Assembly: GCA_047495785.1 (NCBI GenBank)
Contig: JBLDXI010000046.1
Coordinates: 62,001-126,000, forward strand
Origin: Lepidodermella squamata
Lineage: Eukaryota > Animalia > Gastrotricha
Direction: 5' to 3'
DNA length: 64,000 bases
Under the pieces are notes generated by a model. It did no database searches. It was not told the DNA's origin and was given only the letters and a program-made list of their open reading frames with translations. Within the stretch, counting starts at the first letter, position 1. Every line of letters begins with the position of its first letter. The translations under genes were made by a program, and so were the position numbers. Shown one piece after another: positions 1 to 64,000 of the stretch.

Positions 1-52
1 GCCCGTATGCGACCGGGCAGCAGCACTTTACGAATCAGGCTAGGCCCCCAAC

Positions 53-310
53 CCAGTGTGCGACTTTCAGGGGGGGATGGGGGGGATCATCCCCCCCAGC
101 TTGGCCGGGCCAGACAACAAAATGAGAATTTATCCCACTGTTTTGTTAATTTTGGAAGGTTCTGGGGCGTGTTTTAGTGGAAAATCTCCAAAATTTTCTC
201 GCTTCGCTCGGTTATTAGCCGAAATGACTCGTCCAACATCTTCAAACAGCAAAAAAAATTTTTCCATCCCCGGGAGCTCGCGGATCGAAGATCGCACCCT
301 GCCCCAACCT
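53..310. mobile_element. MITE-like repeat with CAGTGTGCGA terminus (related copies at ~11455-11647 and ~61560-61730)
   Basis: Reverse-complement similarity among three loci, e.g. ccccatccccctgaaattcgcacactg; inner boundary approximate. Confidence 0.55.
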
Positions 311-741
311 GATCACTTGGGAATTTTAGTTGGGAGTTTTAGTTAGAAGCTATTACGACCGACTTAGGTCAATCGATTGCCTTGCCTTGTTAAATCAAAT
401 CTTTCCCTCTGTTCGCGATATTTCCTCTGTGAAGTCGACGTTTACATCGAGATTTAGATCATTGCAACATGAATAAGGATTGTATTTAATCCGCTACTGA
501 TATGCTTCTTTTATATCCATATTATTTCACGCGTGTCATCGCGGTTGGAAGCGTTGAACAAATTAACCAGCAGACATTATCGTGCTAATTAGCCCATCGC
601 AAGTAATTTCTAAGACACGCGCAATGCGCATTATTAATAAAAATACAAAGAAAGATCACCTGTCGTGCATGCGACACATTTGGCGTGGCTTCAAGTAAAG
701 CAGGAACATGTTGCGCGGCTTTGTTGTTCAATTCACAGGCC

Positions 742-748
742 TATAAAA
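742..748 (+). promoter_or_regulatory. Candidate TATA box of the class C GPCR gene
   Basis: TATAAAA about 70 nt upstream of ATG 818. Confidence 0.4.
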
Positions 749-817
749 GTTCTCAAAATCGGCTATAATAAATATCTATTTTTCCATAGATAGTCAAACT
801 TTTTGAAGCTTCGAATC

Positions 818-3800
818 ATGCTTTATCGGTACATTTTAATGGCTGTGCTAAGCTTTTCCATTGTTAAAGCTGATACTCTCAAAATCTTGCTACCTGTCCT
901 ACTTCCAATGACAGGCGACGATCCTCGAAACGGTGAAGGATGCCGAGCTGGCGTTGATGTAGCTATTGATGCTTTCAATGCTAGACGCGCAAAAGACTAC
1001 ACCGTCGAGCCGGTCTACTTGGACGAGGCTGGCGGTGCTCTGCAGGCTGCGAAGCGGCTAGTGGAATTCACGAGGCGTGGCCTAGGCCCATCAGAACAGC
1101 TCGCCCCAGTTGTTGTCGGGCCCTACTTTACCGGTGGATGCAAGGCAGTGGCGACGTTCGTACACCACCTTAATATGGTTCAGGTAATACAGCATGTCTT
1201 TCTTTCAAGGATTCAGTAGGTCCCATAATTAACCGACCAACGACCAAACCCAGGATGTCAAAACTTGAAACGCCTTTTTGCTTAGGGCATCAGGAATTTA
1301 GGGGAGTTTGATACTATGAAGTGATGGTGAAGCCTCAAAATTAAGAATTTAGAGGCAATAGCACCTAAACTCAGTGTGCGAAGTAGGATCCGGGAGCTGG
1401 GGTGTTTTCTACTTGTTTTCTAGGACCCAGCCGAGGGAACCAAAGGGTCCCCCCGTGGTTTTTCCAGCCTTTCTCTGGTTACAGTCCCGGAGCTGGGGTG
1501 TCGCGACACCCCAGCAATCATGTACTTCGCACCTTGCCTAAACTCTTTATCATGGCAAGGGGCAAGGGGCTCGTTCTTGTAACTTGAAAACGCAGCCACC
1601 TTGAAGGGGAGTTTGGGTCTTACTGGATCCACCTCTTGGAAGTTTCTAACTCTTAGGTTTCTGTAAACTTCCTATGAGCATAACTAGGTAGCGAAGTGGC
1701 GTTCTCTGTGGAAAAACTCCAAACTTTCAGTATGTAGCCTCCAAAAATCTTCGATCACCCTGGCAGATTATGAGCATTGCTGTCACGCCAAGCAACCATG
1801 CAACCTGGTCACATGACTTTGGGCAGTTAGAGTCTCTCCAAATTAACCACAAACCACAAGATAACAAAGATCAACATTACAAACGTCCAGGACTTTCAAA
1901 TCCCTTCATTGTGCCGTGGTAATAGGGGGTATCGTACCCCCCCTCCCTAGTCTGAAGCGAAGGTGGAAAACCGCAAAAAACCCCTGAAGGACCTTTCGGT
2001 CCGAGAATTTGGGGGTCTAGTTCAAGGATCTTACTTCGCCTTTATGTTTCGAAGGAGGAACATCGAAGGATAGTGAAAGGATTCGAAGGATTCATTGTTT
2101 CACTCCTATAAACATGACCTTATTTTGCCGACGTTTATTCAAAAGGTTGCCATGAGTTGTGGCGCCCCTGCTATGACAGCACAGCGACGTCTGCTGCCAA
2201 ATTTCTACCGCATTCGTTCCGCTGGCGATATCTCCGTCTTCGCCACGCTCCATCTGATCAAAAATATCGGCAAGTGGCAACGAATCGCGATTCTGACATG
2301 GGCTGGCAACGTCTACAACTACCAAATCGCCTCGATTCTACAACAAGAATCACTGAAACAAAACATTTCAGTGCCATTTTTCGAAATTGCCGCCGATGTG
2401 GATGAAGAAATCCTTACGCATCTTAAAAAATCCGACCTTAGAATTATCGCCTACCCAGTCGCTGAAAATTCCATGATCAACAAGTTTCTCTGCCTGACTT
2501 ATAAAATGGGCATGACCGGACCGCGGTACCTCTTCATCTTATCCTACGTTGGCTATGCTGACCCTGACAGCTTGCCCTTGAAAATTTCAGACGGGTGTAC
2601 GAGAGATATGATAAAAACGCAGTATTTGATCTCGAAATGGACCGGCGGCCAGTTGGAGGCCGATAATGCGACGAGAGTTTCCGAACTCGGCTACAATTTA
2701 ACAACTTTCGATGATCTTTACATCCGCAAAATCGGCTTATCAAAGCAGGTATGTGTTGTCTGAAAATTGTTTTCAAGCAGTAACATTTTCAAAAATTTCA
2801 AAAATTCAAAAAAGTTTGAATCAATTGGAAAATAGGAAAATTTAATTTTTTCAAAATACATAATTCGAAAAGAAAAATGGAAAATTTCGAATTTTAGCCT
2901 GATTTTTCTTCCCATTCAATCCCATTTTCAGGTTTTCACACCCTATTTTCTCTTGGCTATTAAGTTTAATTATACTATTTCTCATTGTTAGAAACCAGCC
3001 GATCATATAAAACGTGTCCTATGCCACGATGCTGCATTAAAAGGCCTTTTAATCCTGGATGATACTCAGAAATCCCTGTTACGCCTCAACATGAGCCTGC
3101 GAGACTACGCGACAGTTCCCCGAGAAATCGCAGCAATAGCTAACCAATCAGCTGCGAAAGTTGCTTACACTGGCCTGAGAGCTGGGTGGCTGCAATATTC
3201 CAGCCGCCTCGAGCTCGATAACGATCCTCAGGTCGTCGTACAGTGGACGCCTGAATACGGCCCGAAAGTCGAATACAAAACAGTTCTGAAGCCGGGCGAT
3301 AAGGAGGATCCTTACTCCTACAGAGCTTACAATTTCGAAATTATCGACCCTGTTAGTTGGAACACAAAAAACGGCGAACCTCCACTGCAGAATCGAACAA
3401 TACTGAGGATTACTGAGGACGTCCCTCTAACCTTCCTATACTCAATGCCAAGTTTAGCAATCGCATCTTTACTGGTCCAAATTATTCTGTCGATTTACTT
3501 TAGGAAGTTTTCCCTCTTAGTTATAACTGGTCTCTTGTTGAACGCATCTTGTATCGCGTTTTCTGTCCCAACATCGATTTCACCGTCTGTGATTTGCGTT
3601 ACTCGCCCTGTTTTCGTTGTGCTATCCTTCGTAATACTTCACATTGTCATAAAGTCCCAGCTTATCAATCTTAAAGGCTCTCAAGGTAGTAGAGCGATTT
3701 ACAAAGCTCATACCGCGACAACAACGTTCCACACAATCGACAATAGGCAGCCGTCTCCTAGAGGCGATAACGTTTTTCTAGAATTACCGCCAACGGTTTC

Positions 3801-4266
3801 GATAAAATCAGCTAAGAAATGCAATAGATATATTGTTATGATACCTGTCATTCTTGATGTTGCAATTCTAATCATTTGGCTGTGTTCCGACCCGGTTAAA
3901 TCTAACATCGCTACATCCTCGCTGCCTGTTTATGATCTAATTTCGGACACACTTCAATTTAGTGAAACTGTTGTTTGCTCGTCTAATAATTATACGGCAT
4001 GGCTATTGACTCTGGCGCTTAGCAACGCCTTGAAGTTGATCTTCGAAGGCGTGTTGGTCTTTTTGATTGGCACATCAACGGCGATGAGGTCTCTGAGTGA
4101 GTTTCGAGCGGCGCGTGTCATTGTTGTTAATAGCGCATCACTGTTTTTCGGATCGTTGCTCCTCATTGTAGCGCTGCAAGCTGCGACAGGCCAGCTCGAG
4201 GCGCTAGCCATTGCGACGTTTCTACTGTCAGGCGTTTTAACATGTGTTTTTGCTCATTTCCGGTAG
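818..4266 (+). CDS. Class C GPCR, GABA-B-receptor-like (Venus flytrap + 7TM), ~747 aa; exons 818-1183, 2146-2748, 2992-4266
   Basis: Signal peptide; ANF/VFT motifs (VVVGP..TGGC, QVAMSCGAPAM..RRLLPNFYR, LCHDAA); GT-AG phase-0 joins keep frame; seven hydrophobic segments with GABA-B-type C..R in TM3 and DVAILIIW...DP in TM4; no Cys-rich domain. Confidence 0.85.
1372..1536. mobile_element. hAT-type MITE in GPCR intron 1
   Basis: TIR CAGTGTGCGAAGTA / TACTTCGCACCTTG; 8-bp TSD CCTAAACT on both sides; further copies at 12633, ~38812 and ~51421. Confidence 0.85.
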
Positions 4267-4636
4267 TTCGATGTGTCAATGGTTTATCTGAAGTCTGAGG
4301 TTAAATATAAAATATAAATCAATTGAAAAATATGATTGTTATCGTATAGCGGCAACCTTGGCAGCTTCCTGTGTGGGGTGCTTATGCTGTTAAAAGACCC
4401 TCGGAGCCTAATTATTCGTGCTGGATGTCAAATCTAACCTCACCAAAGTTTTTATTATTTAATGAAATCTCTTAGATAGATGATTGTAACGATTTTAGCT
4501 CATCATGACTTTGGTTAATTTCCTTCGGCTATGAATAATGAAACACTTCCTCGATGGCTGTGACAAAGTACAGCATGGCTCACAAATGCACCGCACACGA
4601 AATTCTCAGGGTATATATAGCCGTCTCAGACAATCA

Positions 4637-5667
4637 TCACACAAGCTGACAAGTCTCAAAGCCCGTAACGCCATATGCGATGCCGTCGGTATCAAACGCT
4701 AAACCATCCTGCACGATAATCCCGCAACACTTTTGGTAGGTTTCAGCAACGAAAGTATTAGGCGGTGCTGTGGTCTAAACAAGAAAATAACTATTACAAT
4801 GAGCAAACATTTCAGTCCAAAATCTACCGGTCCAGAGGTGACAGCAACACCGTCCGGATAATATGCGGTGTAAGGGAAGCGAATACATTTTCCATTCCGG
4901 GTATTAGCACGGTTACCGTTTACTTTGTACGCCTTATCGGTGTCGACTGTACCGATGCAAGCCAATACAGGTGGAGAGCCAGGAACAATCTCGTATAGCA
5001 GAGAATTAGTTCCTTGCGCTGCTGTGCAACATTCAGCGAAAGAGCTGAAAGTTTTCTTCGGAGCCGTCGATGCCTGATGAAAGGAAACCGTCTGTTAAAT
5101 TTCAGTTGAATCAGTTAATTCTTACAGTTGTTCCTGTTAAAAGAACAGAATCACATGCTCCAGCATTCGCTGTGCAGAATGGCACATTCGGCTTTGTGAT
5201 TGTTGCATCACCGCCTTGCGTCGTGGTTATTAAACACAGCTTGTAGGTGAGCTGATGGTGAATGAAAATTCACGGGCGATTAACGTTTCAGAAAATGGCT
5301 ATGAATTCAAGCTTACAGGGCTCGCGCAGGTTTGTCCTGACGGGCATTGAGTTGCTGACGTTGCGATGCAATTATTCGACGATTTATCGCAAACATTGGC
5401 GGCAGGCGTGCAGGTTTGGCCGCTCGGGCACGAAGATGAAGCAGCTTTTGTCACACAGCTGTTCGCCGTTGTATCGCATACAACACAGGTAGATCCAGGG
5501 ATACAGGCGTTGGCTGTAGCATAACAGGCCTGGCCATTAGGACAGGTTCCGGGATATTCCGTGACTGTTGCTGACCTCGGGCAAGACGTTGTCGAGGCAG
5601 GGCACGCAGTGACAGTGGCACAGACGGTGGCCAGTAGAGCGAAGGCTAAAGTTTCAAGTTTTGACAT
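4637..5667 (-). CDS. Secreted Cys/Thr/Pro-rich protein, paralogue A (~286 aa); exons 5667-5317, 5251-5126, 5073-4828, 4774-4637
   Basis: Signal peptide ending ..A|CP; three 52-65 nt phase-0 GT-AG introns; shared family Cys frame (FC.ANAGAC, CC, CIRFP, CC, terminal TC). Confidence 0.85.
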
Positions 5668-6194
5668 AATTCTCAAGTAATTACGTCGTAAGCAGCTTCA
5701 TCCCGTTAAAATTATCTGTTTTTTTTCCTCCGAGAATGGCCGACGAAATTCTGCCAGGGCATGCTCCCGTTCTGGTGCCGTATATTGTTGCGCACGGCCG
5801 CTGCACCTGGTCGCATTCTGAGGTTGGCGTCGAGAAAACTTGGTGGAAAAGTACGCATCATAATATATAGGAGTCGTATATGCTGCAAAATGATCTTCAA
5901 CTGCGCGCGGCGGCATCTATCTAGTGCTAATGTGTTGATGTTATTATATCAAAAACAACACCAGCGGCATTGATACGACGGATATGTATAACATCGCGTT
6001 GCCAGAACTAGCAATGGCTTGGATATCTATTTAACGTATCAGAAGTGGTCGGCCTGACGATCGTAATACATGCTGTGAGCGGCCAAGCTAAGGAAAGAAA
6101 CTTAACAACTGGGGCTGCAAAATTAAGACGAACGCGAGTTTTACTAATGGCACTGCTATTGCGATATCTGATCTATATCTGATTTTCTAGAGTT

Positions 6195-6980
6195 TTGTAT
6201 TCATTGTCGCGATCGCGTTCCGGCCATCATAGCAGCCTGGTCCGGCCGACGATTTCCAATGCGATATATGCGGCGGAAAATTCAAGAACAACCACGGTCT
6301 CTGAACAAGCAACGAGGGAAGAAGGCACAATGGTGCTTGTTAGAGACGTGATTTACGACGTCGATTTCAACGTCGATATCACACCGCAAACCGATGAACA
6401 ACCCATAGAGATGATAGTTTTAAGGTGGAGGAAACTGGCCAGCCTACCCCTCATGCCTTCGAACGGCTGGAGGTAAAACGACATCTCCGAGTTGACCGCA
6501 GACAGCCTAATTGGTTTGGTTTCTCTAAACTCGACGAGCCTGATTCCGACGTCTATCTCAACAAGCGGGATAACGCCACCGAGGTGGAGCATGCAGCTAT
6601 TTCGGCCGAAAACAATGATCCCGTCACCTACGAGCAAGCCATGGCAAGTCCTGATCGTCTTCAATGGCAAAGAGCTGTCGAGGAGGAAATGAGAGCGCTA
6701 AGACGAAACAATACCTTTGCGGTAGTGCCACGTCCGAAAGACAAGAAGGTCCTCGGTAGTCGTTTGTATTCAAACGTAAACGTGACCGAAACGGCCAGGT
6801 AGTCACCTGGAAAGCGTGTTTTGTATGTCAAGGTCACAGACAGCGCCCCGGAGTCCCCGGAATCTCCTACGACATCGACCATGTGTATGCTGCTGTTGCG
6901 AAAACTACGACCGTCCGACTGGTACTAGCCATCGCAGCTATGAATTCCTGGCCCGTGTACCAACTCGACGTGTGTTCGGC
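6195..6980 (+). mobile_element. Ty1/copia LTR retrotransposon pol relic (RT N-terminal part), frameshifted
   Basis: DPVTYEQAMASPDRLQWQRAVEEEMRALRRNNTF..VPRPKDKKVLGSR; downstream frame VAKTTTVRLVLAIAAMNSWPVYQLDV. Confidence 0.85.
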
Positions 6981-8388
6981 TGAGGTGGCACCGAGGTGGG
7001 CACCACGGCAGGGAGAAAACCATTGACGACCGGTTCTCGCGGTGGGATGGGGACAATGGTGTTAGCTAGAAAAAGAACGCTGATTCGGTTGACCGGTTTC
7101 CCTAACTCGGTGGCGTGATCCTAAAGGAGTGTTCTAGTAGCGCACAACTTATGCGGTCGAAGGATCGGCTATTTCGGACTTTAACCCCGTGATATATAAA
7201 CTGAAATGAAGAAATAATAAAATTACTGTTTTCCGAGCACATCAAACGCGTCGTAAATCACGCCTCTTGTCTAGCTAGTCAGCTGAACCAGCCGGTGTAG
7301 CGTATTAATCGGCCCCCCTCAGTAACTGTTCCCCTCTAGGAACAAACATATAGTAGCCACAGGTGTTAATGGCCTACCCAGCCGATAAGGCCCTTACCCC
7401 TAGAACGATCTATCCCCCTACATTCAGGTGAATGATGCAGGTGTAAAAGTTGACACGTTTGTACGAAAAACAATGAACAAATAAATGGGTGAATGCGCGC
7501 GTAATTTTGACGGTGTCACTTGATAAGCGCCGCACGACTTGTCGCGTTGAGAGCGTTGAGACTGCGTTGAGAATATTAGTATTTTTTCCGAGTTCGAAAA
7601 TTGAGCAATAGTGAAGAAATCGAGCAATCATTCCAGGAGACGTTTATTTTAGGGAGGCAATTATTAAAACGAAAACGTCGTATCATCACTTTGGTTGATA
7701 TGAGCAGTCTTGAAAAGGCAAGCCGTACTAAGTAAAATTTCGATTCAGAATCCCCCTGTCCACGTGATTCTCCTGGTTTTGCGCTGTTTTTTCAGCCGCT
7801 ATTATTCGAGGCGGGTTGTTTTTAACCCACTACTTATATGTATGAAATATATGCGACACGACCTGTCCAACGTAAAAATTGACCACGTGGCAGTAAAGCA
7901 ATAAATTTATTACACCCCCTAATTATCTCCTGATCTATGATGACTGCGAAAATTCTGAAAAAAGAAACGGATTCAGCGTATGAAATTTACTCCTCGATTT
8001 CAATCGATTTCAATCACATGAAAATTTAGTTTTTTTTTTCATTTTGTGTTTTCATGATCGCGATACATGTTTCTAGGGTAACTTTTTACGAGGAATTCAA
8101 TGGCGCAGTCCATTTTTCGATATTGATTTTTCCTGTATCGATTTTCGACCATCGATTTATTGATTATTGATTATTGGCTGATCGATCGATTTTAGACTTT
8201 TAACCCCCTTCCAGTGTTAGCAGAATTATGCTGGAAGGGCACGACTTTGTTTAACTACACGTTTACAGGTAAATTTCATGTTTTTATACCAATCTATATA
8301 TCTTCGAGTCATATTGGCTTCAACACATTCTTGAACCATTTTTCTGCCACCAGGGGCGTAAGCTCACCCCCTCAACCGTCAGCCGCCT

Positions 8389-9438
8389 GTGCTAGGGGTG
8401 GGCATTTTCCCCCCTTCCCCCCCGGAGTCGGAACACTGCCCGGACGATTTTGATGCTGCGGCAACGGCCTTTTTCTGCCTTCTAATCGACTGCTGGTTCG
8501 ATTGCTTTAATGGCGAAAGCAACTCCGAGGGTACCAGCAAGCCCGAGTCGTACCGCTTGAAACCAAACCTGCTCCGTACGAAAGACCCGACGATAAGCGA
8601 CTGACCTGGCTTGAGGAAACCTTCGTTCCATTAATCAAAGCTATCAACCAGGATAACAAAGCCGATAAATCTACTCTTTCCTGGCAAGCCAATCGGGCAT
8701 TGATCGAAACGACTACGAACATGGCGTCTTTGATTTGCTTCTGCTTGGCTCAAGGAGTCAAACAGTTTTACCCAGCAAGAGCGAATCAAGACGCAAATGA
8801 GATGCTTTTCAATCAATTCCGTAGAGACGGCAATTCCTCGAAATCCAACCCCACCTTCAGAGCTATTTCAGCGCCGTTCTGGGATATTGCGAGTTGCCGG
8901 CGGTTACTGGGGCGTATCTCGCGGGGGAAATGTGAAAGCTCGAGGGGCGGTTGCCTCACTGAGTATCAAAGTCGCGCGGCAGTTGAAGAAAAGTGCCTTC
9001 GAGAAGTCTCGGCAGTCCAGCATGCATCGTGTTCATTTGCCCAGCCATCTCACATTCGACCACAACGCCATCGCATGGGTAGGCGGATTTATCACGAAAA
9101 AACTGGGCCTCAAACCGACCGAGGCGTACCACAGTGACTACGTCGAGTTGCGCTCGCGCGGTGGTGCCACCCAGCCGAACGGCGACGTTATGGCCATCAT
9201 TAAGGTGGCTCTTTCAGCGAAGTACCGTGAAGATTTGACTACTTTCAAAAAGCTGGATGATGTGGCAAATCGTATGGGCGGCGAGTTGAACAAAATCAAA
9301 GAAAAATCGATCATTCTCCCGACTTTGTGCCGCCTCAAATACATCTTGGCACGAAAAACCGTGAGATTTTATCGCCAAAAATTTGGAGCATCCTCCTTAT
9401 CACTGCGTTCAAGTCTAAAGCAATTCAAAAAAGACTAA
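8389..9438 (+). mobile_element. P-element/THAP9-like transposase C-terminal relic, frameshifted
   Basis: TAFFCLLIDCWFDCFN, NQDANEMLFNQFR (QD.LE.FF..R-like motif), IAWVGGFITKK and SRGGATQP resemble the P-transposase RNase H and C-terminal regions, spread over several frames. Confidence 0.65.
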
Positions 9439-9756
9439 TTATTTTCCGTTTTATTTTTGACGATTTTCGTCCGATTTGCTCAGCTTTACCCTTGTGATAG
9501 TGAAAATATTTACCGAAGCAATAAAAATCATGATTTTCTAAAATTGATCTATGGTTTTTCATCTTTTCACTTGCAAAGTAGCACTTACGGCGTATGAAAG
9601 ACTCTTTTTTCTCGAAATCAGCAGTTTCATCACAAAATCTGGCGCCAAAAGATAATGAGATGATTCATCTCATTATTTTCAAAACGCGACCTTCGACCTC
9701 ATTATCTCTCATTTCACTTTTTTCTCGTAAAAAGCCCAGCTGCGGCGTCCTAGCTA

Positions 9757-10097
9757 TGTCTCATGGGCGAAGAAGGTCCAAAAGGAGAGGTAAAGGTAAG
9801 AAAATTCATAATCAAGCTGTCGAAAACAAAATTTGTACGAATTCCGAATTACTCAAACACGAACAAATCGGGACAATAAATGTAGGAACATTTAACGAAA
9901 ACGATTTTGATATTTTGGAAACGTTTGAATACAATAATCTTATGGCAATGGGGCTCCAGGAGGTCAGGAGGACAGGTTCCGGGGAGCTAGAAATCGGTAA
10001 ACACATCATGTATTACTCTGGAAGAAAGGAAGCGCAGAGAGGTGTCAGAGTCGTTATTAGAAACAAAATAAATAATATTTCCGACCGAATGATGACA
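9757..10097 (+). mobile_element. LINE APE endonuclease fragment (RTE/L2-type)
   Basis: IGTINVGT, MGLQEVRRTGSG, YYSG, RGV, ISDRMM motifs. Confidence 0.75.
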
Positions 10098-10436
10098 GTT
10101 TATGACCTAACTTCGGAAACACTTCATTTTAGTGAAACCGTTGTTTGCTCGTCTAACAACTATACAGCATGGCTTTTGACTCTAGCTCTTAGCAACGCGT
10201 TGAAGTTGGTCTTCGAAGGCGTGTTGGCCTTTTTGATTGGTACGACAACGGCGATGAGGTCTTTGAGTGATTTTCGAGCGGCGCGTATCGTTGTTGCTAA
10301 CAGCGCTTCACTGTTTTTCGGATCGTTGCTCCTCATTGTTGCATTGCAAACAGCTACAAGTCAGCTTTTGGCGCTGGCCATTGCGACTTTCATGCTTTCA
10401 GGTGTTATGACCTGTGTTTTCGCTCATTTTCGGTAG
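10098..10436 (+). pseudogene. 3' duplicate (ECL2-TM5-TM7) of the class C GPCR
   Basis: Colinear, highly similar to 3928-4266 and ends at the same AHFR-stop; 5' part replaced by LINE sequence. Confidence 0.85.
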
Positions 10437-11870
10437 TGTGAAATATCAACCTGTGGCTACTTATATAATTAAAATTGACAAATATGATCAGTTCTGAATT
10501 CAGTTTTCGATTTGGTATGGATTTAGCGAGGACATTCAAAGTCTAGTCCTGCTATAGATCTCAAATCTAATGTAGCCCAAGCCATACACTGTGGTCTGAA
10601 ACAAGAGAGCGAAGTAGGACAGCCAAACTTGTTAGGATAAGGAAAATCGACATAAGGATCTTGGCACCAAACGCAACCAACTTGAAAATGATGTCTTTTT
10701 CTAAAATTTCGGGCATATCAGGTCATGATCTCAAAGTGATGATCAGGCCTCATGCAAGAAAATGGCGCAGAAATTCACGCTCTTCTTTGGATTTCTTGTA
10801 ATAAATCGCGATACTCTAAACATATTTGAAAGCTCATTTTGGACAAATAAACTTTTGGAAATGGGCTCTGCTTCCCATCTGATTCGGTTCCGCCACAAGC
10901 TAATTTAGGTCAGCTAATAATGAAACACCATATCTATGTTTTCCTTATCCCTAAAGTTACATATACTTTTTCAAAAGATTTCGTTTGTAAGGACTAGTTA
11001 TCAAAGCATGGTTCATTTACAAGACACCCTTCGACAATGAAAATTTTCAAATTGAAGATCTACCCGCCGATATTATGGTGATACCGGTAGAAAATATAGG
11101 CTATAGGAATTAAGTAACACCTGAAAAAATCGCATTTAAAATTGCAATGACACGACCAAGTTACCAAGTCACCAAGTCACCAAGCTATCTGGACGACAAC
11201 ACGCGAGCGACCGTGGCTGATGGACGACAGCAATGGCTGACTGGACTTTGACCCGGAAAATCGGAAACATAATATTGCGAACAGATTGAACTACTAGTGA
11301 AGAATGCGGATTTCTTCAAATCATTGCGTTTTCATATAGGTAATGCTCACGTCGCTGAGCGGTAATAAAATTGATTAAAAGTGACTGGTAATTAGGCATT
11401 TACTCCCAGTGTGCTAATGACTCGGAGAGGGTTACAAGGTGCGACATTTGCCCCTAGCGCCTGCACTTTGAATATCTGCGAGAGCAGGATGCGATCTTGG
11501 ATCCCGGAGCTGCCAGGGATGGAAAATTGTGTTCTTTTTGCCGAAATGACTTGTTAGTCATTTCAGGTAAAAAGCGAGCGAATCGAGAAAATTTTGAAGA
11601 ATCATCCCTTAATGTGATCCCCCATCCCCCTGAAATTCGCACACTGCATACTAGTACATACTACATACTACGAATATCGAATTTTCCCAAAGTGGCTATA
11701 TTCACAAATTGAGCCGCATTCACATTTTGGTTCATAAGGCATTTTCACCTTCTGTAACCTCGAAGTTCATTAAGGCTTTTACAGCTGAGCTTTCCAACTC
11801 ACTATGCATGAATGACTCATAAATAAAGGCTATGAAAGAAGCGTGTGCATTAAGGCTAAGTAGGAATATA

Positions 11871-12301
11871 CCGTAGTTACCGAAATATAAGCCCCCACTC
11901 GTTTAGAAGCCTGTCTCGATTAGAAGCCTAGGTAAATTGAAATTCGTTGATGCATAGTCCTATCTCGAATAGTAGCCTATGCTACTACGGCACGTGTGCT
12001 CTGCTGCGCTTAACGGTATTTAAAAACGAAAAATGCGTGAAGATGTGTAATAATCTGCTGTTTATGATGATTTTAGTGAAAGCTTTCCTTATTAGTCTTG
12101 ATTTCCAGCTATTAGACGACCTAGCTAATAACTAATAGTGAATACTTGAGTTTTGAGATTGAAAGACGGAAAGTAACGTCAGGTCTCCGTTGCATAAGCC
12201 TATCTCAAATAGAAGCCTAGTCTTGAATAGAAGCCTACTTTTCCCCATTTTTCGAGGTATCATTTTTGCACAAGCCCGGGTTAGTATTTCGGTAACTACG
12301 G
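11871..12301. mobile_element. Tc1/mariner (Tc2/pogo-like) MITE
   Basis: TIR CCGTAGTTACCGAAATA at both ends, flanked by TA; internal repeats tctc.a.tagaagccta. Confidence 0.8.
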
Positions 12302-12632
12302 TAGTATAAGTAATTCATAGCCATGAATCCGCGTATAATTATTGCTGGGTATACAATGATTAAACATTAAAATAGCGATAATATATACATATTGTTATGT
12401 GATCAATCGCGAAAAAATGTCCATTTCGATGCAAAATTTTTTGAAAAAAATATTAAAAATTTAGAAATCAAGCAAAAACACTCAACCAAAACTGAACGCA
12501 AATTATGAATACATATCGTTTAGCGTCGTCGTTGAATAACTCGAATTTAAGCTTGTTTACATCCTTTTCAAGGCGACGGGTGACAAGTTAACAGCGGCAT
12601 TTTTAATTTTTGATTTTGTGAATGCTTGGCGC

Positions 12633-12799
12633 CAGGGTGCGAAGTACAGGGGTGCTGGGGAGTCGCCGACACCCCAGCTCCGGGACTCCAACCAGAGGAA
12701 GGCTGGAAAAACCACAGGGGGGACCCTTTGGTTTCTTCGGCTCGGTCCTAGAAAACAAGTACAAAGCACCTCAGCTCCCGGATCCTACTTCGCACACTG
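12633..12799. mobile_element. hAT-type MITE (same family as 1372-1536, opposite orientation)
   Basis: TIRs CAGGGTGCGAAGTA / TACTTCGCACACTG; 8-bp TSD CTTGGCGC. Confidence 0.9.
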
Positions 12800-13183
12800 C
12801 TTGGCGCCCTCGCGCGGGCATATTATGAAACACCGGACGAGAAAACAAAACAATTATGTTGTTGTACATATTGTTATATTTAATTCAACTAATTTTACGA
12901 GTGTAACTTATTATTTTCCGCCAGCACTTGAACATTTGAATTTGGACCTGACATTTTTCTCGAATGATGAAATATAGACAAGCGTAGTGGCGCCTCCTTC
13001 CACCCTGCCATCAACATGCGAAAAACTCGAAGAAAAACAATAAGTGTTTGCATGTATGTGTATTTTACTTTCCAACTTCAAATAATGGAACGGAGAAATT
13101 CAAATCACGCGAAACAAATTGCTATAACGTTAAAACATCAGTCCATGCGTCGATGCAAGATGCAAGACGTTGATCAAAGCTCT

Positions 13184-14108
13184 TTAGGAAGTGCCGCAAG
13201 TCTCAACTGTCAATCCATAGAGTGCAACAGTTGTAGGATTTAGGATATCTCGATTGTTGCCAATCATGTAGCAGCATGTAGCATAACTGGCAAATTGTGA
13301 TATTGGAGATCTTCGGGTCTTTTAAAGTATTTACGGTTAATAATGTGAAGAAATCACAGTCTTAAAATCATCTTACAAAAGAGGGATTTGAATTCACGAC
13401 GTCGCTTGGCGTTACAGCCGTGAGTGGGAAGCGTACGCAGTTACCCTGTGTAGCTGTGTTACCAGGAGCTGGGCCTGTTAGCAAGTAAGGAAATACGGGC
13501 GCTCCGACACAAATTGCTGTATAGATTGGGGGGGATCCTGTAGTAACAGCTGGGTCGTAATAGACATTAGACCCCGTTTGTGCGCAGCACAAGGCGAATG
13601 TGCTGAATGTGTTTGGCGACCCCGAAAATTGCTATTGAATATAAAATTAAGCAGTATCAAATAAACGTGAATGGCTTTACAGTGCCACCGGTCAACGTGT
13701 TGCAGGCTCCGGCGTTGGCGAGGCAGAATTTTGTTCCAGGCGTGCCAACTCCTGAACCGCCAATCGTATCGATTTGACACAGGTTGAAAACAGGCTACAT
13801 TGCAGAAAAAAACGATTAAAAAGGCTCCCGTAATATCAGATGATTCTCACCGTGGTTAGGCATGATTTAGTCGCATCAGTGCAGGCCTGGGCTGACGTAA
13901 CACACACGCTTGGTGATGAGCAAGTGTTGGCTGTTGTAACGCAGCTTGAACCAGGCGAGCATGTTGGTGACGGGCTAGGAGAGTTGGATGCTGGTACAGA
14001 AGGGCATGGCGTTGTAGTTGTTGTTGTTGTTGCTATTGTCGATGATGCTGGGCAAGCGATGCCACCTGCCAAGATGGCCGGAAATACGGCACAGCTAAGA
14101 ATGAACAT
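13184..14108 (-). CDS. Secreted Cys/Thr/Pro-rich protein, paralogue B (~253 aa); exons 14108-13851, 13794-13681, 13631-13377, 13318-13184
   Basis: Signal peptide, phase-0 introns of 49-58 nt, open spliced frame, family Cys pattern. Confidence 0.88.
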
Positions 14109-14178
14109 TCGCAATATAAAGTTTGGAGTTGAGAGAGACAGAAAAGAAAAGATGGTGAAGAAGGAAAAATGAGGCTGC

Positions 14179-14830
14179 TTTTATAGGCAAAGGCAGCATG
14201 CTTCTGTCGACCGCAGTAATTACTGCCGTATCATTCAAAATTCGAAAATTTCAGCCAAATGCTAAACAATGTTTTTGCTTAGGTCTTATAGAAGGAAACT
14301 ACACGTATGTCTCATAATGGGATGATTCACCGTCTCTGAGCGGATTTCATCGAATTCCTACCAGTGGCGGCTACCTTGAGGTCTTATCGAGTAAATACGC
14401 CTTGAAAAATGGCCGAGCGCGTTGACAATCCATTAGAGCCAAAGAGGAGGTAAGCATAATACTATCATATCAATGAACTCTACGCTAATTATCTGCGTTT
14501 TTTCTTGGGGCCACAGAGAACGTAGCGACTCGAGGCCTGCCACAGCCACTGGCGTTTGATGATGAGGCCTGGGTGTATTAACTGGCGAAACTAATCGGTT
14601 TGCTCGTTGCTTTGACGAAGGCCACACAACGCGTTAACGTTACGTGACTACAGAGCCTACGCCGTTTTCCTGCGCCCTTCACATCACATCACCGGCCGAG
14701 CGAAACAGTGTTCAATTTTGACGGCGGGGTGGAACAGTGCTCAAAGCATGCGTGCTTAGTTATATCAAACGTTTTTTTTCCATTCGCGTGTGGCAGATGA
14801 TGAGTTTACACTGTTTCACTCTTAGGTTAG
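14179..14830 (-). promoter_or_regulatory. Upstream region of paralogue B with TATA box (14179-14185), conserved upstream of C, E and F
   Basis: TATAAAAG on the minus strand; blocks gcatgcttctgtcga.cgcagt and tcgagt.aatac.cct....aaa...g.cga.cgcgttgac recur at ~17494, ~24033, ~30212 and nearby. Confidence 0.55.
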
Positions 14831-15362
14831 CTGGCTTTTTCTTCACCCTCACAGGTTTGGAGAGTGTATTATACGCTTTTCTTTCCATCTTTCGTTCTTG
14901 TTTAAATAATTATCCAGCCTAAAGTTCGTGAAGATGAAACCGTTTGTCAAAATGTGCACTTTCATGCAGCCGTCTGCCAATCAATACTGGCTCGGTTCGA
15001 AGCTTGAAAATTAACGAAAATTAAATGAAAGTGAAAAAACAAAGCTTGTCTTCCATTTCAAAGTTTAGAGTTTGAAAAGGCTCAGCTTTCTAATAGGTCT
15101 ATTGAATGATCAGAACTGCTTCATAACTCATTAAAGGCCAGGAACCTAATGGATATTGTTAAATGACCTTTCTTAACACCAACTGGACCTTATACCAGCC
15201 TAAGAATCAACTTCGAATGAAATTCATGTAAAATCAGATCATTAATCATTAATATCAAGATACAGTAAAACAGATGGGTCCTGAACAAGCTGTCCTGCAC
15301 CACTTCACTTCTGCACCACCGTCTCGTTGCGGTGAACATTGTACCCAATCTCGCTCGGGTTT

Positions 15363-15364
<2 letters not shown>

Positions 15365-15395
<31 letters not shown>
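15365..15395. repeat. (AG)n microsatellite
   Basis: Direct reading; a shorter (AG)n lies at ~22059-22077. Confidence 0.95.
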
Positions 15396-15398
<3 letters not shown>

Positions 15399-16465
15399 TG
15401 AATTTCTCTATGGCTAGCTATAAAATAATCCCCTATTTCTCAAGTGAGTTTCCGGCTTCCGGCGGCGCGTTTTGCTGCTGCTTGGGCCCGAAAATAAACC
15501 CCCAGCTCGAGTATCGTACTTCACACATTGTTCGGTTTATTTTACTCAATGAAACCAAACGATGGTTTCATAACGCGTGTTTTTGTTTCAACGACGCCAA
15601 CTCATACTGACACTCATTGATGAATAAAAAGAAGAGATCTGACACTGTAGTACTATCATGTTTGCCGAAATGATTCATCACCGTACCGTGAATACTACTG
15701 TGGAACAGGTGTGCACGAAATTTTAATAGCAGAGGTTTGTCAACAGCAGGGTTTTTCCTTTATCGTTTTACCCATCCTCTCCACCAGTCGCACTCGCGGT
15801 CATCTGGATGCGTGGAGTAGGAAGATCCGAGGTTTCATTGGTCTCATTCGCCCATTAATTCTAGGTTATTCAGATAGATTCAAATAGATGGATAGATTGC
15901 TTTCAAAGCTTAGAGAACGAAAGCCGAGTAATCTTTCATACAACGCGAACGATGAGTTTTCAACGTCATTTTATTTGATTCATGTAATTAATGCTTTGGA
16001 TACAACATTTAACCTGAAGGGGAAGCTGAGTTCGACGCATTGTCTAGCAAGGCTCGAATTTTGACTTCACACCATGAGAAGAATAAGGAAGGATCGCATA
16101 TCGAGACGACCGATAAGTTAACAAGTGAAAAGTGGGGTTTTTGTATTTCCAGCAAAGGACAAAAAGTGCGTTGACTTGAGAACGGGCATCAAAATCTCTT
16201 TGTCTCAAACCCCACCTTTCACTTGTTAAAGTTCATAATATGAGACTTTAGGATTACATGTACAAGAGGAATTATTCACAGAGTAACGATGCCTAGAATA
16301 AATCGATACTATTAACGTGTAATCCCAACTTCATAAACGGCAGCCACACGCTTGAAAGCAGTATTTTCAAGAGTGTCATACACATAGTCTTACGAAAATA
16401 TAAGGAATATATTAAGTGTGTTTATAGGCTTTGAATAATAGTATCCCTAAGCACCGGGAGCTAAA

Positions 16466-17303
16466 TCAATTGCCGCAGGTGTCGACTGTGAAACCGGGGA
16501 ACAGAGCACCACTGGTCGAGTAGGTGACTGGATCGCCACTTGGAGATGCGGCGCAGCAGGCCGAGTAACTGGAAAAGGCTGATGTCGGCCAAGAAGGCTA
16601 TACAAATCGAAGATTGAATTATCAGACGCTAAAAATTCAAATCAGTGACTCACAATTGCACCACCAGGTGAGATGAGGCTATCTTGCCCTGACGTGAGAC
16701 AGGCGTTAGGAAAGCGAATACAGCGGCCATTCCCAGTACTGCCAGCACATACTTTGTACGGGTTGGCATCGGCAGCTCCGAAGCAGTACAACGATGGGTT
16801 CGGGGCGCTGGAGGCCTTGTAGACGTCATACACCGTTGTCGTAGCTCCGATACCTGAGCAACAGGCTGCAAATGAGTTGAATGTTGTCGTCGTGACACCG
16901 GTTGCGGTCTGATAAGGAACAGTTAAACGATTGTTAAATCAAATAAAATCGGCTTTCTTTTCTTACCACTCCTGGTGGAATGAGATTGCAGGCAGCGCCG
17001 GCTGTTGAGCTGCAGTACTTGATAGTTTTCGCTACAGCGGGTCCGGTTCCGGGGGTTGTGACCTGGCACATCGTGAATTGATTCTGTAAATTTAACAAAT
17101 CAATGAGGTTTATTACTGTAGATTCGTTAATGCATTACGTTGTCTAGACAAGATTGCGACGAAGAACAGGCCGTAGCCGCACAGCTAGTTCCCGTGGCGC
17201 AGGTCGGCGCTGATGGGCAAGGCGTCGATGTTGATGAGGAGGGGCATGCGCTCGACAGGGCTACGAACAAGCTGAGAACAACAACGACATAGGCGGTCGA
17301 CAT
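16466..17303 (-). CDS. Secreted Cys/Thr/Pro-rich protein, paralogue C (~222 aa); exons 17303-17139, 17083-16967, 16908-16654, 16597-16466
   Basis: MSTAYVVVVLSLFVALSSA|CPSS signal; same intron positions and phase as paralogues; CIRFP and two CC motifs. Confidence 0.88.
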
Positions 17304-18199
17304 TTCAACGCGAAGATGAATTAGCTTGGAAGAAAACTAAATATGCAAGCAAACTTTGAGTTGCTTTAAAAGGTGATTATGACGAACTGACTCTGGAGGG
17401 TTGACACCACCGGCGCAACCAGCTTGCGACAGATGAACGCGTTGGTTGTACCTAGGTTTTTCTTGAGTTCGTAGTGTTTGAGGGAGTTGGGTTGGCATGC
17501 TTCTGTCGAACGCAGTTAATTGTTACCGTATATCTTGTTCAACTCTAATGCTGCAGTTCGAGCCATAGGAATCCTTTGCGTATATTCAACATCAAACGAA
17601 ACTAGCCATAATCAACTAAAGTGTTACACTAGAAGTATTCACTGCCTCCTGGGTGAAAATGATCGGTGTCCTTCGAGGCTGCCTTGAGATTTTGTCGAGT
17701 AAATACGCCTTGAAAATATGGCCGAACGCGTTGACAACGAGGTAGGCATAATATCAAATCGATGGGTTGTACGCTTATTACCTGAGTTTTTTCGTGAGGC
17801 CATAGTAAACGTAGGGAGCCTACTACAGCCACCGGCGTTGCTGCGCTGACTATCAGTGCCTAAATGGCTAAAGAAGAGGTAAGCATAATACTATCATATC
17901 AATGAACTCTACGTTAATTATCTGAGTTTTTTCTCGACTCCTGCCACAGCCACCGGTGTTTGATGCGGTAGGCGCGAGTGTATTAACTAACGATAATAAA
18001 CGGTTTGCTCGTTGCTGCGACACAGGCAACACATAACGGTTGCCACTGAAGCTACGTAGCTATAGAGCCTGCGCCGCCTCGGTGAAACAACCAATATTGC
18101 TGGGGTGACGCAGTAGTGCTATGAGTTCAAGCTTGTGTGTTGAAGAAGATGAGCGACGCCGTTTCACGCCTTTCTTAGCTGGCTTTTTTCTTCATTATT

Positions 18200-18790
18200 T
18201 CTTCTTGTTATGCGGCAATCGCCGTCCACAGTTCAATAAGTTAGCCCATTTCCCACCACTGAAATACTCTGCGAGGAATCGGTGAAATAATCTGATTGGT
18301 AAACAAAACCAAATTGTGGTTGAATTATTTGGAATTGTTCACTTTTAACGGCTCCAATCAACTCAAGATTGCGCCGTTCGAATCAATGCGGCGCTCATCC
18401 TCTAGTCCACGCAGCTCCTCGCCTCGGTTGGGTCAGCGTGCATCGGAAGCATGCAATTCATTCGGCAACTTTCGTATGGAAATGCCTCAACGGTCAAGCC
18501 CAAGCAGCGATGCAGGCCATGTTCCAGCTCAATGAACCGAGCCAGTCACTTCGAACCGACCTTCTATTCTCTGCGCAGGAGTCTGGGTTACCGAGGGCTC
18601 GATTTGTGGAACCAACTTCCTGTGGAGTCGCAACAAGCTGAATCCGCCGCGGAATGTCGCGAAGCTGTCTATCAGTATTATCGTGGATAAAATGCCGCTA
18701 AATTATCTCAGTGTTCAATAATGCTGAATGTGTTTTTCTACTTATTCTATTGTTTTGATTTTACTTTGTCTATGTCCTCATAATTCTCTG
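18200..18790 (+). mobile_element. LINE (L2/CR1 group) ORF2 3' relic
   Basis: RLGWVSV...FVWKCLNG and RSLGYRGLDLWNQLP are typical post-RT motifs; frameshifted; boundaries approximate. Confidence 0.65.
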
Positions 18791-19319
18791 TCACGGCTAT
18801 AATAAATCCGGTCTATAACTCTGTCTTCTCCTACTATACCTTTCATGTCCTAACCGAATCTGTCCCACTGCAATTGTATGTTGTTTTTCTCAAAACTGTC
18901 GAGCTTAAAAGTAAATGGTTAAATAATAAACAAATTAACGTAAAAATACAACGTCTAAGCATTGACATTCGGCCTTCACAGGTTTTATGGAAAACTGCAG
19001 TGAAAAAGGGCACCCTGGCTAGCCAATGGGCGGAAAACTTCCAAGATCCAATACTGAACGTCAATGCAGAGAAACAGTCACTTTACGGAAGCAACACATT
19101 GATGCTCATAAAATTGGGGAAATTCGCATTAAAAATTCAGATGAAAGTTGACTGCCAGCTGAAAAGAATTTCATGATCATCTCTAAATCGCCTCAGTTCA
19201 CGGACCCTACATCGCACACTGTTTACGAATTCAACTTATTATTTACCGCAAGCACTTGAACATTTGAATTTGGACCTGACATTTTCTCGATCGCATTGAC
19301 TTTTACCTCCTGGTGAGAT

Positions 19320-19682
19320 CATAGAGAAAAAGCGAACAGAGTAAGCACTCAAGCCTAATTTTGATCTGCATTATTTAATCGAGTGTTTTCTCAAGACGGA
19401 TATCTTCGTTTTTTACCTAATTTAGCATGCATATAGAACTCTAGCTCCTCTTTCACGTGCTCAGTCTTCATCTCATCAACATAAATGAAACAATAGTGAA
19501 AACGAGGGTTTTGTATCGTAACAACGGTTGGGTTGCCCACCTCAAATCTTTTGTGTTCTATAAGCATGCATAATTTGGTAGAAAAACGGAGATATCGCAG
19601 TTTTGAGAAATTCAACTTTGAATACAAATGAAGATTTTGAAATGTTTGCTGGAGTGCTTACTCAGGTAATTTTTTCTCTATG
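19320..19682. mobile_element. Non-autonomous DNA transposon (hAT- or P-type)
   Basis: TIR CATAGAGAAAAA...GAGTAAGCACTC; 8-bp TSD GGTGAGAT; absent from the paralogous region near 12965. Confidence 0.85.
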
Positions 19683-20002
19683 GGTGAGATAGAAACAAGC
19701 GCCTTCTTACTTGCTGCCAATATGTTGAAAAAAACAACGCCACGATTTTTGCATGTTTGCGTATTTTATTTTCCAAATTCAAGTAATCGAACGGAGAAAT
19801 TCAGAATGAAACAAATTGCTATAATGTGAATTCTGTATATATTTCTGCAGTATTCGCTTCAAACTGAAATTCTGTTGAGAAATCTCTAGTCTCATTTCAA
19901 TAAATTGTTGAGAAATTCTATTATTTCTTGTCAGGTGAAACAAATTGCGATAAGTGAAAACATCAGTCCATGAGTCAATGCAAGACGTTGATCAAAGCTT
20001 CC

Positions 20003-21115
20003 TCAGGTAGTGCTGCATTTTTCAATTGTCAGTCCATAGAGGGAAATAGTTGCAGGTATCTGGGCATTCCGAATGCCGCTAAGGGAATAGCAGCAGGAAG
20101 CATAATTCTCATTCTCTCATTCTCATTTTTATTGCAAATTGTTTTTCAACAGTTAGCAAATAGTTAAGTTTAGTTTAGCAGAAAGTTGTTTCTTGGCGCC
20201 TCACCACAGAAGTCACGTAGTTTACCAATGAAGGCGAATTAAATTTTATATGTTTGCAAAAAGCACTGTGAGAGTTGTTAACCACGCAAGACGGCAGACG
20301 GTTCCACGCAGCACGCACGCGCCTGGAGAAGCTAAATTTATAGTTCAGGTTATTTCTAACCGCTTTCATCGTCACAGAATGAGGAGGAAGGCGAGAGTTT
20401 CGGGAGATTATAAAAAAGTCAGAGAAATTTATATCAATACAACCCTGATACATTTCATGCATTAGAATGAGGTCATGTTGGAAGCGGCGAACCTCTAGCG
20501 TCGTTAAGCCCAATTTCTGTAGACGTTCCTCATAAGATGCACCCTCGACCGTTTCGTGATACGAGCTTCGATAGAGTAGTCTTTTTGTGAACCGCTTTTG
20601 TACCGATTCAAGGTCATCAATATCCTGTCACCAATATTCCATCAATTGGAATACCTTGCTGATGGAATTCTCATGGACTATTAAAGCAATTACGGTAATT
20701 AATGCGAAGATATCAGCTAACAGTCTCAAAATAATCTCACCGAGGTAAATGAAGGATTTGCGTTTTCGACGTCTGTTGGCGTTGAAGCCGTGATTGGGAA
20801 CCGTATGCAGGTTCCAGAGGTACCAGGAGCTGGGCCTGTTAGCAAATAAGGAGTAGTGGGCGTTGCCCCGACACAAATTGTAGTATATGTTGGTGGAGAT
20901 CCCGTAATAACAGCAGGGTCGTAATAGACATTAGGCCCCGTTTGTGCGCAGCACAAATCGAAGGTGGAGAATGTGTTTGGCGACCCCGAAGCTTGCTACG
21001 AAAGATAAAATTAGGCAGTACCAACTAAACATGAATGGATTTACAGTGCCGCCAGTCAACAGGTTGCAGGCTCCGGCGTTGGCGAGGCAAAATTTTGTTC
21101 CAGGCGTGCCAACTC
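20003..21115 (-). pseudogene. Paralogue D of the Cys-rich family: exon 1 and half of exon 2 lost, exon 4 split by a LINE
   Basis: Similarity to B starts abruptly at ~21115; exon 3 intact; exon 4 reads SMRIPSARYSN/[LINE]/YASCC...EKCSTT-stop. Confidence 0.88.
20108..20643 (-). mobile_element. 5'-truncated CR1/L2-type LINE
   Basis: DLESVQKRFTK, YEERLQKLGLTTLEVRR..DL, FSRRV..AWNRLP; 3' AATAAA plus (AATGAG)n tail; AATT on both flanks. Confidence 0.88.
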
Positions 21116-21404
21116 TGTCGTGAGCATTCATCCGCAATTCATCCGCAAACGCGGGTGTTGAGCCTGTGCCTTACTAACATTCTAGCACTAGCATGCCCAA
21201 TGCTAGTCGCGTATCCACTAGGCAACTGCGCTCGCTGTGCTGTTTCAGAGAGGGAAAAATGGGATTTCTTTACGGCAAAACAATGAAAATACACATAAAA
21301 GGGTTCGGAAAAACTAAAATGAGAGACGAAGCCACTTTTCATGGCCAGAAAATATTTAGAAAAATTCAAAAAACCACGGGTATAACTTGGTAGTGGGATT
21401 AAAT

Positions 21405-21837
21405 ACCGTAAACTACAGTATAAATGCCGCGGCGACTAATTTTCCTGATTTGTGCTGAAAAAAGGCAACAAGTGCGGCGATTATTCGAGCGCGGTCTTAA
21501 TTTTCCTCAATTTTTCAAAACTCTTCGTGAGCAAATTGAATCATAACCAAATTCACGCATCAATAATTTCCTCATTATCAACGGGTCTTCAATGACATCG
21601 TTTTCCTCGTCAAGTTTTCGATTCCTGTTTGGCTGATGGTATTATTTGGGCAAAGATGGGACTAATAACAACAACAAAATTGCTTATATATAAATAATAA
21701 ATAAAAAATGAAAGGATTGCTTGGATGAAGCTGCGCAGAAGCGTGCCCAGGTGGCTGTGCGTGGTGCGTGCTTAGATGCGGTGATTATTCGCGCGCGGCC
21801 TTTATTCAGGATGCGTCCTTTCTACTGTAGTGTACGC
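21405..21837. mobile_element. Degenerate Tc2-like MITE
   Basis: TA|CCGTAAACTACAGTA with imperfect inverse tactgtagtgtacg. Confidence 0.55.
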
Positions 21838-22963
21838 CAAGTCAGGAGGAATTTGGCCCAGCCGAGTAAATATAACTTAAAATTACCGACGCAGTTTCTG
21901 TTTGAATCACTGATTCGTGAACCCCTGATTCGAGCCTCCTACTTCGCGCTTCGCGCAGTGTTGGGAAATTTATTAAAAATTCAGTGAACTAAAACGATGG
22001 CTTCGCAAGGCGTGCTTTAATTCAAACGACGCTATACTTACGCTCATTGATGAATAAAAGAGAGAGAGAGAGAGAGATCTAACACTGCAGTACGCAGTAC
22101 TTTCATGTGTGCCGAAACGATTCGTACGTGTATACTTACTATGATGATACTCGTATGCACGTAAATTTAATAGTTGAGCTTTTTCAACAAACTTTTATCG
22201 CAAGAAATAAACTCGAATCCACTGTGTATACCGTTTCGCTCAAGCTATAATCAAGATATGCAAGATAGTCCCCGCGCTCCACACCTTTCCGAGGCTGGTG
22301 AGTGCAGTGTTGGAAAAGGTCCGGTCGACCGGCGCCGTTCCCGGTTTGAGTCTCAAAAAATGCGATAGGTAGACCGGGAGAAGTCGAATTTTCAACATCA
22401 GGTTAACCCAGGTTAACTGCCAGCAAATGAGCAGCGGTATATGCGAAGCATTGAAGTCACGGAGTATTCAAGTTGTGGTAGCGACGAGCAAGAGACTGCG
22501 CGATAGAAACCATCTTCGAAAGTCACTGCGACCCCACTGTTCCAGGTTCCAGCTCTGCGAAAGCACTAGTCTTTCAACAAAATACTGTCTCCGGATGAAT
22601 CAACATGGTTCAGGTGTCATTATCCAGCCCTGGTGCCATAAAGCTACCCTAAAATGTCTATTATGTACCACTAAAAGGTTGGAGGTTAAACATTTGTTTC
22701 AGCTTGGCCCCGAAAGAACCCCCTAGCTCGAAGATAACTTGAACTTTGATCGAAACCAGAACAAATTTGGTTCCTCTAACAAATATTCTTAAATTTTCGC
22801 GCGTTCTATCGTTGTTGAGACTGACAAGTCAATTGATCACCTGGTGGTAAATTTTATTTCAGGGAAAAGGCCGACTTCGCTCTGTTGGCGTCATCACAAT
22901 AAAAGCTAATCGCCTTGGAGTTATTCAGTTTATCAGTTGATGAAGATGTTGCTCGAAGCTCCA

Positions 22964-23936
22964 CTAAGGGCCAGCGTTGCATTTTTCCAAAGTCAGTCCG
23001 TAAAGAGAAATAAATGAAGTCGGCTGGAAACGTGGATTAGCACCAATAGAGAAGCAGCAGCCAGCGAAGCTTCCATATGCCAAGTCACCGAGTGCTCTTC
23101 GCTGTTAAAGAAATTCTGGTTAGCAATGGCGAAGTATCAGGATTAGAATCATCTTACAAATTGCTGATTTGTAACAGCGTTATCCGCTGGTGCTGCAGCC
23201 GTGAGTGGAAAGCGCAAGCAGTAGCCTGATGTAGCTGTAGCCGCCGGAGTACTGGACATTATCTTGAACGGTGCAGCGTCGGATGTTCCAACGCAAATCA
23301 TCGTATAAGTGGGAGTAGGGATTCCTGTAATAACGGCTAAATCGTAAAATTTAATAGCTCCCGTTTGAGCGCAACACAAGTCGAATGTGCCGAATGTGTT
23401 TGGCGAACCCGACACTGGCTATGGTACAAAAAATGAGGCCTTATATGGAAATAACAACATGAATGGATTTACTGAGCCGCCGGTCAACGTGTTGCAGGCC
23501 GCGGAATTGGCCAGACAATATTTTATTCCAGACGTGCCAACTCCTGGACCGCCAATCGTATCGATTTGGCATAGGTTGTAAACAGGCTATACATTGCAAA
23601 AAAAAGATTGTGACTTTGAATTAGGTTCCAGATCCTCACCGTGGTTACGCATGATTTAGTCGCGTCGGTACAGGCCTGGGCTGACGTGACACACACGTTT
23701 GGTGATGAGCAGCTGTTGGCTGCAGGAACACACACGTTCGGTGATGAGCAAGTTTCGGCTGAAGTAACACAGCTTGAACCAGGGGAGCATGTTGGTGACG
23801 GGCTAGGCGAGTTGGATGCTGGAACAGAAGGGCAAGGAGTTGTAGTAGTGGTTGTTGTTGCTGTTGTTGATGATGCTGGGCAAGCACTGCCATCGGCCAA
23901 TATGGCCAGAAATACGGCACAGCTGAGAATGAGCAT
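22964..23936 (-). CDS. Secreted Cys/Thr/Pro-rich protein, paralogue E (~269 aa); exons 23936-23640, 23586-23473, 23418-23158, 23101-22964
   Basis: Signal peptide, phase-0 introns of 53-56 nt, open spliced frame; TATAAAA at 24016-24022. Confidence 0.88.
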
Positions 23937-25473
23937 TCTTCAGAACAATGGCTCAGAATTTAAAGAGACAGAAAAGAAAAGATGAAAGATGATGAAGAAG
24001 GAAAAGTGAGGCTGCTTTTATAGGCAAAGTCAGCATGCTTCTGTCGAACGCAGTAATTACTACCGTATCATGCACAGTTAGAAGAATACAGCTGGATGCA
24101 AAACAATTGATTTGCAAAGGCCTTATCGAAGAACACTAGCTGAATGTGCTTAGATGGGATGATTCACCGTCTCCTGAACGGAATTCATCGGTTCCCATGA
24201 AGACGCGGCTACCTTGAGGTTTTATCGAGTGAATACGCCTGGGAAAATGCTCGAACGCGTTGACTATCTTCTGTGACATTAAAGCCAAAGCCGAGGCGTG
24301 CATGTTACTCTCATATCAATGAGCACTGTTCGCTAATTATCTCATTTTTTTCTTGAGGCCACAGAGAACGTAGTGACTCGAGGCCTGCCACAGCCACCGA
24401 CGTTTGATGATGAAACAGGAGTGTATTAACTGGCGAAACTAATCGGTTCGCTCGTTGCTTTGACGCAGGCCATATACAAGGCTTTTGCAGCTAACGTTGC
24501 GTGACTATAGAGCCTACGCCATTATCACTTGCCGGGGTGAAACAGTGTTTAATATTGCCGCGTTCAAACAGTGTCCAAATGTGCCGGTGGGGCGAAACAG
24601 TGTTCAAAGCGCGCGTGCTCAGGTATATCACACGTTTTTTCATTCACGTGTGGCAGATGATGACTTTACACTCGCTGTTTCGCACTCTTTGGTTAGCTGG
24701 CTTTTCTCCTCATCCTAAGGGTCCCCTCACACAAGTGATGTTAAAAATGTTAATTCAAATTTGAATTTCTCAGATGGATATCTCCGTTGTTCACTATATT
24801 TTGAATATAGTTTGTATACAATATCTGGGAGCTTTGTAGCGGATAGCGAAAAATATTCGCCTGAAGGCCGTTCAAGCTTAGAAGCCAAGCTGCTAATGCG
24901 CAAGAAGAATTCTCAGTCGACCAGCCAGTCACTCAGCGATGGAAGCGAGACGATCTCGGCTTGCGACTTGTTTGCTGTAGCATCTTGGCGCCACACCGAT
25001 CCTCGAGTTGATCTCAGCCCGCTCCAGCCGGAGCAAGAACGAGTGCAAGTTGCGGCTGGCTCAAGTTATTCTAGCAATCGGCAATAATTCTCGGTTCCGG
25101 TGGATCTTCCGCTTAATCGAATATCGAATCTGATCCAACGACCAAAATGGCTTGGTCCGCTTGTTTCCGTGTCTTAGCGGCAATTCCTTCAACCCTGTTA
25201 ATTTTCTCGTTATTACAAAATAATAAAATTAGGGGGTCGCAGGGGTTTCAGCGCCTCAGTATTTTTCTGGCTTTTGTTTCCGTGCTCAAAGATATCGAAA
25301 ATAGGGGTGAATGCTGCTGAAATTTCGAGAGGTGAGCTGAGTTTAAATCAGCCCGGATATCATGCTATCCTGGCTCAAACAGCCCGGGATAGCAGAAAAT
25401 ATTCCGGGCTGTTTTACGGCGTTTTTCCACTATGATCCGGATAAATTTAAATCTATCGCCTATGTAACGCGAG

Positions 25474-27906
25474 CAGTGATTTGGATTTGCTGTTTTTCAT
25501 ACAAACCAAACAAAATGAGCTCTAAACCAATACCAAAACCAAAACTGAACCTGTCAGTTCAAAACAAAACCCAAACAAAACTCAAGTTTTAGCAAAACCA
25601 TTACAACACCCAGGTGAATTATAACATTTTTATTTCACATATTTTTCAACGAACTATTTACAAAATAGTGATTCAGTCATTAATCGCAAAAATTAAAGTT
25701 AATTAGTGGCGTTTAAGTTCATCGCCGATAGCTGACCGGGCAACTCGTTGGCAATTTGCAGGTATCGAAAGTTGCGGGCGAGCAGAACGTCGCGACGTAG
25801 TTTTTCCGGCGTCTGTCGAGCTTTGTGGGCAGCATCGCAGTAGCCTGATGTCGAAAAAACTCGTTCGACCTCGCAGCAACTAGCCGGAATCGAGAAAAGC
25901 AGTTGCGCGTATCGATGCAGTCGAGGGAACATCTGCTGATTTTCCCGCCAGAAGGCGTAGCAAGCGGAGCAATTGCCGAATGAAATACGGTTAGCAGCGC
26001 CAGGGCCAGGCAGAGTAGGCTCAGGTCGAGGATCGGTGAGGTTCGCATATTGCAGCAATTCCTTCTCGACCAGGCTAGCCGGCGTTGACGTTGGCGTGAC
26101 TCGTGATGATACGATTTTCGGCCGCTTGGTCGGAACGGCATTTGCCTCGAGTTGGGCAGGCTCGACCGGAACGTCGTTAAGTCGAGTTCGGACGTCAGCT
26201 GGCATTTGGCTGATCAACGCCTTGGCCTTGCCATAGGACTGGCCGCTCAGATCGCGCAACCGAGGATCTAGGTAGGCGGCAAGCAGGAGCCAAGCGTCCT
26301 TCAGCTGTTCTGCGAACCGAGTCTCAAGGCCGGTCGCCAGGTCCAGGCGAAGACGCCGTAAATCATTACTCTGAAATTCGGTGTCGTCACGCAGGTAATT
26401 GATGGAATGGCGAATTGCGACGACGACAATCCCGCAGTGAGCGTCAGCCACCTTAAAATTAGATAAAAATCAATTTGAGTAAAATAAAGTACATCATTGC
26501 AATGTATACCTCTAAATTCAGGACCAGGTCGCTGATAACAGTCAAAATTTCGAGAAGCGTACCAATTAGCCGCAGGTCGGCGTCCGTGAGCTTGTGAGGA
26601 AGACGAGGTAAAGCCGGGTTGGCGCCGGACAGCTGAGCGAGAGACGGCGCGACACCGGCAGCAGCTTCGCCTTCAAACGTAGCATCGCCAATGAACTCTT
26701 CAACCTCTTCGACCACGGCAGATCCGGACAAGTCAACGTCGCCTTGCCGAACTGAGGCTTCGAGTAGCCGACCAGCTTTCTTGATGTTCGCTGTTGTGTC
26801 GGTAGTCGCCTTGAGCAAATATGGCGCCGGTTTTTCAATCGGTAGATGCGACAGAATCGAAACCAGGCTGTCGTAGAATCGTTGCTCGATATTCTCGGCG
26901 TTGTGAGTAACTAAAAATCAAAGGCTTTATAAAGATATCGCCCTGAATCGCTAATTTTTTACCTGGAAATGAGAGATGCTCGGCCGTAAATCGGCGACGA
27001 ACCATGGATGCAGACATAAACTCGATATTGATGGCGAGAAACGAATGCGACGCTCGACTCGACCAAATGTCAGCCATCATACTGAAGCCAATCGCCTCGC
27101 CGAGAGAAGCATAAGCCGGAATCATTAGCCTATCAATGAGTTCAACCTGGCGGTTGGTAACCGTCCTCTGGTCCGGCATTGTCAGCGCCATGTTCCTGGA
27201 TGAGCAACGCAGTGTCCAAAGCCGAATATTTTCGGGCCGGTTCGAGGTTGGCGACGTGATAGGCTCGTACTGAACAGCGGCTTCGAGCGCCAAGCAGTCG
27301 AGAAAATCGAGGTTGACTTCCAGTTGCCCAACTTCAGGTATTGGTTGATTATGGCGTACCAGGTCGAGTTGTGTTCGGTAGACGTCGCCGTGGCTCTCCC
27401 TGAGGTGCCGTAGTAACGGTGACGCCAGTGAAACAAGCTGTGATTTGTAGACCTTTTGACACAGTTTGCACCGGTAGACATGAGTCGTGGCATGGTCATG
27501 GTTGACGTACGCGAAATTGGCGGCCGCGATTGGGTTGCTCAGAACAGGTGGCTGGTCTGGATGCGGATTCGGGCCAAAAACCGGCTCGATGATGGGCAAA
27601 TCACCATCCTCCATGAACAACTGATTGAATGTAGCTGTAAAAAGTGAAAGCTCGCTGATTGATACCTTCCTCCCTGAATCGGGCCACTTTATACCCGTCC
27701 AAACCCAATGTAACAGAAAGAAATAATACAATTGAACGCTTTCTTACGCAATACCATCAAAGGTTTTTATTTTCGCAACAAACAAACTGTATTGTTTTCT
27801 ATCTTTAAGCCTTGGTTCAGTTTTCGTTTTCGTTTTCACTGATCATCAGAAAAACAGGGTAAAACCAAAACCATACAAAAGTTTTGAATTCAAAACCAAA
27901 TCACTG
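25474..27906 (-). mobile_element. hAT DNA transposon with both ends intact
   Basis: TIR CAGTGATTTGG at both ends; perfect 8-bp TSD AACGCGAG; subterminal AAAACC repeats. Confidence 0.95.
25699..27757 (-). CDS. hAT transposase (BED finger, DDE, dimerisation domain), ~610 aa spliced; exons 27757-27748 (tentative), 27634-26963, 26910-26510, 26451-25699
   Basis: CKLC..LLRHLRESH; MADIWSS; THNAENI; TTDTTANI; AAYLDPR; FW....FPRL....LFSIPASCCEVERVFS. Confidence 0.85.
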
Positions 27907-28269
27907 AACGCGAGCTGCTTTCACGTGTTATAAGATTTGAGGTAGGCAACGATTGATAACTAAAAAAGATAGATTAGACACTGTAGTACTTTTATGTGTG
28001 CCGAAATGATTCATCAAGTGTTTTTGCATACTTGGTCGCGTGACCAGTTTTTCACTTGTCAACAGCTCTATAAGAAGTACGGCCAAATCAACGCATCTGA
28101 CAAGTGAATCTGGGCTTCTATTTCAACCAAATTGATCTCAAATGACCTGTCCTTCAATTTCGACGGAAAAAATAGGGTAAAGAGTTCTAATCTCCAGCTC
28201 GGCGCTCATCCAATCCAAATTTCCGGCCGGTTTCGCGTTATTTTTCTGGAATTTTTTAAAACCCACGAA

Positions 28270-28390
28270 GTACTCATGGTAGTAGTCCATGATTTGCAGC
28301 TCGCCAATGCCCGTATTTCCAGCCACATCCTCGCCAGATTTTGTCGATTCGTTGTAAACAGCCCAAGATTCGAGGGATATTTTGTAAGTA
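28270..28390 (-). pseudogene. Fragment duplicated from prolyl 4-hydroxylase exon 1
   Basis: Near-identical to ~34080-34190 (AGNTGIGELQIMDYYH). Confidence 0.85.
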
Positions 28391-28451
28391 TTTTGCTCGA
28401 GCAGAGTGTGGCGAGTTAACTGGTACCGACGTGATTATTGTGGCTATCGAA

Positions 28452-28696
28452 CACGCTCAGCCATGTTACGCCTAGGCGAATTACGACTTCAAGCCTGTGT
28501 TATGCTTGGTTAACGCTAGGGTTGAGAAATAGTAATGCCTGAGCTTACCACCAAGCGTTACATTTTACTAAAAAAAAGCTCTTGAAGTAACGCCTGAGAG
28601 CAACTTCAGGCGTTACTATTGCTCAACCCGGGCGTTAACCAGGCATAACACAGGCATAAAGTCGTAATTCGCCTAGGCCTTACATGGCCGAGCGTG
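28452..28696. mobile_element. Foldback MITE with ~90-bp imperfect TIRs and CAC..GTG ends
   Basis: cacgctcagccatgt..gcctaggcgaattacgactt.. is mirrored at the right end; AA on both flanks. Confidence 0.75.
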
Positions 28697-29151
28697 AAGT
28701 TGATGACAACGCTTGAGATCGAAAATGGTCATATCGGCGAACTAGTTGCCATGAGCCGAATTCACTCGCCAGAACGAGTCGACAGTTCAAATAGCTCGAG
28801 CCGTTGAGCGATTCTTCCGCGTAGCAGCGGCCAGTATGACGCGAAGTCCGGCGGCAAAAAGCGAGTGAAAATCAAAACGAAAATCGGTCATTATATGTTC
28901 GGCTTCTCAACATATTTCCTCCTATGTCCAATATATAAGTACACATATTTATTTATTTATTTATTCATTTATTTAAAAGCTATCAAACCCAAGAGAGGGA
29001 AGCTTGACGGCAAAAAACATAATATCTTCACGTGAAGAGTTTTTCTAAAATAAATAAAGGCTTGTCGGGGAAATCCCATAACTTTTTATTGGGAGAAAAC
29101 CCAGCTTTAGCCAGTGAAAACATCAGTCCATGATTTAATGCAAGACGTTCT

Positions 29152-30121
29152 TCAACTGCCAGCGCTGCATGTGTCAACAGTCAGTCCGTAGAGGGGAATA
29201 GTTCCAGGGTATTGGGTTCTTGGATTGCTGGTAAGAGAATAGCAGCAGAGGGCATAATTTGGAAAGCTTGAGGATGGAATTTTTTGGATCTATCAAAGTA
29301 AATACGGTTAATAATGTGAAGAAATCTGGTAAGAGCCTTGAAATCATCTTACAAAAGAGGGATTTGTGTTCAAGACGTCGGTTGGAGTTGAAGCCGACAG
29401 TGGGAAGCGAACGCAATTACCCAGTGAAGCTGAGCTGCCAGGAGCTGGGCCTGTTACCAAGTATGGATTCATGGTCGTTGCTCCGACGCAAATCAATGAA
29501 TAGGTTGGAGTGAGTCCTGTAATAACAGCTGGCTCGTAAAAGACATTAGGCCCCGTTTGTGCGCAGCATTGGGAGAAAGTGGAGAACGTGTTTGGTGACC
29601 CAGAAGCTTGCTATTTGACATAAAATTGATCGCCAAGTATCATACATAAACATTAATGATTTTACTGTGCCGCCGGTCAACAGGTTGCACGCTCCGGCGT
29701 TGGCGAGGCAAAATTTTGTTCCTGGCGCGGCAACGCCTGCACCTCCAATAGTTGTGATTTGACATAGATTGTATAAAACCTGCATTGCAAATTTAGGGTT
29801 TCGAGAAATGTTCCTGAAACATCAGATTCTCACCGTCGTCGTGCAAGATTTAGTCGCGTCGGTACAGGCCTGGGCTGACGTAACACACACGTTTGGTGAT
29901 GAGCAGCTGTTGGCTGCAGGAACACACACGCTCGGCGATGAGCAAGTGTTGGCTGAAGTGACACAGCTTGAACCAGGGGAGCATGTTGGCGATGAGCTGC
30001 CTGAGTTGGATGCTGGTGCGGAAGAGCATGGCGTTGTTGTTGTTGCTATTGTCGATGATGCTGGGCAAGCGCTGCCATCCGCCAAAATGGCCAGGAGAAT
30101 GGCGCAACTGAAAACGAACAT
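29152..30121 (-). CDS. Secreted Cys/Thr/Pro-rich protein, paralogue F (~265 aa); exons 30121-29834, 29779-29666, 29610-29353, 29289-29152
   Basis: Signal peptide, phase-0 introns of 54-63 nt, open spliced frame, family Cys pattern. Confidence 0.88.
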
Positions 30122-31113
30122 TCGCAGAGGGATAAAATGTAAAGTTTGGAGGAGCAGAAAAGAGAAGATGGTGAAGAAGGAAAAATGAGGCTGCTTTTAC
30201 AGGCAAAGTCAGCGTGCTTCTGTCGACGGCAGTAATTACTGCCGTATCGTTTACTATTAGAAGAATGCAGCTAGATGCCGAACGATTAATTCACATAGAC
30301 CTTATCGAGGGAAACTAGCTGCATGTGTTCCGAAGGAAAGACTCACTAAATCCTAAACGGAAGTCTTCGGTTTCCTTCCAGAAACGGCTACCTTTTGGTC
30401 TTATCGAGTAAATACACCTTGGAAAATGCTCGAACGCGTTGACTATCTGTGCCATTAAAGCCAAAGAAAAGGCAGGCATAATACTACCATATCAATGAGC
30501 TCTACGCTAATTACCTGCGTCTTTTCTTGAGGCCGCAGAGAACGTAGTGATTCGAGGCCTGCTACAGCCACCGGCGTTTGATAGCCGGCATGAAAAAGTG
30601 TTTAACATATCGTGTTCGACTTTGCCGTCGGGTTGAAACAGTGCTCAAAGCATGCCTGCAAACGTTTTTTTCATTCGTTAGTGGCAGAAGATGATGAGTT
30701 CACTGTTCCACTCTTAAGTTAGACGAAATCGTTTGTCTAAATTTGCACTTCTATGCAGCCGTCTGCCAATCAATACTGCGATAAGCTTCATAAAATGAAC
30801 GAAAGTGAAAAACAAAGCCTGTCTTCCATATCAAAGTTTAGAGTTTGAAAAAGGTTCAGCTTTCTAATAGGTCCATTGAATGCTCAGCAGAACTGCTTCA
30901 TAACTCATCACTTTAAAGGCCGGGAACCTAATGGATATTGTTAAATCAGCTTTCTTAATGCCAACTGGACCTTATACCAGCCTATGAATGGACTTCGAAT
31001 GAAATTCATGTAAAGTCAGATCAGTAAGCAAGAAATATCAAGATATAGTAAGGCGCGATCATAATTACTATTTTATTGATTTTGAAAGCCGCTCGACTAT
31101 GAAAATATCTCCA

Positions 31114-34100
31114 TCATCTGAACTTCAACCAATCCGGTAGTTCAAAGTCTGTTAAATCAAAATCCTGCTCCATCGTCAATCCGCACTTTTTATGATGAAA
31201 CTGGCCACGGAATCGAAACCATTTGTTAGCCACCCATTTCTCGCCCCTGATCACCGGGCACCCGCCGTGAAGCGTCCGTTGGTCGATCGTCTCGTTGCGG
31301 TGAACATTGTACCAAATCAAACCAGCATTCTTCGCCGCATCGATGCGAAACCCAAGCTTAGCAAACACCGTCCCTCCACCCTCTTCGACATGGTTCAGGT
31401 ACAGCAGTAACGTCGCAATCCTATCGCCTAAATGCGACCCGGCTACCGAGGTTAGGTAGTCCCAATGCGGGGCGTAGTGGCCCCCGATCGGGTAGTACCC
31501 AACCTGGTACATCTCACACCCGCCATCGCCGTCAAACGCGTTCATCCCAGTCACGGCCTCAATGTGTCTCGTTAACGAGGTCATTTTGCGCGTCACGCTC
31601 GACTCGAGCCATGCGGTGCGCGCGCGCCGTTGGTGCGGCTCGAAATCCGACCCGCCCGTCTTGTAATTAACCACCCCAGCGTCGTTCATCTTCTCCGCAG
31701 CTTCGCTACGCAACAGCCCAGCTTGGTCGTCCGTCAATAGGTCGTAGACTATAACAGCTATCGGGTCCAGGTTCAGAATCTCCTCCTTAATCGGGCCTAG
31801 GATGAAGTATGGATGGTTGCCACGCCGGTTGTACCTGCAGTAAAGGTTCGGATTCCTCGATAGCTTTTCCGTATTTTCAGCACATGCGTCGTATTGGCGA
31901 GTTTTCGTTAGCTCTTTCGCCGTTTCGATTTGCTTTTCGATCGGCAGCTTTTCGATTGAGTTGCCAAGGTCTTTCAGCAGTTTTGATACGCGTTCTTGTT
32001 CGTAGTAACGCCGGTTGTCTTCGAGGATTTTACGCGTTTCACTGCTGATTGATGACCGCGTGAGTTCGATTGTTACCATTTCAAGGGCTTCGGAGTAGTT
32101 TTTCAGGTAGCCAGCTGCGGCTTTTATGCCGTCTATTATCGATAGCTCTGTTATTCCATCAACTGCTGCAATTGACAAATAAGATGAATTTACTTGCAAG
32201 CATTTTTGCGTTTTTTAAGGCTATATTGAGGAAACCAATGGAAATTTGGAAAAATCCAGGAAAAATCGAATATTGAAATTTCGAGAAATGTGAAAAATTC
32301 GACTTTTCAATTTCAATTTCAATTTTTTTTTAATTTTCAAAATTTTGCGAACAGCCTCAAATATTCCAATTAGGGTCATCATTTTTGATGAATCATCGAA
32401 ACACTATCAACAGGGCGCACTCGTTTCAAAAACGCGAAAATGGAAGATGCGGAAATCTGGCTAGATCAATTTGTCTGAAACGAGGTTAAATAGATTTACC
32501 AGTTCAGCCGGGTGGACTAGTACAACGCGAGTGGGGCCAAGCTACTTCATGGATCAGCCCTTGTGAAATAACCCGGAGAAAATACTCAATATTGAGAGAA
32601 ATCGGAAAAAAGTGTCCATAACGGGGACGATTTCAAATGAATTTATTTCAAGCGTGGGCCAACTGGTAATTATGAAGGATTAAAAATTAAAAACTTCCAT
32701 TTCTTAGGGTTTTTCAAAGATGCTGAACAAGATTCCATAAAAAAAGCCAGGATTCAAAATTTTTGGGGAGCAACTCGATGATTCATCAAAAATTATGACC
32801 TAAAATAATTTATTTTTACAAATTTGTGAGATAAATAATTCGATAATTGGCCCTTAAGGCTGACAAGTTCAGTAAATTCCAACCTCTAATTTCAATTTAA
32901 AATGTGTGTCAATTTAGTGCACCCCCTAAATGTTGGGTTCAAGCGCGAAATTTGAGAGACTACAGCATTAGATTTTACCAAAATACTTTACGCTTTTCGA
33001 GTTTCATTATAGAATCTATATTTTTCGTTATCTTGCCTGACTTATAGATCTAGCCTTGATATTACGCTACGAGTGTTCAGTTTACATGTTTACAGGTTTG
33101 GCCTGCTGAGGCATTATCGATCCCAAGCATTGATTTGACTGATTGATTGATTGATTGATTTGACAAAGGCTTGGAACACGACATTAATTATTTACCTACT
33201 TTACTTTTAAGATTATTATAGCCAAAACTATGAGAATCCCAAGCCCTGGTAGGGGAGGGGCATCCGTAGATCAAGAATTGAAAAACCCAAAATCGCAAAG
33301 GATTGGGAAAATTTGGGACGCGAAAAAGGGTTGGAACCTCATTTTAAGTGGTGCAAATATTAGGGTAAGTTCAAATTTCTAAATTTGAGTTTAATTACAA
33401 AATTTAATATCCAATCAACCTTCAATTTCGTGAAATTAAAATTGAAAGTTCATAGTTAATCGCCGAAAATTCTCCTGAATTTGATAGTCATTTAAAATTT
33501 AAATTTAAAATTTAAATTTAAAATCTGGCTTAATCCTGAACAGAATAAATATTGGAAAAATCCGCAATTTCCATTTTGAATCATTTTGAATCCATTTCGA
33601 AAACAAAACTCTCTCTAGAATAATTCCAATTTTTTTGAATTTTTTTAAATTTCAAAAATTCAATTAAATTTCTCAAATATTGAAAATAATTTAAAATCAA
33701 GTTTAATTTATTACCTTCGGCTTTAGAATCGGCTTTAGTTGCATTGAACACCTTCCACGCCTTGTAGTAGTACGTCCGAGCCATCGAATAATTCATACTA
33801 ATCGCAAACCGATTCGCCAAGCTGAACAGCCCGCCAACTTCCGTCGGCTCAACATCGACAATAATCTCTTCAAACGCTCCAAAAGCCGCCGCCGCCTCAT
33901 CCTTCTCCTCAACAGGCGGATCTTCAATGCCACTCAACTGATCGACGTACTCCGAGTAGGATTTAACACTCAAGCCGAGGCGATTCCGATCCTCAGCCCG
34001 TAAATTCAGTCGAGCCAACATGTCCCGAACTACGCTCAACGCCTCGTTATAACGGCGTATTTTATAAGCGCAATAATGATAGTAGTCCATGATTTGCAGC

Positions 34101-34321
34101 TCGCCAATTCCCGTATTTCCAGCAACATCCTCGCCAGATTTTGTCGATTCGTTGTAGACAGCCCAAGATTCGCGGAATATTTTGTAAGCATTTTTGTAGT
34201 CCTGCTGCTGGTAAATTTCATAGCCGTGTCGAAACAACTCAGCTGCTCGGCCGGGTTCGAAATTTTGTGAGCCGGTGGAAAAATTGACAAAAATAATTAT
34301 GAGTAAAAAATAATGTAGCAT
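31114..34321 (-). CDS. Prolyl 4-hydroxylase alpha-subunit-like protein (~552 aa); exons 34321-33715, 32165-31114
   Basis: Signal peptide; LYCRY...HPYFILGPIKEE; YPIGGHYAPHWD (HxD); RIATLLLYLNHVEEGGGTVF; TLHGGCPVIRGEKWVANKW; phase-1 GT-AG join. Confidence 0.92.
32372..32801. mobile_element. MITE in the P4H intron
   Basis: ggtcatcatttttgatgaatcatcga / tcgatgattcatcaaaaattatgacc inverted pair. Confidence 0.7.
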
Positions 34322-35840
34322 GTTTTTTTCGTTCGCTCGACTCACTCGTGAATAAATTTTACGCGAAATTATTGTAGCACGTAAATTTTTTTTCGTCGAG
34401 TGTATAATATATAGGTATGTGGGTAGTAATAATAATATTTACCGGTGTTGCATATATTTTTCTTTTACAATTTTTCTAGTAAATAAAGCTTGTGTATAGT
34501 GACGCTGTTTACCTGTGTTTACCTGAACGCGCTCATAAGGAACAAAAAAAATTGAAAAAAATGAGAGAGAAAGGGTTTAAGGTTATACTTTACTACCAAG
34601 CTTAACTGCGGCTTTTTTGTTTATAATTGATTGTTTTAATCGCAAGAAAATAGGCTCAATTGACAAATAGAAAAAAATCTCGCAATTAGATCAACAAATT
34701 TTAATTAGAAATTTAAGAGAAAGGTTTGCCGATCGATGGTCCTATTTTTTTTAGCTTGGACATTTTTTACTAACTGAAACGAAGGTAATGAAAAATATAG
34801 TATTTAATAATTGGGTCAATTTTCCAATTTTTTTATTTCCTGTTTTCCCTCCTGATCGATAATGACGCAGCATTTGATCGCAGAGTTTTTTTATTTTAGC
34901 TAAATGGTACCCCTCGTGATGTGCGCTTTGAATTTTTAGTGCTGGATTACTATAAACTGCTTATTTGGGGAAAAAATACTGATTTGTAAAACCAATAATT
35001 GAAATCGAAATCGGCTGAAGAAGAACTCTTTAAGTAACAGCGAGAAATATTGTGACATATCGGGCAACAAATTTCAGATTTTCGAGGGAATATTTTGAGA
35101 AACAATTGAAAGTTTCCATTTTTGGGCCGGGCGACTTTTCAGCAGTGACATTTCAGCAATCCCCATTTAGAGTGAGCAGCGACAATTCAACGGCGACATT
35201 TGAGCAGTGACAAATCAGCAGTGTCATTTGGGCAGTAATTGCACTATCAATTTGCACAATCATATTTTATGGATGTGAGATTTTTTTTATTTATCTAGTT
35301 ACTTTTCAGATGCGACATTTCATCAGACGAATTCGGCTGATAATTTTCTTGCTATCTATATAAAATCGATTTATGTTAAGTAGCGATTGATGGAATCAGG
35401 TCAACTTTTTTCCCCTAAAATTGTTCATTCAAATTTGTTTGAATTTTCGCTTGCTCATTTGTCACTGCTTTATTGTCACTTGTTAATTGTATTGAACCTC
35501 AATTAGAAATTCGATGATTTGACCCGCAAATGCTGAAAAGCCTGACAACGCGTAAATCGATGTCTTATAATATAGAGTAAAGTTAAGGAGGATTATATTT
35601 TTTTGCGAAATTATAGATATGGGCTGGGAGTTTCATAGTTAGCGCTGTGGAAGTGTAAATTTGGGGCTTGAACTTATAGCGCAATCAAAATTCAATGTTG
35701 GGGGATGAAAGTGTTAAATCGTAACTTTTATTTGTCTCGTCTCTCAAGCTCAAGAATTAGCTGCCGATTTGTTGATTTTCCAATATCTAAAATTGATGCT
35801 GAGAAATTAATTATTCGCTATCCCTGGGGCTTTCAATTGA

Positions 35841-36125
35841 TTAAATTCCCAAAAATAACGCAAAAAATATTATAAAATCACCATATTCCTGATCTTTAGC
35901 GCCATTATCACTTTCGCACGTTAGTGTTCCGCTTGATTGATTGTCACGGGTTCGATTTGGCCGGCTTCTATTATCGCCATTGTCCGCTAAGGAAACATTT
36001 TTTACGGAAAATAAGTCGAGCAATGTCTCATCGTATTTGCATATTGGGCTCTTTTCTGCCGAAGTAAAAAAATTCTGAAAATTAATCAGCAGTAGCCAAA
36101 AAGTTGGCAAAAAATAAATTGTCAT
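35841..36125 (-). CDS. Possible first exon or small ORF of a secreted protein, head-to-head with the SMC6-like gene
   Basis: ATG plus hydrophobic signal-like N-terminus and several N-x-S/T sites; no downstream exon identified. Confidence 0.35.
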   Translation of the reverse strand: MTIYFLPTFWLLLINFQNFFTSAEKSPICKYDETLLDLFSVKNVSLADNGDNRSRPNRTRDNQSSGTLTCESDNGAKDQEYGDFIIFFALFLGI

Positions 36126-36515
36126 CTCGAAAAAAATTTCAAAATTTTCAAAAAAAAATTAATTTTAATAAAATCGTGTTTTTCCACGCGACACGCGATT
36201 ATTGTTCATCTTTTACACGCGAGCCGTGAATTTTTTTGTCACGCCTTGTAATCAGGAGTTCAACCCGGTTTCAGGTGAGGATTGGGATGAATAATTAAGT
36301 TTAAAAATCTTTGAAAAATGCGCCATACTGCAAGCTGCTGGCACCCGGAAATTAGGGTGGCGACATGGCGCTCAAAGCAAACATTCCACCGTAATTTCAA
36401 CTGAAAATTTTCTAGGACTCAAAATTTAAAATTCAAGTTAACTGACTAGACTGTAAAGCTTCTCGCCCTTTGTGATCTCTCAATTTTGATTTTGAATTTT
36501 ATTGAAAATAAAATC

Positions 36516-38565
36516 ATGGCAACAGAGGTGAGTAAAATCAATATTATCGATAACTGAGAATTTACAGATGACTTTGTAATTTTTTCCAGATTTTCACCGA
36601 TGGCCTCATCGACAAAATTCACCTGATCAACTTTCGGAGACATTCAAACTGCGTCCTACCTGAATTATCAAACCACAAAATTGTTCAGATCACAGGTTCA
36701 TCGGCTAGTAAGTTCTCTACTACAGCAACAATAATCGCGAAAAATATCAAAAATTTGGACAGCGTTAAATTGTATAAAATAAAAAAATATTTCTGGCTCA
36801 AAAATTCTCAAATTTTCAGCAAAAATGGGTTGCGTGGTTGATAATTTTACTAAAATTTTTGATAATTTTTCTATATTTTTTTAATATTTTTTGCTAATTT
36901 TGAACTCTCATAAGAAAATTGGAAAACTGAAAATTTGAAATTTTTGAAAACTCTAAAATTCATAATTTTAATTCAATTTTTACCATAATTTTTTCCAGCC
37001 GGGAAAAGTGCGATAATCGAAGCGGTTATGTTCGCATTCGGTCGTCATTTCGACCACCCGGTTGACCTAATTAAAACCGGCAAAACATTCGCCGAGGTCG
37101 CCGTCACGCTGTGCAACACAACGCAACACTTGGGCGCATTCGAGCGTGAAATATTCGGCGAGTCAATCACCATCCGGCGCCGCATCACACGGCCACCGGC
37201 TAGCAACCACCCTGCGTCTATGCGCCAACCGACGTGCAATGTGCCTATCGCGATTGGCACGGAGGAGGATGAATTTTCGATTTGCAGCGCGAGTAAACTT
37301 GTGGTTTACAAGACTGAAACTGCGCTCAAGCGGGTGTTGCAATTTTTCAAAATCGACATCGAGAATCCGCTGATGGCTATGACGAAGGAGCTGCTGTGGC
37401 ATAAACTCAGCCCGAATGCTCATCATAACAGCAAGGGGCTGTATGAAATGTTCCTCGCTAGTATTGGCCTAGTTAACGCAACCGAAGAGGAAATGAAAAG
37501 GTAAGGGACATTCGTATAATTTTAAACTTTTTTCAACTTGAATCGGTGCTGTCTAAAATTTGAAATTTAAAAATTGAAATTTGAAATTCCAATTTGAAGT
37601 TAAAATTAAAATTCAAAGGAAATATTTTTCAAATTTTGAGTTTTGAATTTTTGACTTTTTAACATTTCTCAAAAATGTCCCTTTTTCTATAATCTACAGT
37701 GAGAATAATTGAAAAAACTCGAAATTTCATAAATACTGAATTTCAATTCCAATTACTAAACAATTTCAATTTAAATAATTTTTAATGATTTTCAATAATT
37801 TTGAAAATTTTGAAATTTCGAAATTCCCAATTAAAAATTAAAAAAATATTTCAAGAAATTTGAATTTTTTCACAGGCAAGATTACGTTATTCTATGCAAA
37901 GCTGTTGAAATCGAGAAAAAATTCCGGTTAATGAATCCGACTCATCACATTCGTTTCGACCACGAAACCCGTGCCCTCTCAATCGACGTTCACGCCTCGC
38001 CGAACGACAGCCTGGCCAACGATGAAGACCGAGTTCTTATCGGCATTTCACTCATGCTATCGCTGTGGCAACTGTCAGATTTGCCCGTTAAATTCGCCGA
38101 TGATTTGGACGCATTTTTCGACGATGCTGGCGAGCGTGAGCGCGTTGTAGCGCTCATGGAACGAGTTCATGAGTACAGCACGGATTCTGGCCAGCTGTTT
38201 ATCATCTCTAAGAAACGCGTCATTTCGCCCCCAGTCGTAAGTTCAATCGAAGATTCCCAAATTTTGTGAAAAATTCAGAAATATTCCAATTTTTTTATTA
38301 GCCACAAAATTTTCTCGAAAATGATTTTTTATGATTTTTCCAAAAATAAAAAAATGTCCCATTATTTTCAAAAATAATTCAAAAATTAATCAAATAAATT
38401 TGTTATCGATTTTTTTAATTTTCTGAATTTTTCCGAATTTTTCAATATTCGCTGAATAATTGAATTATTTTTCAATAGTGTCGCGACCATCAAGTAATGA
38501 TTTTGGAGCTTCGAAGTGGCCGATACAATAATTCCGAGCGCAAAGGAGCCGCCATTGAGGCCTGA
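36516..38565 (+). CDS. Head-only SMC6-like ABC-ATPase-fold protein (~359 aa); exons 36516-36527, 36590-36707, 36999-37500, 37876-38236, 38479-38565
   Basis: GLIDKIHLINFRRH; Walker A ITGSSATGKSAII formed across intron 2; IKTG...AEVAVTLCN..AF..EIFGESITIRRRI; IDIENP; C-head LMLSLWQ...P..FADDLDAFFD and QLFIIS; exon lengths sum to 1080 nt with an open frame. Confidence 0.8.
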
Positions 38566-38811
38566 AATTTGACGCTCGCAATCCTAATTAATGAGGCAAT
38601 AAAAAAACTTTCCATTTTGTTCTCATCCTCTCAGCCTCATTCTTGGCTCATTTTCTATTATTACCTCGATTACAATTGTTTGTTGCTTTTATTCGGAATT
38701 ATTTGGAATAAAATCGCATTTGATATTTTTCGAGAGAAACTCAAAAACGTCGCGCAACATAATTTAAAGCGTCGCGCAAGGGCACATTTCTTGTCGCGCT
38801 TTGTTTAATTT

Positions 38812-38927
38812 GTCGCGACACCCCAGCTCCGGGATTCCAAACAGAGGAAGGCTGAAAAAACCACAGGGCTAGGTGCTGGAAACTTGCTAGAAAACACCTC
38901 AGCTTCCGGATCCTAATTCGCACACTG
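38812..38927. mobile_element. Partial hAT-type MITE (1372 family)
   Basis: gtcgcgacaccccagctccggga...ggatcctaattcgcacactg. Confidence 0.75.
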
Positions 38928-39924
38928 GTAACGACTGTTTCAGGCATAGATAAAGGAGATAGGTAACCTTTATCAGGAGTTCCAGGAGTAAAACCTGATT
39001 CAGGGATCCTTTCCAAGTTCGAGGTAATGTAAAGAAGGTTGATAACAAAGCTTGAGAAGGGTTCAAGAAAAAGCTTTCTTTTTAAGGTTCATAACTTTCA
39101 AAATATTGGCGGGCTAATAAATATTGTTAGTCAGAATAGCTGAATGGAATAGAGAACAATTGGTTTACTATATTTGAAAATTAACCCAGGCACACGAGAG
39201 GCAGGAGAGTGACTGTCTCCTTTTCCAGGTCAAAAACTAGTTTCCTTTCCAAGTACGTGATGAGAACACATTATTTCGAGAACACGCATCATACAACGTA
39301 GAGATAATTGACTCGGCCGGCAATATTAATGCTTTTCGCCGTTAAATCTCGAAAAATATTGGCGAAGGTCAAAAATGCTCATACAGAAGTTACAGGCTCC
39401 TTATTTTGAAAAGAAACAACTGCTGGCGTTTGTTTTTTACTGCGCAACTCCCTTTTCTACTTGACAATTTCTTGGTGAGCGTGTCTATCATGTCTTGCGT
39501 TGTGTTACGATTCGCTTACACTAACATTCGAAAAAAACGTGCTCGGCTAGCGAGCGAGTCGAGCAGCGTAGATTACCTTCCCTTCGTTTTCTCCTCAACT
39601 GAGCTTACACATTGCCGGCGCTATCATGCCAATTAGGCCGACCTGGTCATTTATCAAATAAAAAGGTGAACGGGTGCGAAAATATTAAAATTTGCGGATT
39701 CGAGGTTATAAAGCCTGCCGAAGTTTTGGTTGAATTCGACACAGATTTCCGCCAATTTTATTCCAGAGTTTTATATTATAAAATTGCCAAGTAAAAGCAC
39801 ACGAGAGTTTTGATTGTCACTACAATATAATAACAATTGAAACAGTTCTTTCAAGAAACTATTCCCGAAAAATGAATTCCAGGAAGAAGAGGTAAAGTCT
39901 AAAATTGAAAGCCGCCCTAGTGAA

Positions 39925-42398
39925 TCACTCCTCAAAATTGAGAAATCGAGTCAGACAGATAGGCAGAGACAGCTGATCTATGGCAGTTTTTCTTGCTTCC
40001 GCACCCATTGGAAGTCGATTGAGAATCGAAGCTCGGCAAATGAGTTGCAATTTCAGCGGATAAGCTTCGGTTACGGCCTTTTCAAGGGCGATCGCACTGA
40101 CATAACTGATCGCGAAGGGCCGATTATTTTCGTCGATTCCTGTCTGATTAGCAACTTGGATCGAGCTGAGAAATTTCGAAACATTTAGTCCAGTTGTTTT
40201 CCGGGCAGAAATCAAGGTGGATATTGCTGTATTTCCGATAGGAGAAGATGCTACAAGACCTAAACAAAAATTTGCAATTGTATTAAGTTAGGTTATGCGA
40301 TATTTTGTGATTTCGGCTATTTTGTTTATAGATCGATACTGAAACCTCTCCTGGGCTTAAATTTCGGCTGCATCGTACCCCAAGGTATAAAGAAAAACGA
40401 TAGATGTTGGGTTCCAAGACGGTTGATATCGGAAAAATCACTGATTTGTAAAATCGATAACTGGAATCGATATCGGCCTAAATTTAGTCCTAGAACCTAA
40501 ATTTTGGTTTTGCAAAAAAAATCTTTATTTTTGAAAAAAAGTTGAAAAATATTTTAAATTTCAAAATATATTTGAAAAATGAAATAATTTTTTTATTTGA
40601 ATTAATTATATTCGAAAAATAAGCTCCAATAATTCCCAATTTACAATCGGCGAAAGATGACTAGTTTAGGGTAATTTCAAAGCTTAAGTTACCTGCAATT
40701 AGCCTTAGGTGAGCGTCGCCAATCTCGCCTTCGAACGGGTCTTGAGTTAACCTAGCACCAGCCCGAATCAGCGGCAAAACAGCGCCTTGCAATATGGCCG
40801 AAACCAGCCTGCCGTGATTTCTCTCCGACACCCGCAGCCGCCAGTCTTGCTCACCTTCGTTATTCGGCGCCGCCATATCAACAATGAGCGCGTCGAGCGG
40901 CGAAACCGGGCCGATAATGACGCGTTTCCAGCGTAGAATAACAGCAGGGTGACACAACACACCGACTGGGGTCATTATGACTAGGTTTTTAGCGGCTTCG
41001 CAGCTGCAAACAGCTAAATGGTGTAGGAAATGAAGCGGCGTAGCTTCGCTTAATTTTTCTTTGGCCGTCAAATCGGCGCCGTGTTTCACCAAAAGCCGCA
41101 AACAATCAATCATTTGCACATCGGAATCAACACTAAATTAACAATTGCGAAAATGGTTAATCAAATTTTGAATTTTTTCGAATAAATATTTTGAAAAAAT
41201 ATTTCTCAGAATTTCAAAATTATTTTGAAAATTTTCAAAAAAAAATCAAAATTCAAAATTAAAATGTTCGAATATTTCTAAATTTTTTGGCAAATAGACC
41301 ACTTTTGAAAAACAATCACAAGTTGATCAAACAATGTTTTCTAAAATCAAAAAATGGAAAAAATTGAAATTTTGAATTTTGAAATAATGGAATATTTCTG
41401 ATTTTTTTCGATTTTTCATTGTTTATACCTTGATGGATCAGGTGCCCAGTTGTAAAATCCGCACATTATGGGCAGGCTCTCCAACGCGTTGCCGCAATTG
41501 GTCAATGCCGCATTTGGCAGTGCGCCAAAATCCAGTAGGATGCGCACACCGTCGACGTAGTGCGACCGAAGCGCGCAAAATAGAAGCGATGAAACAATGC
41601 AATGAGGCACGATGTTCCTTTGCCGCTCCAACTCGAGCTTCAGGCCGATTATGTCATGCCCGTTTAATAGGCACCAGAGCAGAATTTCGAGACGGCCGTC
41701 GAATGATGAAGAACCTCCGTGTTCCGACTGATAATGGCGGTGGCGTTTTAATGGCGAGACAAAACTTGAAAAATATGGAAAAATAACAGATTATTATTCT
41801 ATACGAAAATGAAAAAATTGAAATAAATATAAAAATTGTTGAAAAATTCTGAAAATTATAAATCGATAATTTTTTAATTTAAATTTTTTGAAAAATTGAA
41901 ATTGAAAATAAAATTGTATAAATTCGAATTTTTTGGATTTTTATCGGTTCGGAAAAATATTCTAGAAAATTCAACGCTTTTTTACCCGGTAGCTGATCTG
42001 AATTCGAAAGCCAGTCGACGGTAAATTGTTCGATTCGATTCTTCCTGGCCATCTCTTCGCCTCGCATTGAGTCGACCTTGTTGCCTCACCGAGGCCATTA
42101 ACACCTGGGCAAACGGCATTGCCATCGCCGCGGTCTCCAGCACGATAAATCGATTTCGAATTCGAAAATCAGTCAATTCAATACCACTAGAATGAGCACC
42201 CCTGCGAACATTCGGCCGACCATCGGGTATCATTATGGAGTAATTTCGGTGTTTGAGCCATGCCGAATTTCTTGCGGCATTTTTCGCCACACCAACAAGC
42301 TGGTCGAAGTAGGTCGGCGAGGCGAGCGGGCAGTCGGTATTTGCGCAAACCACCTGTTGATGATAGCCGGGTGCTAACCAATGAAAATTAACTGACAT
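39925..42398 (-). CDS. Ankyrin-repeat and SOCS-box protein (ASB-like, ~507 aa; start uncertain); exons 42398-41986, 41764-41429, 41132-40693, 40259-39925
   Basis: VDGVRILLDFGALPN, CLRLLVKHGADL...TPLH, LIRAGA; C-terminal SOCS box PLKLQLICRASI...IDQLSLPICLTRFL; splice phases consistent. Confidence 0.8.
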
Positions 42399-43988
42399 TT
42401 TGTAAAATCTAAATTTACACAAATTATGGTTGAAATTCAGTTAAATTCGCATGTCGACAGGCGAAAAAACGATTAATAAATTTGGATGGAAAATAAGGGC
42501 AGATGACCTTCAAAGCGGACAATTTAATCGAGATAGGACCAGATTGGCGAACTATTAAGCTCGTGTTGACCTCGGACACAGGTGGCCGAAAGCTTGAAGA
42601 TTGCCATGTGATTCAATTTTAATAGCTTCGCGATGCTTTAATTTAATAAAAATGTCATTTTTCTCGCTATAAATGCTGGTAATCATGCTAAAATCTTGTA
42701 ATGCTATGAAATTTTCTGCGAAATAATTAGGAATAAATAAAAAATAAAAAAATAAAAAAATAAAAAAATAAAAAGTGTAAATTTGTAGTGCGTCAGATTT
42801 GATCGCCTCACTGCAGCAAGTGCGCGAATTTAAAGATGTGCGCACACTCACTAAAAAGCGAGCGCGAAATGCGACGCAACAGCAAAATCACTGAAAATCG
42901 AATTTTTCGGCTTGTCTTGTTGAAAACATGATTGGGTTCAAGTTTAGCATTAGTCTCCTCGCCAGAAGACCGGTTGATTAATCATCACTCTAAGCCAAAT
43001 CACGGCTTGTGAACCTCTCCTTTAACAATCCTACGGCAATGTAACGGCTTGTAACGAGTTTAGCTGTGATTTTGCCGTGATTAGCCGTGGATTTTTTAAA
43101 AGTCAGCGACCCACTAGCCGTCAACTGCTGTTACTACATCTTTTTTCATTTGCATTTTCATTTCACTAGTAGTTTTTTTCTTTTCCTCTGCGTCTTTATT
43201 ATTTTCATTTTCTTTCTAATTTTATTTAAAGAAACTAACCCAAATTCTAGCCGACGTAGAATAGCAATCCGAGCTCAGTTTTCGACGATTATGATATCAA
43301 ATTAATCAAATTGATGAATATGGTAAGTTGGCGGCGTCAAAGAAGATTATTTTATCTGAAAATCCAGCCACGAAACCAATTTATTTCCGGGGTACGAGTA
43401 CTGAAGAACAAAACCGAATGCCGTGGTTGAAAACTTCGTGGCGAACATTCAATAAAAGAAAGTGGCCCCTAAGTTCGGCCGTTTTTGTTACATTCTGTTC
43501 GGGTTTTTGTTAGTTAGGACATACTTCATATTCAAGAGAAAACTTCAGCAAAAAAATAAAAACGTAAGAACCATTTTAATAAAATTTTAAGGGTAAGAAA
43601 AAGTAAAAGAGGAGAAGAAAAAACAGCCCCTTCGCCCAAAAAGGTCGTAACGGCATGCCTACGGCAATAATCACGGCAAAATTACTCAAGGCGTGACGGA
43701 AAACGGATAGAAACGGCAAATTTCGAGATATTCCGTCATCAATGAGTCACGAAAGAGAAGTTTATACGTGACGTGTAACGAGAAACCACGGCTCGATGCC
43801 GTTTTATAGTCGTATACCATACGTGTTGCGTGATTTTTCTTTACACTTTACCCGTGATATGACTAAGAGTGATAATAAGTTGGCCTACTATCATTTCCTG
43901 TTGAATGATTGACTCGTGCGTATAAACAAGCGCAATGTAACCATGCTACGTGCTACACCATTTTATTTGTCAAATTTTGAACGTTAAA

Positions 43989-44372
43989 ATGACATCAACT
44001 ATCTACACCTGGTTCTCAGCTTTCACGTTACTTGTCTTTATTTTACGCTTGTGTTTATTCGTTGCTCGGCGATCGGAACAACGCAGGCGTGACATGTTGG
44101 CTAATCCTTGGGCTAATCTTCTCATCGAAAGCTCTGATCAGGCCAATATTCGGATCCAAAACAATAGCGGCCTTATGAATCAACGGCCTAGTTCGATTAT
44201 TGTATCAATTCCGCCAGCTTATCAAACTGCTGACTCGTCACCCTTAGTTGCGGATGATCAGCATAGAACTGCTCCGATTTTACATCCAAACGATTTGTCT
44301 CAACCGCCTCCAACTTATGAAGAATTGGCGGAAATGATCCAAAAATCGAAACTTTCAACTGAAAAATCTTAG
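43989..44372 (+). CDS. Small single-pass membrane protein with PPxY motifs, copy 1 (127 aa)
   Basis: N-terminal TM, basic stop-transfer segment, PPAY and PPPTY; ORF conserved in three copies. Confidence 0.75.
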   Translation: MTSTIYTWFSAFTLLVFILRLCLFVARRSEQRRRDMLANPWANLLIESSDQANIRIQNNSGLMNQRPSSIIVSIPPAYQTADSSPLVADDQHRTAPILHPNDLSQPPPTYEELAEMIQKSKLSTEKS

Positions 44373-44972
44373 AATAATTTTTCATGAGCGGATAAATAAA
44401 GCCAAAAATTCAAATTTAATTGATTGCAATCACGCGACAGTCTTTTAATTAATTTCCAATTCTTTTTCAAATGCGCTATGGAAATTTAGGAAAAATTAGA
44501 AAAAAATTAGGATGGATCAATGGGTGTAGTGATCGAAGCTATTTTAGACCTTAAAAATAATTTTGGTCCAAGATTTTAATTTATTTAGCGTAATTCCTGA
44601 AAAAAAAATTCATATTATCTCAACTAGCCATTATTTCATAATCTGCGTATGATGTAATAAAGGCTTTCAGGTTTGACCAGCATTGTGACGTGAATTTTCG
44701 ACGGCACACTTGACCCTAACCTTTTAGCTACCATCACGTCGTAACACACGTGATCCGGGTATCTGTTACCGGTTCGGCCCTGGGACGCTTCAACATGGGT
44801 GTCCGGTGGTTACTGGTTGATGCCGTCTTGAAGAGCATCTCTGCCAAATGGCGGTTTCCGTTTCGCTCGAGAAAGCTCAATCTTGATTGTGAAAATCCCA
44901 AAATTGTTGGTAAGAAATTGATAAATCGGTAATCGATACTTCTCCCACAGATGAAATATGTAATAGCCTTAA

Positions 44973-47900
44973 CCCTTTAGCTACCGGACCGACTAAGACC
45001 GAATGTGTTAACTCGTGATATTTTTTCCAAAAAATGTATAAACACGTCTCTAGATCCGAGTTTACTCACTTTTGGCGGTGAAAAGTTTTGAAAACCAAAA
45101 GCTCGAGAATATTGCCAACCAACCCGAGTTAACGCGTTCGTGCAAAATATAATCACGTTATACTTGCTTATCAAGTGATAAATGGGTTTCCAACACCTTG
45201 GTAGCTACCACAAATCACTTGATTACTCACGGTCGACAAACGAGGCCGATTTTCAGAATTTTTTCAAAAATCAAGGTGAACTCTGAAAATTCCAGGGAAA
45301 ATCCTGGGGCTTCATATCAGTATCCAGCGGCTACCTGTATTTTTTCATCAATTTATGAGCTCACCTTGATTTTCTATAAATTATGTAAAAGAGGCCTATA
45401 CCGTAACGCGCCCTAAATTTGGACAACCCAAATTTGGACACTTTGAGCTTTAGCCCCAAATATCAATTTGTGCATAACTGATAAAAATGTAGAAATTTCA
45501 CTGAAAAATAGCTCCTTCCATGGGCTTTCCAACGGTACCAAATTTGCCAATACTTTCATGTACTACCGATTTGCGAAAAATAGCCGAAGCTCGATCACTC
45601 GGAAAGGTGTTTTGGGACCCCCCTAGCCAAACGTAGGGTGTGAACGGTTGGGGCTGAAATTTTTTTTGCACATACAAATTTAGCTAAACTAAATCCTGTA
45701 AAAAAATCTCGGCAGAAGTACAAGCCAATTTTGATACAGGTGACTTTGATTTTAGCCTCTAAATTTGGACACTTTCAATGATATTTTTATCTCTATGCTT
45801 ATGCAAACGAAATAACATAACATAACATAACATAACATTTTCTTTATTGTTCAGCACTTTTGACATTAAAAGAACAGTAAAAAACAAAATTAGAAAAAAC
45901 AACAAAAAGGCGTGCTGAAAATAAAAATCACTCCGGTGTACACACCCTGCCGGACAGGTCACGGTGGTGACCTGGCAAGCAGAGCGCGTGTCGGAGGAGG
46001 ACCAGTCTAGGGGACCGATCCTAGTCAACCCGAAATCATTTTTCATCAGTAATACAAAATATGCAAAAACCCTCGAGAAGAATCATATTCATCACCCCAG
46101 ACTATGAATTTTCAGCCTCCACTCATTTCTGTCCTTCGCTAGATCATCTGCATCCTCTAAATTTTGAATTCCCACCCGCCCCAAATTTTTCTTAATACAG
46201 TCGAGCCACCTTAGCTTAGGTCTGCCTCTAGGCCGTTTCCAACCCTCCGGCACGTTCCAATACCGTACTCGGTGGGTTAGCCGTTTGGGGTCCATGCGAG
46301 CAACATGGCCGTACCACCTAAGTTGATGTCTTGCTACTATCGAAGATAATTTTTGAGTTTCACATTTCTCTCTAATATAATCATTCCTAACTCTGTCTCT
46401 CAGAGTGACACCGCAAATGCTACGTAGGCATCGCATCTGACAAACGTTCAGTCGCCGTTCATCCTCACTGGTCATCGTCCAATTTTCACCCCCAAATTTC
46501 GCAACCGGTTCTACTGTACCTCGAAGACACTTCATTTTTACGCTAATAGGAATAGATTTATTTCCAAAAATATATTTTTTCAAGGCACCGAAAGCTTTGC
46601 AGCTTTTCTCTATTCTGGCCCTGATGTCGCTTTTTGAAGCTCCATCTGAGGTAATTATACTACCTAAATATGTGAAGCTACTAACTTCTTCCAGTCGTTC
46701 ATTGTAAATAATAAAAGGCTCAACAATTTCATCTCCTTTGTTAATAACCATGAATTTGGTTTTTGGTACATTTATTTTGAGCCCTAGACTCTGGCAAGCC
46801 TCAACAAAAATATCGATAAGAAGTTGCATGTCGTTCCTATGCATGGCTAACAGCCCAGTATCGTCAGCAAAAGCCAAAATATTGAGCCACTCTTCGTCAG
46901 TGAGCGGTACTCCGCACTTTTCTAACTTAACTCTCTGGCATACAACGTTGAAGACGCAAATAAATAACAACGGTGATAAAGGGCAGCCCTGTCTGAGCCC
47001 TTTTGTGACCCTGAAAGGCTCGCAAGCAACACCACCAACCCTAACCGTTGCTATGCTGTCTCTGTACAAGGCCTTTATGTTTTCGATGAGATTTTGTTCT
47101 ACTCCCAGTCCCTCTAGCGCTTTCCACACTTCTTCGCGGTCAACAAAGTCGTAGGCTTTCTCCCAAACCCCTTTCTCCCGAGCAAACGAAATGTATGCTT
47201 TTTGTCAGTTTTTGAAAAAAATGGCAACGCATTGATGGAACCTTGGAATTAGCTTAATGACTCCCGGCCTAGGCTATGCTTTCATGATTTTGGCTAGAGA
47301 GCATAGAGAATAAGAATGAATCCGAATACAAATCCGACGGCGCCCAATCTTTAATTAAACAGGTGAACAGCAGGTACCATGGGACAAATGACAGTTCACT
47401 TCCGGTAAAAAATATCAATAGTTCAGCGATAAAGAAACTCCATGACTCATTCAAACCTCAACCCATGGTTTAACCTCAAACTGATATACCTCCGTCTACT
47501 TTCTAAGAGACATTTTCACCTGGTTTATCATAGTTTTGAGAAGATTCATGGTTCATTAACGGCATTAAGAGCCTGGTGTATAATTGGTATTGCGCACATC
47601 TGCATTAAATCTGACGATGAGTGAATCCTATCGGTTTTAGTTTCAAGCGGCTACAAAATTCGCCTTAAAAAACACGAGAAAAATTGCGCAACGGGGAATA
47701 AAATGTGTGTAAGGTCAAATTAGCATATGCAAATGAGGTGTCCAAATTTTGGACGAGATGTCCAAATTTAGAGGTTTCTTTACCTAATTTTTATTTGCGA
47801 GTGATCTTTGGACCCATTTTTCGAATAAATAACGGGGTTAACAGATGACCTTTAGGGTGAACACGGGCCAAAAGTGTAACGTGTTTGTTCATGTTATGCA

Positions 47901-47973
47901 AAGAAGTGAATTTTTGACCGGACCGGTAACAGATACCCGGATCACGTGTTAAGACGTGATGGTAGCTAAAGGG
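44973..47973. mobile_element. Non-autonomous piggyBac-type element carrying a nested LINE
   Basis: TTAA|CCCTTTAGCTACC ... GGTAGCTAAAGGG|TTAA; an extra inverted copy of the right end lies at 44720-44775. Confidence 0.8.
45812..47160 (-). mobile_element. 5'-truncated RTE-clade LINE (RT C-terminal half, ORF 47129-46092)
   Basis: KAYDFV, GLRQGCPLSPLLF, LAFADD, FTYLGS, LRWYGHVARM, RPRGRPKLRW; 3' AATAAA and (ATGTT)n tail. Confidence 0.92.
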
Positions 47974-48429
47974 TTAAAGAGCTTCATTTTCGCTTTTTTA
48001 TCAAATTTTAACTGCTAAATTTTATTCAACCTAATAATATTCCACTTTAGTAATTTTAACAAAAACGGCATTTATGGCTGATTCTGGAGCTTCGCAAAAT
48101 ATTTTAAGCTTGAACTTCCCAGGGAATAAAATAAAAATATTAGTTTTTTGTGTTGTATTGATCTGAACTCGAAACCAGGACATTCCGGGTTAAAAAGGGA
48201 CATTTTCAGGCAACGCAACAATCGGAATGGGGTCAGAATTCTAGAATAAAATTATTTTCATCTCCAACTCTTAAAATAAAATTAATTTTACCTATAAGCA
48301 TAATTAAGTGGAGATAAAATTCTTAGCCTAAATACCGTCGATCACTACACCCAATCTGTTGAACAATTCTTGCCAATTATTTCGTATTAAAAAATGAAAA
48401 GTATGCTGATGGTTTTTTGCTTCTTGAAA

Positions 48430-50251
48430 GGGTTATGTCCCGTAAGCGCAACCTCATGAGCGTAACCTCGCTTGTGCGTAACTTTTCGTGTGCGCAACCG
48501 ATGTGCGCAACTAGTGGGCGAAACCTGCTGTGTGTAAATAAATAAGTAAAAACACGAGGTAATTCCCATTATAGTTCAACCGCACAAAAGTACATTCACG
48601 GAATTTTTAACTAGCCGTGTATCTGTCTACCCAATTCGCCCAACTCTGCGAACACAAATAAAAAAAATTAATTTACCGTATTTGCTCCTATAGCAGCCCG
48701 TGCTATAAAATTTCACCCTCAAATTTCGAAAATTTCAAAAAATAATTGTTGGTGAATCGCTCATTTTTTATGTGACTTGACTCCTCAATCCTGGGCTACT
48801 ATTAGGGATGGGCGATTATTAGTGGATGGGCTACTCGTTCGTGGCGCGGAAGAACCCGCACTTCGATGATTTTTTGCCCTGACTGTACCCCGCGAGTACA
48901 GCCTTGGATACTATATGCAATACTGCGCGTTATGCTGTACTCGCGGGGTACAGTCAGGGCAAAAAATCATCGAAGTGCGGGTTCTTCCGCGCCACGAACG
49001 TACTATTGGTACAAAGACGGCATTCAAAATTTGAAAAAATTGTATTGCGTTATAAACGGAGCTACAGTTTAGATCACCATCTTAAACCGTTTGACAGCAA
49101 ACATTTATTACTTTAAGTTGACAACATGATCCACCTTAACACAAATAGCACCCCGGCCGCACCTGTGAGGATGAAGAATCACAGCTACTAAGCGGACGCG
49201 GCAAGCCTCTGAAGACTCAAAATGAATCCATCTCGATTTTGAAATGTGGTTTTTAGCTGTAGACGGGCAGCGATAAATTTTTTAAATTACTGCGAGGCCA
49301 CGCTATTAAGACGAAGTCGATGTTCGCGTTAATATTAATGCAATTACTTTTACGACCCACCTTAATAAATATAAACAAGTAATCACGGATGAAGTATCTC
49401 CTGAAAGCGGAAAAGCGACAAGTCCTTTTGGAGTTCAAATCTCAACGGGCTACTATATTAAAGCAAACAAGCCGCTGTGAGTGCAGCGCGCCCTCACGAG
49501 TAGAGTCACCCTCGACATCCTCGTCGCCTCTCTACGACTCCCCATGGTCTTCCCGCAATAAGACACATTGTGGAACCACTAAATAAGAGCTGAACTTTGG
49601 CACGCTGATTGGTCAATTGATCCGGTCTATGACTCCGGGATTTTTTGCGTACTTATGATAATTCAAAATGCGTACTTATAATAACTTAATAAATGATAAA
49701 TTTCAGGACCAAAAGTGATTAAGATGTGAATTTAAAACAAAGCACCTTTTAGCGGAACCAATATTCAAGTTTGGTACTCAACTTAGAATTTGTAATTTTC
49801 GAAATGTTCATAAATTAATTATGTAAAATGTTTTACACGAATGCACGATTACTGAAGGTTTTCCACTTAGCTCCCGTGCTCTCTACTTCGCGGCTGAGTA
49901 AGATCATGGCGGATTAAGTCAAAGGACTTGAACTAGAGGTGACATTTCGTCAGCGGCGTTTCAAAATTAATGGTAGTTTTAATAAACTTTGGCATACAGT
50001 TGTATACAAATTTTTGGCAAAGAAAAAATTGCCGAATTTTTTTTAATAATGTAGGGGTTCATCACCCTAGCATATTGGGTGTATATTTTTCTCCCTGTTT
50101 TTTGGTCAAAATACATTTCCACCGTCATCTGACGATTTTCCAGCTTAATTACAAAAGGTTGCGCACACAGGTTGCGCACAGCAAAAGTTACGCACAGAAA
50201 GTTACGCACGTGCGGTTGCGCTCTTGAGGTTGCGCTTACGGGAATTGACCC
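48430..50251. mobile_element. Non-autonomous TIR transposon (~1.8 kb) with nested insertions
   Basis: GGGT....CCCGTAAGCGCAACCTCA inverted ends with subterminal GCG(C/T)AAC repeats; TTGAAA on both flanks; empty paralogous site at ~51946. Confidence 0.85.
48836..49000. repeat. Perfect 67-bp inverted repeat with 31-nt spacer (foldback MITE)
   Basis: Arms 48836-48902 and 48934-49000; TACT duplicated on both flanks. Confidence 0.9.
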
Positions 50252-51420
50252 TTGAAAGCTGCCTCAGGCCTTAGGTGATTTTTTTCAAATAAATAATTTA
50301 ATCTTAAATTAGAAAATGAAATTTTAATTCAAATATCTGCCTGAAGTTGGTGCTCCACGTTTCTTTTTTTATCAGCGGCCACCCCTTAACTTGATCTGAT
50401 ATACATTGCCAATGAGAATTTTGATGAGCTCACTTGGCAGTTTCATTTTTTTCATGACTCGAGGTCATATCTGTCAATCGAAGATGGGCCGCTGAGGGTG
50501 GGCCGCTAACTTCTAAAAATACCCTGAAAATACAAGTTGGCGGCCCACCTTGCCAATACACTCATCGATTTGCCATGACGTGACCATCACAAATATATTT
50601 TTATTAGGTAATAACGACCTTGCTAACTGGGGTCATTGAAGTTGGAAGGAAACACGTATTTATTGCAGAAAAACAAATGAAATTGTGCGAAGTTTGCACT
50701 GGCTGTCATAATGTTTGCGGCTATTAAAAGAAATGTATAGCTCTTGATTCTCTCTCAACGCGCTCGAATTCGCTTCGGCTCTCATTCGACTAGGCTCTCT
50801 TTACTAAGCTTCGGGTGATGCAGTGGACGAAGCGATTTGCTCTTGCCACCCTTGAATCTCGCATAGAGAACGTAGTGATCACTTCTCTATTTTCCATGTA
50901 ATCTCGCAACTTACCTTCCACAGTAGATTCGAAACTGCTTTGCTTCATCATCCTCATCATTTTTTTCTACCGAAACTTCGAGTGTTCCGTACCAGCATAA
51001 ATGTCAGATAAGTCTGGCGTGACAAGCAATTATGAGTCCAAAATCACCAAAATCCAGATTTACTACATCCCAGGAGTTTCGGTTTTGGGACTGAATGCTA
51101 CTGCGGGGAATGACTGAGGCGGACTGCCGATCGATTGCGACCAAACGCCATATCGAACGAAGAGCTCTATCGTCCGACAAGAGTATCCCCACGTGTTTCT
51201 CCAACCGCTGACGCATATATCAAACTATTAAACAACAGATGCACATAGCAACGACATTCATCTAATCATTCATTTGATGATCATCTATTGATATCGTCGT
51301 CTTGGAGCATGTTATACACTGTTCTTTCACATCCCGTACTGAGAATGTAATGAGAATAAATCTAACGGCTATTCCAAGAAAATTCTTTGATAAAAAAGTT
51401 GACCACACTTGTTAACAATA

Positions 51421-51556
51421 AGTGCGAAGTACAGGGGTGTTGCGACACCCCAGCTCCTTGAATCCAACCAAAAGAAGGCTGAAAAACCACAGGGAGGAAC
51501 CCTTTGGTTTCTTCGGCTAGAAAAAACCTCAGCCCCGGATCCTACTTCGCACACAG
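51421..51556. mobile_element. hAT-type MITE (1372 family), degenerate
   Basis: gtgcgaagtacagggg...ggatcctacttcgcacac. Confidence 0.8.
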
Positions 51557-52474
51557 ACAATAATTATTAAGCATTTTTCAAATAACCATTTCGCCAAAAA
51601 TGCGTTATCCTAATTACAAGATTAACTGAAAAAATCGAAATGAAAGATAACAAAGTTATCCGCGGTTTTCAGAATGAGGTACTTATAGTCTTCGCTAACA
51701 TGAACGCAACTTTATCATGGTTATACAAACTTTCACGAGAATAACTGGCACCTTATAATATATTGCGTATGTAGTATGTAATATCTCCAACTCTTAAAAT
51801 AAAATTAATTTTACCTATAAGCATAATTAAGTGGAGATAAAATTCTTAGCCTAAATACCGTAGATCACTACACCCAATCTGTTGAACAATTCTTGCCAAT
51901 TATTTCGTATTAAAAAATGAAAAGTATGCTGATGGTTTTTTGCTTCTTGATAGCTGCCTTAGGCCTTAGGTGATTTTTTTCAAATAAATAATTTAATCTT
52001 AAATTAGAAAATGAAATTTTAATTTAAATGATTATTAATAAAATAAAAAATAAAAATTAATAAAAAATAAAAATAAAAAAATAAAAAACAAACAGTTAAA
52101 ATTTGTAGTGCGCGAGATTTGATCGCCTTACTGCAACAAGTGCGCGAATTTAAAGATGTGCGCACACTCACTAAAACACGATAGCGAAATGCGACGCAAC
52201 AGCAAAATCCATAGAGATGATAGAGTGCTCACTCGCAGCTAAGAGGGTGGAACGCTATGGGCACCAGGTGGTAGGGGATCAACTCATTGTCCTGGGGGAA
52301 AAACTGAACAGATTACAATTCCATCGATTGCACTTATTGCTCGATTTTTCGCTTCGATTGCTGGGGTCAAAGCTGGGCACCAGGTCATTTAAACTTTGAA
52401 AAACGGCGGATTTTTTGGTACCAAATTTGGTCCAGAAATCTTTTCAGAACTGGTTGAAAGGTGGCCGAGAAGTA

Positions 52475-53022
52475 CCGTATTTACTCGGGTACTTTTTCGA
52501 AATTTTAGCGTTTTTTGCAAAAAATCAATAAAAGCCCGGGCTTTAATTCAGGCCCCGGGCTTATACAGAAGTACTTTTTATTTTAAGCAGAGATAGAGAA
52601 ATCTGGCTCTGTAATGAACATAATTCACGAATTATTCAATTATTATATATTTATACCCATCATCCTTTGTTGAACTATCTCCGAAGTGATACCAAAGTCT
52701 CGAAATCGAGGAAGATACCCAAGCCAAGCTATAATAGACTAGAGTCTCTAGAGCTGGAGTATGCCAAGCAGAGCTCGTCTCAGAGAGTCTAGGTGATCGG
52801 GATTGGCTCCAGCTCTAACCGACATCATTTCCTCATCAATTTCCAACAAAATTTAAGCAAAATTTATAATTAAAGTATATTGAACGATGTAATTCGATGC
52901 ATTGATTCTATAAGATCCCTCCAGTTGTTAATATAGAATTTTGTACCTGAATTAAGGCCCACCCCGGAATATAAGCCCATGGGCGTGTATTTGGGACCGG
53001 GCCTTTATTCGGGTAAATACGG
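52475..53022. mobile_element. Tc2/pogo-like MITE
   Basis: TA|CCGTATTTAC.CG ... CGGGTAAATACGG|TA. Confidence 0.75.
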
Positions 53023-53199
53023 TAAAATTGAGAAAATCGCATTTCTCTTTCCAGGTACTTAACACCTGAAAACAAGGTGAAATTGAAGGATGTTTTAAAG
53101 CCATTTTGTTCGCCAGGTCGAGACGATCATTTGATTTAGATCTGGGGACGCCATAGCTCAGCCATCCCCAAAAGGCAGCCGACCTAGAAATTCCACTGA

Positions 53200-53750
53200 T
53201 ATACCATCCGTTAGCGAGATTAAGGCGGCTATCCTGGCCATGAAGAACTGGAAAGCTTCCGGATGCGACGCATTTACGGAACGAGCACCAAGCGATTGGC
53301 TGACCGGACTGATCGTGAAGATCCCAAAAAGGGGGATCTCGCCAACTGCGACAACTGGTGAGGCATCACCCTCCTTTCAATTCCCAGCAAGGTGTTTTGT
53401 CGGGTCATCTTGTGCCGCAAAGGGACCAGATTGATAAGCTGTTGCGAGAAGAGCAGGCTGGTTTTCGCTGGTTTTCGTGGTGTCAGGCAGGGCCGCATCC
53501 TTTCACCGATTCTATTCTGCGTTGCGATTGATTTCGTGATGCGTACTGTCACTGAGCGGCAAAATGATGGGATTAGGAGGATGTTGTTCAAAGCAGCTTC
53601 ACGACCTTGACTTCGCCGACGATTTAGCTCTGCTGGCGACCTGCGTCGAACATCTGCAGGCTAAGACGACGAGGCTAGGCGAAATAGCGGACACGATCGG
53701 ACTTCGCCGAGGCTAAGGTCAAGCGCATCGTCACCAGCGATAAGAGCGAC
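53200..53750 (+). mobile_element. Degenerate RTE-type LINE RT relic
   Basis: LIVKIPK, GITLLSIPSKVF, GVRQGRILSP.LF, DLDFADDLALL in broken frames with internal deletions. Confidence 0.8.
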
Positions 53751-54319
53751 AAGAGATCTCTTTGTGGAGCTTAACCACGCCGATGGTAACACGTGAATGT
53801 ATGGGGAGCAGCACCTCAGATCGAAGCCGCTATAGCTAGTATACTTGATTCACCCATCACTTTACTAACTTAGTTGCTTTCAATAAAGCCTTTTCCTTCA
53901 TCTTAGCCCATAATTAAATGGGTCAACTAATGTGTCATGATATATTCTTGGAATGGTCAAGTCTTGGCACACATTTTCAGATAGTGTCATGGTGGTTCGC
54001 TGACACTTGGTTCGCCAACTTCAATATTCGGCCCTATACGGAAGTTGGCGAACCAGGGTCAGCGGACCATGTCAAATTGATTTTTTGGCATCTACAATAT
54101 TGTTTAAAAGATGTGCCACGGTCGGCACTACGTCAAAGTGAGTTGGCATGGTGGAAAAAATAATTTTAAAGATGGTTCGCTAAGGTTTGAAAATATTGGA
54201 CCGCCAACTTCAGACACGTTCCATAGCGCATTTGAAAAAGAATTGGAAATTAATTAAAACGCTGTCGCGTGATTGCAATCAATTAAATTTGATCTTTTAT
54301 AGCTTTATTTTTCCGATCA

Positions 54320-54706
54320 TCAAAAATTATTCCAAGATTTTTCAGTTGAAAGTTTCGATTTTTGGATCATTTTCGCCACATCTTCATAAGTTGGAGGCGG
54401 TTGAGACAAATCATTTGGATGTAAAATCGGAGCAGTTCTTTGCCGATCATCCGCAACTAAGGGTGACGAGTCAGCAGTTTGATAAGCTGGCGGAATTGAT
54501 ACAAAAATCGAACTAGGCCGTTGATTCATAAGACCGCTATTGTTTTGGATCCGAGTATTGGCCTGATCACAGCTTTCGATCATAAGATTAGCCAACATGT
54601 CAAGCCTGCGTCGTTCCGATCGCCGAGCAAGTTCGAATGAACACCAGCGTAAAATAAGGCCAATTGACGTGAAAGCTAAGAACCAGGTGTAGGCAGTTAA
54701 TGTCAT
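54320..54706 (-). CDS. Small single-pass PPxY protein, copy 2 (128 aa), inverted duplicate of copy 1
   Basis: ~54220-55085 is the reverse complement of ~43620-44480; TM, PPAY and PPPTY retained. Confidence 0.75.
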   Translation of the reverse strand: MTLTAYTWFLAFTSIGLILRWCSFELARRSERRRLDMLANLMIESCDQANTRIQNNSGLMNQRPSSIFVSIPPAYQTADSSPLVADDRQRTAPILHPNDLSQPPPTYEDVAKMIQKSKLSTEKSWNNF

Positions 54707-56018
54707 TTCAACGTTCAAAATTTGACAAATAAAATGGTGTAGCACGTAGCATGGTTACATTGCGCTTGTTTATACGCACGAGTCTATTCAACAGGAAATG
54801 ACACTAGGCGAACTTATTATCACTCTTAGTCATATCACGGGTAATGTGTAAAGAAAAATCACGCAACACGTACGGTATACGACTATAAAACGGCATTGAG
54901 CCGTGGTTACTCGTTACACGTCACGTATAAACTTCTCTTTCGTGACTCATTGATGACAAAATATCTCGAAAGTTGCCGTTTCTATATCCGTTGTCCGTCA
55001 CGCCTTGAGTAATTTTGCCGTGATTATTGCCGTAGGCATGCCGTTACGACTTTTTTGGGCGAAGGGGCTGTATTTTCTTCTCCTCTGCGTCTTTATTTTT
55101 TTCATTGTCTTACTTTTTTGCTAAAAGAATTTTCTAACCGATGTATAAGAGCAACGCAAGCTCTGTTTTCTAAGATTGAGATATCAAGTTAGGGCTCATA
55201 ATTGGATCCGATCGATGGATCGATTAATTCGGATCGAAGCTTAATTAATGCGAAAAAATTCCGAATATTACTTTAAGGAGCTCAAGTCAAGTAGCAAAAA
55301 TCGATCAGGTGTAGAACTTGTGAAGAAGGGTTCAAATCTCACAGCCTGTAAAAGTTTTCATTTTTTCGCTGAAGTTTTTTCTTGAATATGAAGTATGTCC
55401 TAACTAACAAAAACCCGAACAGAATGTAAAGTTACAGAATGTAATTTTTTGCCTCGAATTTTTCAGAGACGTCGCTATGGAAATTTAGAAAAATTAGAAA
55501 AAAATTAGGATGGATCAATCTGTTGAACAATTCTTGCCAATTATTTCGTATTAAAAAATGAAAAGTATGTTGATGGTTTTTTGCTTCTTGATATAGCTGC
55601 CTTAGGTAATTTTTTTTCAAATAAATGATTTGATCTTAAATTAGAAAATAAAATTTTAATTTAAATAATTAGTAATAAATAAAAATAAAATATAAAAAGT
55701 TAAAATTTGTGATGCGTGAGATTTTATCGCCTTACTGCAACAAGTGCGCGAATTTAAAGATGTGCGCACACTCACTAAAAAGCGAGCGCGAAATGCGACG
55801 CAACAGCAAAATCACTGAAAATAGAATTTTTCGGCTTGTCTTGTTGAAAACCTGATTTGGTTCAAGTTCAGCATTAGTCTCCCCGCCAGTAGACGGGTTG
55901 GCTAATCATCATAGGTTCGCCTGGTATCATTTCCTGTTGAATAATTTGACTCGTGCGTAAACAAGCGCAATGTAACTTGTGCCACACCATTTTTTTCTGT
56001 CAAATTTTGAACGTTAAA

Positions 56019-56408
56019 ATGACATCAATTAGCTACAACTGGATATCAGCTTCAGTGCCTTTCACGCTGTTACTAGCAGCTCTTGGCCTCATTTTACGCT
56101 GGTGTTTATTCGAAGCTGTTCGGCGATCAGAACAACGCAGGCTTGACATGCTGGCTAGTCTTATCATCGAAAGCTCTGAGCTGGCTAACATTCGGATCGA
56201 AAACAATCGCAGCCAGCGGCCTAGGTCGATTATTGTCTCAATCCCGCCAGCTGATTCATTACCCTTAACTGCTGATGGCCAGCAAAGCGTAGCTCATCCA
56301 AATCCGATTCTACATCAAGAAACAATTGATTTGTCTCAACCACCTCCAACTTACGAAGAAGTGGCGAAAATGATCGAAAAATCGAACTTTTCAACTGAAA
56401 AATCTTAG
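56019..56408 (+). CDS. Small single-pass PPxY protein, copy 3 (129 aa)
   Basis: Same layout with in-frame indels; PPPTY kept, PPAY changed to PPAD. Confidence 0.72.
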   Translation: MTSISYNWISASVPFTLLLAALGLILRWCLFEAVRRSEQRRLDMLASLIIESSELANIRIENNRSQRPRSIIVSIPPADSLPLTADGQQSVAHPNPILHQETIDLSQPPPTYEEVAKMIEKSNFSTEKS

Positions 56409-56581
56409 ATTATTTTTGATGATCGGAAAAATAAAGCTATAGAAAAATTGATTGGTCGAAATCACGCAACACCATTATAATTAATTTTTCAAATGCGTTT
56501 TAGAAATTTAGAAAAAATTGGAGAAAATTAGGATGGATCAATCTGTTGAACAATTCTGGCTAATTATTTCAGATTAAAAAA

Positions 56582-57156
56582 ATGAAAAATATGCTGGTAA
56601 TTTTTTGCTTCCTGATGGCTGCCCTAGGTATTTTTTTGAATATTAAATAAATATTTTGGAAAATTCGTTAAATTCAGAAAATTTATTATTTAATTTTTCA
56701 AATTTTTGTCAATTTTTTTAATTAATTTTTTCAATTTTAATTTTAATTTTTTTGACAGGAATTGGTCGTGTTGGAGCTGGACGGGATCACCAGGGTGTTC
56801 AGGGCATTCAGGGTGGCCTGAATGACGACTTCGAGTACGAACCTTACGCTAAGGTTCGGCTTCACAAGCGTTTTCGAAGTTCTGAAAGCAGCGAAGAAAG
56901 ACCACGTCGTCGTAGACAACCCGTTCGCATCGATGCGAATAACGTGAATGACAACGTCAATTTCGCCCAGGGCCAATTGCAGTCGAACCCGTGCCCTTGC
57001 GTTCTTGGCGCGGCTTGCCCGCCCTGCACGACTATGCCACCGGCTACGACGGCGGCTCAAATTCGATTTTTCCCGCAGGGTCTTTTCAACCCTAACGGCT
57101 TGCTGCAGCCTGGTGGTAACAGGCCTAATTTCTGGATTGATCGCTGGCAAAATTAA
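56582..57156 (+). CDS. Secreted prepropeptide (~147 aa); exons 56582-56627, 56759-57156
   Basis: Spliced signal MKNMLVIFCFLMAALGIGRVGA; KR and RPRRRR basic sites; CPC-x5-CPPC; AATAAA at ~57205. Confidence 0.7.
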
Positions 57157-58911
57157 CAATACAGAGCATGCGTGAATTTTTGGACAAATCTAATTATTTA
57201 TTCGAATAAAACAGCATTTATAAATCGAACGTTTTAGTTTTTCCTTATCTTCACGAAATTTAGTTTTATTAGCTTTTCAGATGTTGACATTAAAACGCAT
57301 TTGTTCTTCTCATAAGTTTTCCTTTGTTTGATAAATTCAGGAATTTTTCCAAATTTTCAATTCTCCGAAAAATTTGCCAGTAAAATTCGTCGTGATAAGT
57401 GATTCGGACCCTTTCGAATAAAATCTTCGAAAAATCCAATAAATGAGCTGCCTATTTTTTGGAATTTCTTGTCAGCTGATTATTCGTAATGTTCTTGATA
57501 AATCCGACCAAATTATAGCTAGGCCGAATTTTAAAATAGACATTTAATGTGCTGATCAGCCCTCCGATTTTTTCTGGACTCGAAAGTGTCAGCCACTGGA
57601 AGAAAATTCCAGAAAGGTGTACGAAAATTGAAAAATGTGAGCTTTGGGCAATTCGCCTCTGAAAATACGAAAATGAGCATATTGTGAAAAGAAAAGCAAT
57701 TTTAGGTCTTCTTCCAACTTCTTTCCGGACAGTTTTCAGATCATTTCAAATTGGCTGTAATGAGATTTATTGGCTTTAGGGATTAGGGATTAGGAAATAT
57801 ATATTTGCGAACAAATCGAGCAATCGCTTTGGTTAAAAAGCACGAAAACTGCGAATTTATTACTCAAAAAATGCCCAAACCTGGCCGAAGGTCTTGAAAG
57901 TGTACGCCGATAATTTGTCGAGAGAATTTAATATTTTTGTCGAGTGGCGAAAAATCGGAAGCCAGGGGCTGATGAGGGTCCAAGACACTATACTAATGCG
58001 CCAAGGTTAGGTATCTGGAAATAACTGATCAATTTACAAAATGATCAAAATTTGCAGGTATGACCCAGCTCAATTTTTGAAATATGTGAAAAAACTGATC
58101 GGATATTTTCAATGATATAAATAACCATCATGAATTCTTTCGTTTCTCTTTCTTATTTTTCCAGATTTCTATCAAATATCAACTTGTTTGCAATTTTTAA
58201 ATTCCCTAATGCAGCGTGTCCCTGAAGTTGCGCAACTATTTTTTTAATTTGGCAACTTTTTGTAAGAAATTTAATTAATTTCTATAAATAAGCCTACCGA
58301 GAGAATATTTCATCTATTATCCGCGATTTAATCGAATAAATAAAAAATTTACCGGAGAAAACCCGGAAAACCCTGATGGTAACTGGTTCGGTAATTTTCG
58401 GTATTTTACCCTGTTGGACCAAATTTCTCCGGACATTTTTAATCACTTTTTAAACAAGTGACATACCTAAATTTTATCTCTGTGATTTTTTGAATTTGTC
58501 GAAAAAATGTTCTGGCCATGAGATGTGACTCCGTCTCTCATGTTAGAGTTTCTGAATCCTTTTCCGAGTAATTTCTTTGCTTGCGTTAATTATGGGACAC
58601 GCTGTAGATCCGAAAATCGCGAGAAATCAAGAAAAATGGTGACCTCAAAATATCCAGGAAAATTTAGGAAAGGAAACATGGTCTACCTTTACTTAGGAAC
58701 TTTTGAGAAGCGTTTCCTTTTGTTAACGGTATCCTAATTTTCTCAAAATTCGCCCTAACAAATTAGCATCTCGCATTCATGAAGATTAAAAAAAGACGAT
58801 TATAGCCAAGATAAACGTATCATCCACCTGATAAGACTGAATTACAAGCTAGAAGCGAGATATGAAGTCAACACCCATCACTACTTCAAAATTTACTGAA
58901 CTACTTGTGAG

Positions 58912-59705
58912 ATGTACCAGTCCGGTATCGTAATTCTAGCGTTATTAGCCTATTTTTCAGGTAAAATACGACCGAAACCTGTTAACAAATTGATATTATT
59001 CGGGCAATTAACAGCCTTTTTAATGACACTTTGAATTAATTTCTAGTTTCTCAAGCCGATGATGATTCCTTGGTTGGCTTCTGGCCACTTACCAGCCAGA
59101 CCTATGTGAATGAAATCAGCCGCTGGTTAACTCCCTCGGCAATCTATTCCCCAGCCTTGGATCCTGGGGCTGGACCTTTCGGGCAAAATAACACGGCCTA
59201 CACGGTAGATAGACCCACTAGCCGCATAGCCGCGTACAACAACATCGCGCTACCAAGCCCCAATTTCACGCTTTCATTCTTCATGAAATCGACCGATGAC
59301 AAGGAATTCACGATCGCCAGCTTTTACGAAAACTCAACGTCCTACCTGCGAGTGGTTTACTACCAGTCGAATTTAATGGGCTTCGAGGTTACGTCGGGCG
59401 ATACTAGATTCCCGCTTCTGCTGAACGATTCCCAATGGAACTTCCTTTCATTCGTCTACTCGGGGTCTACAGGCTTTGTCGAGGTTCATGGTGAAGATGG
59501 TTCGCCGTTTCCGTTAGCGAAAGCTCCCTTGCAGGTTCCTGCCTTGAATCCATCCTATACGACGTTCTCATTCGGCGGTGATGCCTCAAGTCAATCTGAC
59601 ATGTCAAACCTGGATTCGCTTGCCTGTATTACGCTTCATTCGAAGGCTTTAGCTAATAGCGACATTGCTCAGTTGACGAGCAAGTGTAAAGCTGTCCAGC
59701 CTTGA
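58912..59705 (+). CDS. Secreted LamG/concanavalin-A-like single-domain protein, copy 1; exons 58912-58960, 59047-59705
   Basis: Signal exon plus phase-1 intron; LVGFWPL, GPFG, FTLSFFMK, WNFLSFVY, CITLHSKAL...I. Confidence 0.75.
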
Positions 59706-60244
59706 AACTGAAAAATTTCTAAGAAATTTCTAAATAATCAATAAAAAAGCCGGGTTGGCAAAGTGGTCATTGATCCAATTATGATAAGTTGTCTATTTTA
59801 GCTTGTCTATTTCGGAAATTTTCCTTACCTTCGGAGGAAGCAAATTTTCCTTGCTTTGGGGTTTCTAGCCTGGACCTCTCGAGCGGGGGCAGGAGAGGGA
59901 GGGTGGGGGGTGGGCTACGATACCCCCTGCACCCCCTCTACTTCGAACTCTGATCAGAGAAGATTCAGAGGCAAGGCCATCCAAAAATAAGACATCTCTT
60001 GCTCTTGCTAATTAGGTATGCCTTATAACACCGTGATTAAAGGTACAGACTTCGAACAACAAAAGAGTCTATGGTTTGTAAATTTCCGAAGTCCTTTTAT
60101 GCTGTTTTGATTAGCTTGCCGTATTTGTCCAAATATTCATCAAAGTTCATAAGTTTCGGGTTCAGCTTTTTCGTAGCTTCAAAATCACGGCTCGCATTGA
60201 GTTCTCATGAATAAACGCAAAGAAATCATGAATAAACTGGTACT

Positions 60245-60366
60245 TGGAAAGATCAGCCGCGCCTGGAAACGGCAATTTCCGGAAAACTTCTGTACGTACA
60301 GGCTGGTACGTAACTTCCTCGCCTAAGATCTCGCCAATCTTTCGAGCTTGTTCGCTAACTGTCAGC
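60245..60366 (-). pseudogene. Orphan exon fragment resembling the NmrA-like (NMRAL1) C-terminus
   Basis: LTVSEQARKIGEILGEEVTYQPVRTEVFRKLPFPGAADL resembles the L.FPGA.DL motif; truncated by the adjacent repeat element. Confidence 0.5.
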
Positions 60367-61458
60367 AATGACGGGGAACTCCCGTTGTCGTGGGGCGTGT
60401 TCGGCCTGTCGGTCTGTCGGTCGTCAAGGAGGATAGTGGTGTACGTAAAAAAAAACATCCAACTGCCCACTAAGGCGGGGAACTCCCGTCGTCGTGGGGC
60501 GTGTTCCGTCCGTCGTTCAAGTAGTATGTTAGTGTTGTCAAAAAATGAGTCCTATGTTTGAGGAGGATGTGTGCGTTGCAGTAAAAAATGCGTTGTCGTG
60601 TGACGGGGAACTCTCGATGATGTGGGTCTTGTTCCACTCTGTCGGTCCGTCGGCAAAAAGCATCAGTAAGGGGTGTTAAAAATTAATCCCATTTACAGGA
60701 GGATTAGGGTGTGCCAGTAAAAAATGCGCTCTGTGCCGTGGTGCCAGTCAATGACGCGGGCAGTTGTGCACACGACATGGGCTGACAAGCGTGACAGGTG
60801 ATTACCGTTTGCGCGACTTATTTTGCGCCACTCGGTTTGCGCGACGCGATCTGCTCGCCTATTACATGGTGTATATGCATGTTACGTGCCGCGCAAAATG
60901 AGTAGCCCAGACGGGAACCGCCCGTACTATTTTTGCATGTGCGGCGTGGCAACTTATGACCTGCGACTAACGGTAATAGCACATTACCAGACCCGCTTAC
61001 GTTTTCGTAAAAACCACTACGCTACGCATTCGCGCTATTTTAACCGTTGATAAGCTAATGTGACGTAAAACGTAAATGTTCAAATACTAGCACATTCATG
61101 ATTTGTAGCTAGAATTGAAGCCCACCTAAGCAACGATACATTGACTTGCAAGCCCATCTCAAAAAATAGCCCGGGCGCTACAACGTAATACGCGATAAGC
61201 TGCGAGATATGGACCCCAATGCTAAGTGGTGTATGTGACGGTTACCGAATGATTCTCAAATGAAGGATCGATTCCATCCGGGAATTGCGCCGTCGTCGCG
61301 TGTGCATGACACGCTACTTGGTTATATATGCGCAAAGCTGGACAGAAGTCAAAGATGTGCACGAAAACGTTATACCTAGGTCTTAGGTTATGCATGTTCA
61401 GAGTCACACGTGCCCACTGCCCACGTGATGACGAAGTCACGGAGTTCCCCGTCAACTG
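60366..61458. mobile_element. Non-autonomous TIR element with repeated subterminal motif
   Basis: tgacggggaactcc at ~60369, ~60475 and ~60601; inverse ggagttccccgtca at 61441. Confidence 0.55.
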
Positions 61459-61910
61459 TCAAAGGCCGCAGGCCGACAGTGGTAATTCACTAGAGAGCGA
61501 ACCTCGCTTGCCAATCCAAGTACTCGCTGTATTTCCCAAAATAAGAATGTGGCCATTTTAGCCAGAAAAACGAGCGAAACGAGAAAAATTTGAAGATGAT
61601 GCACAAAACGCGCTCCCCGTTCCAAAACCACTTCTCAAACGAAGTAAGGGACTAAATGTTCATTTTCTAGTCCGATCCGGCCAAGCTGGAGGGGATGATA
61701 CTTCCCATACCCCCTGAAAGTCTTATACTGGATCGTGGGTCCCACACTGTTCGAGTGCGTACTTCGTGCCTTCCGCCTACTCCAAGATACCGAAGAGGCG
61801 ATAAGATAATATTGTACACATGGATTGACCACAGATAAGAAAGATTCAACCATGACAAATTAAGATACATCCTAATTATTAGCTTCAAGTAATCATAGAT
61901 TCAACCAGAA

Positions 61911-62743
61911 ATGGCCTGGTTAGCTTTCACGACTTTGACGATATTTATCTCTTTGACAGGTAAGACAGATCGAGATATTTCGTGATGGAGGTTTTGATGT
62001 TAATGAAAATGCTTAGGTGTACCTAGAACTAGAAATTGAGTGCTTGACAAGTAATTGTATTGAGTCCTTCCATTCTTTTTCCAGTTTCTCAAGCCGATGA
62101 TTCTTTGGTTGGTTTCTGGCCACTTACCAGCCAGACCTATGTGAATGAAATCAGCCGCGGTTTGACTCCTTCGGCCATCTATTATCCTCTTTTGGACAAG
62201 TATGCCGGCCCTTTCGGGGAGATAAACACAGCCTACACCGTCAGCAACCCCACCGGCCGCTTAGCAACCTATAATGATATTTCACTGCCAAGCCCAGACT
62301 TCACAATTTCATTCTTCGTGAAAACAATTGATGAGCTTCAATTTACTATTTTGAGTTTTTACGAGAACTCGACTTCCTTCTTTCGCGTGGTTTTCCATCC
62401 CCCAAATTTAATCGGCTTCCAAGGCATACCGACTGATACTAGATTCCCTGTTATGCTGAACGGCACCAACCATTGGAACTTCATTTCAATCGTCTACTCG
62501 AGCTCTACGGGCTTTGTCGAAATGCATGGTGAAGATGGTTCGATGTTTCCGTTCGCGAAAGCCCTATTGCAGGTTCCTGCCTTGAATCCATCCACCTCCT
62601 CCTTTTCAATGGGCGGTGATGCCTCAAGTCAATTTGACATGACAAACTTAGATTCGCTTGCATGTATTACTCTTCATTCAAAAGCTCTAGCTGATAACGA
62701 AATCGCTCAATTGACGAGCAATTGTAAGGCTGTTCAGCCTTGA
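61911..62743 (+). CDS. Secreted LamG/ConA-like protein, copy 2; exons 61911-61959, 62085-62743
   Basis: Same 49-nt signal exon and intron phase; colinear with copy 1. Confidence 0.78.
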
Positions 62744-63240
62744 AACTGATTTCTTGAATAATAATAAAAATGTTTAGGACTCTGAATGACAAGCTAATAA
62801 ACATTCAACTACCCCTATTTCGTCTTCCAGAGGTATTAGGATCGTTGAGCTGGGGGTTACTGCAAGCAACCCCGAGCAGCGTAGTATGTACTTCGCTTCT
62901 GATGTGTTCTTCGAACTGTATTCTCGGCCCCTTTATTGAGTCGTCAATTTTTATATCAATTTCTTTCAGAGCAGAAAAGGCGATAGGGCTAAAATTTTAA
63001 GATCAAGGCTCAAGGTCAAGTTTTGAAAGTGATTTCCGTAAATAATGATGAATCACCATTCGATTTGAACGCTAAGCAGAAAACTATAACCTAGATAACA
63101 ATCAAACGGAAGGTAGCAACTGGGCGATAAGGCAAAAAACAAGATACCCAGCAAGAAAAAAGCTTATCTATATATTATATTAGGTCTCCGCGGTATTCAG
63201 TACTTCGTACTTCTTACCTAAATCAACATAGAGCTCTAGG

Positions 63241-64000
63241 ATGGCTTCGGTTTTTTCCATTATTCTGGCTGTGTTTGCCTCCATTTCAGGTATGAATCGA
63301 ATTTGATGACAAAACTGGGCGAATAAAAGGTAGAGCAGTCATTCTAATGATTTATAAGCGATACGGGATGAGCGCATTTAAAATTCGTACTGGGATTTGA
63401 ACATTTTCGGTCGATTTGAAGTTGAAATATGAGAATAGAAATGATATCTTTAACGAACAACCGTTTTCCTTTCTTCAGTTTCTTTGGCCGATGATTCACT
63501 TGTTGGTTTCTGGCCACTAACCAGCCAGACGTACGTGAACGAGATCAGCCGCGGCCTAGCTCCAAGCAGCGTCTACCAGCCTTTGTTAGACACAAAACCA
63601 GGCCCGTTTGGCCAGCCAAACACCGCATACACTACGACTAGGGTTGTAACGCAGGGTCGTTTAGCAGGTTTTAATGACATCCAGTTGCCCACTCCTGATT
63701 TTACCTTCTCATTCTTCGTGCGAACAACTGACACGAATATATTTACGATTGCAAGTTTTTACGATGACGCCTCAGCACATCTACGGGTTGTTTACTACCC
63801 TCCAAATCTGATCTCGCTCGACGGATCACCGAAAACTGTCAGATTTCCGATTCTATCCAATACGACCGAATGGAATTTCATTTCCCTTGTCTACACTAAT
63901 TCCACCGGGTTCGTTGAGGCTTATGGCCAGGATGGGTCTATGTTTCCATTTGCGAAGTTGCGACTACAAATTCCGGCGATGGATCCATCTAAAACAGCAT
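63241..64000 (+). CDS. Secreted LamG/ConA-like protein, copy 3 (runs off window); exons 63241-63289, 63479->64000
   Basis: MASVFSIILAVFASIS|VSLADDSLVGFWPLTSQTYVNEISR; missing from the ORF track because there is no stop inside the window. Confidence 0.75.

Follow-up and report, generated by a model that had tools for sequence, protein, structure and literature searches.

It was found that a five-exon gene lies on the + strand of the window (the whole 64-kb stretch of DNA analysed here), from position 36516 to position 38565. All features described below are on this strand. Splicing of the five exons gives a coding sequence of 1080 nt, which encodes 359 amino acid residues and ends with a stop codon. 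Exon 1 (36516..36527) encodes MATE, with the A of the ATG at 36516 and a GT donor at 36528. Exon 2 (36590..36707) encodes the N-terminal beta strands of an ATPase head and the first half of the Walker A motif; its product aligns with the N-terminus of SMC6 (G.I..I.L.NF..H), and cDNA contigs are present on this exon. The Walker A motif (P-loop), GSSATGKS at residues 40-47 (36695..37009), is interrupted by intron 2 (36708-36998). The remainder of the N-terminal head half is encoded by exon 3 (36999..37500) and the C-terminal head half by exon 4 (37876..38236), while exon 5 (38479..38565) encodes the last head strand, a C-terminal GAAIEA motif (38545-38562), and the stop codon. The 3′ UTR (38566..38712) has AATAAA sequences at 38598-38603 and 38707-38712. 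Introns 1-4 are 62, 291, 375, and 242 nt in length, and all of them are GT..AG introns with T-rich acceptors; the GC content of introns 2-4 is 20-22%. No Rfam match was found in the 64-kb window. A preliminary description of this DNA, made from the sequence alone, had proposed an open frame of 359 residues in five exons with the Walker A motif split by intron 2, and both were reproduced in this study.

The two head halves are joined by a short linker of 40 residues (residues 196-235; 37454..37948), with GLYEMF as the final block of the N-head before it and IRFDHE as the opening block of the C-head after it. This linker stands in for about 700 residues of the arms and hinge of SMC6. It contains intron 3 (37501-37875). 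Since this intron has only 375 nt (20% GC) within the linker, it cannot encode the arms. In a second haplotype present in the DNA run, 216 nt of intron 3 are absent. Is the arm or hinge sequence encoded nearby? When the 64-kb window was searched by tblastn with three full-length SMC6 proteins, no coding sequence for the arms or hinge was found, and the sole match below E=0.5 was the N-head of P0012 on exon 3. No Pfam match to SMC_hinge was found in the gene. Thus, the passage of about 30-40 residues from the N-head to the C-head in the preliminary description proved to be correct, as did its statement that a 375-nt AT-rich intron is too small to hold the missing arm. The gene product is referred to as mini-SMC6 below.

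With the product of exon 3 as the query, 1.84 billion representative proteins were searched exhaustively by phmmer (E <= 0.001). There were six matches: a relative (P0001), four canonical SMC6 N-heads or fragments, and an unrelated repeat protein (P0005). A word-index search with the relative as a query recovered only the relative itself. P0001 was found on three independent metagenome contigs, which are 99.4-99.5% identical to each other. The relative's gene consists of two exons and encodes 333 amino acid residues. Its single intron lies at the same codon and in the same phase as intron 2 of the window gene, inside the Walker A motif. From the GKT of this motif through the stop codon, the relative is encoded by one uninterrupted exon, which includes the junction between the N-head and the C-head, and this is the case on all three contigs. 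The window protein and the relative share 45% identity and have the GAAIEA C-terminus in common. No synteny was found between the 64-kb window and the relative's contig. These results clearly indicate that the head-only architecture exists in a second species. Since the head-to-head junction lies within one exon of that species, the architecture is a property of the gene family and not an artefact of assembly.

It may still be asked whether the gene is an artefact or a dying gene, either a misassembly in which the exons for the arms were lost or an SMC6 fragment in decay. The Pfam SMC_N scores are far under the gathering threshold, and no contig was seen spanning the entire gene, which would favour such a reading. 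The loss of coiled-coil exons through misassembly, a case which the preliminary description had raised against itself, is at odds with the uninterrupted exon of the relative on three contigs and with the depth of the DNA run, which is unbroken across the locus. Decay of the gene is at odds with the reading frame, which is open through five exons here and through two exons in the relative. The pattern of nucleotide differences also argues against decay. The DNA run contains a second haplotype or copy, and all 18 of the listed differences in exons 2 and 4 were classified. Seventeen of them are synonymous and one is non-synonymous (a conservative Leu/Met replacement); given 244 synonymous and 833 non-synonymous sites, the probability of such a synonymous excess is about 1.5e-10. 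The three contigs of the relative show six differences from one another, every one of them synonymous (6:0). These counts indicate that the gene is under purifying selection. The comparison between the two species gave a pS of 0.83 and a pN of 0.37; with its synonymous sites saturated, this comparison does not yield a usable dN/dS.

The cDNA contigs on the exons likewise speak against an artefact or a dying gene. In the X1 run, contigs lie on exons 2-5 and the 3′ UTR, while introns 2 and 4 are at zero depth; the signal in intron 3 consists solely of low-complexity repeats with loose ends. One contig starts exactly at 38479, the first position of exon 5, and another covers 38570-38678 in the 3′ UTR. 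One loose end in this run is the reverse complement of what I take to be a SMART-type cDNA primer, and X1 is thus regarded as a library of amplified cDNA. In X1, fold-back joints span 394 nt over intron 2 and 339 nt over intron 4, while all the others span 47-113 nt. When introns 2 and 4 are removed, the same two joints become 103 and 97 nt, as for a spliced template. Among the X1 contigs at the locus, none was seen crossing the junction of exons 3 and 4. In summary, the gene is real, transcribed, and selectively maintained, and it encodes a head-only SMC6 paralogue. The reading as a misassembly or a decaying fragment is strongly disfavoured, and hardly any weight was left on it. The intact, intron-retaining paralogue of the preliminary description is upheld by the open frame and by the synonymous excess in both species.

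To which SMC class does the head belong? In the Pfam analysis, SMC_N was below the threshold in both head halves (weak for exon 3, and E 0.007 for exon 4). In the PDB sequence searches, the best match of exon 3 (N-head) was human SMC6 (9lwi) with E 0.038, and that of exon 4 (C-head) was the same protein with E 0.02 at residues 958-1029. The relative gave a phmmer match to human SMC6 9lwi with E 8e-8, in which both the N-head (81-224) and the C-head (950-1019) were aligned. None of the other ABC/SMC-like ATPase classes (Rad50, RecF, RecN, and SMC1-5) was found at E < 0.1 in the PDB sequence searches with both halves and the relative. A profile made from the A2 alignment used only 119 positions against the PDB, and single-sequence phmmer was more informative. 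In a local BLASTP search, the spliced window protein matched P0002, an SMC6 protein of 1144 amino acid residues, at 54-248 and 1009-1099. Thus, the protein consists of the N-terminal and C-terminal halves of an SMC6-type ABC-ATPase head with a linker of about 40 residues between them.

The fold was assessed with an AlphaFold2 model of 289 residues of the relative (without the first 44 residues). A four-row alignment gave a pLDDT of 36.6, and a usable model (pLDDT 76.7, pTM 0.74) was obtained only once SMC6 rows, including full-length SMC6 proteins, had been added. Because the alignment for this model is made of SMC6 sequences, the model is biased towards SMC6, and the fold does not count as evidence separate from the sequence matches. 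In a Foldseek search with the model, yeast Smc6 heads were top-ranked (E 1.6e-8). By VIA-align, the model superposes on yeast Smc6 heads with Z 15.5-19.5 and an rmsd of about 3.1 A over about 250 residues, while all other SMC/Rad50 heads scored Z 15.3 or less. The SMC6 clusters of the ESM Atlas showed a TM of 0.78 to the model, and feature searches of the same atlas yielded nothing more specific than Rad50/SMC-type clusters. The linker is modelled as two helices, each about 13 residues long, which are a stub of the coiled-coil neck. The preliminary description had assigned the gene to SMC6 and had called for a comparison with SMC5, SMC6, and RAD50. SMC6 is the only class matched by sequence in the PDB and the best match by fold for the relative's model, which supports the assignment.

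The phylogenetic analysis was less decisive. The mini-SMC6 branch is 4.0 substitutions per site from the SMC6 clade, and the tree cannot place it. When mini-SMC6 was constrained to group with the SMC6 proteins P0002 and P0009, the cost was 1.5 log-likelihood units (p-AU 0.39). Both mini-SMC6 proteins have a Pro-rich insert in the N-head (37193..37261 in the window), whose position is shared only with P0002 and P0009 among the SMC6 proteins in the alignment. These data are compatible with a possible origin of mini-SMC6 together with P0002 and P0009, a grouping that was not rejected. P0002 and P0009 group with mite SMC6 with 90/77 support. A 100/99 clade consists of P0002, P0009, the SMC6 of Brevipalpus obovatus, and P0022, and it adjoins insect SMC6.

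The state of the ATPase site was examined by aligning both mini-SMC6 proteins with ten SMC6 proteins. The Walker A pattern GxxxxGK[ST] is kept in both species, as GSSATGKS here and GLPLCGKT in the relative. None of the four x residues is the same in the two species, and where GxxGxGK has its middle Gly, the window protein has Ala and the relative has Leu. Owing to these variable positions and the lost Gly, nucleotide binding is not assured. The Asp residues of Walker B and the D-loop are kept in both species. At the segment corresponding to the T(S/N)RG arginine finger of SMC6, the loop is shortened (37034..37075) by a deletion of 5-6 residues, which is the same in the relative. At the Q-loop position (37379..37390), the window protein has MTKE where SMC6 has LTQE, so that Gln is replaced by Lys; the relative has His there. 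The remnant of the LSGGE signature (38012..38029), which is LANDED in one alignment and a gap in another, has no Ser-Gly-Gly, and in the relative this stretch is deleted outright. Walker B (38087..38104) reads VKFADD in both species, compared with FKILDE in SMC6, and the catalytic Glu is thus replaced by Asp. In summary, the arginine-finger loop, the Q-loop Gln, the signature, and the catalytic Glu are lost in both species. From the mechanism of ABC/SMC heads, such a site might bind nucleotide but would be unable to hydrolyse it or to complete the site of a partner. The LANDED and ADD (for LDE) readings of the preliminary description were reproduced, with the reservation on the alignment of LANDED, and the decay of the ATPase site goes further than was described there, as the Q-loop Gln and the arginine-finger loop are lost too.

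A head-only SMC protein with a dead ATPase site is not without precedent. SMCL-1 (C44C10.4) of C. elegans is an SMC-like protein which has no hinge or coils, an intact Walker A motif, an imperfect signature, and a Walker B Glu replaced by Asp (Chao et al. 2017, PMC5373644). It binds the SMC subunits of condensin and behaves as a negative regulator, and it was proposed to bind SMC heads and to block the ATPase cycle (PMC5373644). Homologues of SMCL-1 were found only in a subset of Caenorhabditis, and it was predicted that other lineages may have independently evolved similar partial SMC proteins (PMC5373644). The SMC class from which SMCL-1 derives is not stated in PMC5373644 or in the other literature found. 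My literature searches found no head-only eukaryotic SMC protein besides SMCL-1 and no head-only SMC6. SMCL-1 is not mentioned in the preliminary description.

Is mini-SMC6 a member of the SMCL-1 family, as an orthologue or a paralogue, and hence a condensin regulator? The resemblance is considerable. Like SMCL-1, mini-SMC6 consists of head halves only, with neither hinge nor coiled coil, and has a P-loop, a damaged signature, and a Walker B Glu changed to Asp. The SMCL-1-like proteins are 305-639 aa in length and retain the GG of the signature (PMC5373644), and mini-SMC6 is likewise short (359 aa here and 333 aa in the relative), with only a two-helix stub in the relative's model. The introns have nematode-like T-rich ..CAG acceptors. 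On the other hand, the N-head phmmer search of 1.84 billion representatives (E <= 0.001) contained no SMCL-1-like protein, which argues against a close relationship to SMCL-1. The PHI-BLAST pattern of the family requires the signature G-G, 20 residues, and hhhhD followed by a residue other than Glu (PMC5373644). Mini-SMC6 has no GG in the signature and a spacing of 21 residues, and of this pattern it shows just the last element, a Walker B without Glu. The GxxGxGK(S/T) form of the P-loop also fails through the loss of the middle Gly, and only GxxxxGK[ST] is found in both mini-SMC6 proteins. In addition, the Q-loop Gln and the arginine-finger loop, losses that go beyond those of SMCL-1, are missing in mini-SMC6. 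Neither mini-SMC6 nor a neighbouring oxygenase gene has a named close relative among its matches, and neither matches any named Caenorhabditis protein; the closest full-length SMC6 proteins are those grouping with mite SMC6 (90/77) within the 100/99 clade. Mini-SMC6 is recognisably derived from SMC6; the comparison with SMCL-1 was made by the published criteria. Membership of the SMCL-1 family is thus considered very unlikely. Judged from sequence features, SMCL-1 appears to be the closest precedent: a head-only, ATPase-dead SMC was already known, and what seems to be new is a form derived from SMC6.

The SMC5/6 complex restricts viral and episomal DNA. A viral or mobile-element gene that mimics the SMC6 head as a counter-defence against the restriction of extrachromosomal DNA by SMC5/6 might be imagined, and the lower-GC stretch at the locus and the reverse-transcriptase ORFs some kilobases away in both species would suit such a gene. 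A mobile-element or viral context around the gene was looked for, and no sign of it was found: the gene is not flanked by terminal or long repeats, a single 47-nt pair with 85% identity being all that was seen, and no viral genes lie beside mini-SMC6. Furthermore, the introns are of the host type, and the position of one intron is conserved between the species. An origin as a counter-defence gene therefore appears far-fetched.

Compared with canonical SMC6 (human 9lwi, yeast 7tve_D, P0002, and P0009), both head halves of mini-SMC6 align and fold alike, and the position of the Pro-rich N-head insert is shared through P0002 and P0009. In contrast, mini-SMC6 is without about 700 residues of arms and hinge and without the signature, catalytic Glu, Q-loop Gln, and arginine-finger segment, and it lies on a very long branch. 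There are other proteins in which only a part of an SMC protein is found. The eukaryotic protein SMCHD1, cited in PMC5373644, likewise keeps just one SMC module, and its role is regulatory rather than that of a ring subunit. Unlike mini-SMC6, SMCHD1 keeps the hinge and not the head, and it has a GHKL ATPase. Engineered heads, such as head-only, Walker B EQ, or signature-mutant heads (SMC1A-HD of the 8ro series and 5h68), fold alone with short coiled-coil stubs. These are laboratory constructs, whereas mini-SMC6 is a natural conserved gene in which several motifs have been lost at once. It has been argued that hydrolysis-dead SMC heads can trap or poison their partners (PMC5373644).

The very long branch (4.0 substitutions per site to the SMC6 clade) and the loss of every engagement motif also raise another interpretation, in which the head has been neofunctionalised outside SMC complexes, for example as a nucleotide- or DNA-binding adaptor in another pathway. 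The new conserved GAAIEA C-terminus and strongly conserved private blocks such as VYKTETALKR, which are not SMC6 features, would fit this interpretation. However, the overall head fold is kept (Z 19.5 for the relative's model), and SMCL-1, the one head-only SMC protein to have been characterised, retains binding to SMC heads (PMC5373644). A function outside SMC complexes is thus judged unlikely, though less so than the viral or SMCL-1 origins.

I favour the interpretation that mini-SMC6 is a head-only, ATPase-degenerate SMC6 paralogue acting as a non-catalytic binder of SMC heads, and this statement as a whole seems reasonably likely. The architecture, the second species, the state of the motifs, and the selective constraint can be stated with high confidence; the mechanism is tentative and falls somewhat short of an even chance. 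The protein may still bind nucleotide without hydrolysing it. Having no signature motif, it would be unable to complete the ATP site of a partner, and having no hinge, it would neither dimerise through a hinge nor form a ring. Its likeliest role would be to bind, stoichiometrically and without catalysis, an SMC head or subunits associated with the head, tuning or blocking the ATPase cycle of that complex, as was proposed for SMCL-1 and condensin. The protein thus probably regulates an SMC complex and is not one of the ring subunits. Its descent makes the SMC5 head the first candidate for the target, with the Nse proteins of SMC5/6 as the alternative. Since SMCL-1 binds condensin, descent from SMC6 does not fix the partner.

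In SMC5/6, the N-terminus of the kleisin (Nse4) binds the coiled-coil neck of Smc6. The preliminary description had suggested kleisin binding as one possible role of the protein. Since the neck is cut to two helices of about 13 residues in the model, canonical binding of Nse4 by mini-SMC6 is predicted to be less likely, and this version of the earlier idea loses ground.

A broader speculation is that, in animals, head-only SMC proteins unable to hydrolyse ATP arose on more than one occasion and serve as endogenous dominant-negative regulators. In that case, mini-SMC6 would be a natural inhibitor or 'cap' made from SMC6, the first of its kind, and would engage the head of SMC5 (or Nse subunits) via the retained P-loop such that both composite ATP sites are dead. 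This speculation is doubtful at present, and I rank it below the mechanism proposed above. How the ATPase cycles of SMC proteins are regulated is a central question in the field, and few natural proteins are inhibitors of SMC heads. Mini-SMC6 was built from SMC6 and has decayed further than SMCL-1, and yet strong purifying selection acts on it in at least two species. With a second case that is apparently independent, the head-only pseudo-ATPase would look like a recurrent evolutionary solution. The protein may also serve as a compact natural tool (333-359 aa) to probe the engagement of SMC5/6 heads. An endogenous modulator would likewise be of interest to those who study viral and episomal DNA, on which SMC5/6 acts as a restriction factor. 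If the broader speculation is true, this lineage would have a tunable brake on SMC5/6 in repair or in the silencing of extrachromosomal DNA.

The mini-SMC6 gene of the window has four introns, whereas two metagenome contigs that carry SMC6-related genes are intron-poor. On one of them, a 122-kb scaffold (L005), the canonical full-length SMC6 protein P0009 is encoded by a 1146-aa ORF without introns (positions 3001-6441). The genes adjoining it are single ORFs too, as would be expected of an animal whose genome is poor in introns. The contig carrying the relative of the window protein (L001) is similarly intron-poor.

Either high heterozygosity or duplication marks the mini-SMC6 locus. The DNA run (X2) contains a second haplotype from which 216 nt within intron 3 (at window 37581-37798) are absent, and the exons differ by about 7% between haplotypes or copies, with nearly all of the differences synonymous. 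In the cDNA run (X1), a loose end at window 38544 is the reverse complement of a SMART-type template-switch primer. Many of the contigs of this run are fold-back chimeras, a pattern suggesting that the cDNA was amplified from a tiny sample.

Just 3′ of the mini-SMC6 gene, an approximately 120-nt dispersed repeat (window 38811-38927) is probably a small non-autonomous element; further copies, with 72-79% identity, occur at 1372-1508, 12662-12799, and 51438-51554. A separate 119-nt repeat pair (28276-28394 and 34076-34194) has 94% identity. Two minus-strand ORFs near the gene, one with a hAT dimerisation domain (25699-26451) and the other with a reverse-transcriptase domain (RVT_1; 46092-47129), are transposon remnants. 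Also on the minus strand, a single-exon ORF of 360 aa (31114-32199) encodes a prolyl-hydroxylase-like 2OG-Fe(II) oxygenase, whose sole relative above 40% identity is a metagenome protein. Downstream of the mini-SMC6 gene, a minus-strand ORF ending in a SOCS box (39925-40215; E 3e-6) probably represents a single exon of some larger gene.

The window protein (38545-38562) and its relative (L001 7298-7315) end in the same C-terminal hexapeptide, GAAIEA, which was not present in canonical SMC6 in an alignment with ten SMC6 proteins. GAAIEA may be a short binding motif of the mini-SMC6 proteins.
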